From IMG/VR virus record IMGVR_UViG_3300044675_005052: a stretch of 64,000 nucleotides of DNA; one strand, 5' to 3'. The notes beneath the pieces are model-generated. The model did no database searches, had not been told where the DNA came from, and saw only the letters and a list, made by a program, of their open reading frames with translations. The DNA is from a virus. Taxonomy: Duplodnaviria > Caudoviricetes. Positions 1-64,000 of the stretch are shown here, in pieces (positions within the stretch are counted from its first letter, which is position 1; every line of letters begins with the position of its first letter). Made by a program: the position numbers and the translations under genes.

Positions 1-76
1 CAAAATATTATAATTATTTAAACATTAAAAATTTAAATACTAATCCATATCAAATTATAAAAAAATATTATAAAAA

Positions 77-2599
77 ATGAAATTAATCGTTCTGGCATAC
101 ACTTCAAAAAAATATATGAGTGAAAAGTCATATATACCATTTGACCCAATACAATCAGATAGAGCTGATTTAACTAGAAAATTACCATGTATGGATACTT
201 GGGTATCTAAATTAAAAGATAAAAATATTGAAGTTATTTTTTTTGATGGAGACAATCCGGAAGTATCTTTTGATGAAAAAAATCAAATTTTACATCTAAC
301 CGAAACCGATACATATGACTATTATTATTTACATCATCAAAAAAAACCATCTAATATGGTTAAAAAACTTCAAGGAGCCATAACATGGTTATTAAAAAAT
401 AGAGAATTTGATTATATTTTAAGAGTTGACGATGGCACCTATGTTAATTCATTTGTTTTAGAGAAATATTTTAATGAAATTATTGATAAAGACATTATAT
501 GGTCCGGACAAGGTGGTGGTGGAGGAATGTTCTTCAGTAAAAAAATATGTGAAGAAATTTTAAATATACATGACGAAACTAATCATTTGGAAGATGCTAC
601 ATTAATGCAACACTTTTCAAAAATACCTGAAGTTAAATTTCATACAATTGATACCATGTCTGCTTTTTATAATTTAGGTGAAAAAAATTTAACAATTCAT
701 TATTCAACAGGTAAACGAATGTATTATTGTGATTTTATTATTAGTAATTACTATAATAATTTAAAATCTAATAGAAAAGTTATTCTAAATTATGAATGGT
801 CTTCAGGTATTGAATTAAATACTAATAGAGTTAGCGGTACAGAAGGTAAGACAGGTGCCTGGTATGGGTTAGACCGAGATAACAATAATTGGGAATACTA
901 TGGTGGTTACGCTAGAAGTATATCTGATATATATGATAGAACAATAACATATGGTGATGAAGTTATACAAAATCTATGTGTTTTTAATTTTAAAAATCCC
1001 CATGACCTAAAAATTGAAAACACATTTAATAATTTACTTAAAACAATAGTAAAAGACGGTGAAATTAATATCTTTTTTAGTTTAAATGATGGTGTTATTA
1101 TTAATGAAAATACCTATAATATTATTTTAAAAATGATTAAAAATTTAAATTATGAATATGAAATTTTAAATGATGTGAATTTTAAAGAATACACTCAAGC
1201 GCAATATATCCAACCGGACGAAAAAGGATTAATTATTAGAATTTTAAAAACAAATAAAATTAAAAAAATTTACATCGCACAATATTACACAAGTAATTTA
1301 ACTCATGGACCATTTGCTGAAAAAATAAATAAAAAATATTGTGATGAAAATGGATATGGATATTTTTGTGAAAAATCAAATCAAACAATAACGGATTACA
1401 TAAATGGTGCGGCACCTACTTGGTACAAACCAAAGTTAATATTAGACGTTATTGAAAATTTTGACCCTGAATATATACTATTTTTAGATACGGATGCTAT
1501 AGTATCAGATTTTAATATTAGAATTGAAGAATTTATTGATAAAGATTATTATTTTATCGCCTCATTAGATGAAAGTACTCATAGTTTAATGAACGCCGGA
1601 GTATTTTTAATAAAAAATAATGAATGGGGTAAAAAATTTCTTAATGATTGGGCTCTTTGTTGTAAAAACTTAAAACCTATTGATTGTGAATTAAGACCTG
1701 AAGTTGGTGAACATGATTTAAATCATGAAGGATTTTATTCTAATAGATTATGGATGGACCAAACCGCATTAACTCATTTATATAAAGATAGAGGTGAGTA
1801 CGTTAGTAAAATGAAAATTATTTCAAATAGAAGTTTTAATTGGAAACAATATAACGATAATAATTTTATTTTTCATGCGTATGCGTATGGTAGTATTAAA
1901 AATAGAACTATAGATAAGATTCATAATGAAATTTTTAATATAAATGAAAATTATGATTATTCAAAATTAAGTGGTTTAGCTGAAAAATATACGACAGATA
2001 AACATTATGGACATGATTTTTTTGATAAAGTTTATCAACTTGAATTTGATAAAATCAAAGAATCTGCAAAAAAAGTTGTTGAATTAGGTGTTCATGAAGG
2101 ACAATCAATTAACATATGGAGAGAATTTTTCACTAATGCGGAAATAATAGGTATTGATTTTGAAATGAATAGAGCTAATATTGATGATTTTAATCGAGTT
2201 AAATTATTAGAATTTAATGTTAATGTTGGTAATACTTTAATCGAGTTTTCAAATGATAATGTGGATATAGATTTATTTATTGACGATGGAAGTCATGCAA
2301 TGAAAGACCAACAAGTTGTTTTTGCTAAATTATTTAAAAGTATAAAAAGTGGTGGTATATACATATTAGAGGATTTACATACAAGTGTTAGTGTAAAGAA
2401 TGATGTTAATTCAATATGGAAATCTGAAAAAAATACGATAACACTTGATATGTTAGAAATGTTTAATAAAACAGGTAAAATAGTTTCAGATTATATGACA
2501 GATGAAGAATGTGATTATCTTGAAAAAAATATTGAATCGTGTGAAATTTTTAAACTTAAACCTGAATGGAGTTATACCAGTATAATTAGAAAAAAATAA
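77..2599 (+). CDS. Three-domain glycan-modifying protein: N-terminal GT-A (galactosyltransferase/Fringe-like), central GT34/MNN10-like glycosyltransferase, C-terminal class I SAM-dependent methyltransferase
   Basis: YILRVDDGTYVN (DxD-type) in domain 1; WYKPKLI, YILFLDTDAIV, MNAGVFLIKN and DQTAL in domain 2; VVELGVHEGQS, IIGID, LFIDDGSH and GGIYILEDL in domain 3. Confidence 0.75.
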   Translation: MKLIVLAYTSKKYMSEKSYIPFDPIQSDRADLTRKLPCMDTWVSKLKDKNIEVIFFDGDNPEVSFDEKNQILHLTETDTYDYYYLHHQKKPSNMVKKLQGAITWLLKNREFDYILRVDDGTYVNSFVLEKYFNEIIDKDIIWSGQGGGGGMFFSKKICEEILNIHDETNHLEDATLMQHFSKIPEVKFHTIDTMSAFYNLGEKNLTIHYSTGKRMYYCDFIISNYYNNLKSNRKVILNYEWSSGIELNTNRVSGTEGKTGAWYGLDRDNNNWEYYGGYARSISDIYDRTITYGDEVIQNLCVFNFKNPHDLKIENTFNNLLKTIVKDGEINIFFSLNDGVIINENTYNIILKMIKNLNYEYEILNDVNFKEYTQAQYIQPDEKGLIIRILKTNKIKKIYIAQYYTSNLTHGPFAEKINKKYCDENGYGYFCEKSNQTITDYINGAAPTWYKPKLILDVIENFDPEYILFLDTDAIVSDFNIRIEEFIDKDYYFIASLDESTHSLMNAGVFLIKNNEWGKKFLNDWALCCKNLKPIDCELRPEVGEHDLNHEGFYSNRLWMDQTALTHLYKDRGEYVSKMKIISNRSFNWKQYNDNNFIFHAYAYGSIKNRTIDKIHNEIFNINENYDYSKLSGLAEKYTTDKHYGHDFFDKVYQLEFDKIKESAKKVVELGVHEGQSINIWREFFTNAEIIGIDFEMNRANIDDFNRVKLLEFNVNVGNTLIEFSNDNVDIDLFIDDGSHAMKDQQVVFAKLFKSIKSGGIYILEDLHTSVSVKNDVNSIWKSEKNTITLDMLEMFNKTGKIVSDYMTDEECDYLEKNIESCEIFKLKPEWSYTSIIRKK

Positions 2600-2600
2600 T

Positions 2601-4283
2601 ATGAATAGTAATGTGACAATAGTTACCGGTCTTTGGGATTTAGGTCGCGGTAATCTTGATGGGTGGGGTAAGAGAGATTTTTCAAATTACAAGACAAAGT
2701 TTTTTGAAATGTTAGAGACAAATGCTCAAATGTGTATTTGGATTCCCCAAGAATTAGAAGATGAAGTATTAAAAATTAGAGGTAATAAACCTACTAAAAT
2801 TTTTATTAAAAATGTTGAGGATTTTGAATCTTGGAATCCTTTTTTTGACGATATTGAAAAAATTAGGTCACAAGATAATTGGAGAAATTTTGCGGGATGG
2901 TTATCCGAATCTCCCCAAGCTGAATTAAAATATTATAATCCAATGATGTTTACTAAATTTTTTATGTTAAATGACTCCGCAATTATAAATCCGTTTAATA
3001 GTGATTATTTCTTTTGGGTTGATGGTGGATTAACTAACACCGTTAATAAAGGTTATTTCAGTCATGACAATGTTTTGGATAATTTGGAAAATTATGTTCG
3101 TTTCAACAATAATAAATTTATTCAAATATCATATCCTTATGATGGTAATGAAGAGATTCATGGATTTGAAAGAAAAGCTATGGCTCGTTACTGTAATACC
3201 GATTACGTTAGTTATGTGTGTCGAGGCGGTTTTTTTGGTGGGAGTAAAAATAACATTCACCAAATGAATGACTATTATTATTCAGTAATGCACGATACGT
3301 TAAAAGAAGGGTTAATGGGTGCCGATGAATGTTTATTTACAATACTTTCTTATAAACATAAAGATTTAATATATAGATTTGAAATTGAGGGTAATGGTTT
3401 AGTTTGGCCTTTCTTTGAAGAGTTAAAAAAATATACAAAAGATTTTGTACAAAATAATAAACCTCAAATCAATACAGATAATGTTGGTTTATATGTGATA
3501 ACTTTTAATTCTCCAAAACAATTTGAAGTGTTAATTCAATCTATGTTGGATTATGATAAAGATTTTGTTGAAAAACCTAAAAAATATTTATTAAATAATT
3601 CGACCGATTTATCAACAACTCCAAGATATGTTGAGTTATGTGAACAATATGGGTTTGAACATATTAAGAAAGATAATATCGGTATAGTTGGTGGACGTAT
3701 CTTTGTTGCTGACCACTTTGATAAAACAAATCACGATTATTATTTTTGGTTTGAAGATGATATGGCATTTTATCCTAACAAAAATGAAACATGTAAAAAT
3801 GGGTTTAACAGATGGGTATCCAATTTATATAAAAAATCTTTAGAAATAGTAAAAAAAGAAAATTTTGATTTTTTAAAACTTAATTTTACTGAATTTTTTG
3901 GTGATAATGGTACTCAATGGAGTTGGTATAATGTTCCACAAGATTTTAGACAAAGACATTGGCCCGATAATCCGAGATTACCTGAACATGGGTTAGAACC
4001 TAATTCACCTAAAACAAAATTTGAAAATATTAAATCTTACGATGGATTACCATACGTGACAGGTGAAGTTTATGTATGTAATTGGCCTATTGTTGTAAGT
4101 AGAGAAGGAAACTATAAATGTTTTTTAGAAACTAAATGGGCTCACCCTTTTGAGCAAACTTTAATGTCTTATGTTTATCAAGAAACTGTTATGGGAAATA
4201 TTAAACCTGGGTTATTATTATTAACTCCAACAGAACATGATAGATTTGACCATTATGATGGTTCGTTAAGAAAAGAAAGTTAA
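2601..4283 (+). CDS. HtrL/YibB (WlaTC)-like glycosyltransferase fused to a C-terminal GT2-like domain
   Basis: N-terminal VTIVTGLWDLGRG and YFFWVDGG resemble HtrL_YibB; second half has LYVITFNSP, LLNNSTD, DNIGIVGGR and YFWFEDDM (GT-A DxD-like). Confidence 0.7.
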   Translation: MNSNVTIVTGLWDLGRGNLDGWGKRDFSNYKTKFFEMLETNAQMCIWIPQELEDEVLKIRGNKPTKIFIKNVEDFESWNPFFDDIEKIRSQDNWRNFAGWLSESPQAELKYYNPMMFTKFFMLNDSAIINPFNSDYFFWVDGGLTNTVNKGYFSHDNVLDNLENYVRFNNNKFIQISYPYDGNEEIHGFERKAMARYCNTDYVSYVCRGGFFGGSKNNIHQMNDYYYSVMHDTLKEGLMGADECLFTILSYKHKDLIYRFEIEGNGLVWPFFEELKKYTKDFVQNNKPQINTDNVGLYVITFNSPKQFEVLIQSMLDYDKDFVEKPKKYLLNNSTDLSTTPRYVELCEQYGFEHIKKDNIGIVGGRIFVADHFDKTNHDYYFWFEDDMAFYPNKNETCKNGFNRWVSNLYKKSLEIVKKENFDFLKLNFTEFFGDNGTQWSWYNVPQDFRQRHWPDNPRLPEHGLEPNSPKTKFENIKSYDGLPYVTGEVYVCNWPIVVSREGNYKCFLETKWAHPFEQTLMSYVYQETVMGNIKPGLLLLTPTEHDRFDHYDGSLRKES

Positions 4284-4307
4284 TTTGTTTATTTTTGGAA
4301 AGCAAAG

Positions 4308-4319
4308 TATTTATAAATA
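4308..4319 (+). promoter_or_regulatory. Putative late promoter motif (palindromic TATTTATAAATA)
   Basis: 10 nt before the BppU-like start. Confidence 0.6.
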
Positions 4320-4329
4320 AAAACAATAG

Positions 4330-5175
4330 ATGGATTTTTTTATAAAGAAAAACGCAACCTTACCGGTACTAAAGTTACAAGTGGTTAAAGACGGAAGAAG
4401 TGACTATAATAAGTTTATGGATATGATTGAAGAATCGGCCATTTTCTTCTCAATGGTTGACGTAGAAACCGGTATTCCAAAAATAAGTTCAAGACCCGCA
4501 GGGTTTGTTGAAAAAACTTTTGTTGATTTAAACTCCGGTCCTGAATATTACATTTACTATCAATTTACTCCAAGAGATACTAATAGAGTTGGTAGATATG
4601 CCGGTCAGTTTATGTTAAGAAATTCTGATGGTGTTCTTATATTACCAATACGTGAAGAATTATTTATTAATGTTCAAGATTCGTTTATTGCGGATGATTT
4701 AGTTTATGATAGTTGTTACGTGTCAGAATTTCCTTGTTGTATTAATGGACCTTATACTACAACAACAACTACAGAATGTTGTCCTTGTACTACAACTACT
4801 ACCACAATTAATCATACTACAACCACAACCACAACAGTTCCTGTATTATCTGAAGTTAATATGGGTTCAGGTATTTATGATGATATTGGTCATTTATTTA
4901 TTGATTTTATTGCTGACGGACCTCAACTAATTAAATGTATTGTTGAAGATTATGTATTAGCCCCTCCTTTTTATATTATTGGTGGTGAGAATTATTATAT
5001 GTACACCCCATTACAAATAGGTGGAACAATTTATAGTGACCCTAATGGACAAACAATTTCATTGATTAATGATGGTAGTTATGTTACTCAAGTAAACGGA
5101 TATCAAGTAATTACCGTTTTTAATTCTATAATCACCGGAATTGTTAATTTTAATAATTTACTTCCATGTCATTAA
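4330..5175 (+). CDS. Virion protein with BppU-like N-terminal Ig-fold domain and Thr/Cys-rich linker
   Basis: FFIKKNATLPVL...YYQFTPRDTNRVGRYAGQF...LPIREELFINV fits the BppU-N pattern; poly-Thr linker; TATTTATA motif upstream. Confidence 0.55.
   Translation: MDFFIKKNATLPVLKLQVVKDGRSDYNKFMDMIEESAIFFSMVDVETGIPKISSRPAGFVEKTFVDLNSGPEYYIYYQFTPRDTNRVGRYAGQFMLRNSDGVLILPIREELFINVQDSFIADDLVYDSCYVSEFPCCINGPYTTTTTTECCPCTTTTTTINHTTTTTTTVPVLSEVNMGSGIYDDIGHLFIDFIADGPQLIKCIVEDYVLAPPFYIIGGENYYMYTPLQIGGTIYSDPNGQTISLINDGSYVTQVNGYQVITVFNSIITGIVNFNNLLPCH
4756..4836 (+). repeat. Thr-codon low-complexity tract (TTTTTTECCPCTTTTTTINHTTTTTTT)
   Basis: ACN-rich codon runs read directly. Confidence 0.9.
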
Positions 5176-5182
5176 TCTAAAA

Positions 5183-5215
5183 TTGATTTATTAATTATTA
5201 TCTTTTATATTTATA
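5183..5215 (+). promoter_or_regulatory. Sigma70-like promoter overlapping a late motif upstream of the DNA polymerase
   Basis: TTGATT-N17-TATATT (5183-5211); TATTTATA at 5208-5215. Confidence 0.5.
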
Positions 5216-5273
5216 GAAACAAGACAAACCTGATTTAAAATCGGAGCGAATATGTCATTCTAAAAAATATAAA

Positions 5274-8207
5274 ATGGTAACACAAGAAGAAATTAAAGCA
5301 TTCCTTGAGGGGAATGACCCTGAAGAGCACATCGTTGCAATCGAGTATGATTACGCATCGGATGCTATCTACAAAATTAAAGAAATCCCTGGTCAGGGAA
5401 AGATAATCAAAAAAGACACATTTACGGCATTTGCTTGGGTTGGGGACTTAAGAGATTTGAATTTTTATTCAAAATCTAAAGACCAACAAAAAGAGGCGAT
5501 GAAGAAACATGGTATTATCATTGATAAATTAGAAACCAAAGGTAATGAGAGATTAGAAAAAGGTCTTAAGTTTATGGTTAAGTCAATGAAAGGGTATCGT
5601 TCACTTATTCAATTCTTTAGAGATGGTGGTGTAGACCCATGGGGTGAAAAAACAAAAGGTAAATTAACGGTACTTCCACCGGTAGAACAATTCCTTATTT
5701 CAAGAGAGAAAAGATTATTCAAAGGATATGAAGAGTATAACGACATAACTAGACTCGGATTTGACTTGGAGACGACTGCTTTAGAACCTAAAGATGGTCG
5801 TATATTTATGATTGGAATCAAAACTAATAAAGGATACCAAAAAGTTATTGAGTGTGCTGATGAAGACCAAGAACGTAGAGGGTTGGTAGAATTCTTCAAA
5901 ATTATTGATGAACTTAAACCTTCAATCATTGGTGGATACAACTCAGCAAACTTCGACTGGTTTTGGATATTTGAAAGATGTAAAGCACTTAACTTGGACA
6001 TCAAAAAGATTGCAAAATCTTTAAATCCTGCAAGACCTATCGGGCAAAAAGATGGTATGTTAAAACTTGCGAATGAGGTTGAGAGATATTCTCAAACTCA
6101 ATTATGGGGTTATAATATCATTGATATTATTCACTCTGTTCGTAGAGCACAAGCAATCAACTCAAGTATTAAATCTGCAGGGTTAAAGTACATTACTCAA
6201 TATATTAAAGCTGAAGCTCCTGACCGAGTTTATATTGACCATTTAGATATTGGTCCGATGTATGCTAAAAAAGAGGAGTATTGGTTAAATGTTGAGAATG
6301 GAAAATACAAGAAAGCGGATAATCCCGCCTTTGATAATTTGGACACAAGATTTCCGGGTAAATACTTAAAGGTAACAGGTGATAACATTGTAGAGAGATA
6401 TCTTGACGATGACTTGGAGGAAACGCTGACAGTGGATGATGAATTCAACCAAGGAACGTTTCTATTAGCGTCAATGGTACCAACAACATATGAAAGAGTT
6501 TCCACGATGGGAACTGCCACATTATGGAGAATGATTATGTTAGCTTGGTCATATAAGAATAAACTTGCAATACCTCAAAAAGAAGATAAGACCGACTTCG
6601 TAGGAGGACTTTCACGACTACTTAAAGTTGGTTACTCTACCAATGTACTTAAACTTGACTACTCGTCTCTATACCCATCTATTCAGTTGGTTCACGATGT
6701 GTTTCCCGAGTGTGATGTTATGGGGGGAATGAAAGGTATGTTAGCTTACTTCCGTAATGCTCGTATTATGTATAAAAACTTGGCGGGTGAGTTCTATGAA
6801 ACTGACCGTAAAAAGTCCTTATCATATGACCGAAAACAATTACCGATTAAGATATTCATTAACTCGATGTTTGGGGCGTTATCCGCACCACACGTTTATG
6901 AATGGGGGGATATGTTTATGGGTGAACAGATTACTTGCACCGGAAGACAATATCTCCGTCAGATGATTAAGTTCTTTATGAAGAAAGGATATACACCACT
7001 AGTAATGGATACCGATGGTGTCAATTTCTCTAAACCTGAAGGATGGGAGAATAGACGTTACATTGGTAAAGGTTTGAATTGGAAAGTTAAAGAAGGTGAA
7101 GAATATACCGGAGATGATGCCGACGTTGCGGAATTTAACGATATGTTTATGAGAGGTGAGATGGCGTTGGATACCGATGGTACTTGGCCATCTTGTATTA
7201 ATTTGGCTCGTAAGAACTATGCGGTTATGGAGGCGAGTGGTAAAATTAAACTTACCGGTAATACTATTAAATCTAAAAAACTTCCACTATATATTGAGGA
7301 CTTTTTAGATAAAGGTGTAAAATTATTATTGGAAGGTAAAGGTCAAGAATTTATTGAATGGTATTATGAATACCTACAAAAAATCTATGATAAAGATATT
7401 CCTCTTATGAAGATTGCTCAGAGAGCTAAGGTTAAGTTATCTATTGATGACTATAAAAAAAGATGTGGTATGAAAACTAAGGCGGGTTCCTTAATGAGTA
7501 GAATGGCTCATATGGAATTGGCGATTAAACACGATTTAAAAGTTTCGTTAGGTGATGTTATTAGTTATGTTAATAATGGTATTAAAGCGTCTCACGGAGA
7601 TGTTCAAAAAGTGAATAAACCTAAAAAAGGTTGGTCTGAAAAACAAATAGAATTATATTTTTCATCATATGATTCCACACATTATAAAGAAAAAGAAAAG
7701 TTTTTATTAAAAAATGGTTGGGAAAAATCTTGGTCTGACGATAATTGGGTTCGTTCTGACGAGCCAATGAAAGAAGCGATGAATGGTGTTCCAACGGATG
7801 TTGCATATAGACTTGTAAATGCTGATAATACTGATTCGGCGATACAATTAAATTGTTATATGTTAGACCAAACTGAAATTGAAAACAATCCGGATATGAG
7901 AGGTGATTATAATGTGGAGAGAGCCATCTCAACATTTAATAAACGAATTGGTCCGTTATTGGTTGTGTTTAAAGAAGAAGTTAGAGAACAATTAATTGTT
8001 GTTAATCCTGAAGATAGAGGGTTTTTCACTAAAGAACAATCTGAACTTATAAATGGTGTTCCATTTAAAGAAGGTGACCAAGATAGATTAAAAGAGGATG
8101 TGTTAGATATTAGTGAGGGTGAGATTAAATATTGGGAAAAACGAGGAATGAGTCCTGATTACATTTATGACTTAGCGTCTGAAGGATGGGAAGAGTTTAT
8201 TAATTAA
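5274..8207 (+). CDS. polB: Family B DNA polymerase with 3'-5' exonuclease
   Basis: ExoI DLETT, ExoII YNSANFDW, ExoIII YLDDD; motif A DYSSLYPS, motif B KIFINSMFG, motif C MDTDG. Confidence 0.95.
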   Translation: MVTQEEIKAFLEGNDPEEHIVAIEYDYASDAIYKIKEIPGQGKIIKKDTFTAFAWVGDLRDLNFYSKSKDQQKEAMKKHGIIIDKLETKGNERLEKGLKFMVKSMKGYRSLIQFFRDGGVDPWGEKTKGKLTVLPPVEQFLISREKRLFKGYEEYNDITRLGFDLETTALEPKDGRIFMIGIKTNKGYQKVIECADEDQERRGLVEFFKIIDELKPSIIGGYNSANFDWFWIFERCKALNLDIKKIAKSLNPARPIGQKDGMLKLANEVERYSQTQLWGYNIIDIIHSVRRAQAINSSIKSAGLKYITQYIKAEAPDRVYIDHLDIGPMYAKKEEYWLNVENGKYKKADNPAFDNLDTRFPGKYLKVTGDNIVERYLDDDLEETLTVDDEFNQGTFLLASMVPTTYERVSTMGTATLWRMIMLAWSYKNKLAIPQKEDKTDFVGGLSRLLKVGYSTNVLKLDYSSLYPSIQLVHDVFPECDVMGGMKGMLAYFRNARIMYKNLAGEFYETDRKKSLSYDRKQLPIKIFINSMFGALSAPHVYEWGDMFMGEQITCTGRQYLRQMIKFFMKKGYTPLVMDTDGVNFSKPEGWENRRYIGKGLNWKVKEGEEYTGDDADVAEFNDMFMRGEMALDTDGTWPSCINLARKNYAVMEASGKIKLTGNTIKSKKLPLYIEDFLDKGVKLLLEGKGQEFIEWYYEYLQKIYDKDIPLMKIAQRAKVKLSIDDYKKRCGMKTKAGSLMSRMAHMELAIKHDLKVSLGDVISYVNNGIKASHGDVQKVNKPKKGWSEKQIELYFSSYDSTHYKEKEKFLLKNGWEKSWSDDNWVRSDEPMKEAMNGVPTDVAYRLVNADNTDSAIQLNCYMLDQTEIENNPDMRGDYNVERAISTFNKRIGPLLVVFKEEVREQLIVVNPEDRGFFTKEQSELINGVPFKEGDQDRLKEDVLDISEGEIKYWEKRGMSPDYIYDLASEGWEEFIN

Positions 8208-8210
8208 AAC

Positions 8211-8240
8211 AAAAAAGGTGTCATATTCGACACCTTTTTT
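8211..8240. terminator. Bidirectional intrinsic terminator between convergent genes
   Basis: AAAAAAGGTGTC-ATATTC-GACACCTTTTTT perfect 12-bp stem including A/T tracts on both sides. Confidence 0.9.
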
Positions 8241-8620
8241 TATTCTAATTTTAAACCATCTGATGAGACGATGTACCAATTATTTTCTAACATATAAAAT
8301 TCAACACAAGCTCCCCAATCAATAAATATTTCATCATAGTATTCATCAATTTTACCAGAACTTGGTCTAATGAATACTTTGGTTAATGCTTTAATAATAA
8401 TATGTTCTGTTGTATTAGAATCTAATATTATATTACAAGATTCAACATCTTTAATTACAAGTAGAATTTCCCCATTTGTTCTATAATCGGATTCGGTAAT
8501 AATTTTTTTCATTGGTATTAATTCAGTTTCTTCAGTAGTGTCTATCTCGATTAAAGTATTACCTAAAAATCGTCTATCGTTAATTGTTTTTCTTGTTAAT
8601 CTTTGAGTTACGGTATTCAT
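8240..8620 (-). CDS. Hypothetical protein (beta-rich, possibly virion-associated)
   Basis: 126-aa ORF tightly packed downstream of the neck gene; no catalytic motif recognised. Confidence 0.7.
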   Translation of the reverse strand: MNTVTQRLTRKTINDRRFLGNTLIEIDTTEETELIPMKKIITESDYRTNGEILLVIKDVESCNIILDSNTTEHIIIKALTKVFIRPSSGKIDEYYDEIFIDWGACVEFYMLENNWYIVSSDGLKLE

Positions 8621-8623
8621 AAA

Positions 8624-9766
8624 TTATATTACATAAATTTGTCTTGGCATTGCTCTGAATTTAAGTTGTTTGTTTAAATTTTCCGCAATTAATGCTTCAC
8701 GTTCCATCATTTTATCAGGTCGTAATCTTTCTAATCTTAATTTCAATTCTTCTTCAAGTTTTGATTTCTCATCTTTACCTTCAGTTGCTAAAGTGGCGTA
8801 ATCCATCGTTAACTCACTATCAGGTGTTTTAATGTTACCACTAAATTTACCTCTAACTCTCGATAACGTTTCTTTACAATAAGCGGTGAACCATCTTCTA
8901 ACAAATTGTTGTGAAGGATTATTTAAATCAATCCAAGACATTGAATCAATTGGAACATCCGATGGTAATTTAATAATATCCGGATTGTTTTTTAAACAAT
9001 TATCTCTATCTGCAGGACCAACATCATAATACCAATACCATACTTTACCTCTTGTCATTTCTTGATTACCAAAGTCAAATTTACCACCAGGTGTGTTCAT
9101 TAAGTGAAGGGCTTTTTTACCTTCAGGTAATGCTGTTATGGTATAAGTTAAATCCCCCGCGATAATTCTTCGTTGGATATTAATCTCTTGCATTCTTAAT
9201 AACATATCAAATGCTGGCATCATAAAATATGAACCTGACGCACCCATTTGAGCGAAACCACCCGGTCCACCAAAACCACCACCACCTAAACCACCAAAAG
9301 TCCATGGGTCAAATAGAAGTCCGTTTAATGTTGATGGAGTAAACCATAACACTTCATTTATTTCTCGGTTTGCAGGGATTTCATATATTTGTTGGTTTGG
9401 AACTAACTGAACAAAATCTTTCTTTAATACCCAATCACCTCCGGCTTGTAATCCAACAATTTTAGAGTATGCGTAAGTATATCTTGTTTCCCAATCTAAA
9501 CTTTTAGTGATGAATGCTCTTGATAATGATTCAGTATCTAAATTTAAGTTGTATAAAGAAGTCCATTGAGATTCAATTAACCAATCTTGGATATATTGTG
9601 AATAGTCACCAATAGATAATTCTAATAAACTATCCATCTGTTCGTCTTCTAATTCAATACTTCTTAATGGGGCACCAAGTAAGTGTTTAATTCTTGTATA
9701 TAATTTAGTTCTTTCCGGTTCCGGTATAATTGCAGTTTGGTATGTTGCACCAGTTAATATTGCCAT
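8624..9766 (-). CDS. Neck / head-tail adaptor protein, T4 gp13-like
   Basis: KHLLGAPLRSIELEDEQMDSLLELSIGDYSQY resembles the gp13 N-terminus; C-terminal RVRGKFSG...MDYATLATEGKDEK; late motif upstream. Confidence 0.75.
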   Translation of the reverse strand: MAILTGATYQTAIIPEPERTKLYTRIKHLLGAPLRSIELEDEQMDSLLELSIGDYSQYIQDWLIESQWTSLYNLNLDTESLSRAFITKSLDWETRYTYAYSKIVGLQAGGDWVLKKDFVQLVPNQQIYEIPANREINEVLWFTPSTLNGLLFDPWTFGGLGGGGFGGPGGFAQMGASGSYFMMPAFDMLLRMQEINIQRRIIAGDLTYTITALPEGKKALHLMNTPGGKFDFGNQEMTRGKVWYWYYDVGPADRDNCLKNNPDIIKLPSDVPIDSMSWIDLNNPSQQFVRRWFTAYCKETLSRVRGKFSGNIKTPDSELTMDYATLATEGKDEKSKLEEELKLRLERLRPDKMMEREALIAENLNKQLKFRAMPRQIYVI

Positions 9767-9779
9767 AACGTTTTTATTT

Positions 9780-9787
9780 TATAAATA
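9780..9787 (-). promoter_or_regulatory. Putative late promoter motif TATTTATA
   Basis: 13 nt upstream of the neck gene on the minus strand. Confidence 0.6.
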
Positions 9788-11326
9788 TCAACTTAATGTA
9801 TAAATCAGGTCTTCTTTAGGGAAAATAAACTGACCGTCCATTATTTTTGAATGTTTATTGTCAAAGACCAAAACTTCTTTATTATTACGAGTAAAAATTA
9901 ACCAATCCGTTGAGTATCGTTTAACATTTCCTGTTCCTAAAATCATTATTGAATCTTTAATTTCTTTTTCACCGGTAAATGGTTTAATTTGTGCAGTTTT
10001 TTTAACACCATCAACAATTACTTCACAATCAACACCACCAATCATATCTTCTTTACTCCCAAGTTTACCGATAGCATTAACGTTATCATTACCAAATTGT
10101 TTTTTTAATATTTCAATAGTTTTATCTTCTCTTGATTGTCCCCAACTATTAGTTTGGGTTAAAACTTTCATAAGATTTTGGAATGTGGATGATTTTTGTG
10201 AGAATATTCTAAATTTGTATTCGTCTAAAACGTCAACAAGTTTTCGAACTTCACTTATTTGTTCAAATGGTTTTAGGCCAATCATTTTTATTTCAGGTAA
10301 TTGTTTGGATATTAAAACTTGATTAACATCATTAAGTAAAACACAAAAACAACTATAGTTTGTGTTTAGTTTATTTAAAACTGAACGACCTTGAGTTTCT
10401 AAATCATATACTCCGGCAACTTCACCTTCGGCATATTCGTTATTTCCATAATAGTTGTCGGGAAAAACTTCTTTTAACATTCTGTTAATTCCGTCTTTGA
10501 AGATTGTTTTAACTTTTGGATTGATGTTGAATACCATACGAATCGCCTCATTCATTTCTCTACTACATCTTTCAGATTTACCTTCAGAAATAACAGATTT
10601 TAATTCAGCACTTTCATTTAATTTATTATCCACTCTCATTGTGTATAATTTGTTAACAAATTCCCAATTTACACATTTCCAAAAGTTTTTAATGTAGTCA
10701 TCTTTTTTGTTTCTGTATTTTAGGTAGTAGGCGTGTTCCCATAAATCTAATCCTAAAATTGGGTATCCACCATCTTCAACTACATTCATTAATGGATTGT
10801 CTTGATTTGCGGTAGATACAATTTTTAAGGTGTTTCTTTTTGTTAGGACTAACCAAACCCATCCTGAACCGAATCTATCTTTTGCAATAGTTTCAAATTC
10901 TTTTTTGAAGTTGGCAAATGTATTAAAATCTTTTTTGATTTGTTTGATTACATCACCATTTGGAGTTTGAGTTTTTGGTGATAACATTTTCCAAAATAAT
11001 GCGTGGTTAAATGCTCCTCCTGCATTATTTCTTATAGTTTTATTAAATCTACTGATAGATTTAACTATTTCTTCAAGTTCTAAATCACCATAATCTTTGT
11101 TTTTAAGAGCGGCGTTTAGTTTATCTACGTAACCTTTATAATGTTTGTTATAATGGTAGTTCATTGTTTCAGCATCAATAAATTGCTTTAGTGCTGAATA
11201 GGAATAAGGTAATTTATCGATTCCTATCTTTTTCATCTCATTAAGAAAGAGTGTTTCATTTTCTTGTTTTTCAACATTTTGAATCTCTTCCGTAATGAGT
11301 TTGATTTTATTTTCAATATGTTTCAT
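9788..11326 (-). CDS. sodA: Fe/Mn superoxide dismutase (Mn-type signature) fused to a C-terminal PD-(D/E)xK-like domain
   Basis: LPYSYSAL, HYNKHYKGY, NNAGGAFNHALFW, GSGWVWL, TANQDNP, DLWEHAYY (all four metal ligands present); about 270 extra C-terminal aa with D..GGVD and AQIK. Confidence 0.9.
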   Translation of the reverse strand: MKHIENKIKLITEEIQNVEKQENETLFLNEMKKIGIDKLPYSYSALKQFIDAETMNYHYNKHYKGYVDKLNAALKNKDYGDLELEEIVKSISRFNKTIRNNAGGAFNHALFWKMLSPKTQTPNGDVIKQIKKDFNTFANFKKEFETIAKDRFGSGWVWLVLTKRNTLKIVSTANQDNPLMNVVEDGGYPILGLDLWEHAYYLKYRNKKDDYIKNFWKCVNWEFVNKLYTMRVDNKLNESAELKSVISEGKSERCSREMNEAIRMVFNINPKVKTIFKDGINRMLKEVFPDNYYGNNEYAEGEVAGVYDLETQGRSVLNKLNTNYSCFCVLLNDVNQVLISKQLPEIKMIGLKPFEQISEVRKLVDVLDEYKFRIFSQKSSTFQNLMKVLTQTNSWGQSREDKTIEILKKQFGNDNVNAIGKLGSKEDMIGGVDCEVIVDGVKKTAQIKPFTGEKEIKDSIMILGTGNVKRYSTDWLIFTRNNKEVLVFDNKHSKIMDGQFIFPKEDLIYTLS

Positions 11327-11346
11327 TCGGCTTGTTATTTATTTCT

Positions 11347-11354
11347 TATAAATA
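11347..11354 (-). promoter_or_regulatory. Putative late promoter motif TATTTATA
   Basis: 20 nt upstream of the SOD fusion gene. Confidence 0.6.
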
Positions 11355-11368
11355 TCTCAACAAATAGA

Positions 11369-13144
11369 TTATCTTCGGGTGTTGATTTTATTCATAAGTT
11401 CTTCAATGAAGTCACCACTCTCACCAATGTTATCTCCCATAACCGTTCCGATGTTTTGTTTCTTCATATTAACCATATCATAAATTATCCCTTCTATGGT
11501 ATTATCAAAGATTGGGTAATAAACTGATACCGAATTTTTTTGACCATATCTGTATGCTCTATCTTCAGCTTGAGATAAATCTCCCGGAACAAATGATAGG
11601 TCATTCATAATAACTGCTTCAGCGGCGGTCAATGTGATTCCAACACCGGCAGCTTTCACGTTTCCAATGAACACTTTAATTTTTTCGTTTTCTTGGAATT
11701 GGTCAACAGCGTATTGTCGTTGAGGTTTTGCCGTTGAACCATCTAATTTAACCGCCGATTTACCAAAGTGTTCGGAGATTTTATTTAGAGTGTCAGTAAA
11801 GTTAGTAAAAATAATAACTTTCTTACCTTGTTCTATAATATTTTCAGCAAGTTCGATTGTGTCTTTAATTTTTTCTTCAGCAATTACTTGACGAACTTTC
11901 ATTAGTTTACTGAACTGAACCGTTAATGATGTACTTTCATCCGGATTCTTATCATACCAATCATAATACTCACCCATTAACCCTTCATACATTTTAGATT
12001 TTAATCTCAAATAAATTGGAGTGATAATTTTTTCAGGTAAATCTAATACGTCGGTTTTTAATCTTCGTAAAACTTGTCTTGAAGTTCGGTCTCTTAATTC
12101 TTCCAAATTTGATGCTCCGGTAACGTTCCATATTTTACGACTTCCCGCAGTGAATTGATAACCTTGACAATATCTAATAGCGTAAGCCATCCAATTCTGA
12201 GCAACAGGACTTTCAATTAATGCCAACAGATTAAAGTAGTTCATTGGTCTATTGGTCATAGGTGTCCCGGTTAATAACCAAAGTTTATCCACTTTTTTAC
12301 AGAAACTATTAACCAATTTGGTTCTTGCTGCTTGACCATTACTCACATAATGTGCCTCATCTAAAATAATAAGGTCAAAATTTCCTTGAGTTATTAATGA
12401 ATTTTCTTTGTCTTTTAAATCGTAGAAGTTTTTAAGAATATCGTAATTAACAATTACAAAATCGTGTTCAATTGAAAAGTTTTTACCTTCAGCAATGTAA
12501 ACACTTCTATCTGTATAATTTGCAATCTCTCTTTGCCAGTTAATCTTCAGAGATGCCGGACAAACAATTAATATTTTTTTAGCACCACTCTCTAAAGCCG
12601 CGATAACGGTAATGGTTGTTTTACCAAGACCCATATCATCCGCCAATATGAATCGTTTTGACCCAACTAATTTTTCAATAGCAATTGGTTGATGTTCAAG
12701 AGGTGGTCTATGACTATATTTACTATAATCAATTTTCACATCTTTAATAACGTGGGTTTTAATTAAAGCACCTTTTGGTAGCCAAAAATCGTGGATAGTT
12801 TCACCTTCCGTAATTTTTCCCCAAACATGATAGGATTTGTCTTTCTCAACTAATAGCTTTTCAACCCATATTTGTTCAGGAATCGTGGTTAGTAATTTTT
12901 CATCGGCAATCTTTTTAGCAAAGTAAGGGTCTAAATCAACCCATCTTTTGGCTACCTTTGGTGTTACTCCGTAATAATTAATGATATAGTCAGATTGTGC
13001 CCGAGTAGGGTAAAATCTTTTATTGGTGTCCTTTTGTAGTTTTAATTTAAGGATATAGTTATTCGCCCCCTCGTAAGTATCAAGGAGAGATATTGCTTTC
13101 TGTTCTATTGTTAAATTAGAATTTTCTGATGTATTGTTTTCCAA
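11369..13144 (-). CDS. SNF2/SWI2-family (HARP/SMARCAL1-like) helicase, TTG start
   Basis: LADDMGLGKT, DEAHY, LTGTPMTN, QAEDRAYRYGQ. Confidence 0.92.
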   Translation of the reverse strand: MENNTSENSNLTIEQKAISLLDTYEGANNYILKLKLQKDTNKRFYPTRAQSDYIINYYGVTPKVAKRWVDLDPYFAKKIADEKLLTTIPEQIWVEKLLVEKDKSYHVWGKITEGETIHDFWLPKGALIKTHVIKDVKIDYSKYSHRPPLEHQPIAIEKLVGSKRFILADDMGLGKTTITVIAALESGAKKILIVCPASLKINWQREIANYTDRSVYIAEGKNFSIEHDFVIVNYDILKNFYDLKDKENSLITQGNFDLIILDEAHYVSNGQAARTKLVNSFCKKVDKLWLLTGTPMTNRPMNYFNLLALIESPVAQNWMAYAIRYCQGYQFTAGSRKIWNVTGASNLEELRDRTSRQVLRRLKTDVLDLPEKIITPIYLRLKSKMYEGLMGEYYDWYDKNPDESTSLTVQFSKLMKVRQVIAEEKIKDTIELAENIIEQGKKVIIFTNFTDTLNKISEHFGKSAVKLDGSTAKPQRQYAVDQFQENEKIKVFIGNVKAAGVGITLTAAEAVIMNDLSFVPGDLSQAEDRAYRYGQKNSVSVYYPIFDNTIEGIIYDMVNMKKQNIGTVMGDNIGESGDFIEELMNKINTRR

Positions 13145-13162
13145 TTTTAATCTTTTAATAGA

Positions 13163-13191
13163 AATATAATAAATTATTTAATATTTATCAA
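13163..13191 (-). promoter_or_regulatory. Sigma70-like promoter for the SNF2 helicase
   Basis: TTGATA-N17-TATATT on the minus strand, about 20 nt upstream of the TTG start. Confidence 0.55.
13182..13189 (+). promoter_or_regulatory. Putative late promoter motif TATTTATC
   Basis: Just upstream of the gp14-like gene. Confidence 0.5.
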
Positions 13192-13192
13192 T

Positions 13193-13708
13193 ATGAGTAG
13201 AAATTTAGTACCAATTACAAGAATAGGTAAATTCTTCGGAGCGGAGGATTACAATTTAGACATCTCTATGGGGGAGGAATGGTTATATGGTGATATGAAC
13301 TTTACGTTAGTCCTGTATAAGGTAGACAGATTGAAAACCAAAACAGATGATGTTTATGGTGAGGTAATGACTGATGGTATAAAATATTTACCACCAATTG
13401 AGTTTAAAGCTTATGTTCAAATACTTCCACCTGAAACCAAATACTTGGGTAATTCAAAAATTACACAATCAGAACCTGGTAATATGAAGTTTGCGATTTA
13501 CGCCGCTCAACTTAACGATTTAGGGGTTCAAATTAATTATGGGGATTATATTGGTTATTATGAAACAGAAACAAAAGTTAGATATTACGTGGTTAGCGAT
13601 GACGGAAGAATTAATTCAGATAATAAACATACATATGCCGGTTATAAACCATTTTATAAATCATATGTAGCAACTCCGGTAACGGAAAACGAATTTAGAG
13701 GATTATAA
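13193..13708 (+). CDS. Head closure / neck protein, T4 gp14-like
   Basis: Size, position near gp13-like and gp15-like genes; DDVYGE...PIEFKAYV...GDYIGY pattern; late motif upstream. Confidence 0.55.
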   Translation: MSRNLVPITRIGKFFGAEDYNLDISMGEEWLYGDMNFTLVLYKVDRLKTKTDDVYGEVMTDGIKYLPPIEFKAYVQILPPETKYLGNSKITQSEPGNMKFAIYAAQLNDLGVQINYGDYIGYYETETKVRYYVVSDDGRINSDNKHTYAGYKPFYKSYVATPVTENEFRGL

Positions 13709-14061
13709 TGAAAGTAATAATAACAGAATCTAGATTACACAACATTGTAATTAAATTTCTAAACTCCGAATATGGAGATTTGAAATTGTATGATTATAAT
13801 AAATTTCTCATTTTATTAATAAAAGATGGTGAAATTATATTTGATTACAATACAAAAAGTAATGTGGTACATATTTCATATAAACACATTGGACATTATT
13901 TGGAAAGTCTTTTCGGTATGGGAAATAGACAGATTGGTGAGGTTATTAAGTTATGGGTGGAGGAGTATTATAATTTACCAGTAAAGGCGGTAACTACCAA
14001 TAACGATTTTCATGAAAATATTGTGTGGAGGGACATCTTAAAACAAATCAACAAAATATGA
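13708..14061 (+). CDS. Hypothetical protein with MKVIITE leader (paralog of next gene)
   Basis: TAATG overlap with previous gene; C-terminal WVEEYYNLPVKAV. Confidence 0.8.
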   Translation: MKVIITESRLHNIVIKFLNSEYGDLKLYDYNKFLILLIKDGEIIFDYNTKSNVVHISYKHIGHYLESLFGMGNRQIGEVIKLWVEEYYNLPVKAVTTNNDFHENIVWRDILKQINKI

Positions 14062-14471
14062 AACTAATAATAACAGAAAATAAACTATTCAATTCAATAT
14101 ACAATTATATTGATAAAACATTTAATTCAAGTAAAATGGATTGGGTTTATGGTATGGATGAAGATGAAGATGGATATCCTGATGTTGATAGAGAAAACGA
14201 AAACTTTTTAATGTTCTTTGAAGGTGATTATCAAGGTATTTATGATACTGATATTATTTTTTATTATTTTGATGTTGATTATTATAATACTGAACCATCA
14301 CATAAACCTTTTAGAGATAAAGCACCAATTTTAGAAGTTATTGGTAAGCACGCGGAACATTTAGATGACATGTTTGAAGGACATTGGGAAGAACCTATGA
14401 AAAAATGGTTTGAAGATAATTTTAATTTACCTGTTAAATCAGTATCCACATATTACGATTATGAAAATTAA
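14058..14471 (+). CDS. Hypothetical protein with MKLIITE leader
   Basis: ATG at 14058 overlaps the previous stop and is preferred to the track start at 14025; C-terminal WFEDNFNLPVKSV. Confidence 0.8.
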   Translation: MKLIITENKLFNSIYNYIDKTFNSSKMDWVYGMDEDEDGYPDVDRENENFLMFFEGDYQGIYDTDIIFYYFDVDYYNTEPSHKPFRDKAPILEVIGKHAEHLDDMFEGHWEEPMKKWFEDNFNLPVKSVSTYYDYEN

Positions 14472-14997
14472 AATTAATGAAAGTCAATATAGAAGACTAT
14501 TAGAAACCATTACCGACACAGAAGTGATTTGTGATGAGTGTGGTTGGTCTTGGGCTTTAGCCGATGGTGGAAACGACCCTTATATCTGTCACAAGTGTGG
14601 TCACGATAATGAGGAGAAAAAACATATAGGTGATAAAGTTATGGTTTATTATAACTTACACAAACACACCTTTTCAGTAACCTATGGTGGAAGAGTTATT
14701 ACTCATGCCGACTATGTTAAATTATCAGATGTTGAATTTAGAGTTAGACAAGGTGGAAGAGAAAAAGTAGTTAGAGAAAAAAGTAAAAATGTTCATTCAT
14801 TTGTAATTGGAACATTAATGGATTATTGTAAATATCCTTGTGAAAATTTACCAAGTGAACCAAATGATAACGTAGTTACCTATAATCCATATAAATACAA
14901 TTCTTATGTTATAAAAGACACCGAAGAACCAATATACCGTGCCGGTGAAGTTGAAATGATAAACTTAAGAAACAAAATATTTATAACAAAACAATAA
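14461..14997 (+). CDS. Hypothetical protein with MKIKINE leader, CxxC...CxxC zinc ribbon and a C-terminal domain of unknown function
   Basis: ATG at 14461 preferred to the track start at 14410; CDECGWSW...PYICHKCG. Confidence 0.8.
   Translation: MKIKINESQYRRLLETITDTEVICDECGWSWALADGGNDPYICHKCGHDNEEKKHIGDKVMVYYNLHKHTFSVTYGGRVITHADYVKLSDVEFRVRQGGREKVVREKSKNVHSFVIGTLMDYCKYPCENLPSEPNDNVVTYNPYKYNSYVIKDTEEPIYRAGEVEMINLRNKIFITKQ
14978..14985 (+). promoter_or_regulatory. Putative late promoter motif TATTTATA
   Basis: 13 nt upstream of the gp15-like gene. Confidence 0.55.
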
Positions 14998-14998
14998 C

Positions 14999-16036
14999 AT
15001 GCCATTACCAAATAAAATAAAGAAAACAATTCCGTTAACCTTTCCAAAAACTCTTTACCCAAGAAGAGAACAACTATTGGAAAAAATTAATAAAGACGGA
15101 ACTTATTTACCAAAATCAATTTTACACGCCGATTTGGATGGGGGTATGTTAAATTTTGTTCAAAATGAATTACAGACAATTGTGGATGGTCAAGTAATCC
15201 CAATGGTTGATATCATAATTACATCTCAGAACTGGTCACAATTTACCGAAACTTGGAATTTTCAAGATTTGGACTCAAACGTTTCCCCTCCGTTTATTAC
15301 TGTTGTAAGAAACCCGGAAGTTAAATTCGGAACAAATCCTGCAACAATTTATAATATACCAAATAGAAAACAATATTTTTATGCTCAAGTACCAACTTGG
15401 GATGGAAATAGAAATGGTATGGATATATATAAAATACCTCAACCTGTTCCTGTTGATATTACATATAGTGTTAAAATAATTTGTAATAGAATGAGAGAAT
15501 TAAACGCTTTAAATAAAAACATTCTTGAAATGTTTGCATCTCGTCAAGCTTATACAACTATCAAAGGTCATTATATTCCAATCATTATGAATAACATTAC
15601 TGATGAGTCAGTTATGAATATTGATAAAAGAAAATATTATATTCAAAGTTATGATTTTACAATGTTAGGATTCTTAATTGATGAAAACGAATTTGAAGTT
15701 GCACCGGCAGTTTCAAGAGTTTTAACCGTTATTGAATTTGAAAAAGAATCGTTCACTCGTGGTCGAAGAAAAAATATTACAGACGAATCTACTATTACTA
15801 ATTTTTTATTTGTTGCTGGGAACAATATTTTATCACAAATTTTTGATTATACCGTTGATTTAAATTTAGGTGATACAATCAACATTGAGTCGTATGATGT
15901 GTATCTAAATAATCTATATTATGGGTCTGATTTACTTCAAATTCAGATAAACACCAACGATGTTTTAAAAATAATTGTGGTTAAAAATGATGACTCACAA
16001 GAAGGTATTATTCAGTTAGATAATCAAATACTTTAG
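14999..16036 (+). CDS. Tail completion / sheath terminator, T4 gp15-like
   Basis: PQPVPVDITYSVKII...LNKNILEMF pattern; lies just upstream of the sheath; late motif at 14978. Confidence 0.65.
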   Translation: MPLPNKIKKTIPLTFPKTLYPRREQLLEKINKDGTYLPKSILHADLDGGMLNFVQNELQTIVDGQVIPMVDIIITSQNWSQFTETWNFQDLDSNVSPPFITVVRNPEVKFGTNPATIYNIPNRKQYFYAQVPTWDGNRNGMDIYKIPQPVPVDITYSVKIICNRMRELNALNKNILEMFASRQAYTTIKGHYIPIIMNNITDESVMNIDKRKYYIQSYDFTMLGFLIDENEFEVAPAVSRVLTVIEFEKESFTRGRRKNITDESTITNFLFVAGNNILSQIFDYTVDLNLGDTINIESYDVYLNNLYYGSDLLQIQINTNDVLKIIVVKNDDSQEGIIQLDNQIL

Positions 16037-16197
16037 TTCTCACCATAAATATCCTTCTTTTCCTTACATTGGTCTACAATCATTCTTTCTAAAAAACGAT
16101 ACATTTTTATCCCCCTCTTTTCACAATAGGTCTTTAGGATGTTGTGAACCTCGATTGATATCTTTAGGTTCTTAATTTTTTTTTCGTTATCTGCCAT
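16033..16197 (-). CDS. Small ribbon-helix-helix DNA-binding protein (54 aa; not in ORF track)
   Basis: Translated by hand: MADNEKKIKNLKISIEVHNILKTYCEKRGIKMYRFLERMIVDQCKEKKDIYGEN; alternating beta strand followed by helix-G-helix. Confidence 0.75.
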   Translation of the reverse strand: MADNEKKIKNLKISIEVHNILKTYCEKRGIKMYRFLERMIVDQCKEKKDIYGEN

Positions 16198-16226
16198 GGT
16201 AGAATAAAGGCAGAATTTATTCTACC
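16198..16226. promoter_or_regulatory. Perfect 11-bp inverted repeat abutting the RHH start codon (operator or 5' hairpin)
   Basis: GGTAGAATAAA-GGCAGAA-TTTATTCTACC. Confidence 0.6.
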
Positions 16227-16231
16227 TAATT

Positions 16232-16239
16232 TATAAATA
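16232..16239 (-). promoter_or_regulatory. Putative late promoter motif TATTTATA
   Basis: Upstream of the RHH gene and its inverted repeat. Confidence 0.5.
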
Positions 16240-16276
16240 CTTCTAACAAAGTAAAGTATTTTGGTTTTTTTGATAA

Positions 16277-16284
16277 TATTTATC
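16277..16284 (+). promoter_or_regulatory. Putative late promoter motif TATTTATC
   Basis: 36 nt upstream of the sheath, inside the TTGATAA-TAT-TTATCAA inverted repeat. Confidence 0.55.
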
Positions 16285-16320
16285 AATAAAAATAAATTTA
16301 CAAATTAAAAAGACAAACTA

Positions 16321-19300
16321 ATGGCATCAAATCAAAAAGTATTCGTATCTCCCGGAGTATATACTTCTGAAGTTGATTTAAGTTTCGTAGCACAAAGTGT
16401 GGGGGTTACCACGTTGGGTATTGTGGGTGAGACCTTAAAAGGTCCTGCTTTCGAACCTATCTTTATACGAAATTTTGATGAATTCACAAATTTCTTCGGT
16501 GGAACTTCTCCAGAAAAATTTATAAATACACAAATTCCAAAGTACGAAGCAGCTTATATTGCTAAATCATACTTACAACAATCTAACCAATTATTCGTAA
16601 CGAGAGTTTTAGGATTATCTGGTTATGATGCAGGACCATCTTGGTCTATAACAACAAAAGCTAATGTTGACCCAACAACGGTTGATTTCTTTTGTGAAAG
16701 TGCAACAACGTTTAGTTGTATAACTGAATGTATTGACTTTAAAACAATTAATTATTCTATTGAATTCTCAGCATGTACTAACAGTATTGATAGTATAGTG
16801 TTTACTAACACATCTAATTTAGCTCCTGAGATATCTTCAATATTGTACGAACCTTACGAACAATTCGATGGTAGTATGAGTACATTGTATACTGATTTCT
16901 CTAAACAAATTTTTGATATAGTTTCAAAACCGGAAAAAGAAGATACTTCAATCTATTACTATGGGGCAATACCAACTAGTGTTTATTCAGGATTAAGTGA
17001 AGTATATACAGGTGAAACAAATGTTTATGAAGTTGATAATGTAAGTGCTAATTTATGTAATTATTCTGCACCACAAAATGACCCTTGGTATTACTCATTA
17101 TTTGATAATATTGGTGATGCTGCTTATACAGGGTTTTCATTTTGGTCTGTTGTAACAGGATTAACATTAACACCTATTATTACAACAACAACTACGACTG
17201 ACCCACATACAACAACTACTACGACTGACCCATGTACGACTACAACATCAACATCAACTACTTCAACAACAACCGCAAAACCGGTTCATTGTTATACAGG
17301 TACATTGATAGGTGTTATTTATGTCTACTCGGGAACAGCATATACAGATTATGATGATTTAGTAATCGCTACGTTACGTTCAAGAGGTCTTTCAACATAT
17401 GGTTTAGATGATGGTCCGGTTTATGAAGTGTCAGGATTAACTGATGTTACTTTAGATTGTACAGGAACATATTCTGGTGTAACTAAAAATCCATTTTCAA
17501 CTTTTGGTGTTAACATCACAAGTAAAGATGGTGACCAATATTTCTTTGAAACATCCTTTTCAAACTCTGACCCTAAATATGTAAGTAAAGTATTTGGAGC
17601 GTCTAACTTCTCTAAACCAAGAACTGTAGTTCCGTTATTTGTTGAAGAAAGATTCCAAGCTTTATTAACAAATGCTTGGAGAATGGGTTATATTAGAGGT
17701 TTAAATTGTGAATTAACTGCTTTACCTGATGCTCGTCAAGAGGCTAACCCAACATCAATAGCATTTTATTTAGAAAAATATCAATCTCCGGTATCACCTT
17801 GGGTTGTTTCTGAATTAAGAGGTAATAAAGTTTATAACTTATTTAAATTTACAACAATTGCTGATGGTGATTCTGCTAACGTTGATATTAAGATATCGTT
17901 AGCTAATATGTCATTTAACAATGGTACTTTTGATGTATTGGTTAGAGATTTCTTTGATACAGATTCTGCACCGGTTGTTCTTGAAAAATATACTGATTGT
18001 ACAATGAATCCTCAAGAAAATTCATTTGTTGGTAAAAAAATTGGTAGTTTAGATGGGGAATATCCTTTATTATCAAGTTATATTATGGTTGAGATTAACG
18101 AGGATGCTCCGATAGACGCACTTCCTTGTGGATTCTTAGGATATGATTATAGAGAATATGCTGGTGTAAGACCACCATTCCCATTAATCAAAGCTAAATA
18201 CTACTATCCTGGTGAGGTTGTTTATAACCCACCATTTGGTTTAGCATCAGGTGCGGACGACACAACTACAAGTGCGGGTGATAATGTAAGAAGAACTTAC
18301 TTAGGTATTTCAGATACTGAAGGTATTGACGTTGATTTCTTCCAATATAAAGGAACAAGAATTCCAGCAAGTGTATGTTTTAATACTGAAGGTTTACCTT
18401 GGAACTTTAGAACAAAAGGATTCCATATGGATAAAAACGCAAGTGGTATTACAATTCCTAATGTGTTTGTTACTAGTGGTACACCGGCGTTCTTCTGTGG
18501 TGATGCACCATTTACGTCAGACCCTGATGACCCTGAAAATCCTTATTATAGAATTTTTGCTCGTAAATTTACTTTACTTGTTAAAGGTGGTTTTGATGGA
18601 TGGGACATTTATAGAGAATTTAGAACAAATAAAGATGAATTTGTATTAGGTAGACGAGGTTACTTAAAAGGAGCTTGTTCTACCGCAAGATACCCTTCCG
18701 CGACAGGTTGGGGTGCATTCAAACAAATTAGTGTTGCAGGTAATACTCAAGATTTTGCGAATACCGATTATTACGCTTATTTATTGGGTCAAGAAACATT
18801 TGCAAATCCTGAAGCGGTAAACATTAACGTGTTTGTTACACCGGGTATTGATTATGTAAATAACTCTAATTTAGTTGAAAATGCTATCGATATGATAGAA
18901 TATAGTAGAGCGGATTCATTGTACGTTTGTACAACACCTGACTACAAGATGTATGTTCCTTCGACAGGTAATCAATTTGATTTTATTTACCCACAAGAGG
19001 CAGTAGATAATTTAGCAAATTCAGGTATTGACTCTAACTACACGGCTACTTACTACCCTTGGGTATTAATGAGAGATACGGTTAACAATACACAAATTTA
19101 CTTACCAGCAACTGCTGAGGTAACGAGAAACTTAGCGTTAACAGACAACATCGCTTATCCTTGGTTCGCGGCTGCGGGTTACACGAGAGGTATTGTAAAT
19201 GCGGTTAAAGCGAGAGTTAAATTGACTCAAGAGAATAGAGATACTCTATATCAAGGTCGTTTAAATCCAATCGCAACGTTTTCAGATGTTGGAACAGTAA

Positions 19301-27100: not shown

Positions 27101-29183
27101 AGGTGAGTCAGGTAGTGGTTCTCAAGTTGATTGTAGTAAAGACATTAAATCAAATACAAATACAGAAACTTCAAATAATTTGGCTCAAGTATTTTCAACT
27201 GACGCTATGGCGTGTAGAAGGGTTAAAATTAATAGTATTCTTGTTACTCCAACAGTAACAACTACTACGACAACTCAAAAAGTTGAAATTATAACACCTG
27301 ATGTTAGTGGTACAACAATTAACACAGTTAAACCGGTTCAAACTGTTGAAATACAACAAAAATTAAAAGAAGGTATTGGTAAACGAATTATTAGACAATT
27401 ATTAACAGAGTGTGATTATTTTGACGTTATTAAAGAAACTAATCCTATGGTGTATGGTTCTATAGCGGATAAAATTAGATTTTTTAATCCAGCTTTTCAC
27501 TCTATGACACCTGAAGGATTAAATGCCCGATTGACTTTTTTAAATCAATGTGTTAGACCTGGTGAAACCATACCTGTTATTGGTGTTGATGGTAAACCAA
27601 AATATAATGACGCGGTAAATACTGCCTTTGGGGCACCACCGGTTTTAGTATTAAGAGTTGGGGATTTTTATAATGGTAAAATAATTCCAAAAACAATTTC
27701 ATTTTCATATGAGCCATTAATATTAGATATGAATCCTGAAGGTATCGGTATCCAACCAATGATAGCAAATGTTAATTTAAGTTTTGATATGATTGGTGGT
27801 ATGGGATTAGCTAGACCTGTGGAACAACTACAAAATGCGTTATCATTTAATTTCTACGCTAATACTGAAATTTATGATGAAAGAGCGACATGGACTGAAG
27901 ATACTTCAGCTTTGGATGCTAAATTAGTTCAGTCAATATTAGATGCACAACCACCGGTTACAGTTAACAATGTTCAAAATGGTGTGGTTAATGATGGTGG
28001 AAATACGATTGGAGATATCTTAACTAATATTCCTGTAACAAGTGGTCAAACAGGTGAAATTACCTACATGACTATAATGGATAAAATATTAGATTCAACA
28101 CAAGAATATTATACAAACATACTAAATCAAAGTGATAGTATTGTCAAATCTTACAATTATGGTGTTTGGCAGTTAATTACTCAAGATAGATTATATACTT
28201 CCGGAGAAATAAGTTTAAATTCTAGTAGTATATTGGCGCCAATTTATGGGAAACCGGAAGGTGTTGAAACTAAAGTGGATTCATTGTTTAGTACGTTTAT
28301 TTCAGATATAAATGCGGATAATCCAACAAATAAAAATTACATCATATCACGATTAGTTGGTTTTAAATTTACGGATGCAACAATTCAAAGAGTTAAAACA
28401 AATATGAATCAATATATTAACTCATTAAAAGGTGATTATAGTAGTGGTTTATTTACTAAAATTCAAGAAATAGTTGTCTTGGAACAAAACATGGTTCAGA
28501 TAATTAGAAAAATCAATTTAGTTACAACTAAAACTGATGGTAAGATTTTAGATACGGGTGTTCCTCGTGTTTATACTATATCAGGTACAACTGAAGTTAA
28601 TAGTGCTAGTCTTGGGTCTCCATTGGATACGTATGTGGAATTATGTGATGATTATCGTTTAGTTGGTCTTAGATTAGATGAGTTTAATCTTTTAATGGAT
28701 GCTGAAAAAATAATCACAACTGTTACATCACCATATGAAGGTCCGGGTGAATTTGAGCCAAAATCTAAACAATTTGAAACGGCATCAGTTGAAGATAAAA
28801 GACAATTCATGGTAATGGCTCAAATATTTAACGATAAAAATAAATTAACACAATTTATAAACGCTATTATTAGTGGTGAGTTAAAGAATGATAATAAATT
28901 GGTTAGAAAATTTAATAATATTTGTGATGATTTTGCGGATTTAACTAAAAAAGAGTTAGTTGCTGAGCAAAAATTTATTAAAACAATTAGGGATAAAGAA
29001 TCATATTCAAAATTTGTGAACCAACCTGCTTATCCTAAAGGTAAGTTAAGAAAATTTACATATACAACAGTTCCTGACCCTGCAACAGAAGCACAACAAA
29101 AAACGGATATTGCTAATTTATATAAAACGGTTAACGTAAATAATGATAAATTAACTTTTGATGGCAAAATAAAATTTGATTAA
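24174..29183 (+). CDS. Large baseplate / tube-initiator protein (gp48/gp54-like modules) containing an OmpA-C-like domain
   Basis: MWFPPYDLKFSDSSTANWNDTSFLGRPEPIYTY and PVLVLRVGDFYNGKIIPKTISFSYE tube-like modules; GSASA..YNENLSKRRNDSV..GKGE..CRRVKI OmpA-like pattern. Confidence 0.6.
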   Translation: MAESSLSFASTSSFRNSLMVKNLAPYSVQGVYTPPVSQVNYETILSISNVIDSPGELITNGSYSNLLYPLNEYGPDGGYSTQINFNGPPLPVASNQGEYNPNDTVLDLVNEFFIDAAYIQNRYGPPGSFNDLVIITDVENNNKIYQPYWEPPSFAPSSYSPYNILLSPNPIGSNGLLSQDSFIARFGATELNSLLKKRIDAELFQNTLGQINLQSLQDPFEISMMLSGQQPLVYKNWKITVPENPVVAAADFLTRLAGAYWPVSLIPGDYFNDNNENSQTQQTSNALNTVNQLTGGLLGPILNLNRSGSQIFLANTGNGQRSVLFANINYNRYQPSYDKDYGLLFGVAQGLVNLLVPNINPGNGTLVGGYYVGNRTSEPSYITSPPNQIPVNAFGQQDPSPVYGPSEMGILYEGNESALSNFGLGGRSYSDGGGIDGGFVWVSPKYKANAGFRAIPGGGSGTMDEDFQLVSGNITRDESTNIEFKETSILDQTQRLIDSADGVTGEARLKHVGNAMNQISKVFHDGYKEITKGSQVLSYTDNTTGGDAGIEYCRVFTKDNPYYAYNDLQKTDGITTAGRRFTHSVLDNTYNLNIAPLRNPGSTNIIANNVNGTGGYAKKYMFSIENLAWRTSSRPGFTYDELPVCEKGPNGGRVMWFPPYDLKFSDSSTANWNDTSFLGRPEPIYTYKNTSRSGQLSWKIIVDSPSVMNTIVEKQLKGQSKERINSIIDSFFAGCVKYDIYDLALKFNTIPTKDLYTYQEILSNPRLTDEELKNVSASIPRENSVPQGGAGTPADAVVQTANPDTSIDDFKKNYSQLAFYFDNDIPDPKSDGVVSSVPYNITYSAYTAPSNITKYVDTSSGIFNTGSVNRNVKEFFDNIVISNFNKIANNSSNFIVDAYNILKEKKGTISIQMVGSASATASVKYNENLSKRRNDSVIQFLKTYKIGDANLSTFFEDKTLQITLQSGKGEQIVIPQGESGSGSQVDCSKDIKSNTNTETSNNLAQVFSTDAMACRRVKINSILVTPTVTTTTTTQKVEIITPDVSGTTINTVKPVQTVEIQQKLKEGIGKRIIRQLLTECDYFDVIKETNPMVYGSIADKIRFFNPAFHSMTPEGLNARLTFLNQCVRPGETIPVIGVDGKPKYNDAVNTAFGAPPVLVLRVGDFYNGKIIPKTISFSYEPLILDMNPEGIGIQPMIANVNLSFDMIGGMGLARPVEQLQNALSFNFYANTEIYDERATWTEDTSALDAKLVQSILDAQPPVTVNNVQNGVVNDGGNTIGDILTNIPVTSGQTGEITYMTIMDKILDSTQEYYTNILNQSDSIVKSYNYGVWQLITQDRLYTSGEISLNSSSILAPIYGKPEGVETKVDSLFSTFISDINADNPTNKNYIISRLVGFKFTDATIQRVKTNMNQYINSLKGDYSSGLFTKIQEIVVLEQNMVQIIRKINLVTTKTDGKILDTGVPRVYTISGTTEVNSASLGSPLDTYVELCDDYRLVGLRLDEFNLLMDAEKIITTVTSPYEGPGEFEPKSKQFETASVEDKRQFMVMAQIFNDKNKLTQFINAIISGELKNDNKLVRKFNNICDDFADLTKKELVAEQKFIKTIRDKESYSKFVNQPAYPKGKLRKFTYTTVPDPATEAQQKTDIANLYKTVNVNNDKLTFDGKIKFD

Positions 29184-29185
29184 TT

Positions 29186-29512
29186 ATGGGTACTAAAGAT
29201 TATTATAATAGATACAATAATTTTATTGTTAATGGACGACAAACCGTTGTTCCATATATTACTCTGCCAAGTAAATCCACAGATAAAAAATATATTTTCA
29301 AAGTTGCTCAATCTAGATTAGACAAAGTTTCACAACAATATTATGGGACACCTTTTTTTGGTTGGTTAATATTACAAGCAAATCCAATATACGCAGGCCA
29401 AGAATGGAATATCCCTGATGGGGCAATCTTGACAATCCCTTATCCTTTAATAGCATCATTACAGGATTACAACAATGACCTAGAAAATTACTTCTTTTAT
29501 TATGGTAGATAA
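29186..29512 (+). CDS. LysM-like baseplate protein (gp53 / P2 gpX-like)
   Basis: RLDKVSQQYYGTPFFGWLILQANP...IPDGAILTIP. Confidence 0.8.
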   Translation: MGTKDYYNRYNNFIVNGRQTVVPYITLPSKSTDKKYIFKVAQSRLDKVSQQYYGTPFFGWLILQANPIYAGQEWNIPDGAILTIPYPLIASLQDYNNDLENYFFYYGR

Positions 29513-32500
29513 ATCGGAAAATATATTAGTTGAGTTTGATTATAATAACATATCAATCATAGACCCAAATAAAGTCATAGACAGTGACGGAAAAGTACAA
29601 GAAAGATATGTTAAACAAGAAAATTTAGTGATGTATGCTAATTTAGAGTGTAAAGTATTACCACGTACTAAATTAGCACTTGGTGTTGCAAATAACGACC
29701 AAGTACAAACAGTTTCAATTGCCAGTATTAATTTTTTAAAACCGGGTGATAAAACATTTTTAGATAATTCATATACTGATGAAATAACAGGTAAAGATAC
29801 AATCACCGGTAACGGTGTAAATCAACCAAAATTAACATCAGTATCAAATTCAAATAAGAGTAGTGATTATTATATTAAACAAACAATTAACTCGGGCGGT
29901 AAACAAGCATCTGTTGATAATGGGTTATTAGGTATTACGTCAATTAACATTAGACAAGGATTAGATTTTTTACCATCAATTACTATTGACTTAGAAGATG
30001 TTAAAGGTAGAGCTATGTTTGAGGCCGGTGATAATTCACCATACGCGGCATTTTTTAATTTACCTTACCCGATGTTTCAATTAACAATAAAAGGTTTTTA
30101 TGGTAAAGCGGTTAAATTACAATTAATGTTACAAACATTTTCATCAAGATATGATACGTCTAATGGTAATTTTAAAATCAAACTACATTTTTACACATAC
30201 AAATATACATTATTGAGTGAAGTACCTATGGCGGCGTTGACGGCTGTTCCACATATGTACCAATCTAGAGTTAATATACAAACGACTAAAGGTGGAGCAA
30301 CCAACTTTTCAAATGTTCAGAATTCAATAGTTTCAAGAGGATATCAAAAGGTTAGAGAGTTATATAGTGAATATAAATCAAAAGGAATGATACCTGATGA
30401 TTTTCCGGAAATAACCGTTGTTCAAATGAGAGATAGAATTGAAAATTTTATTAAAAATATTTTAACTTCATTCTCACAACAAAATTTAGACCCATTAACA
30501 TATGTTGAGGAATATCAAAGATTATTAGGTAATTTGGATAAAGATGTTTACGCAGGGGCGGGAACGTCTTGGTTTTTCAAATATATGGATACTGAGAATT
30601 ATTTGGTTATGAAAGGGGTTAATGGTCTTACAGAGGGTAGTAAAGTTTATACATTTAAACGTGAAATAGATACTCAAACAAAACGAACCGCAGCATTAAG
30701 TGAACTACAAGGTATTATTAGTAAGGCAAAAGAAAAAATGGATGAGAATCCTGTTTGTGGTGTAAAAGGTAAATACACTATTGACGGTAAAACAAATACT
30801 AGTTCAAGTGTACCATTTGATATTAAAATAGATATTTTCCCAATTGAACCAAAATATGGTGATGTAAATCTTTTAGAAACTTATCGACAAAGAAAAAAAT
30901 TATCAACAACACCAAGTCCTGAGCAACTTAAACAATTTGATAATGAATTAGCGACACAAGGTATTTTTAACTCATTAGTCATTGTAAATAAAAAAGGTTC
31001 GGAAGAAAAAAAATTCCAATTTTATACCTTTGAAGGTAAAGGTCGATTTGAAGATTTAATCAATCAAATGGGTACTAATGTAAAAAAAACTAAAGAAAAT
31101 ATCCAAGAAGAATTAACAGAGGCTTTAACTAATTTATTACAAAAAAAAGATAATGGTATTGGATTTGTTCCAAATATCCGAAATGTTCTTGCAGTTATTT
31201 TTGCAAACGGAGAGGCGTTTTTAAGGTTAATGGATGACGTTCACGTTCAAGCTTGGAATTTAAATGATACACAAATTAAAGCTAGAAGAAATTCGATTTT
31301 AAATCCGGAAACAGCAAATGCGTGTGTTGATAACGTATCATCAGGAGATAATGAAACATTACCTATTTATCCGTGGCCTCAAATGTTGACGGCAACTTCA
31401 GGTAAAGATGGTCGTGAAATGTTTGAATTAACTTATCCGGGAGATAAAAATGTTATAAATCAAACTAAAGCGTATTTAACAGATTTATGGCCAGAAGTAG
31501 AGTTTGTAGAAGAGTTTATTAGAGCGACAACTCAAACGGTAAAACCACCTGCTGACCCTTTAACAACTGAAAATCCATTAACTGATATTCAACGAGTATC
31601 GTTAGACGCTATAGAATTTCCAATTAGTAATGCGGTTTATGATAACAAGGAAGAAATTAAATATTTTTATGAAATATTTGAAAGAATATTTTTAACATCA
31701 AATTATTCAGGTTTATTAAGAAGTAATGGTAACACCCAAGACCAAGATAAAGTAACAGATGTTATTGCTGAGGCGGAAAGTATTAATATTATTCAAAGTT
31801 TATCTAATGATAATCCTTTTATTATTAAAAAATTAAAAGAGTTTGGGGTTAATGCCGGAAATTTTGAGATATTAATGAGACATATATCTAATGATGGTAC
31901 AGGTGAAAGTTGGCAAAATTTTATTAGAGGTATTTTTAATACATCTTACATTAAAAACAAAGTTAATAATTCAAGTTTTGAATTTTTAAGTCAAAACTTA
32001 TTGAATGAAAATAAATCACAACCATTGGTTTCGTTACCTGGTGAAAATAATGTTGTTAATTTTATATCAAATTCAACATCAAGTAATATTTTTAATTTAA
32101 CTGATACATACCCATTTACAAATTTTACTTGGGTTAAAAATGAATTGGCTAATGGTAATTCAATTTCTGATATTAAATCATCATATAATACAGCAAAAGT
32201 ATTAACATATAATACTAATAAGAAAATTATATCTAATTTTTTAGATATTACTAATAATAATGATAGAAGACCATTTACTAATTTCTTATTTAATAATATA
32301 AAATCACCAATTTATTATTTTGACTTAAAATTATTTTATGAAAATAGAAGTTTTGACTCACAATTACCGACAGAAGGTAATTTAAGATATAATGACTATT
32401 CAGGGTTAGTTACGAGTAATCAAACCGTTTCAATGTTTAACACACCATATTTTGTTAATTCAATACAAGAAGGTGTAAAGAATTTTAGAAATGGTGACGA

Positions 32501-35500
32501 ATATCCATTCGTTGCATCGGCATATCTGTTTTTAAATAGTTTACCATTATCTACACTTAGAGAAAAATATAAAACTTATTCGTCAAATTCAGTAACTGAT
32601 TTAGATTATATTTTTGCTACACTTAAGAAATTTGGAGCGGTTCATAAGTTACCATACGCTTGGATATTAAAAATTGGTTCTGTTTGGAGTAGATATAAAA
32701 ATTTTGTTGAAACTGGTAAAGATATTTTAGACACATCATGGTCAGGATTTAGTTATGTTCATAACTATGACCCGGTAACAAATTCACCAACAAGAAACTA
32801 TAATTTGATAATAAATGGGGCTCAAATGGATATTGTGTTAGAAAAAAACACAACATTAGGTGCTGAAACATCTTCATTAATTAATACAGGTTTTTATCCA
32901 TTATTAATTAATGACTTTAATGTTTTTTATCAAGGATTCCAAATATATTCAGGTTATACTGATTCGGACATTCAAAATGGATTTACTTCAGGAGTTACAT
33001 TAAATTATGTGCCTGAAGCAATAATTAATATGCCTGAAGGGTTTGACCCAAATAATCCAAAAAGAGATTTGAGAGTTATTCCTTGGTCAGTTTACATTAC
33101 AACATTAGATAACATTTCGTCATATATTGTACCATCACAAGGTGCGTTAATAAATCAGACAAGTAATGAGTGTATAACTGAAGAAACTAATCAATTGAAA
33201 TATGAAATCACCGGTAATACTGCAATGTATAATGGTTCGGTTAGAATGTTTTGGGTTGCACCTAATTATGGGTATTTTGATATTAATAAAGTTGTTAAGC
33301 CAACACCTATAAAATATTTAAAACAAGTTTTTAACATTACGGGTGATACCAAACAAGAAAATTTCTCAATTAATGGTAAACAAGACCAATATTCCGAAAT
33401 AAGTGAAATGTTTTCAGTTTTTGAAAAAGAAGTTTTAGATAGTTTTGAATCGGAATTTTTAAATTTTTCAAAATCTATATATGATTTTGATGATGAGTTT
33501 ATATCAAATAGTGATACCGAAACAACCAAATCATTTAAAAATTTCCAAATGTTGATGAGAAGTTTAATGAGAATTCCAAAAGTAGGTGGTACTAACATTA
33601 ATACTGAATTAGTTTCTGCGGTACAAGATTCGCAGCTAAGTGTTTTAACAAATATTTTACAATCATTTTTAAGTTACGATGTTGTTTTCAAATATGGTAA
33701 TCCGGCAAACTTTGATAAGAGATTATTTTACACTTTTTCAAATAGATTACTTGCTGACCCATATACATGGAGTAAGTATTCATTTCAAACACCAACACCA
33801 TTACCAACATCAGGTGGAACGGTAACGTTATCACAATCTATAACAAATTATCCTAATGAATGGAAAGCGTTACAAGTATATGTTGGTTTTTCCGAAATAC
33901 CTCAATTACAATATACAAATGATGGTTCATATATAACCGATTTCTTTGTTGATTGTAATATAGATTTTAGTGTGGATAATATTAAAATATTTGCACCAAT
34001 TATTAAAATATACGCAACACAAAAATTAAATGATAGTACTTTGAATTATAATAAATTTGTTACTTTAATGAATGAATACATAACTAGTACAGATAATTTT
34101 CAAAATATCATTATTAATAAATTAATGCCTAAATTACGTAAACAATTACCTGATGTTGGGAGTACACCTGATGCTGCACTTGCAACTGCATTAGAAGGTC
34201 CTCAAACAAAATTAGAATATTGGGAGGCGTTTAAAGCGTTAAACGATAAATGGATTTCAGGTAATGACTTTAAAACTAAAACACTTTTTGAAGATGTTTT
34301 ATTAATGGATAGAGCAAACAGAAACATTGGGGATAAAGTATTAGTTGATGTTAATAAATTAAAATTTAGATTAACAGATATAAACCCTAAAACAAGTATG
34401 TTGACTTTTGTTCAAACAATTTTAGTTGAAAATAATTTTGTTGTTATGAACATACCTTCATACGTTAACTTTTATAATGTACAAGATGCGGTCAAAAATC
34501 CTGTTCCAAAACCGGAAGGGTCTCTTGAATTTGCTAATACAATGTTTGGTACATTTTTAAATGTTGATTATAGAAATTCTTCAGCTAAAATGGTTTGTTT
34601 TTATGCCGGTAAACCAAGTGAGCAACCGGATTTTAAAAATAATGCTAATGTAAGATTTAAAGGTGATTCTTTTGATTTAAGACGTGCTAGTGATAACCCA
34701 TTAATTGAAGACCAAATAGGTAAACAAGATTGGGATAAATCTAATAAAGTTGTTGGTTTTAATGTTGATGTTGGCCCACAAAGTCAATCAATTTTTCATG
34801 GATTTCAAATAGACCAAAGTGCCGGACAAGCAACCGCAGAATCGTTACAACAAACAGATGAGTTAGTTAAACAATCTTCAGGTAAATCATCGGGAACTCA
34901 AAATATTTCATTATATAATTTATATAAAAATAGAAGTTATGCTTGTACTGTGTCAATGATGGGTAACGCTATGATTCAACCAACTATGTATTTTAATTTG
35001 AGACACGTACCAATGTTTAGTGGGGCTTACATGATTCAAGAAGTTAATCATAGTATTGGGCCTGGCACGTTTGAAACAATATTTAAGGGAATCAGACAAT
35101 CTGTGTCAAATTTACCTGAAATAGATAGTTACATACAAACTTTAAAAACTAATTTATTAACTTCAATTATTGAGAAAAATAAACAAGACAAACAAGCGGC
35201 AATTAAAGAAAGTGGTACTAAACAAGATAATGTTATTAGTCAAACTAATAATACTGTTAAAGACGCGGTAGACAAACCAGCAAACAGTTCAACAGATTAC
35301 CCAAGTTGTACACCAATAAGTAATTATGGAAAATATGATAAAGTTGATTCTCCAACAACAACTAAATCTAAATATAAAGACTCTATTAGTACAATTATTA
35401 CTCAAACCGCTGACCAAAAATTAAGGTATTTAGTGTTTGCAACAATTTATTTGGGGTCATCAAATGGAACTGAATTGGAAACAAAAGAAAACAACTATTC

Positions 35501-36392
35501 AGGTGTTGATTTATTACAAAATTGGGGTCAAACAGGTGTTTCTTATTTTAATCCACAATTTTATTGTAATTCAAGTAATGTACCATATGCGATTTTTTCA
35601 GATTTGTCTAAACATGTTGAATTTTTAATTGCGAGATTTAGTGGTAAAATTAGTTTATTACCTGATATAACCGCAAAAGAAATTGTTAAATTTTATACAT
35701 TATATTTCTCGGCAAATCAAAAAAATATTGATGTTTATAACAAATTGGTTCAAGATAATCCTAGTCAATTAAGTCAAATGGAAACTAGTGTTCAAAAATC
35801 TATTGATTTATTTAAAACCGGTAGTGGAAATGTAAGTGGTACTCCACCACCTAATACACCACCAAAAGCCACAACTGATGAAGAAATTTTTGCAAATAGT
35901 AAAAAATTTAGTAAAGCGACTATAGAAAATATTGACATATATAATAGTCAACTTAGGGGTGATTTTGTTATTGATTATGAAGATGAATTATTAACACAAA
36001 ACTATCCTGCTAAATTATATATTGTGGGAGGTATTGATAAAGTAGAAATTGGTAGTTTTACCATAGAACCAGACAAAAATAAAAATATTGGTGCATTTGT
36101 TTCAGTTCCTAACATTAGAGCAATTTTAGAGGAAGCTCGAAATGATAAGGAATATACATTTACTTTGGTTGTAAAAGTTAATGCTTTTCCAAATATTAGT
36201 TATTCATTTCAATATGTTTTCACACCAATAAAATGTCCTGATGAGGATTTTGGAGCTCGTAAAGTGATTGAAGTCAATTTGTGGAAAAAAGTTAAGGATA
36301 ATATTTGTTGTAAATGTTATAGTCAACCATATACAGGTTCTGAAATTATTTGGGATAGTAAACCATGTTCTAGAAACGGAACAACATGTTAA
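29502..36392 (+). CDS. Very large baseplate hub protein (gp27/gpD-like) with additional domains
   Basis: LGITSINI...ITIDLEDVKG at the N-terminus and CTVSMMGNAMIQPTMYF..FSGAYMIQEVNHSI..FETIFKGIR hub signature; follows the LysM gene. Confidence 0.65.
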   Translation: MVDKSENILVEFDYNNISIIDPNKVIDSDGKVQERYVKQENLVMYANLECKVLPRTKLALGVANNDQVQTVSIASINFLKPGDKTFLDNSYTDEITGKDTITGNGVNQPKLTSVSNSNKSSDYYIKQTINSGGKQASVDNGLLGITSINIRQGLDFLPSITIDLEDVKGRAMFEAGDNSPYAAFFNLPYPMFQLTIKGFYGKAVKLQLMLQTFSSRYDTSNGNFKIKLHFYTYKYTLLSEVPMAALTAVPHMYQSRVNIQTTKGGATNFSNVQNSIVSRGYQKVRELYSEYKSKGMIPDDFPEITVVQMRDRIENFIKNILTSFSQQNLDPLTYVEEYQRLLGNLDKDVYAGAGTSWFFKYMDTENYLVMKGVNGLTEGSKVYTFKREIDTQTKRTAALSELQGIISKAKEKMDENPVCGVKGKYTIDGKTNTSSSVPFDIKIDIFPIEPKYGDVNLLETYRQRKKLSTTPSPEQLKQFDNELATQGIFNSLVIVNKKGSEEKKFQFYTFEGKGRFEDLINQMGTNVKKTKENIQEELTEALTNLLQKKDNGIGFVPNIRNVLAVIFANGEAFLRLMDDVHVQAWNLNDTQIKARRNSILNPETANACVDNVSSGDNETLPIYPWPQMLTATSGKDGREMFELTYPGDKNVINQTKAYLTDLWPEVEFVEEFIRATTQTVKPPADPLTTENPLTDIQRVSLDAIEFPISNAVYDNKEEIKYFYEIFERIFLTSNYSGLLRSNGNTQDQDKVTDVIAEAESINIIQSLSNDNPFIIKKLKEFGVNAGNFEILMRHISNDGTGESWQNFIRGIFNTSYIKNKVNNSSFEFLSQNLLNENKSQPLVSLPGENNVVNFISNSTSSNIFNLTDTYPFTNFTWVKNELANGNSISDIKSSYNTAKVLTYNTNKKIISNFLDITNNNDRRPFTNFLFNNIKSPIYYFDLKLFYENRSFDSQLPTEGNLRYNDYSGLVTSNQTVSMFNTPYFVNSIQEGVKNFRNGDEYPFVASAYLFLNSLPLSTLREKYKTYSSNSVTDLDYIFATLKKFGAVHKLPYAWILKIGSVWSRYKNFVETGKDILDTSWSGFSYVHNYDPVTNSPTRNYNLIINGAQMDIVLEKNTTLGAETSSLINTGFYPLLINDFNVFYQGFQIYSGYTDSDIQNGFTSGVTLNYVPEAIINMPEGFDPNNPKRDLRVIPWSVYITTLDNISSYIVPSQGALINQTSNECITEETNQLKYEITGNTAMYNGSVRMFWVAPNYGYFDINKVVKPTPIKYLKQVFNITGDTKQENFSINGKQDQYSEISEMFSVFEKEVLDSFESEFLNFSKSIYDFDDEFISNSDTETTKSFKNFQMLMRSLMRIPKVGGTNINTELVSAVQDSQLSVLTNILQSFLSYDVVFKYGNPANFDKRLFYTFSNRLLADPYTWSKYSFQTPTPLPTSGGTVTLSQSITNYPNEWKALQVYVGFSEIPQLQYTNDGSYITDFFVDCNIDFSVDNIKIFAPIIKIYATQKLNDSTLNYNKFVTLMNEYITSTDNFQNIIINKLMPKLRKQLPDVGSTPDAALATALEGPQTKLEYWEAFKALNDKWISGNDFKTKTLFEDVLLMDRANRNIGDKVLVDVNKLKFRLTDINPKTSMLTFVQTILVENNFVVMNIPSYVNFYNVQDAVKNPVPKPEGSLEFANTMFGTFLNVDYRNSSAKMVCFYAGKPSEQPDFKNNANVRFKGDSFDLRRASDNPLIEDQIGKQDWDKSNKVVGFNVDVGPQSQSIFHGFQIDQSAGQATAESLQQTDELVKQSSGKSSGTQNISLYNLYKNRSYACTVSMMGNAMIQPTMYFNLRHVPMFSGAYMIQEVNHSIGPGTFETIFKGIRQSVSNLPEIDSYIQTLKTNLLTSIIEKNKQDKQAAIKESGTKQDNVISQTNNTVKDAVDKPANSSTDYPSCTPISNYGKYDKVDSPTTTKSKYKDSISTIITQTADQKLRYLVFATIYLGSSNGTELETKENNYSGVDLLQNWGQTGVSYFNPQFYCNSSNVPYAIFSDLSKHVEFLIARFSGKISLLPDITAKEIVKFYTLYFSANQKNIDVYNKLVQDNPSQLSQMETSVQKSIDLFKTGSGNVSGTPPPNTPPKATTDEEIFANSKKFSKATIENIDIYNSQLRGDFVIDYEDELLTQNYPAKLYIVGGIDKVEIGSFTIEPDKNKNIGAFVSVPNIRAILEEARNDKEYTFTLVVKVNAFPNISYSFQYVFTPIKCPDEDFGARKVIEVNLWKKVKDNICCKCYSQPYTGSEIIWDSKPCSRNGTTC

Positions 36393-36416
36393 ATTAAGTT
36401 TTTTCAAAATAAAAGA

Positions 36417-36428
36417 TATTTATAAATA
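36417..36428 (+). promoter_or_regulatory. Putative late promoter motif (palindromic TATTTATAAATA)
   Basis: 7 nt upstream of the 74-aa ORF. Confidence 0.6.
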
Positions 36429-36435
36429 AAAGATT

Positions 36436-36660
36436 ATGGACACAAAATTAATATTAGACAACTATTTAGGTAAAAATACCAGAAGTACCGAAAAAGATTT
36501 GGGGGATGGTTCTAAACAAGTATGTGATTTAGACACTGGAGATTGTTATACTATCAGAATGAAAGATGGTTTAATTGAAAGAGTTGATAACACATTAAAC
36601 AAAAATAAAAAAATTCAAGTTGAAACTTTAACAGGTGTAAAACAACTATTAAACGGTTAA
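36436..36660 (+). CDS. Hypothetical protein
   Basis: 74-aa ORF with TATTTATAAATA directly upstream. Confidence 0.75.
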   Translation: MDTKLILDNYLGKNTRSTEKDLGDGSKQVCDLDTGDCYTIRMKDGLIERVDNTLNKNKKIQVETLTGVKQLLNG

Positions 36661-36664
36661 TAAC

Positions 36665-37345
36665 ATGAAAAAAATAGACAATCAAATTTTAGAGGAAATT
36701 GCTAGATATAATTCTATCAATCAATATATTGTTGAACAAGATGCTACGTTACCTCCTCCACCTGGTGAAGTTGACCCAAACGCAGCTCCGGCTCCTGATG
36801 CAGGATTAGCTCCTGAAACGGCTCCACCGGCAGACCCAAATGCTGCGATTGCCCCACCGGCTCCGGCAGGACCTCAACCGGTTGATGTTGCGACTGACCC
36901 GGATGTGGAAAAAATTGGTGATGATGAAAAATCAGAATCAAAAACGGAAGAAATGGATATTACTGATTTAGTAAAATCACAGAAAAAAGTTGAAGAGAAA
37001 CAAGAAGAGTATTTTAATAACTTATTCCAACATTTAGATAATTTAGAAACTAAATTAGGTGAAATGGATGGTATCATGACTAAATTAAATGATTTAGAAG
37101 CTAAAGTTGAAAAATACAGAGAAAAAACTCCTCAAGAAAAATTAGAATTAAGAACATTAGATTCAGGTCCTTTCAATCAAAAATTAAGTCAATTCTTTGA
37201 TGATAAAGAGGAGGATATGGAAAAAACAGGAAAAAATGAATATGTTTTAACTCAAGACGAAGTTGAAGATTATTCACCAAATGAGATTAAAAAAACCTTC
37301 AGAAATTTTGAAGACGAAGTAAATCCATTTAGACAAGTAAGATAA
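36665..37345 (+). CDS. Hypothetical protein with Pro/Ala-rich linker and coiled coil (possible head/scaffold-associated protein)
   Basis: PPPPGEVDPNAAPAPD tract then heptad-like LDNLETKLGEMDGIMTKLNDLEAKV. Confidence 0.7.
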   Translation: MKKIDNQILEEIARYNSINQYIVEQDATLPPPPGEVDPNAAPAPDAGLAPETAPPADPNAAIAPPAPAGPQPVDVATDPDVEKIGDDEKSESKTEEMDITDLVKSQKKVEEKQEEYFNNLFQHLDNLETKLGEMDGIMTKLNDLEAKVEKYREKTPQEKLELRTLDSGPFNQKLSQFFDDKEEDMEKTGKNEYVLTQDEVEDYSPNEIKKTFRNFEDEVNPFRQVR

Positions 37346-37349
37346 TTTT

Positions 37350-37373
37350 AACGGTCTTCGGACCGTTTTTTTT
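37350..37373 (+). terminator. Intrinsic terminator with cUUCGg tetraloop
   Basis: AACGGTC-TTCG-GACCGTT followed by TTTTTT. Confidence 0.93.
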
Positions 37374-37383
37374 ACAAAACAAT

Positions 37384-37412
37384 TTGACAAACACACGGCT
37401 GACACTTATACT
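37384..37412 (+). promoter_or_regulatory. Sigma70-type promoter of the replication operon
   Basis: TTGACA-N17-TATACT, 30 nt upstream of the SSB start. Confidence 0.8.
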
Positions 37413-37441
37413 TTAATAAACCTTTAAATATTTTAAACACT

Positions 37442-38296
37442 ATGGCGACAAATTCATTAGACGCAGTTTTGGCTCAATACGAGCAATCAAAACAAGGTAG
37501 TTCTTCTTCTACCTCAAAATTTACACAAGAAGAGAGAATGAAAAAATACTTCGCGGCAATCCTTCAAGACAAGGAAACTCAAGGGCAACGAAGATTAAGA
37601 ATCTTACCAACTACAGATGGTTCAACCCCATTTAAAGAAGTTTGGTATCACGAGATTCAAGTAGATGGAAAATTCCAAAAATTTTATGACCCGGGAAAAA
37701 ACGACAACGAACGTTCACCTTTAAATGAGGTTTACGAAGAACTTCGTTCAACCGGAAAAGAATCTGACAAAGAGTTAGCTAAAAATTATTTATCACGTAA
37801 ATTTTACATTGTGAAAGTTATTGATAGAGATAACGAGGCAGACGGTGTTAAATTTTGGAGATTTAAACACAACTACAAAAATGAAGGAATTTTAGATAAA
37901 ATTATTCCTATTTGGAGAAATAAAGGTGATATTACTGACCCGGTAACAGGTAGAGATATCATTTTAGAATTGACTAAAGCTAAAACTCCAAAAGGTGCAT
38001 TTTACACAGTAATCCAAACAGTTATGTATGATGACGCGGCTCCTGTTCATGAGGACAAAGCAACTGCTGACGGATGGGTTAACGATGAGTTATCTTGGGA
38101 AGATGTTTACTCTAAAAAACCTGTTGAGTATTTAGAAGCTATCGCAAGAGGTGAGACTCCAAAATGGAACTCTGATAAAGGTGGTTACGATTATGGTAAC
38201 TCTGATTCTGATGAGATGTCATTTGGTGGTTCTAAACCATCTGCTCCGATTGACCCACAAGCGGGTGATGAACCGGAAGATGATATGCCTTTCTAA
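37442..38296 (+). CDS. Single-stranded DNA-binding protein, T4 gp32-like
   Basis: RLRILP...PFKEVWYH, FYIVKVIDRD..GVKFWRF, GRDIIL; acidic tail ending DEPEDDMPF. Confidence 0.85.
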   Translation: MATNSLDAVLAQYEQSKQGSSSSTSKFTQEERMKKYFAAILQDKETQGQRRLRILPTTDGSTPFKEVWYHEIQVDGKFQKFYDPGKNDNERSPLNEVYEELRSTGKESDKELAKNYLSRKFYIVKVIDRDNEADGVKFWRFKHNYKNEGILDKIIPIWRNKGDITDPVTGRDIILELTKAKTPKGAFYTVIQTVMYDDAAPVHEDKATADGWVNDELSWEDVYSKKPVEYLEAIARGETPKWNSDKGGYDYGNSDSDEMSFGGSKPSAPIDPQAGDEPEDDMPF

Positions 38297-38391
38297 TCAA
38301 AAAAAAAATATAGACATATTACTTGGACACTAGGTCTTACTTGGTGTCCAACTTGTCTAAAAAAACTAAAAAAATTAAATTAATTAGAGAT

Positions 38392-39396
38392 ATGGCAATT
38401 AAAAAACATGATTTCAAGTCCATTAAGGACAAATTCTCTACATCTGCAAAATACAAACCACAAAGGTTCTTTGATTTAGGTCCTGACTTTTTGGATGCTG
38501 TTGGTATTCCGGGTCCGGCTATTGGACATTTAAATATGTTCTTGGGTCATTCCGATACAGGTAAAACCACAGCTTTAGTTAAATGTGCGGTTGATGCTCA
38601 GAAAAAACAAATATTACCTGTATTCATTATTACGGAACAAAAATGGTCGTTTGAACATGCTAAACTTATGGGTTTTGAGTGTGAAGAAATGGTTGATGAA
38701 GAAACAGGTGAATTAGAATGGGACGGGTTCTACATCTTCAATAATAACTTCAGTTATATTGAACAAATTACTGACTACATCAACTCTTTATTAGATGCTC
38801 AAGAGAAAGGTGAATTAGATTATAGTTTATTGTTCTTATGGGATTCTGTTGGTTCAGTCCCTTGTAAAATGACTTATGAAGGTAAAGGTGGAAAACAACA
38901 TAATGCTGCTGCATTAGCTGATAAAATTGGAATGGGAATTAATCAAAGAATTTCAGGAAGTCGTAAAGCGGATTCTAAATATGAGAATACTTTGGTTATT
39001 GTTAACCAACCTTGGGTTGAACTTCCGGATAATCCATTTGGACAACCTAAAATTAAAGCTAAAGGTGGTGAGGCAATTTGGTTAAACTCTTCATTAGTAT
39101 TCCGTTTTGGTAATGAGAAAGGTGCGGGAACAACAAAAATTACTGCGACTAAAGATAAGAGAACTATCAAATTTGCTGTGAGAACTAAAATTTCAGTAAT
39201 GAAAAACCACATCAATGGATTAGGTTATGAGGATGGTAAAATTATAGTAACACCTCATGGATTCTTGGCAGGTAAAGAGACTACAGAAGAAAAAGCTTCA
39301 ATTGAGAAGTACAAAAAAGAATACTCTGAATATTGGAAAAACATCATTGGAACAGATGGTGATTTTGATTTGAAAGAAGTAGAAGAAAAAGATTAG
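38392..39396 (+). CDS. recA: RecA/UvsX-like recombinase
   Basis: Walker A GHSDTGKTT, LWDSVG, IVNQ, GGEAIWLNSS; ATG 38392 preferred to the TTG track start at 38323, which lies in a hairpin. Confidence 0.9.
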   Translation: MAIKKHDFKSIKDKFSTSAKYKPQRFFDLGPDFLDAVGIPGPAIGHLNMFLGHSDTGKTTALVKCAVDAQKKQILPVFIITEQKWSFEHAKLMGFECEEMVDEETGELEWDGFYIFNNNFSYIEQITDYINSLLDAQEKGELDYSLLFLWDSVGSVPCKMTYEGKGGKQHNAAALADKIGMGINQRISGSRKADSKYENTLVIVNQPWVELPDNPFGQPKIKAKGGEAIWLNSSLVFRFGNEKGAGTTKITATKDKRTIKFAVRTKISVMKNHINGLGYEDGKIIVTPHGFLAGKETTEEKASIEKYKKEYSEYWKNIIGTDGDFDLKEVEEKD

Positions 39397-39417
39397 TAAC
39401 GAATACAAACAAAACAA

Positions 39418-40422
39418 GTGGTTAAAACCCTATTAGTGGACGGCAATAATTTAGTAAAGATTGGATTTCACGGAGTAAAAGATTATTATCATAATGGAAA
39501 ACATATAGGTGCCTTATGGCACTTTGTGAACACCATTAGACGATTCATAGATGAACAAAACTTTGATAAGGTTGTTGTTATGTGGGATGGTGATGATAAC
39601 TCTTCAACTCGCAAACTTATTTATCCCCAATACAAAGAACAACGTAGAGACAGAGACAACGAGTATAAGTTAGATTCTTTCACTGAGCAGAAAGAAAGAA
39701 TTAAACAATACTTGGAGGACTGTTATGTGAGACAAATCAACGTAGATAATAACGAAGCGGATGATTTGATTGCTTACTATTGCCAAATCTCTGATAACGA
39801 ACAAAAAACCATTTATTCGGGGGATAAAGACCTCACCCAACTTATTTCAGATAAGGTTTCGGTGTATTACCCAAGAACTAAAGAAACTTATCAATTAGGT
39901 AGTAAAATCAAATGTGATATTTACGAATTTCCGCATCAAAATATTAAAACTTATAAAATTTTATCGGGTGACAAATCTGATAACATTGATGGTATTTCAG
40001 GTTTAGGTGAAAAAACACTTATTAAGTTTTTCCCTGAGTTACTTGAAAAACCGGTTACTATTACCGATATTTTACAAAAAGCTGAGAACCTACTTAAAGA
40101 AAATAAGAATAATAAAACATTACAAAATTTAATATCGGGTAAAACTAAAAGAGGTGTTCATGGGGAGGAATTTTTCACTATTAATGAGAAAATAATAAAT
40201 CTATCGAATCCGTTAATTACTGATGATGCTAAAGAACTTGTAGAGTTATATTATAGAGAAACGTTAGACCCGGATGGTCGGGGACATAGGAATCTTATAA
40301 AGATGATGATGGAAGACGGTTTTTTTAAATATCTACCAAAGGGGGATGACGCGTGGGTGAATTTTGTTAGACCCTTTATGAAACTAACGAGAAAAGAAAA
40401 AAGAAATTATAACAACAATTAA
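39418..40422 (+). CDS. 5'-3' exonuclease / flap endonuclease (T4 RNase H-like), GTG start
   Basis: LLVDGNN, EADDLIA, SGDKDL, GDKSDNIDGISGLGEKT. Confidence 0.92.
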   Translation: MVKTLLVDGNNLVKIGFHGVKDYYHNGKHIGALWHFVNTIRRFIDEQNFDKVVVMWDGDDNSSTRKLIYPQYKEQRRDRDNEYKLDSFTEQKERIKQYLEDCYVRQINVDNNEADDLIAYYCQISDNEQKTIYSGDKDLTQLISDKVSVYYPRTKETYQLGSKIKCDIYEFPHQNIKTYKILSGDKSDNIDGISGLGEKTLIKFFPELLEKPVTITDILQKAENLLKENKNNKTLQNLISGKTKRGVHGEEFFTINEKIINLSNPLITDDAKELVELYYRETLDPDGRGHRNLIKMMMEDGFFKYLPKGDDAWVNFVRPFMKLTRKEKRNYNNN

Positions 40423-40430
40423 TTAAAACT

Positions 40431-40883
40431 ATGAAAGACCAAGAATCGGTAAAATTAGAATTCTTAATGATGGTAAATGATAACATCATTGTACAAAGAT
40501 TTTTTAACGTAAGAGAGTTTAACAATGAGGCAAAAAACTCATTAGAACTTTATGAATTACTTCGTGAATTTAAAGAAGACATTCAAACTCAATTATCATT
40601 GAAAACAGTAACGTATATGTCTGATAACATGTATGAAATTATTAACAATCCGGCTATTTTGGAAACGTCATATACTGATGGTCCGGAGTATTTTAACATC
40701 TTCATTAAACAAAATGATATGACAATTTGTCATAGACAAGTGGATGCTAAAATATACCCCCCAAAGATAAGATATACTGTGGATGTACGCCCACACCTAA
40801 AAAACTTATTGATGAACTTGACTGACATTTTTTCATCTAAAAATTTAACAAAAAAATATCTGGATGTTACCTTAAGTGTGTAG
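40431..40883 (+). CDS. Hypothetical protein in the replication operon
   Basis: 150-aa ORF packed between exonuclease and helicase. Confidence 0.75.
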   Translation: MKDQESVKLEFLMMVNDNIIVQRFFNVREFNNEAKNSLELYELLREFKEDIQTQLSLKTVTYMSDNMYEIINNPAILETSYTDGPEYFNIFIKQNDMTICHRQVDAKIYPPKIRYTVDVRPHLKNLLMNLTDIFSSKNLTKKYLDVTLSV

Positions 40884-40891
40884 TATTTATT
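40884..40891 (+). promoter_or_regulatory. Putative late promoter motif TATTTATT
   Basis: In the short gap upstream of the DnaB helicase. Confidence 0.4.
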
Positions 40892-40913
40892 AATACACTA
40901 AAAGAAAAATTAT

Positions 40914-42296
40914 ATGGCGTCAAACAAAAATTTCGAGTATCTAGGTAGTACCTTTCAGATACAATTATTAAACCAAATCATTATCGACAAAGATTTCTCA
41001 AGGTCTATTATCGATGTGATTGAAACAAGTTATTTTGAAAATAAATACTTTAAACTAATCATTCAAATGATTAAAGAGTATTATACAAAATACGAACATA
41101 CACCAACCTTTGACACATTAGAACAAATCACAAAATCTGAGATACAACAACCTCTGGCGGCAAAAATCATTATTGATACCCTTACAAAAGTTAAGGAATC
41201 TACTCTTGAGGGTGCAGAATTTGTACAAGAAAAATCAATGAAGTTCTGTAAGCAACAGGAGTTACAGAAAGTAATGGTTAAAGCTCAAAAAATCATCGAC
41301 ACTGGTGAATTTGAGAGTTATGACACATTAGAGGAAATGGTTAGTAAAGCTCTTCAAGTTGGGGAACACGAAAAAGGAACGGAAAGTGTTTTCAGTAATT
41401 TAGATGACGTTTTAAACGAAGATTATCGACATCCGATACCAATGGGTATTCCGGGAATAGATAGGTTATTAAAAGGTGGTTTAGCTAAAGGTGAAATCGG
41501 TGTTGTATTAGCACCAACAGGTGTTGGTAAATCAACTTTACTGACAAAAATCTCAAATCACGCATTTAATTTGGGATATAATGTTTTACAAATATTCTTT
41601 GAGGATAACCCAAAGATTATCCAACGTAAACACATTACATTATGGACAAAAATTCATCCGGATGAATTGTCTTTAAAAAAGGATGAAGTTATGGTTAAAG
41701 TTCAAGAGATTAAGGAGAAAATGCCTAATGAACTTATACTTAAAAAACTTCCATCTGACACCGTAACAATGATGCAAATTAAGAATCAAATTAGAAAAAT
41801 GATTTCTGAAGGAAACAAAATTGATATGGTATTATTGGACTACATTGATTGTGTAGTTCCGGATAAAAACTTGGGGGATGAATGGAAATCTGAAGGGTCT
41901 GTGATGAGAGCATTTGAATCTATGTGTCACGAACTTGACTTGGTAGGGTGGACGGCAACTCAAGGTAATAGAAGTTCAATATCTTCTGATGTTGTAACTA
42001 CTGACCAAATGGGGGGTTCTATTAAAAAAGCACAGGTTGGACACGTAATCATTTCCGTGGCAAAATCTCTACAACAAAAAGAAATGAAACTAGCAACGAT
42101 TGCAATTACTAAATCACGTATTGGTGATGATGGTGTTGTATTTGAGAATTGTAAATTTGATAATGGTATGTTGGAGATTGACACTGAAAGTTCTGTAACA
42201 TTTTTAGGGTTAGAAGAACAAACCGAAGAAAGAAACAGACAAAGAATAAAAGATTTGTTAGACAAAAGAAAACAAAAAGAACAAACACAAAATTAA
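40914..42296 (+). CDS. dnaB: Replicative DnaB-family helicase (gp41-like)
   Basis: Walker [30 protein letters not shown]. Confidence 0.92.
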
Positions 42297-42303
42297 TTTA
42301 AAA

Positions 42304-43254
42304 ATGAAAGAAAAAATATTAGAACCAAATAATGACAGATTCGTTATTTTCCCTATTGAACATAATGATATATGGGAATTTTACAAACAACATCAAGCGG
42401 CTTTTTGGACGGCAGAAGAAGTAGATTTATCTAACGATATTAGAGATTGGGAAAACCTATCTGATAATGAAAGATATTTCCTTAAAAATATATTAGCGTT
42501 CTTTGCAGCGTCTGATGGTATTGTAAATGAAAACTTGGCTGAAAATTTCTTAAAAGAGGTTCAATACGCTGAGGCGAAATTCTTCTACGGATTTCAAATT
42601 ATGATGGAAAACATTCACTCGTTAATGTATTCATTATTGATTGATACTTATGTTTCTGATGAAACAGAGAAAGACGAATGTTTCCACGCAATTGATAGAT
42701 TACCGGCAGTTCAAAAGAAAGCTAAATGGGCTCTTGATTGGATTGAGAACGCCTCTTTTCAAGAAAGATTAGTTGCGTTCGCGGCTGTTGAAGGAATTTT
42801 CTTTTCCGGTTCATTCTGTTCTATCTTTTGGATGAAATCAAGAGGAATTATGCAAGGATTATGTAATGCAAATTCATTAATCTTTAAAGATGAGAACTTA
42901 CATTGTGATTTTGCTATTCATTTGATTAACAATCACGTTGAGAACAAACCAACGGAGAAAAGAATTAAAGAAATCTTACTATCCGCTTTAGAAATTGAAA
43001 AAGAATTTATCACTGAATCATTACCTGTGTCTTTAATTGGTATGAATTCAAACTTAATGAAACAATATCTTGAATTTGTTACTGACGGATTATTGGTTAA
43101 GTTTGGTTGTAAAAAACACTTTAATGTGGAACAACCATTTAAATTTATGGAACAGATTGCTGTTGAAACAAAAGGTAACTTCTTTGAATCAAGAACAATG
43201 GAGTATCAAAAGGCCAAGTTAGGTGAGTCATTAACATTTACAGACGATTTTTAA
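42304..43254 (+). CDS. nrdB: Class Ia ribonucleotide reductase beta subunit
   Basis: [40 protein letters not shown]. Confidence 0.96.
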
Positions 43255-43255
43255 T

Positions 43256-45670
43256 ATGATGTCATTAAAGATAAGAAAAAGAGGGGGAGACGAAGTTTCG
43301 TTCAACCCCCAAAAAATTTATAATAGAGTTAAACGAGCGGCAAGAGGATTAAACGTAAATGCTGATGAGGTATTCATTAAGGTGATTACTTCAGTTCCAA
43401 CAGAGGGTGTTATTACAACCAAAGAGTTGGATAAGTTAGTTTATGAGATTGCTGCGGCATATACCGGAAGTCATCACGACTACTCAAGATTAGCATCATC
43501 TGTTGCTATTTCTGCGTATCATAAAGAAACTGATGAAAGTTTCTGTAACACAATGCACACATTACACGTTGATGGTATTATTAACGATAAGTTAATGGAA
43601 ACTATTGAACAATATGGTCCTGAAAATATTGATTCTGTAATTAATCACGAGAATGATTACAATTTTGATTATTTTGCTTGGAAATCATTACAAGAAATGT
43701 ATTTGTTAAAAAATCCTGAAGGTAGAGTAATTGAAAGACCTCAACATATGTATATGAGAGTTGCTTTATGGGTTACTAAATCATTTGAACAAGCGGTTGA
43801 ATATTATCAATCATTATCAAATCAAGTTATATCTCCTGCGACACCGATTATGATTAACGCGGGAACTAAAACACCTCAACTAGCATCTTGTGTATTGAAA
43901 TACAATCACGGGGACTCAAGAGAAGGGTTATTGCAAACATTCAACGATATTTCAACGTATTCGTCAGATGCTGCAGGTATTGGATTATGTATGTCTAACA
44001 TTCGTAGTAAAGAAAGTCGTATTAACTCATCAGGTGGATTTGCGGGTGGTTTATTAAAATACTTAAAGATTGTAAATGAAGGATTAAGATTCTTTAATCA
44101 ACAAGGTAGAAGACCGGGTAGTGCAGCTATCTACATTGAACCTTGGCATAAAGACATCATTGATTTACTTGAAATCAAAAAGAATACGGGAGCTGAAGAA
44201 TTAAGAGCAAAAGATTTATTTACCTCAATATGGTTACCGGACAACTTTATGGAGGCGGTTAAGAATAATTCTGATTGGTATTTGTTCTGTCCTAACGACA
44301 TTAAAAAGGCGGGTATCAAACCATTACAGGAAACTTATGGTGTTGAGTATGAGGCAAACTACAACAAAGCGGTTGAACTTGGTCTTGGTAAAAAAGTGAA
44401 AGCACAAACAATTTGGAATAAAATTATTGAATCTCAAGTTGAAACCGGAGTTCCTTACTTATGTTCTAAAGATAGTGCTAACAGAAAAACTAACCATCAA
44501 AACATTGGGGTGATTAAACAATCTAATCTATGTAATGAGATTTACCAATATACCGATGAAAATACTACGGCAATCTGTACGTTATCATCTATGGTATTGA
44601 AAAACTTTATCGTTAAAGGGGAGTTTGATTTCAAATTACTTTATAGTGAAGTTAGAAAGGTTGTTAGAGCACTTAACAAAGTTGTTGACATTAATAGTTA
44701 TTCAACTGAACAAGGTAGAAAAGGTGGTTTAGAACAAAGAGCAATTGCGATTGGAACTCAAGGTCTTGCTGACGTATTTTTCTTAATGGATTATATCTTC
44801 ACATCTGAAGAGGCGAAACAATTAAACAAAGAAATTTTTGAAACAATCTACTTTGCGGCAATCACCGAAAGTATGGAATTATGTAAATCAGGTGAATACA
44901 AACCATACGAATTCTTTAACGGTTCGCCAATGTCAAAAGGTATATTCCAATTCGATATGTGGGGGTTAGATTATGAAGGTTTAGGAAGAATGTGGGATTG
45001 GGACTCACTTAAATTAGAAGTATCTAATCACGGAGTTTGTAACTCATTATTCACGGCTCAGATGCCAGTTGCATCTTCAGCTAAGATTACAGGTTCATTT
45101 GAAATGACAGAACCGGCTCACTCGGCATTATTTAATCGTCGTGTAGTTGGAGGAGAAATTTTAATTGTTAACAAATACTTAATTAGTGATTTTGAGAAAA
45201 TTGGTATTTGGTCTGAAGATTTGAAAAATGAAATCATTATGAATGAAGGGTCAATTCAAAATATTAACTTTAATAATTATCTTGACCAAGAAGATAAAAA
45301 TTATAACAAGAAAGTTAAAAGAATTGAACATTTAATTCCAAAATACAAAACAATTTGGGAAATATCTCAAAGAGAACTTATTGATATGGCGGCAGACAGA
45401 GCACCATTCATTGACCAATCACAATCAATGAATATCTATATGTCTAATCCAACACTATCAAAGATTTCATCATCACACTTCCATTCTTGGGGTAAAGGAT
45501 TGAAAACTCTTTGTTATTATGTTAGAACTAAAGCGATATCAACCGGAGCTAAACACTTGGCGGTGGATATCTCAAAAGTTGGTCAATTAAAACCAATTGA
45601 GAAACCAACAGTTGAACTAACTTCAAAACCAACAGACACAGAATTTGAGTGTTTTGGATGTGGTTCTTAA
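43256..45670 (+). CDS. nrdA: Class Ia ribonucleotide reductase alpha subunit with ATP cone
   Basis: N-terminal ATP cone; ERPQHMYMRVA, QLASC, SNLCNEI, QMPVASS, LCYYVRT, C-terminal CFGCGS. Confidence 0.97.
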   Translation: MMSLKIRKRGGDEVSFNPQKIYNRVKRAARGLNVNADEVFIKVITSVPTEGVITTKELDKLVYEIAAAYTGSHHDYSRLASSVAISAYHKETDESFCNTMHTLHVDGIINDKLMETIEQYGPENIDSVINHENDYNFDYFAWKSLQEMYLLKNPEGRVIERPQHMYMRVALWVTKSFEQAVEYYQSLSNQVISPATPIMINAGTKTPQLASCVLKYNHGDSREGLLQTFNDISTYSSDAAGIGLCMSNIRSKESRINSSGGFAGGLLKYLKIVNEGLRFFNQQGRRPGSAAIYIEPWHKDIIDLLEIKKNTGAEELRAKDLFTSIWLPDNFMEAVKNNSDWYLFCPNDIKKAGIKPLQETYGVEYEANYNKAVELGLGKKVKAQTIWNKIIESQVETGVPYLCSKDSANRKTNHQNIGVIKQSNLCNEIYQYTDENTTAICTLSSMVLKNFIVKGEFDFKLLYSEVRKVVRALNKVVDINSYSTEQGRKGGLEQRAIAIGTQGLADVFFLMDYIFTSEEAKQLNKEIFETIYFAAITESMELCKSGEYKPYEFFNGSPMSKGIFQFDMWGLDYEGLGRMWDWDSLKLEVSNHGVCNSLFTAQMPVASSAKITGSFEMTEPAHSALFNRRVVGGEILIVNKYLISDFEKIGIWSEDLKNEIIMNEGSIQNINFNNYLDQEDKNYNKKVKRIEHLIPKYKTIWEISQRELIDMAADRAPFIDQSQSMNIYMSNPTLSKISSSHFHSWGKGLKTLCYYVRTKAISTGAKHLAVDISKVGQLKPIEKPTVELTSKPTDTEFECFGCGS

Positions 45671-45684
45671 TAGAAATAAATATT

Positions 45685-45710
45685 AATCACGACTTTGGTC
45701 GTGATTTTTT
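45685..45710 (+). terminator. Intrinsic terminator after nrdA
   Basis: AATCACGAC-TTTG-GTCGTGATT followed by a T-run. Confidence 0.9.
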
Positions 45711-45719
45711 ATTTTACTC

Positions 45720-45754
45720 TATTTATAAGAAATAATTACGACACTATATTTATA
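45720..45754 (+). promoter_or_regulatory. Two tandem late promoter motifs TATTTATA
   Basis: 45720-45727 and 45747-45754, between the nrdA terminator and the gp25 start. Confidence 0.6.
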
Positions 45755-45757
45755 GAT

Positions 45758-46216
45758 ATGGCAGATGGAAAAACATATGGTATTAATTTCCCTTTTAGGG
45801 ATTCTTATGATGGAAAGTATTTAGACCTTTCCACAGATAGTACTCAAGAAACAAGAACGGACTTAATACATTTATTATTGACTAGAAAAGGAAGTAGATA
45901 TTTTTTACCCGATTTTGGTACAAGATTGTATGAATTTATTTTTGAACCATTAGATGGTCCTACATTTTCAGATATTGATGCTGAAATTAGGGACGCTGTT
46001 GAGGAATATATACCGGGAATAACAATTAAAAACATAAGTATCACCGCGGCATCAGATGGTGAAGAAGATAAAGGTACTTATGTTGACCAATACGATACAC
46101 GTGTTTTTAGAGTACCGGGTATTGGAACTAAAGAACACACTGCGAAAGTAAAAATAGATTATCAAATAAATAATGACGTGTTTAACGCTAGTGATTTTGT
46201 AATCCTAAATATTTAA
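45758..46216 (+). CDS. Baseplate wedge protein, gp25-like
   Basis: LIHLLLTRKGSRYFLPDFGTRLYEFIFEP; ATG 45758 preferred to the track start at 45695. Confidence 0.9.
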   Translation: MADGKTYGINFPFRDSYDGKYLDLSTDSTQETRTDLIHLLLTRKGSRYFLPDFGTRLYEFIFEPLDGPTFSDIDAEIRDAVEEYIPGITIKNISITAASDGEEDKGTYVDQYDTRVFRVPGIGTKEHTAKVKIDYQINNDVFNASDFVILNI

Positions 46217-46221
46217 AGAAT

Positions 46222-48060
46222 ATGGCAAATAAAAAAATATCGTATACTACGAGAGATTTCCAATCAATTAGAACCGAGTTAATAAACTTTACAAGAACTT
46301 ATTATCCGGATTTAGTTGACAACTTTAATGATGCGAGTGTATTCTCTGTATTATTAGACCTAAACGCTGCGGTTACCGACAACCTTCAATTCAACATAGA
46401 TAGAAGTATTCAAGAAACGGTATTACAGTACGCTCAACAAAGGTCATCAGTATTTAACATCGCCAAAACTTATGGATTAAAAGTTCCGGGTCAAAGACCT
46501 TCAGTTGCTTTAGTTGATTTTTCAATAACTGTACCTGCTTTTGGAGATAAAGAGGATTTAAGGTATTGTGGTATTCTACGTAGAGGTTCTCAAGTAAGTG
46601 GCGCGGGTCAAGTATTTGAAACTGTTTATGATATTGATTTTTCTTCACCATCAAACGCAGACGGATTTCCTAATAGACTAAAAATCCCAAATTTCGACTC
46701 AAACAATAAGTTATTAAATTATACAATTGTTAAACGTGAGACCGTTGTTAATGGTATAACTAAAGTTTTTAAAAGAGTTATTACCGCAAATGATGTTAGA
46801 CCATTTTTTGAATTATTTTTACCTGAAAAGACCGTTTTAGGAGTAACAAGTGTTTTATTAAAAGATGGAACTCAATACGCCAATGTACCCTCAAATCAAG
46901 AATTTTTAGGTGTTGATAATAGATGGTTTGAAGTACAGGCTTTAGCCCAAGATAGAGTGTTTATTGAAGACCCAACAAAAGTTTCGGATAACCCTGGTAT
47001 TAAAGTTGGTAGATATGTGAATACCGCAACTAAATTCATAACAGAATTTACACCTGAAGGTTTCTTTAAAATGACCTTTGGTGGTGGTAGTCAATCGGCT
47101 GATGAACAATTAAGAGAATTTGCCCGAGATGGTAAACCATTAAATTTATACAAATATTCTAATAACTTCGCATTAGGTAGTACTTTAAAACCTAATACCA
47201 CATTATTTGTTCAATATAGAATTGGTGGTGGTACAGGAACTAATTTAGGTGTTGGGGTTATAACACAAATTGGTACAGTTTCATTTTTTGTGAATGGTCC
47301 ATCTGAATCAGTTAATACGACTGTGGTTAATTCATTAAGATGTAATAATATTACAGCGGCTATTGGTGGGGCAAACTATCCAACAACAGAAGAAGTTAGA
47401 AATTTAGTTTCATATAACTTTACAGCACAAAACAGAGCAGTTACAGTAAATGATTATGAATCAATCATTAGAACAATGCCCTCACAATTTGGAGCACCGG
47501 CTAAAGTTGCGATAACTGAAGAGAATAATAAAATTAAAGTTCAAATGTTATCATATGATGAAACTGGTAGATTAACTGAGATTGTTTCAAACACTTTAAA
47601 AAATAATGTTGCAAACTACCTGTCAAATTATCGTATGATTAATGATTATGTGTCAATTGAAAGTGCAAATGTTATTGATTTAGCAATAAATGTTGACGTT
47701 GTGTTAGACAATTCACAAAATCAAGGTTCTATTATTTCTCAAATAATTAATATAATCACAGATTATTTTGACCCAACAAACCAAGAAATGGGTGAAAATG
47801 TTAATGTATCAGAATTAAGAAGATTAGTTCAAAGTGAAAATGGGGTTATTTCCGTTTCTGACATGACATTTTTTAATAAAGTTGGTGGTCAATATTCTTC
47901 CTCTCAAACATCACAAAGATATATTGATTCGGAAACTAAACAAATTGAATTAGTTGATGATACAATTTTTGCCGAACCAAGACAAGTGTATCAAGTTAGA
48001 TATCCAAACAAAGATATCAATGTGAGAGTTAAAAATATTAAAACGGTTAATTTCTCTTAG
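46222..48060 (+). CDS. Baseplate wedge protein, gp6 / baseplate J-like
   Basis: YTTRDFQSIR..L..F, ETVLQYAQQRSS..NIAKTYG, YRIGGG..TN, QNRAVTVNDYE. Confidence 0.9.
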   Translation: MANKKISYTTRDFQSIRTELINFTRTYYPDLVDNFNDASVFSVLLDLNAAVTDNLQFNIDRSIQETVLQYAQQRSSVFNIAKTYGLKVPGQRPSVALVDFSITVPAFGDKEDLRYCGILRRGSQVSGAGQVFETVYDIDFSSPSNADGFPNRLKIPNFDSNNKLLNYTIVKRETVVNGITKVFKRVITANDVRPFFELFLPEKTVLGVTSVLLKDGTQYANVPSNQEFLGVDNRWFEVQALAQDRVFIEDPTKVSDNPGIKVGRYVNTATKFITEFTPEGFFKMTFGGGSQSADEQLREFARDGKPLNLYKYSNNFALGSTLKPNTTLFVQYRIGGGTGTNLGVGVITQIGTVSFFVNGPSESVNTTVVNSLRCNNITAAIGGANYPTTEEVRNLVSYNFTAQNRAVTVNDYESIIRTMPSQFGAPAKVAITEENNKIKVQMLSYDETGRLTEIVSNTLKNNVANYLSNYRMINDYVSIESANVIDLAINVDVVLDNSQNQGSIISQIINIITDYFDPTNQEMGENVNVSELRRLVQSENGVISVSDMTFFNKVGGQYSSSQTSQRYIDSETKQIELVDDTIFAEPRQVYQVRYPNKDINVRVKNIKTVNFS

Positions 48061-48110
48061 CAATTTATTTTAAAATTTATTGAATTATCTTTTGAAAATA
48101 GTATATAAAC

Positions 48111-48118
48111 TATTTATT
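48111..48118 (+). promoter_or_regulatory. Putative late promoter motif TATTTATT
   Basis: 13 nt upstream of the 1762-aa gene. Confidence 0.55.
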
Positions 48119-48131
48119 AAAAAAGATTATT

Positions 48132-51100
48132 ATGTCCAATTCATTTAGAATACGTACTGAGCCTGGTGTTGACAAATCACTTAACGTCTTGATAGACCAA
48201 GAATTTGAGTATTTAGAAATACTATCTCTAAAATTATTACAAAGTCAAATATATACTAGACAATGCTCTGATTACGGGGTAATTGTTGGTAGGGTAAGTG
48301 TGAACAATGGTTTTGGTATTCCAAATGCTAAAGTTTCTGTGTTTATACCTTTAGACACAAATGACGAACTTAATCCTGTTACTTCTGATTTATATCCGTA
48401 TAAAACATTAACAGATTTAAATGAAGATGGTTATAGATATAATCTACTACCATATGTTAAATCTCATAGTGGACATAATCCAACAGGAACTTTTTTTAAT
48501 CGGAAGGATGTTTTAACCGACCCAACTTTAATACAGGTATACGATAAATACTACAAATACTCTACTGTAACAAACTCTAGCGGTGACTATATGATTTTTG
48601 GTGTACCAACCGGAAGTCAAACAGTTGTTGTTGATATTGACTTATCAGATATTGGGGAATTTTCATTATCACCTCAAGATTTAATTAGAATGGGTCTTGC
48701 AACACCAACTCAAGTTGCTGGTATAAATTTCAAAGCATCATCAAATTTAAATTCGTTACCTCAAATTATTAATTTTAATAGAACTATTGAGGTTGAGCCG
48801 TTATGGGGTCAACCTGAAATATGTAATTTGGGTATAACAAGAACTGATTTTGATTTATCTAAAGAATCCGGTATTGATATTAGACCAACATCCATCTTTA
48901 TGGGTTCGATTGTTTCAAGTAACGATGACGAAGCCCTTCCGAGAAATTGTAAACCCCGACTTAAATCCGGTTCACAATGTACTTTAGTAACCGGCCCGGG
49001 AGAAATATTAGCAATAAGACAAACTATTTTTTTAGATGCTCAGGGTAAACCAATTTTAGAGACAGTGGATTTAGAAGAAGGTGGTCAAGTTATTGATGAT
49101 AATGGTGCGTGGTTAGTAGATGTCCCAATGAATTTAGATTATTTAATAACTAATGAGTTTGGGGAACAAGTTATATCTGATGACCCTAAAAAAGGTATCC
49201 CGACTAAAGGTAAATACCGATTCAAAGTTAAATGGAATCAATCACCATCAATATCAGAACCTGTTAGAAGAGGGTATTTTTTAGTACCAAATGTTAAAGA
49301 ACACGGTTGGACAACTAGTGGTTCAAACCCAAACGCAACACTTCAAAAGAAGTCATATGCGTTTAGTTTAGATTGGGATGATTATGTTGATTTTCAATCG
49401 GCAATAGATTGTACAGATACGTTTTATTTAATGCAATATAATAAAGTTTATACTGTATCTCAATTAGTTGACCAATATAGAAAAGGGTATTTAAATACAC
49501 AATTTATTGGTATTAAAAATATTATTGATGATTCTTGTGAAAGTGAGAACAATAAATTTCCAACAAATGATGGTGTTTTTAGGTTTGACTTAATTTATTT
49601 TTTATTTTGGATAATGTTGTTTTTATTCAGACCTGTTTTTATCTCATTAATACCTGTTATTCATATTCTTTGGTTTGTTCTTAAAGTTATAGGAATAATA
49701 TTAGTCGTTATTCTTTATCCTTTAATACTTCTTGTTGGGTTTATTTGTGCGGCTATTTTAAAACCACTTTTAGGTATTCTTGGGGCATTGCCGATAATTG
49801 GTAGACGATTTAGAAAATTAAGAGACAAAATGAATTGTCCTGGTATATCAGACGCTAATCGTTTGGCAAAACAAATTCTTGAATTTCCTGATAAGTTAAA
49901 AAATATTAAAATACCAAATTTATCTTATCCGGAGTGTTCATTTTGTGATTGTGGTGATAATGGAGATTTACCTAAAGATGAACCTGATGTAGAACAATTA
50001 GAAATAGACGCGCCAGACGAATCTCTTCCTGAAGGGGCTGGTTCATCATTATTAACCCCATTTGAAATCGCCTCACAATATAAGATTAATAGATTAAATA
50101 ATGGAACACCCGGACCACCACCTGTACCCGGTGTTAACACAGGTGATTCTGTTTATCAAAATTTATTTGCGGGAGATGGTTTGGGTAATGCTGACAATGC
50201 GTCATTTACACCCTCAACAAGAGTTCCTACTTCAGTTATATCAACAAATGATGACGAAGACCCTGCATTATCTGCGGATAATCCTGAATATTTATATTTT
50301 TCATCGAGTTTAACTGTATCTGAAAGATTAAATTTGTTTAATACTAAAGGAAAATATTTTAATGAAAGTGGTGATAATCCTGGTGGGGGGGTTAATAGAA
50401 TTAAAGTAACATTTCAACCGGATTTAAATCCTCCGACACCAACAACTAATTTTCATTATGATAATGTGGTTGCGATAGTATGTACTCAAAGTGCAACAAA
50501 TTTAGAAGCGGGTACTATGTTATCTTTTCAAGATTTTACTCTATCAAAAGATAAAAATGTTATTAATACCGGAACTACATTAAATGAGTATGGTACAAAT
50601 ACCATTACAGGTACGACAATAAATAGTGGGTCAACAACTAATCCCGGAACAATTTCGATTACTTATGCAAATCCTGATGGTACTTCAGGTAATCAATCTG
50701 TATCATATCAAATTGTTACTTTTTCAGGTGACCCTCGATATGCTAGATTCCCTATGGATGTTGAATATTTTCAAGTTATTACAGGTATGACTTATGCTCA
50801 ATATAGTGGAATGTGTAATACTAGTACGGCTTCATTACCTAATGATTGGAACAGCAATAATTCATTTTATAATAGGTTTTTAAATAACGATATGAGATTT
50901 TATCGTGTAAGCCAACCTCAAGAATTTGCGTTTCCTTGTAATCCACACTTGTCTTGGTCAACAATAGAAAGATATTTTTCACCTATAGATTATTATAAAT
51001 CAATGGATAAACAGAAAGTTATTTTCTTGGTTAGAGGTGTTGACCCTAATTCAAGTAGAACTAAAGTTCAATATGATTTAAGTCGATTATTTGGTTATAA

Positions 51101-53420
51101 TTTTGGTAATTCATCAACAATAGTAATGGGTGAAAAATATAAATTAAATTACCCAATTCAAGGTACTTTAAATTGTGTTAATCATATTACTAATAGTAAT
51201 TTAACATCTGATTTTTATTTTAATTCGTTTCGTTTTCTACCATCTATAACACCACCTAACCCATTATTTGAAACATTTGGTTTTAGTGCTTTCTCGAGTA
51301 ATTTACATACGTATTATTCTAATTTAGATACAACAAACGGTGGTTTTACTCCGGTAAATGGACTTCCTACATTATCATCCGTGACATCACCATCATCTAC
51401 AGTGTCTAAAGTGGTTAACCAATATACGAATGATGATAACCCACCATTTCCTTATCAAGAAGGAACGCGTGGTTGGAATGGGTTTATTATGGAGTGGGAC
51501 ATTCAGTATACTTATGACATACAGTGTATAGTATTTAGTGTTCCTTATAATAGAAGAGCGGGAACATACAACGTTTCTCCTAATGATAATAGAGGTTATT
51601 ATTTAGGTGAGATAGTTGAAGGTGGTACTATGTTTTATCAGAGATTAGATATAAATCAAACTACTGGAAGTAACCCATTTTCAGTTGAAGGTATTTATTA
51701 CGCGCCAAAATATCCAAGTACGGCGGTTTTAAATTTTGATTTAACTAGTGTTAATCAACGTAAAATAGTGATGAGGTCTGATAGATTACCAACATCAACA
51801 GTTGTACAAAATAATTTAGGTAATAGTTTCCCTTTACACACAAACACTAATTTTGCAATTTTTGTTGTAACTGATGATGGTGCAACTATTAATCAAAGTG
51901 TTGGTGGTACGGGGTCATCAAATGTATTTGTGGGAGAAGCGGGGGCTTTTGCACCTGAACCAATAGTTGGTCCGGATGCTGAACCAGAACTTGTTAATCA
52001 AATTTTAAAGTCATTTAATTGTGGTGATATGGCACCGTTAGGGTGTTATTATAGTGAAGAAATTGGTGGAAAAAATAATTTAAGAATATATGATAAAGGA
52101 AATTCTTGTTGGAGTTTTGGTGGTGGTAAAGTTAAGTTTGATGGTGGTTGTTACATATTAATTACTCAACCAATACTTTCTTTATTATCAGGTCAAGATT
52201 TTCAAGTAGTGTTTGAATGGACAAATAGGATTCAAGTAATGTTTGGTGCATGTAGAAATGTATTTTCTCATTTATTTACGAACAATTGGATTAATGGAGT
52301 TCTTTACACTTTTTCATTTTCTAATGATATTGTTTTCAATAGTCAAAATCGACCTGTGAGTAGAATTTGTAGTGAAAATATTTATTTTGACCAAGACACT
52401 AATAATTTTTATTATAGAAGTAGTCCTTGGAATGATAGTATTTCTGAATTTATTGGTATGGATAGACCTCGTCCTGCTTCAGTTATAGAAGGTATATTTG
52501 GTGGTTATGGTGGTAATTTAAAAAATTTAAAATATCCAACAACTATCATGGATTTAGGACCAAGAAACTTATATATACAAGAATTGGTTATGTCTGATGA
52601 TTTTGATGGGTATGTTATGAATAGGTTAAATACGTCAAGTTATGGTGATGTTTCTGAATTATTAAATCTTTTAATTATTACAAGATTAGCTAGTCCCGGA
52701 TTTTTGCAAAAAATTGGGTTAAATAATACTGGTATCCTATCATTTTTCAGTAGAACTAAACTTATGATTGATGGTGATTATGCTCAAATGATTGCTATTA
52801 ATTCTGAATTATCGGTGGCGCCGTTCCAATCATTAAATTATCCTGACAATCCTGCTGGACAACAAAACCCAATATATTATAACCCGTCAAGTGATATTAA
52901 TAAGGTGGTGTTTGGTGTTTTCTTTTCTTCAGATACTCAAACGCGAGATTTTATATCACCAAAAAGAACGATTATTGACCCTGATGGGATTGCGAATCAA
53001 CCGTGTACTTTTAGTTATTTTTCGGTATTCACTCAAACGGTTCCATTTTATCAATGGAATATAAAACCAGATGACACCAATAGTATTTTTGGGTCTCAAA
53101 AAAATGGGTGGTATACTAACCCAATAAACAACCCAGCATTTTTTAATTATCCTTATCAATTGTTAGACAGAACTGAACCTTCATCAAGATATATGAGAAC
53201 ATCTCAAAGTCCTGAAAACAAATACTTTAAAGGTTATATTTATTCTGTTTATCCTGATGGAACATTAAATCCGGAGTTTAACTCTATTGAATCAAATTCA
53301 TATGATGACAGATTGTTTAATACCGGAGCTCCGTTTTATTTTTATTTTGGATTGAAAAAAGGTAAATCGGCATTTGATAGATTCACAACTAAATGGTTAG
53401 ATACAACAACAACATTATAA
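48132..53420 (+). CDS. Very large virion/baseplate-associated protein with an N-terminal Ig-like (carboxypeptidase-regulatory-like) domain and a long hydrophobic segment
   Basis: VIVGRV..NNGFGIPNAKVSVFIP; hydrophobic run near residues 485-556; late motif upstream. Confidence 0.55.
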   Translation: MSNSFRIRTEPGVDKSLNVLIDQEFEYLEILSLKLLQSQIYTRQCSDYGVIVGRVSVNNGFGIPNAKVSVFIPLDTNDELNPVTSDLYPYKTLTDLNEDGYRYNLLPYVKSHSGHNPTGTFFNRKDVLTDPTLIQVYDKYYKYSTVTNSSGDYMIFGVPTGSQTVVVDIDLSDIGEFSLSPQDLIRMGLATPTQVAGINFKASSNLNSLPQIINFNRTIEVEPLWGQPEICNLGITRTDFDLSKESGIDIRPTSIFMGSIVSSNDDEALPRNCKPRLKSGSQCTLVTGPGEILAIRQTIFLDAQGKPILETVDLEEGGQVIDDNGAWLVDVPMNLDYLITNEFGEQVISDDPKKGIPTKGKYRFKVKWNQSPSISEPVRRGYFLVPNVKEHGWTTSGSNPNATLQKKSYAFSLDWDDYVDFQSAIDCTDTFYLMQYNKVYTVSQLVDQYRKGYLNTQFIGIKNIIDDSCESENNKFPTNDGVFRFDLIYFLFWIMLFLFRPVFISLIPVIHILWFVLKVIGIILVVILYPLILLVGFICAAILKPLLGILGALPIIGRRFRKLRDKMNCPGISDANRLAKQILEFPDKLKNIKIPNLSYPECSFCDCGDNGDLPKDEPDVEQLEIDAPDESLPEGAGSSLLTPFEIASQYKINRLNNGTPGPPPVPGVNTGDSVYQNLFAGDGLGNADNASFTPSTRVPTSVISTNDDEDPALSADNPEYLYFSSSLTVSERLNLFNTKGKYFNESGDNPGGGVNRIKVTFQPDLNPPTPTTNFHYDNVVAIVCTQSATNLEAGTMLSFQDFTLSKDKNVINTGTTLNEYGTNTITGTTINSGSTTNPGTISITYANPDGTSGNQSVSYQIVTFSGDPRYARFPMDVEYFQVITGMTYAQYSGMCNTSTASLPNDWNSNNSFYNRFLNNDMRFYRVSQPQEFAFPCNPHLSWSTIERYFSPIDYYKSMDKQKVIFLVRGVDPNSSRTKVQYDLSRLFGYNFGNSSTIVMGEKYKLNYPIQGTLNCVNHITNSNLTSDFYFNSFRFLPSITPPNPLFETFGFSAFSSNLHTYYSNLDTTNGGFTPVNGLPTLSSVTSPSSTVSKVVNQYTNDDNPPFPYQEGTRGWNGFIMEWDIQYTYDIQCIVFSVPYNRRAGTYNVSPNDNRGYYLGEIVEGGTMFYQRLDINQTTGSNPFSVEGIYYAPKYPSTAVLNFDLTSVNQRKIVMRSDRLPTSTVVQNNLGNSFPLHTNTNFAIFVVTDDGATINQSVGGTGSSNVFVGEAGAFAPEPIVGPDAEPELVNQILKSFNCGDMAPLGCYYSEEIGGKNNLRIYDKGNSCWSFGGGKVKFDGGCYILITQPILSLLSGQDFQVVFEWTNRIQVMFGACRNVFSHLFTNNWINGVLYTFSFSNDIVFNSQNRPVSRICSENIYFDQDTNNFYYRSSPWNDSISEFIGMDRPRPASVIEGIFGGYGGNLKNLKYPTTIMDLGPRNLYIQELVMSDDFDGYVMNRLNTSSYGDVSELLNLLIITRLASPGFLQKIGLNNTGILSFFSRTKLMIDGDYAQMIAINSELSVAPFQSLNYPDNPAGQQNPIYYNPSSDINKVVFGVFFSSDTQTRDFISPKRTIIDPDGIANQPCTFSYFSVFTQTVPFYQWNIKPDDTNSIFGSQKNGWYTNPINNPAFFNYPYQLLDRTEPSSRYMRTSQSPENKYFKGYIYSVYPDGTLNPEFNSIESNSYDDRLFNTGAPFYFYFGLKKGKSAFDRFTTKWLDTTTTL

Positions 53421-53421
53421 T

Positions 53422-55290
53422 ATGGGAAATAGAATTGATACTAGAGTAATTTTAGGTTCTTTACGATATAAATCGGCACCAGACACCAATCTGATGTTCA
53501 ATGTTCCTTTAGTTCAAACCGCTCAAATAAATGTTGAATTTGATAGGAATATTGATGTTAGTTTGGAACAAGTGTTTGATGATGAAAGACAAAAATCTGA
53601 TATATTTAGACCTACCTGTAAATTTTCATTATTATTTAATAATTCATATACAGGTAGTACGGATTACATACCATTTGAAAATAATCTGTATTATGTTAAT
53701 GAAGCTCAAGCGGCGGCGAATAATTGTACCCCAACTGGTATAAATCCAAGTGTTATTTGGTCAGGATTTCCACAATATAATGAATTTGATTTTATTAGAA
53801 CTGATTACAATGTTCCGGGTTATACTCAACCACCATATAATCATTTGACTTTTGTAAGCAAAAGTGCTTCAACATATAATTGGACGCATTATGTTAGTTA
53901 TCCATTTGAAAATGATTATCAAAAACAATTAAATGCTATTATTAAAATACCATCAATTTCAAACGCAGTTACATTAGATTGGGTCGCTTCAGACGGGATT
54001 CCTTTTGTGGTTGAAAATGATGATACAACTGTATATAACGGAAGAGGGATTATTAAATGTATATGTCCGATGAAACATGGATTAACACCGGGAGAGTTTG
54101 TTAAATTAAATTTTAACTACAATGGGGTTGATACTTTTGAAGTATATAGTTTAGGTGATGGGAAATACGAAAGTGACTTATATATTTTTAACATTTTTAA
54201 TGTTGGGTTTACAGGAACAACATTTACTACCGGAACAGAAGGGACTTTTAAACGAATTATAAATAGTGATAACCCAAGTGATACTATCTCAACATATTAT
54301 GTTAGAAGACATAAAATTTTAACAAACCCTGATAATGCGATTTTAGTAAATGCGGGATTTGACCAAAATATTTTTGGTGTTAAGAAAAAATATGAAAGTA
54401 GTGGTTTTACACCTAACAGAATTGCTAGAGTTTCTATAAAGGAAGGTTCTCAATCTTACACATTATCATTTGATAAGGATATTAGAATTAATGATTTAAT
54501 TGATAATCAAAAAAGACCATTAACTGAATTGTTTTTTACAACAATTTGGAAAGGTTATTTTGGTTATACGTTTGGTAGGTTAATTGGGCCGGGATTGGGT
54601 TATCAGGGTATGAAATTTGGTTATGATTTTAATTTACCTTTAAATCCCCAAACTAAATTACCCTCATATTGGTGGAGTGAAATAAATAATTTGTCGGACA
54701 CAAATATCCCAATAGATACCTATGTGAATACAACGTTAGGTCCACCACCAAGCAACGCACCGTTGGGAATATATAATGGAGTACCAATAGTTTTCACATA
54801 TAATAGGTCTTTAAAGGAAGGTGATACGTTAGATGGTGATTATTGTGAGTGGAATAATTTTGAACAAACAGAAAGAGTTATATCTAATTTATATCATAAG
54901 ATAACGTATAACGCAAAAGTATTTAATATTGGAAGACCAACTAGTTCAACAGGTTATCGTATGTCTTTGGACAATCCTTACGGGTATTATTATCAACCAC
55001 ATAATAGTTTAACTATTAGACAATTCTCAGATTACATTGAGGAGGGAGATAAGAAAAATGTGGTGGATGTTCCTAATTATGCGTATTACTCTCCAAGTAA
55101 AGATACTTTTTTATGGAAGGATTTATATAGTTACGGATTTATTGACTCTAATAATATTGGGGTTAATTATCCATTTTTAAATGGGTCTCATTACCCTTAT
55201 ACAAATATTATTTTTAGAATAATACCTGAAGGTACTAATTATAATGAACAGATAATAACTGCAGAACCAATAATAGACGATTGTGAGTAA
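53422..55290 (+). CDS. Putative structural protein
   Basis: 622-aa ORF, tightly packed in the baseplate operon. Confidence 0.6.
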   Translation: MGNRIDTRVILGSLRYKSAPDTNLMFNVPLVQTAQINVEFDRNIDVSLEQVFDDERQKSDIFRPTCKFSLLFNNSYTGSTDYIPFENNLYYVNEAQAAANNCTPTGINPSVIWSGFPQYNEFDFIRTDYNVPGYTQPPYNHLTFVSKSASTYNWTHYVSYPFENDYQKQLNAIIKIPSISNAVTLDWVASDGIPFVVENDDTTVYNGRGIIKCICPMKHGLTPGEFVKLNFNYNGVDTFEVYSLGDGKYESDLYIFNIFNVGFTGTTFTTGTEGTFKRIINSDNPSDTISTYYVRRHKILTNPDNAILVNAGFDQNIFGVKKKYESSGFTPNRIARVSIKEGSQSYTLSFDKDIRINDLIDNQKRPLTELFFTTIWKGYFGYTFGRLIGPGLGYQGMKFGYDFNLPLNPQTKLPSYWWSEINNLSDTNIPIDTYVNTTLGPPPSNAPLGIYNGVPIVFTYNRSLKEGDTLDGDYCEWNNFEQTERVISNLYHKITYNAKVFNIGRPTSSTGYRMSLDNPYGYYYQPHNSLTIRQFSDYIEEGDKKNVVDVPNYAYYSPSKDTFLWKDLYSYGFIDSNNIGVNYPFLNGSHYPYTNIIFRIIPEGTNYNEQIITAEPIIDDCE

Positions 55291-56083
55291 TAAATTTAGA
55301 TTTGTAATCCCAAATGATGAACAGTACATTCTTTTACCGATTGAACTGAAGTGGGATATGTATGGACAAGAAGATAGTATTGAACTTTATGAGGAAGATG
55401 TTATCAAGGATATCATTGGTGTTGCTGAAGATTTTGAGTTATTGAGATTTTCACATAAACCATATGATAATGATACAAAAACAGATGTTAAGTATGATTT
55501 TCATTTCTATAGTGGTAATGTTAATAATGTTACGACCGCAACAAGTAATGATTGGGTGACTAGTTATTTACCTGAAGGATTTGATAAGAGTGAAATATAT
55601 TATTATGAAAAACCTTTTACCAAATCATTCTTTAAATTGGATTTTTATGATACAATGGATGGTAAATCCCAAACTAATTATTTCACAATAATTATCCCCG
55701 TTCAACAGGGGTTTACGGAATTGGTTACATTATCTCCTTACATTCCGGATGTTTTAATTAAACGTCCATCCTACAAATTAGATTTTGTTGGTGATAAGGA
55801 AGGGTTTTTCATTTATTGGTTAAAAAATATTAAGTTTTATGATTTAACTACTTTTTATATGAGTGCTAAATTTTTTGATGGTAAATTAGGTGTGTTTGTT
55901 AAAATGATGAAAGTACCTCAAATTCCTCCAACAATACCAAGTGCTTTTCAATTTGAGTCGAAGTATTTTTATTATAAAGTTAATTTAAATTATGTTAACA
56001 AAACCTATGAAATCTTGGATGATTCAGGTAATAGGGCAGGAACGACTAGTTCCATAAAATGGTATGAATATATTAATCCATAA
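55283..56083 (+). CDS. Putative structural protein (GTG start)
   Basis: 266-aa ORF overlapping neighbours at both ends. Confidence 0.6.
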   Translation: MSNKFRFVIPNDEQYILLPIELKWDMYGQEDSIELYEEDVIKDIIGVAEDFELLRFSHKPYDNDTKTDVKYDFHFYSGNVNNVTTATSNDWVTSYLPEGFDKSEIYYYEKPFTKSFFKLDFYDTMDGKSQTNYFTIIIPVQQGFTELVTLSPYIPDVLIKRPSYKLDFVGDKEGFFIYWLKNIKFYDLTTFYMSAKFFDGKLGVFVKMMKVPQIPPTIPSAFQFESKYFYYKVNLNYVNKTYEILDDSGNRAGTTSSIKWYEYINP

Positions 56084-57309
56084 TGAGTGCAAACACCTAT
56101 CGTATAAGAATATCACCTGAAGTTATAAACGGGGATATTTTTAAAATTAATTATATCGGTGACCCATATCTTGAAGAACAAAAAATTCCTTTTTGTTGTG
56201 ACATATATACTAGAGAAGTGACCAAATATATTGATGGGTCTGCTTATGTATATTCATCAATGACTCAAATATTAACAGGTGCTACGGGAACAACAGCGAC
56301 TTCTAATATTTCAAAAGCAACACTCAAACGAGGCACATCATTATTAACCGGAATGACTATTCCAATATTAATAACTGAAAATACCGTGGACGTTGGGTAT
56401 TATTCTGTATTTGATGGTATGATTATCCAACAAGAAGTTATGACTAACTTTTTATTTTCGGCCAATACTTTATCAGCATATACTTACAATTTTTATAATA
56501 CTTCTGATGTTGAGTTTAAAAAATATTTAGAATTTTCGTCTTATGAAATAGATTGGGGTGATGGTACACCAAAACAAACAGTTACAAATGTCAGTCCTAA
56601 TTTTTATTCACATCCATACTCACAATCCGGTGAATTTACGATTAGTATGTCAGGTATGAGTCCGTGGGGTTCTAATGTAGTGAAGAAAACGGTCACAGTA
56701 CCATTTACTAACGCAACTATATTAGACCCAAAAGGTACAACTTGTTTTACTCCTATGGGCGGTAGTTGGTCGGCAACACCAATTTGTTATGACTTTATTT
56801 ATAGTGGTGATGCGAGTTGTGAAACTTATCAAAGTGGTGTTAATCCTTATTTAACCGTACCATTAGTTGTTAGTGGATACACTCAATCAACGGTATCAGA
56901 TTTAAGGGTTTATGGTAAAAAACAAGATTTAGATGACGGGTATTATAAGGTTGGTGTTCAGATAACAGGTACTACAGGTGTTGTCGGGACATATTGGGGT
57001 GGAAGTGCAAACGGTAATCAATTATACACCGGGTATACAATAAATGGTGTTGATTACTATGATTTTAGTGATGGTACAACCGTCTTTGTAGTTAGTGGTG
57101 TAACACAAATAGATACGGTATGTGAACCAATTGTAAAAAATGAAGCATTATTAAATGTAATTGATGAGCCAGAAGTTCAATCCAATGTATTTATAGAGAG
57201 AGGAAAAGTTTCCGGATTTGAATCAATGGAAAGATTGGGAGAAGTGGATAATTTAGGTGACCTTGAAAAATATGGTTATAAATATTTCAACATAATAAAA
57301 ATAGATTAA
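56083..57309 (+). CDS. Putative structural protein with a PKD-like Ig domain
   Basis: YEIDWGDGT...HPYSQSGEFTISMSG. Confidence 0.6.
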   Translation: MSANTYRIRISPEVINGDIFKINYIGDPYLEEQKIPFCCDIYTREVTKYIDGSAYVYSSMTQILTGATGTTATSNISKATLKRGTSLLTGMTIPILITENTVDVGYYSVFDGMIIQQEVMTNFLFSANTLSAYTYNFYNTSDVEFKKYLEFSSYEIDWGDGTPKQTVTNVSPNFYSHPYSQSGEFTISMSGMSPWGSNVVKKTVTVPFTNATILDPKGTTCFTPMGGSWSATPICYDFIYSGDASCETYQSGVNPYLTVPLVVSGYTQSTVSDLRVYGKKQDLDDGYYKVGVQITGTTGVVGTYWGGSANGNQLYTGYTINGVDYYDFSDGTTVFVVSGVTQIDTVCEPIVKNEALLNVIDEPEVQSNVFIERGKVSGFESMERLGEVDNLGDLEKYGYKYFNIIKID

Positions 57310-57318
57310 AATAATAAT

Positions 57319-58236
57319 ATGGCAACAGGAACATATGGAACGATAAGACCGGCAGATGTATCACCGGAGGATGTAGACATCATTCTTAATTATACACCAT
57401 CAAGAGATGAAACAGATAATTTTGTATTAACAAAGTTAGATGCGGTATCTATATTGAGACCTTATTTTAATAATTCACAGACAAATCCTTCAAGTCCTAA
57501 CCCTAATGTTGAAATATTAGGTGGATTGTACAATTTAAGATTGCCAGCGGAACAATTTAACCAATTAGGTATCTATACCTTATACATAAGACCTGCGGAG
57601 ATTAGAACGAGTATATTAGATTGTGGTGTGTTATCATCATTACCTAACGTAAAAGGACTTGTTATTGATTTGAATGATGTTCCAAGTCAATTTAGAAATA
57701 AATTTGTGAATCAAGGTTTGGTTGGTTTTAGAATTGAGTATTTAAACTCTGATGGGACAAAAATACCTAATTTCTTTAGAATTGTAACATCATCATTCTT
57801 TTGTGAACCGGTTGTTCAAAATTTAACAAATACGTCACAAAAAGCAATTAGATATAGATATACTGATAACAATACAAATCTAATCTTTTGTACGGTTTCT
57901 CCGTCGTCATCTCCGACAAACAAACCAAATGCTACACCATATATTGGGCAGCCAAATCAAACTATAATAATGTCGAATACCTTCTTTAATCCTATAACAC
58001 TTGATATAGAGATTGCGGACCAAGATTTCTCAACATTGGCGATTGCTCTTTATGGTAATCAAACTAAATCTATGGATGATGGTATTTACACTATTTACGA
58101 CGCAAATAACAACATTTACCAACAATATAACTTATACGAAATTAGAGACCAATTTAATACGTTATTATACGAAGTTAGACAAAATAGAGGTGATAATATT
58201 GATTTTAGTAAAAACTTTACAAACATAACTGAATAA
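57319..58236 (+). CDS. Putative structural protein
   Basis: 305-aa ORF in the operon; TAATG overlap with the next gene. Confidence 0.6.
   Translation: MATGTYGTIRPADVSPEDVDIILNYTPSRDETDNFVLTKLDAVSILRPYFNNSQTNPSSPNPNVEILGGLYNLRLPAEQFNQLGIYTLYIRPAEIRTSILDCGVLSSLPNVKGLVIDLNDVPSQFRNKFVNQGLVGFRIEYLNSDGTKIPNFFRIVTSSFFCEPVVQNLTNTSQKAIRYRYTDNNTNLIFCTVSPSSSPTNKPNATPYIGQPNQTIIMSNTFFNPITLDIEIADQDFSTLAIALYGNQTKSMDDGIYTIYDANNNIYQQYNLYEIRDQFNTLLYEVRQNRGDNIDFSKNFTNITE

Positions 58237-64000: not shown

What the first reader, a model, noticed from the sequence alone, without database searches (positions are those of the whole stretch)
77..5175. Candidate virion O-glycosylation system: glycosyltransferase/methyltransferase cluster plus mucin-like Thr/Pro tracts on several virion proteins
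Seen: two adjacent genes hold about four GT-like domains and one SAM methyltransferase, directly followed by a virion gene with a poly-Thr linker. Similar tracts recur only in structural genes: sheath 17182-17274, baseplate protein near 27243-27275, and fibre 63416-63663; the replication genes have none. Established: Thr/Ser/Pro-rich linkers are typical O-glycan acceptors, and GT-encoding mycobacteriophages are known to glycosylate their virions. Inference: this phage builds a methyl-capped glycan on exposed Thr tracts of the sheath, baseplate and fibres (shielding, stability or adhesion), which would be unusual for a T4-like myophage. Alternative: the enzymes remodel host LPS/capsule, since HtrL-like proteins are linked to LPS loci.
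Basis: partly seen in the sequence, partly recalled or inferred. Interest (0 to 1): 0.78.

Follow-up and report, generated by a model that had tools for sequence, protein, structure and literature searches.

The report
Phage sugar-transferase island beside threonine-tagged virion proteins
An uncultured T4-like jumbo phage carries a tightly packed row of soluble sugar-adding and sugar-methylating enzymes next to tail proteins that bear runs of six threonines. It probably sugar-coats its own particle, but no glycan has been measured in this phage.

Summary
ORF1 (77-2599) has a probable GT31/Fringe-like domain, a GT34/PBCV-1-A064R-like GT-A domain and a sugar-O-methyltransferase-like domain. ORF2 (2601-4283) is a tandem of two GT-A domains, the first HtrL-like. 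ORF3 (4330-5175) carries three T6/T7 runs. Thr-rich tracts occur in 10 of 67 ORFs of the record and in none of the annotated replication genes.

The window cuts the island. Directly upstream, and translationally coupled, lie a reductase/epimerase-like gene and a strong PF11397 (CAZy GT60) gene. GT60 enzymes start mucin-type O-glycans, and the Trypanosoma cruzi enzyme is assayed on KPP-T8-KPP.

The layout GT60 - variable transferase cassette - ORF2 - ORF3 family - DNA polymerase is conserved in many freshwater jumbo phages. GT60 and ORF2 also co-occur in four cultured Xanthomonas/Stenotrophomonas jumbo phages. One of these, XacN1, has Schiff-positive virion proteins.

Virion O-glycosylation is my best reading (about 0.55). 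Host-glycan and DNA-glycosylation rivals remain open. This scan has flagged GT60-led phage clusters before on other DNA.

The parts
1..80 (+). 3' end of a 225-aa reductase/epimerase-like (SDR-type) gene. Its TGA (78-80) overlaps the ATG of ORF1 (77-79). The island continues upstream of the window: the GT60/PF11397 gene is at G000:C1:96152-97399 and a TP-repeat + Hint-domain gene at about G000:C1:97464-98738, both on the window's + strand.
   Evidence: Translation of window 3-80 ends ...KKYYKK* and matches the ORF at L005:74-751(-). Pfam Epimerase 4e-6, RmlD_sub_bind 5e-3, and PF11397 1.3e-70 for the next gene upstream.
77..2599 (+). ORF1, 840 aa, three catalytic modules. aa 1-240: probable GT-A, GT31/Fringe-like. 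aa 240-394: unassigned. aa 395-625: GT34/DUF273-type retaining GT-A with a DTD motif. aa 626-840: SAM methyltransferase of the MycE/TylE sugar-O-methyl type.
   Evidence: Pfam, PHROG 21658, PDB profile search, invariant motifs in 10 homologues, atlas lead for the N-domain. No TM segment.
2601..4283 (+). ORF2, 560 aa, two GT-A domains. aa 1-285: HtrL/YibB-like. aa 290-560: second GT-A with an invariant EDD motif. It starts 1 nt after the ORF1 stop.
   Evidence: Pfam PF09612 5.7e-16. AF2 model pLDDT 82. Foldseek hits to dual-GT-A enzymes: Mimivirus R699, LH3, LARGE1, K4CP, PmHS2. E. coli HtrL TM 0.69. More than 6400 homologues at 64% identity or higher.
4330..5175 (+). ORF3, 281 aa. It has a conserved 137-aa N-terminal beta-sandwich (BppU_N-like virion anchor, probable), a 'PCC' motif, three T6/T7 runs interleaved with Cys/Pro (nt 4756-4836), and a lineage-specific C-terminal domain.
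   Evidence: 120 of the 120 best homologues have PCC followed by a T run. 601 cluster representatives carry the domain, always N-terminal, with tails up to 1242 aa. VIA Z 8.3-8.7 to 80alpha/TP901-1 BppU. Atlas lead. Weak PF10651 hits in 2 of 32 distant members.
4308..4319 (+). TATTTATAAATA motif 11-22 nt upstream of the ORF3 start. It contains both the T4-type TATAAATA and the TATTTAT seen upstream of the sheath, tube and other tail genes. Possible late promoter (weak evidence).
   Evidence: Neither motif is enriched over shuffles overall. Only its position upstream of start codons is suggestive.
16321..19653 (+). Tail sheath, 1110 aa. The conserved gp18-like part is aa ~720-1110, with large N-terminal extra domains.
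   Evidence: PHROG 23, 1.7e-54; tblastn to T4-like sheaths.
17182..17274 (+). Sheath Thr-tag segment (T6-DP-H-T6-DPC-T4STSTTSTTT) between two conserved Cys. Other relatives carry an 80-150-aa Ig-like insert at exactly this position.
23867..23908 (+). Thr-rich segment in the 626-aa tail-region protein (22256-24136).
27258..27275 (+). T6 run in the 1669-aa tail-module protein (24174-29183). Function unknown; the label 'baseplate' is not verified.
   Evidence: No PHROG hit.
63419..63661 (+). TQ/TP repeat linker in a SprB-repeat fibre-like protein (61253-64342, running past the window end).

Best explanation
The window starts inside a four-gene, translationally coupled operon of soluble cytoplasmic enzymes: a GT60 polypeptide-GlcNAc-transferase homologue, a reductase/epimerase-like protein, ORF1 and ORF2.

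The most likely mechanism is as follows.
1. During late infection the GT60 enzyme puts a first sugar (by family precedent alpha-GlcNAc) on threonines of exposed Thr-rich segments of the phage's own virion proteins. These segments are the T6 tags of the sheath surface loop, the ORF3 family protein, tail-module proteins, and the TP/TQ linkers of fibres.
2. The highly conserved two-domain ORF2 extends this sugar into a conserved core.
3. The lineage-variable cassette adds peripheral sugars and an O-methyl cap. Here the cassette is ORF1, with a GT31-like and a GT34/A064R-like transferase fused to a sugar O-methyltransferase. In relatives it holds GT2, GT10, GT7 or FkbM-type genes.
4. The result would be a mucin-like, strain-variable glycan coat on the tail.

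Shown: the domain identities, the operon structure, the synteny, the tag distribution, and glycoprotein staining in the cultured relative XacN1. Inferred: the acceptor, the sugars, the order of steps and the biological role (shielding, stability or adhesion).
For: 1. The gene two positions upstream of ORF1 matches PF11397/GT60 at 1.3e-70 (239 bits against a cutoff of 21) and keeps the D-S-H metal motif (sequence). Characterised GT60 enzymes are polypeptide alpha-GlcNAc transferases. The T. cruzi enzyme is assayed on KPPTTTTTTTTKPP (PMC3769586), the same kind of Pro-flanked poly-Thr run as here.
2. The four genes are coupled: 1-nt spacers and an ATGA overlap. No TM segment is present.
3. The ORF1 methyltransferase domain is closest to the sugar O-methyltransferases MycE and TylE (2e-19, 1e-18). 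Its GT-A domain hits the PBCV-1 capsid-glycan enzyme A064R D1. The GT-GT-MT order mirrors A064R (PMC7826918).
4. The synteny GT60 - variable GT cassette - ORF2 - ORF3 family - DNA pol holds in L002, L008, L010 and L012 and in most of 80 IMG/VR loci.
5. The ORF3 family has a conserved N-terminal BppU_N-like domain followed by Thr/Pro-rich tails in 74 of 109 cluster representatives.
6. In the sheath the T-tag segment replaces an Ig-like insert found in relatives, so it sits at a variable position in the non-conserved N-terminal part of the protein.
7. TPTPTP-coding repeats are enriched 10-44 against 0-1 in all five clade genomes, and one lies within about 5 kb of GT60 in each.
8. Among 50,697 phage records, GT60 (46-49% identity) and full-length ORF2 (40% identity) occur in the same four jumbo phages. 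In XacN1 the island abuts the baseplate wedge genes and a 3313-aa TP-tract protein. XacN1 virions show at least two Schiff-stained glycoprotein bands (PMC5852040).
9. Phage-encoded virion glycosylation has precedent in mycobacteriophages (PMC12363180, PMC11256854).
Against: - There are no glycan or proteomic data for this phage. The XacN1 glycoprotein bands were never assigned to proteins or to these enzymes.
- The co-occurrence test does not discriminate. The core island is present in both T-style (10/14) and non-T-style (15/17) loci, and no upstream gene family tracks T-tag use.
- The complete relatives G001 and G002 have the island but only 1-2 T6 sites, no more than a reversed-pattern control.
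- Some ORF3 homologues have no Thr tail at all, being only 126 aa long.
- Three fragments (L068, L069, L084) have T-run sheaths but no island within 10 kb.
- Thr/Pro linkers are common in unglycosylated proteins.
- GT-A enzymes whose best PDB hit is the PBCV-1 capsid glycosyltransferase can act on DNA glycans (bioRxiv 2023.12.21.572611), and the island lies next to the DNA polymerase gene.
- HtrL's only known genomic link is the LPS core locus.
Confidence: 0.55

Rival explanations
1. The island remodels or builds a host-cell glycan (LPS core, O-antigen, capsule or another lipid-linked polysaccharide) during infection. This could block superinfection, or make a polymer as LARGE1/K4CP-type dual transferases do. 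The Thr tracts would then be ordinary linkers.
For: The ORF2 N-domain belongs to the HtrL/YibB family, whose E. coli member lies in the LPS core locus (established knowledge). The best fold matches of ORF2 include the polysaccharide polymerases K4CP, PmHS2 and LARGE1 and the O-antigen protein RfbC. Soluble GT-A enzymes can act on lipid-linked acceptors at the inner membrane. A variable GT cassette between conserved genes also resembles O-antigen loci.
Against: The operon is led by a GT60 enzyme, and all characterised members of that family act on polypeptides. No flippase, polymerase, initiating phosphoglycosyl transferase or other membrane component lies in the island, and no TM segments are present. 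The island is conserved across hosts as different as Xanthomonas/Stenotrophomonas and the hosts of these AT-rich freshwater phages, which argues against one host-specific glycan. XacN1 virions themselves stain for glycoprotein.
Confidence: 0.15
2. The enzymes glycosylate (and methylate) a modified base in phage DNA, as in T4, RB69/DLP3 and the 5hmC-glycan clusters. This would explain the position next to the DNA polymerase and replication genes.
For: Phage GT-A enzymes, some with the PBCV-1 capsid glycosyltransferase as best PDB match, elongate glycans on 5hmC in DNA (bioRxiv 2023.12.21.572611). The island abuts DNA pol B. Thymidylate-synthase homologues exist in the two complete relatives.
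Against: No ThyA-like, C5-methyltransferase or TET/JBP gene lies in or near the island. PF00145 is absent from five records, two of them complete, with a working control. PF12851 is absent too, but its control was silent, so that result is inconclusive. The ThyA homologues lie roughly 150-170 kb from the island. GT60, GT31-like and HtrL-type enzymes have no DNA precedent in the papers read. In XacN1 the island sits among baseplate and giant structural genes.
Confidence: 0.1
3. The island glycosylates proteins, but not the Thr tags highlighted by the first reader. Candidates are a non-virion phage or host protein, or only the TP linkers of fibres. The T6 tags would be a lineage-specific linker style unrelated to the enzymes.
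For: The core island is independent of T6 style. T6 sites are rare in the island-bearing complete genomes. T tags co-vary between the sheath and ORF3 within lineages, as a compositional fashion would.
Against: Pro-flanked poly-Thr is the documented acceptor type for a GT60 enzyme. T6 units are strikingly uniform in length, are conserved at the protein level with mixed codons, and are placed in the variable N-terminal part of the sheath and directly after the conserved N-domain of ORF3.
Confidence: 0.15

Closest known systems
CAZy GT60 / Pfam PF11397 polypeptide alpha-GlcNAc transferases (T. cruzi TcOGNT-2, Dictyostelium Gnt2 and Skp1-Gnt1)
   Same: The operon's first gene is a clear family member (1.3e-70) with the DxH motif. 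Like Gnt1 it is soluble. The candidate acceptors are Pro-flanked poly-Thr runs, as in the T. cruzi assay peptide KPP-T8-KPP. As in the Skp1 pathway, the initiator is followed by a two-domain transferase.
   Different: It is viral, and it carries a conserved extension of about 120 aa at the C-terminus that is shared with XacN1 ORF334. The donor, acceptor and anomeric linkage are untested. ORF2 showed no detected similarity to PgtA in the searches run.
Chlorovirus PBCV-1 A064R (GT - GT - methyltransferase; builds and methylates the capsid N-glycan)
   Same: ORF1 has the same GT-GT-MT order in one polypeptide. Its central GT-A domain hits A064R domain 1 (2p6w, 2.6e-4). It is a virus-encoded, cytoplasmic, soluble enzyme that would cap a virion glycan with O-methyl.
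   Different: The methyltransferase here is closest to MycE/TylE. The first domain is GT31-like rather than A064R-D1-like. The presumed linkage is O- to Thr rather than N- to Asn. The host is a bacterium.
Mycobacteriophage virion glycosylation (Che8, Corndog, Myrna; Freeman et al. 2023, as summarised in PMC12363180 and PMC11256854)
   Same: Phage-encoded transferases modify the phage's own capsid and tail proteins. The ORF1 methyltransferase domain finds methyltransferases that sit beside glycosyltransferase genes in several mycobacteriophages.
   Different: The transferase families differ, with no GT60 or HtrL-type enzyme reported there. The hosts and virion types also differ (siphoviruses against a T4-like jumbo myovirus). 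The primary paper could not be read here.
Xanthomonas jumbo phage XacN1 and relatives (Xoo-sp13, Stenotrophomonas CM1 and RAS14)
   Same: They carry orthologues of both core enzymes (GT60 46-49% identity, ORF2 40% identity, both full length) in one island with other sugar-modifying genes. A giant TP-tract protein and baseplate genes lie next to it. XacN1 virions contain Schiff-positive glycoproteins.
   Different: The cassette holds a carbamoyltransferase instead of ORF1. No ORF3-family gene was detected. The published paper named only ORF328 and ORF334 as transferases and did not link them to specific proteins.
E. coli HtrL/YibB (PF09612)
   Same: The ORF2 N-domain matches the family at Pfam level and matches the E. 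coli HtrL model (TM 0.69 by hit).
   Different: It scores far below the NCBIfam equivalog cutoff (62 bits against 265), is fused to a second GT-A domain, and is phage-encoded. HtrL itself has no demonstrated activity.

Membership tests
GT60 / PF11397 (gene upstream of the window, G000:C1:96152-97399) | Match to the family HMM above the gathering score | tested here: met
   239.1 bits against a cutoff of 21, E 1.3e-70. Also found by the genome search in all five clade records.
GT60 / PF11397 | DxH metal-binding motif of the GT27/GT60 catalytic core | tested here: met
   The sequence reads ...LQIDSHMRF... and is conserved as ...MQLDSHHRF... in XacN1 ORF334. That this motif is the metal site rests on established knowledge of GT27/GT60.
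GT60 / PF11397 | Transfers alpha-GlcNAc from UDP-GlcNAc to Thr/Hyp of a polypeptide | not testable with these tools
   Needs an enzyme assay on T6 or TP peptides.
GT34 (PF05637) / DUF273, ORF1 aa 395-625 | HMM match above cutoff and a DxD motif | tested here: met
   57.8 bits against 23. D471-x-D473 is invariant in 10 homologues. The PDB profile also hits xyloglucan xylosyltransferases and A064R D1.
MycE/TylE-type sugar O-methyltransferases, ORF1 aa 626-840 | Sequence similarity of the methyltransferase core and a SAM-binding glycine motif | tested here: met
   3ssm 2.2e-19, 8ia9 1e-18. The E-x-G-V-x-x-G and DDGSH motifs are conserved. Pfam Methyltransf_31 and Methyltransf_24 score just below their cutoffs.
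MycE/TylE-type sugar O-methyltransferases | Methylates a sugar hydroxyl | not testable with these tools
   Inference from homology only.
GT31 / Fringe (PF01762, PF02434), ORF1 aa 1-240 | Family HMM or fold match, and a DxD motif | tested here: inconclusive
   No Pfam hit in 11 members at E<=1. No PDB sequence hit. Atlas structure TM 0.50-0.53 and feature score 0.89 to Galactosyl_T/Fringe clusters. The R-x-D-D-G motif is invariant.
HtrL/YibB (PF09612, TIGR02192), ORF2 aa 1-285 | Pfam family membership | tested here: met
   59.4 bits against 24.1. Foldseek to E. coli HtrL: 1.6e-16, TM 0.69 by hit.
HtrL/YibB | Equivalog (same function as E. coli YibB) by the NCBIfam cutoff | tested here: not met
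   62 bits against a cutoff of 264.9. It is a family-level relative only.
Dual GT-A bifunctional transferases (LH3, LARGE1, K4CP, PmHS2, Mimivirus R699) | Two GT-A domains in tandem, each with an acidic metal motif | tested here: met
   AF2 model and Foldseek probability 1.00, though TM is only 0.2-0.3 because the domain orientation differs. The W-x-D-G-G and E-D-D motifs are invariant in 25 homologues. This is similarity of architecture, not family membership.
BppU_N (PF10651) virion anchor, ORF3 aa 1-137 | Family HMM or fold match | tested here: inconclusive
   No Pfam hit for ORF3 itself. Two of 32 distant relatives hit PF10651 weakly (best E 0.031). VIA Z 8.3-8.7 to the 80alpha and TP901-1 BppU proteins, only slightly above the Ig-like background of 7-8. 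Atlas lead.
Phage DNA-glycosylation clusters (T4 a/b-GT; ThyA- or 5mYOX-linked GTs) | A hydroxymethyl- or hydroxy-pyrimidine-producing enzyme (ThyA homologue, or C5-MT + TET) clustered with the transferases | tested here: not met
   None lies in the island. PF00145 is absent from five records. The PF12851 search was silent, controls included. ThyA homologues lie far from the island in G001 and G002.
Mycobacteriophage-type virion glycosylation | Demonstrated glycans on capsid or tail proteins that depend on phage transferases | not testable with these tools
   The only indirect evidence is Schiff-positive bands in XacN1 virions.

The most novel reading that the evidence does not exclude
The uniform hexa-threonine units are dedicated glycosylation tags. 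This phage lineage would have swapped a folded Ig-like decoration domain on its contractile sheath for a short Cys-clamped mucin-like patch. That patch, the ORF3 fibre and the tail proteins would be coated by a GT60-initiated glycan with a conserved core (GT60 + ORF2) and a strain-variable, methyl-capped periphery. The outcome would be phage 'glyco-serotypes', widespread in freshwater jumbo phages and testable in cultured XacN1-type phages.
Probability: 0.3. Interest if true: 0.8.

Novelty: new variant of a known kind. Interest (0 to 1): 0.62.

Why it matters
Virion glycosylation by phage-encoded enzymes has been shown only in a few mycobacteriophages and is regarded as rare.

ORF2 alone has more than 6400 close homologues in metagenomes. 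The GT60 plus dual-transferase pair recurs from AT-rich freshwater jumbo phages to Xanthomonas and Stenotrophomonas jumbo phages. If this island glycosylates tail and fibre proteins, protein O-glycosylation would be a common, conserved feature of a large environmental phage group. It would also use an enzyme family otherwise known from protist mucin and Skp1 glycosylation.

This would bear on phage stability, adhesion to mucus or particles, host recognition and antigenicity. It would also give a bacterial-cytoplasm route to mucin-type glycoproteins. The question can be tested directly in the cultured phage XacN1, whose virions already stain for glycoprotein.

Tried and rejected
- Nucleotide search of phage records with 8 kb of the locus: no match.
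- tblastn of ORF3 against phage records: no match.
- Sequence-based assignment of the ORF1 N-domain: Pfam on 11 members and a PDB profile search gave nothing meaningful. It remains a lead only.
- phmmer of the GT60 protein against PDB: only chance hits.
- ORF3 full-length fold: only aa 1-122 are modelled with confidence. The Thr region and the C-terminal domain are not, with pLDDT below 50.
- Association test between T-tag style and any gene family within 10 kb upstream of DNA pol in 31 loci: no significant association. The ORF1-like gene occurs in 3 T-style loci and 0 non-T loci (p 0.08), and those loci are not phylogenetically independent.
- Searching fragments that lack the island near pol (L068, L069, L084, L023) for HtrL elsewhere: nothing found, but these records are only 14-31% complete. 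In L060 the gene had simply moved.
- Late-promoter argument: TATAAATA and TATTTAT are not enriched over shuffles. I kept this only as a positional hint.
- PgtA-like identity of ORF2: PgtA was not among the top Swiss-Prot fold matches. I kept the Skp1 pathway only as an organisational analogy.
- The primary mycobacteriophage glycosylation paper (PMC10527164) is not held.

Full report
**What the window is.** The window is the reverse strand of G000:C1:31553-95552, part of a 98.7-kb viral record that CheckV rates 34% complete. GC content is about 31%. It encodes a T4-like structural module:
- a gp13-like protein, sheath, tube, baseplate hub and wedge;
- interleaved replication genes: family-B DNA polymerase, helicases, SSB, UvsX-like recombinase, DnaB-like helicase and ribonucleotide reductase.

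Complete relatives are 308-322 kb, so this is a T4-like jumbo phage. The nearest cultured sheath relative is Microcystis phage Mel-JY01 at about 31% identity.

**Checking the observation.**
- ORF1 (840 aa) matches Pfam GT34/DUF273 at aa ~457-589 and methyltransferase models at aa ~660-790.
- A profile of ten full-length ORF1 homologues hits the sugar O-methyltransferases MycE (3ssm, 2e-19) and TylE (8ia9, 1e-18). With its central domain it also hits PBCV-1 A064R domain 1 (2p6w, 2.6e-4), xyloglucan xylosyltransferases, GT8 enzymes and a Skp1 alpha-galactosyltransferase.
- The first 240 residues of ORF1 have an invariant R-x-D-D-G motif. They resemble GT31/Fringe clusters in the ESM Atlas by features (0.89) and by structure (TM 0.50-0.53). 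Sequence searches gave nothing, so this domain is 'probable GT-A'.
- ORF2 (560 aa) matches HtrL_YibB at aa 3-258. Its AlphaFold2 model (pLDDT 82) is a tandem of two GT-A domains.
- The best fold matches of ORF2 are dual-GT-A enzymes: Mimivirus R699, LH3/PLOD, LARGE1, chondroitin polymerase K4CP, heparosan synthase and COLGALT1. Its N-domain superposes on E. coli HtrL (TM 0.69 by hit).

So the count of 'about four GT-like domains plus one methyltransferase' is right.

**Thr tracts.** The tracts are at the stated coordinates and use mixed Thr codons. The record has eight runs of T6 or longer in 31,470 aa, against 0.006 expected from composition. Ten of 67 ORFs have Thr-rich segments:
- ORF3;
- the sheath;
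- two tail-module proteins;
- fibre-like SprB-repeat proteins;
- a TP-repeat/Hint protein;
- a few unassigned ORFs.

None of the annotated replication or nucleotide-metabolism genes has one.

**The window cuts the island.** Reading the genome upstream shows that window bases 3-80 are the end of a 225-aa reductase/epimerase-like gene (Pfam Epimerase and RmlD_sub_bind, weak). Its TGA overlaps the ORF1 ATG. One nucleotide upstream of that gene ends a 415-aa protein that matches PF11397 'GlcNAc' (CAZy GT60) at 1.3e-70 and carries the D-S-H motif. Upstream again lies a TP-repeat protein with a Hint domain. ORF2 starts one nucleotide after the ORF1 stop. GT60, the SDR-like gene, ORF1 and ORF2 therefore form one coupled operon of enzymes without transmembrane segments.

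This matters because GT60 enzymes are the polypeptide alpha-GlcNAc transferases that start mucin-type O-glycans in Trypanosoma cruzi and Dictyostelium. The T. cruzi activity is assayed on the peptide KPPTTTTTTTTKPP (PMC3769586). That is a Pro-flanked poly-Thr run, very like the ...IPITTTTTTIP... and ...TTTTTTDP... units seen here.

**ORF3.**
- Its first 137 residues are a highly conserved domain. Homologues share 75-99% identity over the N-terminal half of the query in hundreds of proteins, and 601 clusters at 50% identity carry the domain, always at the N-terminus.
- The domain ends in 'PCC'. Tails of very different length follow, from none to about 1240 aa, including papain-like peptidase and repeat-domain fibres.
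- All of the 120 best homologues have a run of at least four threonines (mostly six) right after PCC. Often this is the whole tail, giving 161-170-aa proteins ending ...CCPC-T6-IP.
- Across the wider family, 74 of 109 tails have T4+ or (T/S)P x3 tracts. Some relatives have no tail at all.
- The N-domain folds as a beta-sandwich (pLDDT 70-87). Its best structural matches are the N-terminal domains of baseplate protein BppU of phages 80alpha and TP901-1 (Z 8.3-8.7), only slightly above the generic Ig-like background.
- An atlas lead and weak PF10651 hits in 2 of 32 distant members point the same way.

A conserved N-terminal anchor with a variable C-terminus is the usual design of virion-attached fibres. 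I therefore rate 'virion protein' as probable (about 0.65), not shown.

**Comparative genomics.** The order GT60 - variable cassette - ORF2 - ORF3 family - DNA pol - gp13 - SOD fusion - helicase is conserved in metagenomic contigs. The cassette differs between relatives:
- the GT34-MT half of ORF1 as a separate gene;
- GT2-like, GT10 and GT7C genes;
- unassigned genes;
- FkbM methyltransferase fused to ORF2.

ORF2 itself is unusually conserved, with more than 6400 homologues at 64% identity or higher. A conserved initiator and conserved two-domain extender with a variable middle is what a conserved glycan core with a variable periphery would look like. That reading is an inference.

I fetched 80 IMG/VR loci anchored on the DNA polymerase, so that each spans both the island and the sheath's Thr site, and scored them.
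- Among 31 loci with at least 9 kb upstream, ORF2 is present in 10 of 14 with a T-run sheath and in 15 of 17 without.
- GT60 is present in 8 of 14 and 8 of 17, limited by the 10-kb flank. It is present in all five whole records searched.
- No upstream gene family tracks T-tag use.
- The complete relatives G001 and G002 carry the island but have only 1-2 T6-coding sites, no more than a reversed-pattern control.
- Three fragments have T-run sheaths but no island within 10 kb. They are only 14-31% complete, and in another record the HtrL gene had simply moved.

So the island is not specifically tied to T6 tags.

What is universal is TP repeats. TPTPTP-coding DNA occurs 10-44 times per record, against 0-1 for the control, and one such gene lies within about 5 kb of GT60 in each of five records. 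T6 tags thus look like a lineage-specific version of a general Thr/Pro acceptor-like segment. The test neither supports nor refutes the model.

**The sheath site.** Aligning sheaths across the clade shows that the T-tag segment sits between conserved blocks and two conserved cysteines. Other lineages carry an 80-150-aa Ig-like insert at exactly this position. The site lies in the large N-terminal part of the protein, outside the gp18-like core at aa ~720-1110. By established sheath architecture that part is the outward-facing one. T tags in the sheath and in ORF3 tend to occur in the same lineages, which fits either a shared trans-acting enzyme or a shared compositional habit.

**Cultured relatives and experimental support.**
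- Among 50,697 phage records, full-length ORF2 homologues (40% identity) occur only in Xanthomonas phages XacN1 and Xoo-sp13 and Stenotrophomonas phages CM1 and RAS14.
- GT60 homologues (46-49% identity, full length, including the C-terminal extension) occur in exactly the same four.
- In XacN1 the island holds GT60 ORF334 (PF11397, 3.2e-77), a carbamoyltransferase, two unassigned genes and ORF330. It lies beside a 3313-aa protein with TP tracts and the baseplate wedge genes.
- The XacN1 paper reports at least two Schiff-stained glycoprotein bands in purified virions. It suggested phage transferases as the cause, without identifying the proteins or noting ORF330 (PMC5852040).

This is the only wet-lab evidence bearing on the model, and it is indirect.

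**Rivals.**
1. Host glycan remodelling. In favour are the HtrL family's link to the LPS core locus and ORF2's resemblance to polysaccharide polymerases. Against it are the GT60 lead enzyme, the absence of any membrane or export component, and conservation across very different hosts.
2. DNA glycosylation. GT-A enzymes, some best matching the PBCV-1 capsid glycosyltransferase, do elongate glycans on 5hmC, and the island abuts DNA pol. However, no ThyA-like, C5-MT or TET gene is in or near it. PF00145 is absent from five records, and the ThyA homologues of the complete relatives lie far away.
3. Protein glycosylation of acceptors other than the T6 tags. This is compatible with the failed association test.

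I put virion O-glycosylation at about 0.55, and the rivals at 0.15, 0.10 and 0.15 respectively.

**Known and new.** Phage-encoded virion glycosylation is documented for mycobacteriophages (PMC12363180, PMC11256854). Multi-domain GT-GT-MT enzymes that build capsid glycans are documented for chloroviruses (PMC7826918). In the library searched I found no paper describing a GT60-led island in phages: GT60 is mentioned only as a CAZy tally in one virome preprint, and PF11397 in one algal genome paper. This scan has flagged GT60-led clusters beside Thr/Pro-rich proteins in several other jumbo-phage genomes, and a different transferase elsewhere in this same genome. Those are unchecked AI notes and I did not count them as evidence. 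I file this as a new variant of a known kind: plausible, widespread and directly testable, but unproven.

Noticed in passing
L005:2065-3339 (-), i.e. upstream of the window start, beyond the GT60 gene: A protein of more than 424 aa, running off the contig end. It has long (TP/TL/TS)n repeats followed by a Hint/intein-like domain (Pfam Hom_end_hint, PT-HINT, weak). It is a Thr/Pro protein directly adjacent to the GT60 gene; the role of the Hint domain is unknown.
   Followed up: partly
window 17158-17295 and loci L021, L037, L038, L060, L031: At one conserved, Cys-flanked junction of the tail sheath, some lineages carry T6 tags. Others carry an 80-150-aa Ig-like insert (motif ...SINYNTNTI.VV.P...), sometimes preceded by a further Gly-rich insert.
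   Followed up: partly
window 9788-11326 (-) and homologues in L002, L008, L010, L012: A Fe/Mn superoxide dismutase domain is fused to a further C-terminal region. It is conserved next to the gp13-like gene in all relatives seen, and grows to 873 aa in L010.
   Followed up: no
L006:6789-11963 (+), beyond the window end: A 1724-aa protein with three matches to the 'grass antifreeze beta roll' family (PF21300, 2.6e-11). It lies among SprB-repeat, Thr/Pro-rich fibre-like genes.
   Followed up: no
P0120, P0129, P0134; L031:2637-3740, L037:8806-9909: Some ORF3-family members carry a papain-like peptidase C1 domain after the conserved N-domain, with or without Thr tags. This would be a possible virion-attached protease.
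   Followed up: no
G001:C1:48722-50707 and G002:C1:5332-7607: The thymidylate-synthase homologues of the two complete relatives match the Pfam model in two or three separated pieces. In G001 most of these lie within one 679-aa open frame, which suggests an inserted element such as an intein or an extra domain.
   Followed up: no
L093 (XacN1 207569-227191): In XacN1 the position of ORF1 is taken by a 765-aa carbamoyltransferase. The glycan there may be carbamoylated rather than methylated.
   Followed up: partly
window 15: The window differs from the held genome record at a single base: T in the window, G in the record. This changes one residue (Y/D) near the C-terminus of the SDR-like protein.
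   Followed up: yes
window 4308, 13182, 16277, 20663, 22235, 24151, 48111: TATTTAT lies 10-45 nt upstream of the starts of ORF3, the sheath, the tube and other tail genes. It also lies upstream of the GT60 gene, but not of ORF1 or ORF2. It is not enriched over shuffles overall.
   Followed up: partly

What the first reader, a model, noticed from the sequence alone, without database searches (positions are those of the whole stretch)
9788..11326. Superoxide dismutase fused to a PD-(D/E)xK-like nuclease domain, flanked by candidate prohead-protease sites and under a late motif
Seen: a complete Mn-type SOD (H, H, D, H ligands; GG and Gln of TANQD signature) followed by about 270 aa containing WGQSRE, EDMIGGVD and AQIKP. 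Established: helix-G..E, D..G.D and Q/E-x-K is the PD-(D/E)xK layout, with QxK in Mrr-like members. The SOD is bracketed by L/I-x-E motifs (LITE and FLNE before it; KLNE-S and VISE-G after it), matching T4 gp21 specificity. Inference: a late-expressed polyprotein packaged in the head and cut into a SOD and a nuclease-like protein, protecting the virion or early infection from superoxide and/or delivering a nuclease. I do not recognise this fusion from characterised proteins.
Basis: partly seen in the sequence, partly recalled or inferred. Interest (0 to 1): 0.75.

Follow-up and report, generated by a model that had tools for sequence, protein, structure and literature searches.

The report
Phage SOD inserted into nuclease-fold protein
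An uncultured T4-related giant lake phage carries a complete superoxide dismutase spliced into the leader of a phage-only protein with a restriction-enzyme-like fold, and the joints look like the cut sites T4 uses to load and trim proteins inside its head, so it may be an antioxidant-plus-nuclease cargo injected with the DNA, though no one has measured this.

Summary
Window 9788-11326 (-) is one 512-aa ORF. It has a 30-aa leader and a complete Mn-type SOD (31-235, all four ligands). A disordered linker follows, then a confidently folded helical domain with no known fold (252-391). The last domain (392-512) has a PD-(D/E)xK nuclease fold with conserved E400, D427, D433 and Q446-x-K448.

The host gene without SOD sits at the same place, just upstream of the T4 gp13-like neck gene, in related ~300-kb phages. 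A complete 318-kb relative has no SOD at all, and its copy keeps a 10-residue SOD scar. SOD is therefore an accessory insert that was gained once and lost repeatedly.

L/I-x-E motifs flank the SOD and are nearly invariant across the fused forms. The lineage has a T4-type head module with a gp21 protease. Its capsid protein keeps an I-N-E|A site where I recall T4 gp23 is cut. A promoter-like motif shared with neck and tail genes precedes the gene.

Best reading (about 45%): a late head cargo cut into free SOD and a nuclease-like protein. Virion location, cleavage and both activities are untested. The scan noted this same fusion before on other phage DNA. No paper describing it was found.

The parts
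11346..11355 (-). Promoter-like motif ATATTTATAA, 20 nt upstream of the ATG
   Evidence: Exact match. TATTTAT[ATC] lies in sense orientation 3-58 nt (mostly 11-22 nt) upstream of 14 of 39 ORFs, against about 1 expected. Most of these are neck, sheath, tube and baseplate genes. Timing is inferred, not shown.
11237..11326 (-). Leader, residues 1-30. It has L-I-T-E (10-13) and ends in F-L-N-E|M.
   Evidence: A leader is also present in SOD-less homologues of 294 and 309 aa. At the leader-SOD junction, E is present in 32 of 32 and L/I in 31 of 32 distinct fused forms.
10622..11236 (-). Complete Mn-type Fe/Mn superoxide dismutase, residues 31-235. It still begins with M-K-K, like a captured whole ORF.
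   Evidence: Pfam PF00081 and PF02777. E about 1e-59 to solved Mn-SODs over the full length. H58, H108, D194 and H198 lie in the ligand motifs; Q175, G103 and G104 are present.
10574..10621 (-). Linker, residues 236-251, with two L/I-x-E sites exactly 10 residues apart (K-L-N-E|S and V-I-S-E|G)
   Evidence: pLDDT is 50-70 over the first 20 modelled residues (235-254). Each site is kept in 36 of 40 distinct linkers, down to forms whose C-domain is only 31-40% identical.
10154..10573 (-). Helical domain, residues 252-391. No known fold. Contains a conserved S-x-x-N motif.
   Evidence: AF2 alone gives pLDDT 96.9. The best PDB match is Z 4.5, and there is no AFDB cluster match better than E 0.057. 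S and N are nearly invariant.
9791..10153 (-). PD-(D/E)xK nuclease-fold domain, residues 392-512, with E400, D427, D433 and Q446-x-K448
   Evidence: VIA-align matches: Hjc 2wcw Z 8.2 (101 aligned, rmsd 3.5), NhoI Z 7.5, I-Ssp6803I Z 7.1, HhaI Z 6.8. Foldseek against PDB, AFDB, BFVD and the atlas gives hits dominated by PD-(D/E)xK nucleases, apart from the family's own members in BFVD and the atlas.
8624..9766 (-). Downstream gene: T4 gp13-like neck protein with its own copy of the motif (9779-9788)
   Evidence: phrog_211 head-tail adaptor Ad2. Relatives carry PF26809 Phage_T4_gp13 at the same position. Motif.
8211..8240 (.). Two-way terminator-like hairpin that closes the SOD-X / neck / 126-aa gene row against the converging polB gene
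   Evidence: Stem of 12-13 pairs followed by a T run on both strands.

Best explanation
SHOWN.
- This is one real gene of an uncultured, T4-related jumbo phage of about 300 kb.
- Its ancestral product, called X here, has a short leader, a phage-specific helical domain and a PD-(D/E)xK nuclease-fold domain. X is encoded just upstream of the gp13-like neck gene.
- The SOD still starts with M-K-K and ends at a normal SOD C-terminus. It sits inside the leader/linker region of X.
- The fused form persists in many lineages, almost always at 512 aa. It has been lost again in others. One clade keeps the first 10 SOD residues as a scar.

INFERRED FROM THE COMPARISONS. A whole Mn-type SOD reading frame was inserted once, and the fused state was then inherited and repeatedly lost.

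INFERRED MECHANISM.
1. The gene is transcribed with the structural genes from the TATTTATAA-type promoter.
2. The leader takes the protein into the prohead core, in the way T4 capsid-targeting sequences do.
3. The phage's gp21-type prohead protease cuts after the conserved Glu of L/I-x-E at E30, E238 and E248, and perhaps at E13.
4. This frees a near-native SOD (M31 to about E238) and mature X (from G249) inside the head.
5. Both leave with the DNA at infection. The SOD removes superoxide at the very start of infection. X binds or cuts DNA through the E400/D427/D433/Q446/K448 site.
For: - Architecture and folds.
- Same locus with and without SOD.
- The complete 318-kb relative G001 has no SOD anywhere. 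Its X keeps 'E-M-K-K-I-E-I-E-K-L' and nests inside the fused clade with 97% support.
- SOD parts of distant fused forms are 67-75% identical to this one. The best cellular SODs are at most 53% identical. The C-domains are only 31-40% identical. Together this points to a single capture.
- The junction motifs are nearly invariant although they lie in low-confidence, otherwise variable segments.
- The lineage has the T4 head gene order: portal, two small genes, gp21 protease (PF03420, 1e-23), a 516-aa acidic protein, gp23.
- Its gp23 homologue reads S-F-L-I-N-E|A. I recall the T4 gp23 cut site as S-F-L-T-E|A (for this phage; the T4 sequence is from memory).
- The X leader ends L-F-L-N-E|M.
- In T4, short N-terminal propeptides target unrelated proteins to the head, gp21 removes them, and foreign enzymes fused to them are packaged and injected (PMC9026906, read).
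- In G001, 28 of 388 ORFs begin with an M-K-x-I-I-T-E-like leader, against 0.3% at internal Met positions. Three such genes are in this window.
- The promoter-like motif is shared with neck and tail genes.
- Precedent for a late-expressed, virion-packaged viral SOD: chlorovirus PBCV-1 (PMC7019647).
Against: - No virion proteome, no cleavage data and no enzyme assay exist, because no cultured phage carries X.
- L/I-x-E is short. In this single protein its count is not above chance.
- The conserved motifs could instead serve helix packing, or M31 could be an internal start codon.
- The X leader is 30 aa long and not of the M-K-x-I-I-T-E type at its very N-terminus.
- Distant X homologues lie beside DNA-metabolism genes (denV, a helicase, thymidine kinase), not neck genes.
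- The same motif also lies 58 nt before polB, so 'late' is not proven.
- The window's own record is a 34% fragment that lacks the head module. The protease is shown only in an 89%-identical relative.
Confidence: 0.45

Rival explanations
1. Unprocessed cytoplasmic two-function enzyme. X is a DNA-metabolism nuclease (repair, recombination, or degradation of host or competitor DNA). The SOD merely shares its expression and acts in the infected cell. The conserved L/I-x-E residues are structural.
For: Distant X homologues sit next to denV, helicase and thymidine kinase genes. In this window X lies between an SNF2 helicase and polB. The nearest folds are restriction enzymes, homing endonucleases and Hjc resolvases. 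The L/I-x-E count is not above chance in the single sequence.
Against: This reading does not explain several observations. The SOD is inserted after a leader rather than placed as a separate gene. The same three sites are kept while the C-domain drifts to 31% identity. The gene carries the promoter-like motif of the structural genes, whereas the helicase upstream has a sigma-70-like site instead.
Confidence: 0.3
2. X is a head-completion or packaging nuclease that works with the neck proteins. It would be a functional stand-in for T4 gp4, or a branch-resolving enzyme like T4 endonuclease VII or Hjc. The SOD is a passenger.
For: The gene lies immediately upstream of the gp13-like neck gene in all close relatives. 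T4 gp4 is itself a PD-(D/E)xK protein (PF08722) and sources name its homologues 'head completion nuclease'. The complete relative has no convincing gp4: the only match is 20 bits, in a 294-aa ORF lying between two dUTPase-like ORFs. The best fold match is a Holliday-junction resolvase. hhalign pairs D...Q-I-K-P of X with D...E-V-K-P of gp4.
Against: The profile-profile match to the gp4 family is not significant (probability 1.8%, 23 columns). X does not match PF08722. The X family is not tied to neck genes in distant phages. This reading gives no role to the leader or to the conserved cut-site-like motifs.
Confidence: 0.15
3. The nuclease fold is catalytically dead (Q in place of the usual acidic residue). 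X would then be a DNA-binding or structural protein, for example one that binds or protects DNA ends inside the head.
For: Q446 replaces the D/E of the classic motif in every member. The mature size of about 264 aa is close to that of T4 gp2 (274 aa).
Against: E400, D427, D433 and K448 are invariant or nearly so, which is what an active metal site needs. From my own knowledge, Q-x-K variants occur in active Mrr-type enzymes; this was not tested here. There is no similarity to T4 gp2.
Confidence: 0.07
4. Assembly chimera or read-through artefact that joins two separate genes.
For: None found.
Against: Forty-nine of the 120 closest homologue clusters are 512-aa forms, from many samples and sources, and several lie on contigs over 100 kb. 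The fused forms found in the two searches, 55 in all, share the same leader-SOD junction. Apparent 283-aa 'split' forms are gene calls cut by contig ends.
Confidence: 0.01

Closest known systems
T4 internal head proteins (IPI, IPII, IPIII, Alt) with capsid-targeting sequences cut by gp21
   Same: Short N-terminal leader ending in L/I-x-E. The phage has a gp21-type protease and the T4 head gene order. In T4, unrelated enzymes, including nucleases, can be carried into the head this way and injected (PMC9026906).
   Different: There is no sequence similarity to any T4 internal protein. The leader is 30 aa, not 7-10. Two cargos sit in one chain with cut-site-like motifs on both sides of the first, which I have not seen described for T4. 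Packaging is unproven here.
Bacterial Mn-type Fe/Mn superoxide dismutases (e.g. E. coli SodA, PDB 1d5n)
   Same: Full-length match, all four ligands, and the Mn-type Gly-Gly and Gln positions. About 50% identity to Bacteroidota and enterobacterial SODs.
   Different: The SOD is embedded in a larger phage protein between a leader and a linker. It forms its own phage clade, 67-75% identical within the clade and at most 53% identical to any cellular SOD found.
Small PD-(D/E)xK nucleases: archaeal Hjc resolvase, I-Ssp6803I homing endonuclease, NhoI/Eco15I and HhaI restriction enzymes
   Same: Core fold and the order helix-E, strand-D, strand-(Q)xK (Z 6.8-8.2).
   Different: Identity is only 5-16%. 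No Pfam family matches. Gln stands in the (D/E) position and there is an extra invariant Asp (D427). The domain is preceded by a 140-aa helical domain with no known fold.
T4 gp4 head completion nuclease (Pfam PF08722, TnsA-like)
   Same: PD-(D/E)xK protein of a T4-type phage linked to head completion. It has a D...E-x-K-P motif resembling D...Q-I-K-P. X lies next to the neck gene, and no clear gp4 was found in the complete relative.
   Different: No significant profile match. gp4 is 150 aa and has no leader, helical domain or SOD.
Virion-packaged Cu/Zn SOD of chlorovirus PBCV-1 (A245R)
   Same: A virus-encoded SOD that is expressed late and carried in the particle, thought to lower superoxide early in infection (PMC7019647).
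   Different: It belongs to a different SOD family (Cu/Zn), comes from a eukaryotic virus, is a free-standing gene, and has no protease-site architecture.

Membership tests
Fe/Mn superoxide dismutase (Pfam PF00081 + PF02777) | Both domains score above the curated cut-offs | tested here: met
   82.6 bits against a cut-off of 27, and 134.4 bits against 20.9.
Fe/Mn superoxide dismutase (Pfam PF00081 + PF02777) | Four metal ligands (His, His, Asp, His), plus the outer-sphere His/Tyr and the Gln | tested here: met
   H58, H108, D194 and H198 lie in the motifs that carry the ligands in solved Mn-SODs. H62, Y66 and Q175 are also present.
Fe/Mn superoxide dismutase (Pfam PF00081 + PF02777) | Dismutase activity and metal preference | not testable with these tools
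   The Mn-type sequence signature (G103-G104, Q in NQD) is only a predictor.
PD-(D/E)xK nuclease superfamily | Core alpha-beta-beta-beta fold | tested here: met
   Z 8.2, 7.5, 7.1 and 6.8 to Hjc, NhoI, I-Ssp6803I and HhaI over residues 392-512. The top rows are almost all PD-(D/E)xK proteins; searches agree.
PD-(D/E)xK nuclease superfamily | Catalytic pattern: E on the first helix, D at the start of the second strand, (D/E)-x-K on the third strand | tested here: inconclusive
   E400, D433 and K448 sit on the expected elements of the model. The (D/E) position is always Gln (Q446). I could not superpose side chains on a solved active site.
PD-(D/E)xK nuclease superfamily | Metal-dependent nuclease activity | not testable with these tools
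   Needs an assay.
T4 gp4 head completion nuclease (PF08722) | Match to the family profile | tested here: not met
   No PF08722 hit for X or for 58 homologues. hhalign of the X family against 16 gp4 homologues gives probability 1.8% over 23 columns.
T4-type head cargo (capsid-targeting leader cut by gp21) | N-terminal propeptide ending in L/I-x-E | tested here: met
   L-I-T-E at 10-13 and F-L-N-E at 27-30. The junction is conserved in 31-32 of 32 distinct forms.
T4-type head cargo (capsid-targeting leader cut by gp21) | The phage encodes a gp21-family prohead protease | tested here: met
   PF03420 at 1e-23 in the complete relative G001, inside a T4-order head module. The window's own 98.7-kb fragment lacks that region.
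T4-type head cargo (capsid-targeting leader cut by gp21) | Presence in the prohead or virion, and cleavage at the sites | not testable with these tools
   No cultured relative and no proteome.
Archaeal Hjc Holliday-junction resolvase (PF01870) | Match to the family profile | tested here: not met
   No Pfam hit. The fold match alone is Z 8.2 at 9% identity.

The most novel reading that the evidence does not exclude
A natural 'cargo cassette'. A T4-related phage lineage inserted a whole antioxidant enzyme between the capsid-targeting leader and the body of a head-internal nuclease-like protein, with prohead-protease sites on both sides. The virion would then carry free SOD and a nuclease and inject them with the genome. 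This would be the first SOD-loaded phage particle. It would also be a natural counterpart of the engineered T4 CTS-fusion packaging system.
Probability: 0.35. Interest if true: 0.8.

Novelty: new variant of a known kind. Interest (0 to 1): 0.6.

Why it matters
If the cargo reading is right, phages can add new enzymes to their injected payload by dropping a gene into a leader that already carries targeting and cut signals. It would also mean that oxidative stress in the first seconds of infection matters enough for a lake phage to carry its own SOD.

The finding defines a widespread, phage-only protein family: 189 clusters at 50% identity, all from uncultured phages. The family has a confidently predicted helical domain of unknown fold and a Q-x-K variant nuclease site, and it has no annotation today.

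The repeated loss of the SOD, down to a 10-residue scar, gives natural with/without pairs for testing what the SOD contributes.

Tried and rejected
- Sequence libraries. Pfam, PHROGs and NCBIfam gave nothing for residues 235-512. Over 58 homologues there were only single weak hits (Mrr_cat_2 and RE_EcoO109I, each at E 0.0045 in one member) and a weak match of 7 members to phrog_5018, a family of unknown function.
- A profile search of PDB sequences gave nothing significant.
- Helical domain alone. The best PDB match is Z 4.5 and nothing significant appears in AFDB. I take it as having no recognisable fold.
- T4 gp2 (DNA end protector): no similarity.
- T4 gp4: not significant, either with the single sequence or with a 16-sequence profile.
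- 'Split' versions of the gene. The 283-aa and 289-aa forms begin at an internal Met because the contig ends there, so they are not true split genes. Some changes counted on the tree are therefore artefacts. The 309-aa scar clade and the 294-aa clade are real SOD-less forms.
- A DNA direct repeat flanking the SOD insert: only a loose resemblance around the two L-N-E codons.
- Donor of the SOD: not resolved. The best cellular hits are about 50% identical, mostly Bacteroidota. The 62% hit in a 'Polynucleobacter' MAG is itself a phage contig carrying a 517-aa fused gene.
- Cultured relatives for proteome data: none. Only uncultured megaphage records match.
- Homodimer prediction for X (complex prediction): no verdict, so it is not used either way.
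- The search for related loci with the diverse alignment failed because it had no conserved stretch to search with.
Full report
**What is there.** Window 9788-11326 on the minus strand is one uninterrupted 512-aa ORF. The window belongs to a 98.7-kb IMG/VR virus record that CheckV rates at 34% complete, so the genome is about 300 kb. Around the ORF, on the same strand, lie an SNF2-type helicase (11369-13144), this gene, a T4 gp13-like neck protein (8624-9766) and a 126-aa gene. A two-way hairpin terminator closes the row against a converging family-B DNA polymerase gene.

**The SOD.**
- Pfam finds both halves of an Fe/Mn SOD at residues 36-226, well above the cut-offs.
- Residues 31-235 align over their full length with solved Mn-SODs at E about 1e-59.
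- H58, H108, D194 and H198 sit in the motifs that carry the four metal ligands. The outer-sphere H62, Y66 and Q175 and the Mn-type Gly-Gly are present.
- The domain begins M-K-K-I-G-I-D-K-L-P-Y and ends like a normal SOD, so it looks like a whole captured reading frame of about 205 aa.

**The rest of the protein.** No sequence library recognises residues 235-512.

An exhaustive search found 189 clusters at 50% identity. A word-based search found 367 close relatives. Where taxa are given, the structure and atlas matches to the family's own clusters are all viral.

In an alignment of 58 diverse members, G396, D427, D433, Q446 and K448 are invariant and E400 is nearly so. AlphaFold2 on that alignment gives pLDDT 93.5.

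The last 120 residues match PD-(D/E)xK enzymes in every library tried:
- Hjc: Z 8.2, 101 residues aligned, rmsd 3.5
- NhoI: Z 7.5
- I-Ssp6803I: Z 7.1
- HhaI: Z 6.8
- followed by RecU-like, DpnI, PvuII and tRNA-splicing endonuclease folds.

In the model, E400 lies on the long helix, D433 at the start of a strand and Q446-x-K448 on the next strand. This is the canonical order.

Residues 252-391 were modelled alone at pLDDT 96.9. They form a helical domain with no convincing structural relative: best Z is 4.5 and AFDB gives nothing significant.

**How the fusion arose.** In close relatives the same slot between the helicase and the neck gene holds either the 512-aa form or an SOD-less form of 294 or 309 aa.

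The SOD-less forms keep an N-terminal leader like that of the fused form. The SOD is therefore an insertion behind the leader, not a simple N-terminal fusion.

The 309-aa forms read ...I-N-E-M-K-K-I-E-I-E-K-L and then run straight into the linker. They keep the first ten residues of the SOD frame. They also nest inside the fused clade with 97% support. They are therefore secondary deletions.

The complete 318-kb relative that carries this scar has no SOD anywhere in its genome.

Fused forms occur in deep branches of the family, and their junctions are the same. Their SOD parts are 67-75% identical to this one. Their C-domains are only 31-40% identical. The best cellular SOD among representative genomes of 185,579 species is at most 53% identical. 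One capture followed by inheritance and repeated loss fits best.

Apparent 283-aa 'split' forms are gene calls truncated by contig ends.

The fusion is already in public databases, for example a 501-aa UniProt entry named only 'superoxide dismutase' from an uncultured phage and JGI 'Fe-Mn family superoxide dismutase' entries. My literature searches found no paper describing it.

**The cut-site-like motifs.** Counting L/I-x-E in this single protein is not informative: 10 sites against 6.1 +/- 2.2 in shuffles. Conservation is informative.
- Across 32 distinct leader-SOD junctions, the Glu before M31 is invariant and the L/I two residues earlier is kept in 31. The rest of the leader varies freely.
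- Across 40 distinct linkers, two L/I-x-E sites exactly ten residues apart are each kept in 36, including the most divergent members.
- Residues 235-254, which cover this linker, are modelled with low confidence (pLDDT 50-70).
- SOD-less 294-aa forms keep an L/I-x-E at residue 28, at the end of their leader.

**Does the lineage have the matching protease?** Yes. The complete relative has the T4 head gene order: a gp20-type portal, two small genes, a gp21-family protease (PF03420, 1e-23), a 516-aa acidic protein, and a gp23-type capsid protein.

The capsid protein reads S-F-L-I-N-E|A-T-S. I recall the T4 gp23 cut as S-F-L-T-E|A-E-I. The X leader ends L-F-L-N-E|M.

In T4, short N-terminal propeptides target unrelated proteins to the prohead core and gp21 removes them. 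Foreign enzymes fused to such a tag, among them EcoRI and staphylococcal nuclease, are packaged and injected (PMC9026906).

In the complete relative, 28 of 388 ORFs begin with an M-K-x-I-I-T-E-like leader, against 0.3% at internal Met positions. Three of these genes lie in this window at 13708-14997. Many of them look like paralogues, so this shows a shared leader, not its function.

**Expression.** ATATTTATAA lies 20 nt upstream of the ATG. TATTTAT[ATC] precedes 14 of 39 ORFs in sense orientation, usually 11-22 nt from the start, where about one would be expected from a uniform spread. The genes concerned are mostly neck, sheath, tube and baseplate genes. The helicase upstream has a sigma-70-like site instead. 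One copy lies 58 nt before polB. The motif is therefore promoter-like and linked to structural genes, but 'late' is an inference.

**Reading.** The best-supported mechanism is a late protein that enters the prohead through its leader. The gp21-type protease then cuts it into a near-native SOD and a mature nuclease-like protein, and both are ejected with the DNA. I put this at about 45%.

The main rival, at about 30%, is an uncut cytoplasmic two-function enzyme. Its support is that distant family members sit beside denV, helicase and thymidine kinase genes rather than neck genes.

A third reading, at about 15%, makes X a head-completion or branch-resolving nuclease that works with the neck proteins.
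- For it: T4 gp4 is a PD-(D/E)xK protein, no clear gp4 is present in the complete relative, and the best fold match is a junction resolvase.
- Against it: the profile comparison with the gp4 family is not significant.

A catalytically dead fold is possible because Gln replaces the usual acidic residue. However, the other four site residues are invariant.

A homodimer prediction gave no verdict.

**Standing.**
- Shown: the ORF, the intact SOD, the nuclease fold and its conserved site, the insertion architecture, the scar clade as a secondary loss, the conserved motifs, the T4-type head module and protease in the lineage, and the shared promoter-like motif.
- Inferred: a single gain of the SOD with repeated loss, late timing, capsid targeting, cleavage, ejection, and both enzyme activities.

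Other first-stage notes of this scan flagged the same fusion on other phage DNA. One follow-up on a longer variant reached a similar reading. I treated these as leads, not as evidence.

Noticed in passing
window 13708-14997 (three genes); relative G001, loci L122-L137: There is a large set of genes whose products begin M-K-(V/I/L)-I-I-T-E-(S/N). In the complete 318-kb relative, 28 of 388 ORFs match a loose form of this leader, against 0.3% at internal Met positions. They occur in several clusters, and their bodies range from 79 to 468 aa. They could be a paralogue family or a T4-style capsid-targeting tag.
   Followed up: partly
L121 9256-11112 (-) in relative G001: The gp23-type capsid protein is 618 aa. 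It has S-F-L-I-N-E|A at residues 55-61, which matches the T4 gp23 maturation site as I recall it. This suggests that the protease specificity is conserved.
   Followed up: partly
L035 148-2041 in relative G001: A dUTPase-like ORF (226 aa) and a 101-aa ORF that ends like a dUTPase flank a 294-aa ORF with a weak TnsA-like nuclease match (20 bits). This looks like a dUTPase gene interrupted by an intein or a homing-endonuclease insert.
   Followed up: no
L039 (contig CAYVBV010000039.1): A 15.9-kb contig binned into an 'uncultured Polynucleobacter' MAG carries the phage SNF2 helicase followed by a 517-aa SOD-X fusion. It is either a mis-binned phage contig or a hint at the host.
   Followed up: no
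window 8211-8240: A perfect two-way hairpin terminator (12-13 pairs, T runs on both strands) lies between the converging polB gene and the 126-aa gene.
   Followed up: no
proteins P0218 (660 aa) and P0252 (1109 aa): Longer architectures of the same family exist. One has an SOD followed by more than one X-like module. Another is a 1109-aa protein with X at its C-terminus and no Pfam domain in the first 850 residues.
   Followed up: partly
L005 5293-5985: In a 310-kb relative with the 294-aa SOD-less form, a 230-aa ORF with no Pfam match lies between the helicase and X, together with a 53-aa ORF that has a weak CcdA match. I did not check whether the 230-aa ORF is a degenerate SOD.
   Followed up: no

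Follow-up and report, generated by a model that had tools for sequence, protein, structure and literature searches.

A shared N-terminal peptide on unrelated small proteins of T4-related phages as a candidate capsid-targeting signal

Three consecutive genes of a virus of the Caudoviricetes (IMG/VR record IMGVR_UViG_3300044675_005052) start with similar peptides, MKVIITE-S, MKLIITE-N and MKIKINE-S (at positions 13708, 14058 and 14461), which raises the question of what keeps such a short stretch of residues in common and what it may do. The original prediction took it to be a leader that directs proteins into the phage head and is then cleaved off, as in phage T4. The region under study, referred to as the window, is a 64,000-nucleotide part of a 98.7-kb source record which is, according to CheckV, 34% complete. 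All three starts are present in the window as described, and the ATG codons of the tagged trio, termed p1, p2 and p3, are backed by orthologues of equal length.

The tagged genes and their operon

The features of the locus are as follows.

13182..13188, plus strand: TATTTAT, candidate late promoter, 11 nt upstream of the start codon of the 171-aa gene
13193-16036, plus strand: operon of five tightly spaced genes (171-aa gene, p1, p2, p3, 345-aa gene)
13193..13708, plus strand: 171-aa gene, gene 1 of the operon, probable T4 gp14-like neck protein
13708..14061, plus strand: p1, 117 aa, start MKVIITES, p1/p2 paralogue family
13708..13752, plus strand: tag-coding part of p1, residues 1-15, as delimited by the tag information profile of 84 body clusters
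14058..14471, plus strand: p2, 137 aa, start MKLIITEN, acidic alpha/beta protein
14461..14997, plus strand: p3, 178 aa, start MKIKINES, consisting of tag, optional zinc ribbon and L5 gp82-like domain
14461..14505, plus strand: tag of p3, MKIKINESQYRRLLE; Glu7 and Glu15 each close a hydrophobic-x-Glu motif
about 14530-14598, plus strand: CxxC...CxxC zinc ribbon of p3, optional, as orthologues of 144-148 aa are without it
about 14626-14964, plus strand: L5 gp82-like domain of p3 (PF25735, phrog_586)
14999..16036, plus strand: 345-aa gene, final gene of the operon, possible T4 gp15-like tail-sheath stabiliser

The bodies behind the three starts had been described as unrelated or weakly related. 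This holds for the body of p3, whereas p1 and p2 are full-length paralogues (BLASTP E 9e-9); their membership in one family is borne out by full-length similarity that includes the C-terminal W.E..NLPVK, part of a motif (W.E..NLPVK.V.T) common to both C-termini. For p2, 183 homologues were identified, and the profile of the p1/p2 family retrieved 601 cluster representatives at E <= 0.001. The family is virus-only and unnamed. The ESM Atlas returned viral hypothetical clusters only (TM 0.69-0.80), and comparison of the p2 fold with the PDB gave nothing above chance, either by Foldseek or by a wide VIA-align search (best Z 3.7). In near and distant relatives the p1/p2 site is occupied by one copy, two copies or a replaced copy; p1 may be missing or replaced, and relative L001 has one paralogue only. 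Where contigs of relatives skip or swap p1, the tag-coding DNA forms the boundary of the deletions and replacements.

In p3, the tag is joined to a body of known family. Residues 57-169 match PF25735 (Phage_L5_gp82) with 104.3 bits (cut-off 27; E 5e-30), which places the domain within this family, and the match to phrog_586 has an E-value of 1.6e-30. In 941 cultivated phage records the alignment to the L5 gp82-like body always begins at residue 62, thus these homologues are tag-less. Within the tag of 21 p3 orthologues, the residues M1, K2, E7, Q9 and E15 are invariant. Between the tag and this domain, p3 has the CxxC...CxxC zinc ribbon. In Bacillus phage phiNIT1, the L5 gp82-like domain constitutes a 125-aa gene amid the small genes of the terminal redundancy.

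The genes of the operon follow each other closely: one base is common to two genes at 13708, the junction at 14058 is an ATGA, and at 14461 the genes overlap by 11 nt. By ESM Atlas feature search, the product of the 171-aa gene leads, with a score of 0.97, to clusters annotated with PF11649 (T4_neck-protein) or PF24214; that of the 345-aa gene matches clusters at 0.85 in which 12-15% of the members carry PF16724, which provides a weaker lead. A sequence search of the two proteins against PDB chains gave no useful match. The synteny of both genes is kept in relatives. A gp13-like neck gene is located upstream of the operon, and the tail sheath and tube genes are located downstream. Together with the gp14-like and gp15-like flanks, this arrangement suggests that the tagged trio resides within a neck/tail-completion operon, between neck and tail-terminator genes. 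Searches of cultivated phages by megablast and tblastn yielded no close relative and no homologue of p1, and the tail sheath has distant similarity only, to T4-like phages of Microcystis and Flavobacterium and to T4-like cyanophages. In many lake metagenomes, however, the stretch recurs with an almost identical sequence. Contigs of relatives from RNA libraries span p2, p3 and their neighbours, which by itself is no proof of transcription, of its timing or of a single transcript; gaps in this coverage carry no information either.

The tag in related phages

A genome-wide motif search of protein N-termini, which had been proposed along with the original prediction, was carried out in the two complete relatives compared here, G001 (309 kb) and G002 (322 kb), and revealed the strict tag to occur far above chance. 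In G001, a loose pattern is matched 27 times, and about 23 of these matches are genuine tag starts, while its shuffles (n=20) have 0-2; the corresponding numbers for G002 are 26 and, in shuffled sequence, 0-2. Each complete relative possesses 22-26 tagged genes, corresponding to 5-6% of its genes, and upon clustering of the N-termini of G001 by similarity the tag cluster is by far the largest, comprising 24 genes. The internal MKKIITES of a 126-aa gene in the window (8240-8620) proved to be a false positive, as its orthologues have neither the Met nor the motif.

A census of IMG/VR with a degenerate DNA pattern for MKYIITE recovered at least 120 stretches, frequently with several per locus. 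The matches listed comprise 282 unique proteins that bear the tag; their median length is about 115 aa, and by BLAST they fall into 85 body clusters. The predicted modularity of the leader is thus substantiated: the tag is independent of the body that follows. The biggest cluster among the matches listed is the p1/p2 family, which accounts for 119 of the 282 tagged proteins (about 40%). Comparison of the 17 largest clusters by hhalign linked few of them, and at least 8-10 are without any mutual profile relationship. Most tagged bodies are orphans; in larger members of the clade, the tag also precedes a LysM-bearing enzyme of the T4-lysozyme type and a peptidoglycan-binding protein. The earlier suggestion of a toolkit of enzymes is supported in so far as a tagged lysozyme-LysM protein exists elsewhere in the clade, and weakened in so far as the tagged bodies in the window are ORFans. 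The isoelectric points of tagged proteins do not differ from those of the proteome (median 6.1 versus 5.8), and half of the tagged proteins are acidic.

The consensus of the tag is M-K-(Y/I/V)-(I/L)-I-T-E-(S/N)-Q-(L/Y/F)-x-x-(L/I)-x-(E), about 13-15 residues. In an information profile built from one representative of each of 84 body clusters among the matches listed, positions 1-7 are conserved, followed by Gln9 (80%), Leu/Tyr/Phe at position 10 and Leu/Ile13 (77%), and conservation drops to background by about residue 15. Gln9 and Leu/Ile13 are positions outside of what the search pattern imposed. Every synonymous codon is in use within the tag, with some skew at Tyr3 and Ile5, and serine is encoded by both the AGY and the TCN family. 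This free synonymous variation and the use of both serine codon families indicate that selection acts on the peptide and not on the DNA or RNA; a nucleotide-level signal behind the common start was rejected on the codon evidence.

Structural modeling of p2 by AlphaFold2 with a 47-sequence alignment (pLDDT 86.5, pTM 0.80) predicted residues 1-6 to be unstructured and residues 7-21 to form a helix packed in the fold. The model of p3 (pLDDT 67) similarly has a coil at residues 1-6, followed by a poorly anchored helix of low confidence at residues 7-20. Residues 2-6 (K-Y-I-I-T) are strongly strand-prone and free of the predicted fold. The tag is thus body-independent, selected at the protein level and, in its first six residues, located outside of the predicted fold. 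The sequence I-T-E-S-Q-L is also a textbook helix start, with a hydrophobic staple between Ile (N') and Leu (N4), Thr as the cap, Gln at N3 and a capping box, and helix 1 of the AlphaFold2 model begins at Glu7. In multi-domain relatives, the complete tag is found solely at the protein's own N-terminus, and internal p2-like domains keep I(T/N/S)ES with MKY absent. Taken together, the fit to a helix start, the start of helix 1 at Glu7 and the internal ITES copies raise the possibility of a structural reason for Ile5 and Glu7.

The TATTTAT element in front of the operon recurs in G001 at the fixed spacings -11/-12 or -21 to -23. Operons headed by TATTTAT contain 18 of 22 tagged genes compared to 111 of 427 others in G001 (Fisher p 2e-7), and many tagged genes have the element just 11-12 nt before the ATG. 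It is also present on several structural genes and on none of eight replication genes. Tagged genes hence share a promoter-like element with structural genes, which suggests that they are expressed late. Most genes with TATTTAT at -11 are without a tag.

Protease, cleavage motifs and further leader-like starts

Ile5-x-Glu7, present in every tagged protein, has the pattern (I/L)-x-E at which T4 gp21 cuts, as had been recognized in the leader. Conservation in tagged proteins runs beyond this motif; a second motif is present in p3 and absent from p1 and p2. In p1/p2 sequences (n=47), Ile5 and Glu7 are invariant while residue 6 varies between T, S, N and K; members of the family without Glu7, such as those starting MKYVLPQG or MKYIITDS, exist. 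Among the matches listed, a hydrophobic-x-Glu motif at residues 13-15, the place where conservation stops, occurs in 29% of the body clusters, compared to a background of 2.4%.

A gp21-like Peptidase_S77 protease, for which a search had been suggested, was not found in this 34%-complete record, whereas the complete relatives G001 and G002 both possess a T4-type enzyme within a T4-like head module. In G001, this protease has 238 aa and is encoded at 200700-201416. In a set of 30 further tag-bearing records, the S77 protease was identified in every record with a completeness of 50% or more (20 of 20) and likewise in every record with 90% or more (5 of 5). The proteases of the clade have kept a GIL(I/V)E near their own N-terminus, similar to LIE-9 of T4 gp21 (PMC9026906). 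The capsid proteins of G001 and G002 do not differ in their first 60 residues, which run up to LINE/A; the sequence that follows is variable, and the block alignable with residues 93-126 of T4 gp23 is located shortly downstream. The maturation cut of T4 gp23 occurs before residue 66. As LINE/A resides at the matching place, I-N-E/A is likely to be a maturation site of the capsid protein. The tag of p3 contains K-I-N-E/S. Complex prediction for p2 and the protease from G001 gave a score of 0.00, which has no bearing on binding either way.

In three relatives (G002, G006 and G007), the prohead protease gene has a gene for ribosomal protein bS21 as its neighbour on the other strand. This arrangement identifies the tagged clade, in all probability, with the freshwater 'bS21 phages' of Bacteroidetes, which have been described from lakes with genomes of about 290-330 kb and late-expressed structural genes (Chen et al. 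2022, PMC9723584); N-terminal tags are not mentioned in that study. A bS21 gene was not found in G001 or in the present incomplete record.

According to the original prediction, similar leaders are also carried by three further proteins of the window.

11222..11326, minus strand: 35-residue leader of the SOD fusion, MKHIENKIKLITEE...FLNE/M, a tag-like variant, with the SOD domain starting at residue 36
19710..20531, plus strand: 273-aa protein between sheath and tube; N-terminal L-x-E-G kept in orthologues, no MKxIITE tag
36665..37345, plus strand: 226-aa protein with another type of leader (ILEE..., YIVE/Q), as judged by orthologue comparison

This extension was not sustained in general. Of 76 ORFs in the record, 17 have a loose (I/L)xE among their first 15 residues, with 11 expected from internal windows, which is near chance, and one of the proteins concerned is the ribonucleotide reductase beta subunit. 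Nevertheless, the (I/L)xE of the 273-aa, SOD and 226-aa proteins is present in their orthologues in G001/G002 (for the SOD fusion, in G002). The starts of the 273-aa and 226-aa proteins are different from the strict tag and resemble it more weakly than had been proposed, and the label of the 273-aa protein as a HAD phosphatase is unsupported, as neither HAD nor any other Pfam family scored above threshold. The assignment of the SOD fusion proved correct; residues 36-226 constitute a Fe/Mn SOD domain. In its leader, K-I-x-L-I-T-E-E is kept in G002; the G001 orthologue is without the first 250 residues. The 226-aa protein has an I-x-E at residues 8-10 and YI(V/T/M)E/Q at residues 21-24, both of which are kept in G001 and G002. 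Leaders of a comparable kind, '...YLxEQ', are found in G001 on three genes next to that of the capsid protein.

What the tag may do

We tentatively favor a T4-like capsid-targeting and cleavage signal as the best single explanation of the tag. In T4, the capsid-targeting sequence (CTS) of IPI, IPII, IPIII and Alt is removed by the prohead protease gp21 (Mullaney and Black 1996; PMC9026906, PMC3012670). The propeptides of the T4 internal proteins have 10-19 residues, and within the 10-residue CTS targeting involves residues 4 and 7, whereas processing by gp21 involves residues 8 and 10 of the I-x-E motif (PMC9026906). Similarly, the tag described here is a short N-terminal peptide within this range of length that is common to proteins with unrelated mature parts, mostly small and fast-changing, and that contains (I/L)-x-E; the same genomes encode a T4-type S77 protease, and the tagged genes reside in variable regions, in cassette-like slots. 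There are, on the other hand, clear differences. The tag, MKYIITESQLxxLxE, shares with the T4 CTS, MKTYQEFIAE, only M-K and a terminal hydrophobic-x-Glu, so that the two are not related in sequence. It has 20-26 carriers per genome compared to about four in T4, its first Glu is already at residue 7 with conservation continuing past it, and the tagged bodies are not enriched in basic proteins, unlike the basic internal proteins of T4. The comparison is one between the T4 CTS and a tag known here from genes. Relative to the T4 system, the different sequence, the about five times higher number of carriers and the different host phylum are new.

T4-related jumbo phages of Bacteroidota in lakes, a clade with genomes of roughly 300 kb, bear the tag on at least 20 proteins per genome, which are small and in most cases orphans. 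Under the capsid-targeting reading, these proteins would be made late, together with the virion parts. The tag might bind the prohead core and thereby bring the protein into the head as it assembles; subsequently, the prohead protease of T4 type (S77) would cut after Glu7 and, where present, also after the second hydrophobic-x-Glu at residues 13-15, and the body freed inside the head might be delivered with the DNA. Some observations speak against this scenario. A cut at Glu7 would remove only seven residues, yet conservation reaches residues 13-15 and the second site is confined to 29% of the body clusters among the matches listed; moreover, the co-occurrence with the protease may reflect one clade only. 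The fit to a helix start, the share of a single family (119 of 282 among the matches listed), the ordinary isoelectric points and the losses of Glu7 likewise count against it.

A more far-reaching version, namely that a 15-residue tag with a sequence unlike that of T4 loads more than 20 proteins (5-6% of the genes, including lysozymes and perhaps SOD) for co-injection, and that the tag DNA also acts as a handle for recombination in the exchange of cargo cassettes, is doubtful. If the tag is a head-loading signal, abundant lake phages would deliver a large and fast-changing set of proteins with their DNA, far above the handful of T4. The tag would then also provide a sequence rule to list the injected arsenal of a phage from its genome alone and might be of use for directing foreign proteins into the heads of phages of Bacteroidota. 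Otherwise, about 5% of the genes in a phage group that is common would still share a linear motif under strong selection.

An unlikely alternative is that the tag remains uncut and acts as a docking or assembly element, a strand plus helix which plugs small proteins into a common partner, such as a site at the virion surface or neck, a phage chaperone or a shared complex, and not into the head. The portability of the tag and its late-type promoter fit this alternative equally well, and it would account for the strand-prone residues 2-6 outside of the fold, for the position of the trio between neck and tail-terminator genes and for the ordinary charge of the tagged proteins. However, the candidate partner is still hypothetical, and docking gives no special reason for an invariant Glu after a variable residue, nor for a second hydrophobic-x-Glu at the end of conservation.

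We regard it as quite improbable that the tag has no address function and goes back to a single superfamily of fast-evolving paralogues, whose N-terminus, a short strand and a helix N-cap, was inherited and spread by duplication and by fusion to other domains. Such a descent agrees with the paralogy of p1 and p2, with the single BLAST cluster that holds 119 of 282 proteins among the matches listed, to which hhalign adds few more clusters, with a helix 7-21 packed in the p2 fold, with internal domain copies that keep ITES and with tag-coding DNA at the deletion and replacement boundaries of relatives. Inheritance does not readily explain, however, why the tag occurs on independent known folds (lysozyme, L5 gp82-like) whose homologues elsewhere are without it, why at least 8-10 of the 17 largest clusters are mutually unrelated by profile, and why residues 1-6, the best conserved part, lie outside of the fold.

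Finally, the peptide could represent an optimum of translation initiation on late mRNAs that are nearly leaderless, in a Bacteroidota host in which Shine-Dalgarno sequences are rare and perhaps in conjunction with phage bS21, or it could mark the protein for degradation from its N-terminus, as a Met-basic-hydrophobic signal comparable to N-motif 2 of ClpX. Although the former would be in line with the close spacing of TATTTAT to the ATG in many tagged genes, with the skew at Tyr3 and Ile5 and with a bS21 encoded by the clade (PMC9723584), both are very improbable, since all synonymous codons and two serine codon families are used, neither predicts the conserved Ile5, Glu7, Gln9 and Leu13, and, for a translation signal, most other genes with TATTTAT at -11 are tag-less.

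A further point of comparison for the capsid-targeting reading is provided by phiKZ-like giant phages (phiKZ, 201phi2-1, SPN3US), where propeptides of ejection or inner-body proteins are cut at S/A/G-x-E or A-x-E (PMC5694885). These phages similarly process many head proteins after Glu by a gp21-related protease; they differ in belonging to another lineage, in propeptides which mostly exceed 100 residues, in having no single common tag, and in a small residue at P3 in place of Ile/Leu. In SPN3US, the first 15 residues of gp53 and gp54, which are paralogues, are identical and contain protease motifs (PMC5694885).

Variation at the p1 slot

The first tagged gene of the window, p1, is absent or replaced in the contigs of relatives (window 13708-14065). 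In one contig, position 13714 is joined to 14065, within 14 nt of the sequence coding for the common N-terminal tag, while a second has p1 exchanged for 313 other letters from 13728 to 14043. In these sequences, the p1 slot behaves like a cassette with tag DNA at its borders. The complete relative G002 harbors two paralogues similar to p2, the neighboring tagged gene, in the syntenic place:

G002 161392-162601, two p2-like paralogues

Residues 1-17 of the two are identical. The second paralogue and the third tagged gene, p3, are moreover preceded by the same 20 nt, which suggests a recent duplication or gene conversion.

The TATTTAT element

Copies of TATTTAT in the window include those at 13182-13188, 24151 and 48111, among others. 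The genes marked by this element are structural and tagged ones, and none of eight replication genes carries it; probably, TATTTAT is the late promoter. Throughout the genome of the complete relative G001, its distance to the start codon falls into two fixed classes, -11/-12 (41 genes) and -21 to -23 (25 genes), and the short spacing implies that the mRNAs are nearly leaderless. Many genes of about 50 aa, 'MGRK...' or ribbon-helix-helix-like, have the element directly ahead at -11; one is located on the opposite strand between the gp15-like and sheath genes:

window 16033-16197, minus, ~50-aa gene
G001 45640, 68198, 115179, 148544 and 152023, ~50-aa genes

Further leaders and enzymes behind leaders

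Three genes immediately adjoining the G001 capsid gene have in common the leader 'EEKNRILNLHESATK..YLxEQ', to which that of the window's 226-aa protein is similar. Two more common leaders read 'M.KIVKLTESDLNRIVKKV' and 'MK.L.NE.I.NMKYL.GYK.G.V.SEQ', and all three types terminate in hydrophobic-x-E-(S/Q). Two enzymes are likewise preceded by leaders, the kinase by one of 114 residues (type 'MRNLVTE..KIMGL.E') and the lysozyme by MKIIITENQFKSLLTE.

G001 192136-196188 and 188235-188579, genes with these common leaders
window 36665-37345, plus, 226-aa protein
L136:1321-2397, plus, polyphosphate kinase 2
L099:4566-5441, minus, T4-lysozyme-type enzyme with LysM

Clade placement and the G001 portal gene

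Genes for ribosomal protein bS21 adjoin the prohead protease gene, on the opposite strand, in three clade genomes, and on this basis the clade probably belongs to the lake Bacteroidetes bS21 phages already described; bS21 was not found in G001 or in the window's incomplete record.

G002 243337-243495, bS21
G006 66251-66406, bS21
G007 108720-108872, bS21
G001 202751-205567 (L062:12751-15567), minus, portal gene

The G001 portal comprises 938 aa, compared to 621 aa in G002. Its extra segment, which starts '...EYCIAGDTKIATPDG' and matches HNH endonuclease families (residues 194-282), looks like an intein within the portal protein that carries a homing endonuclease.
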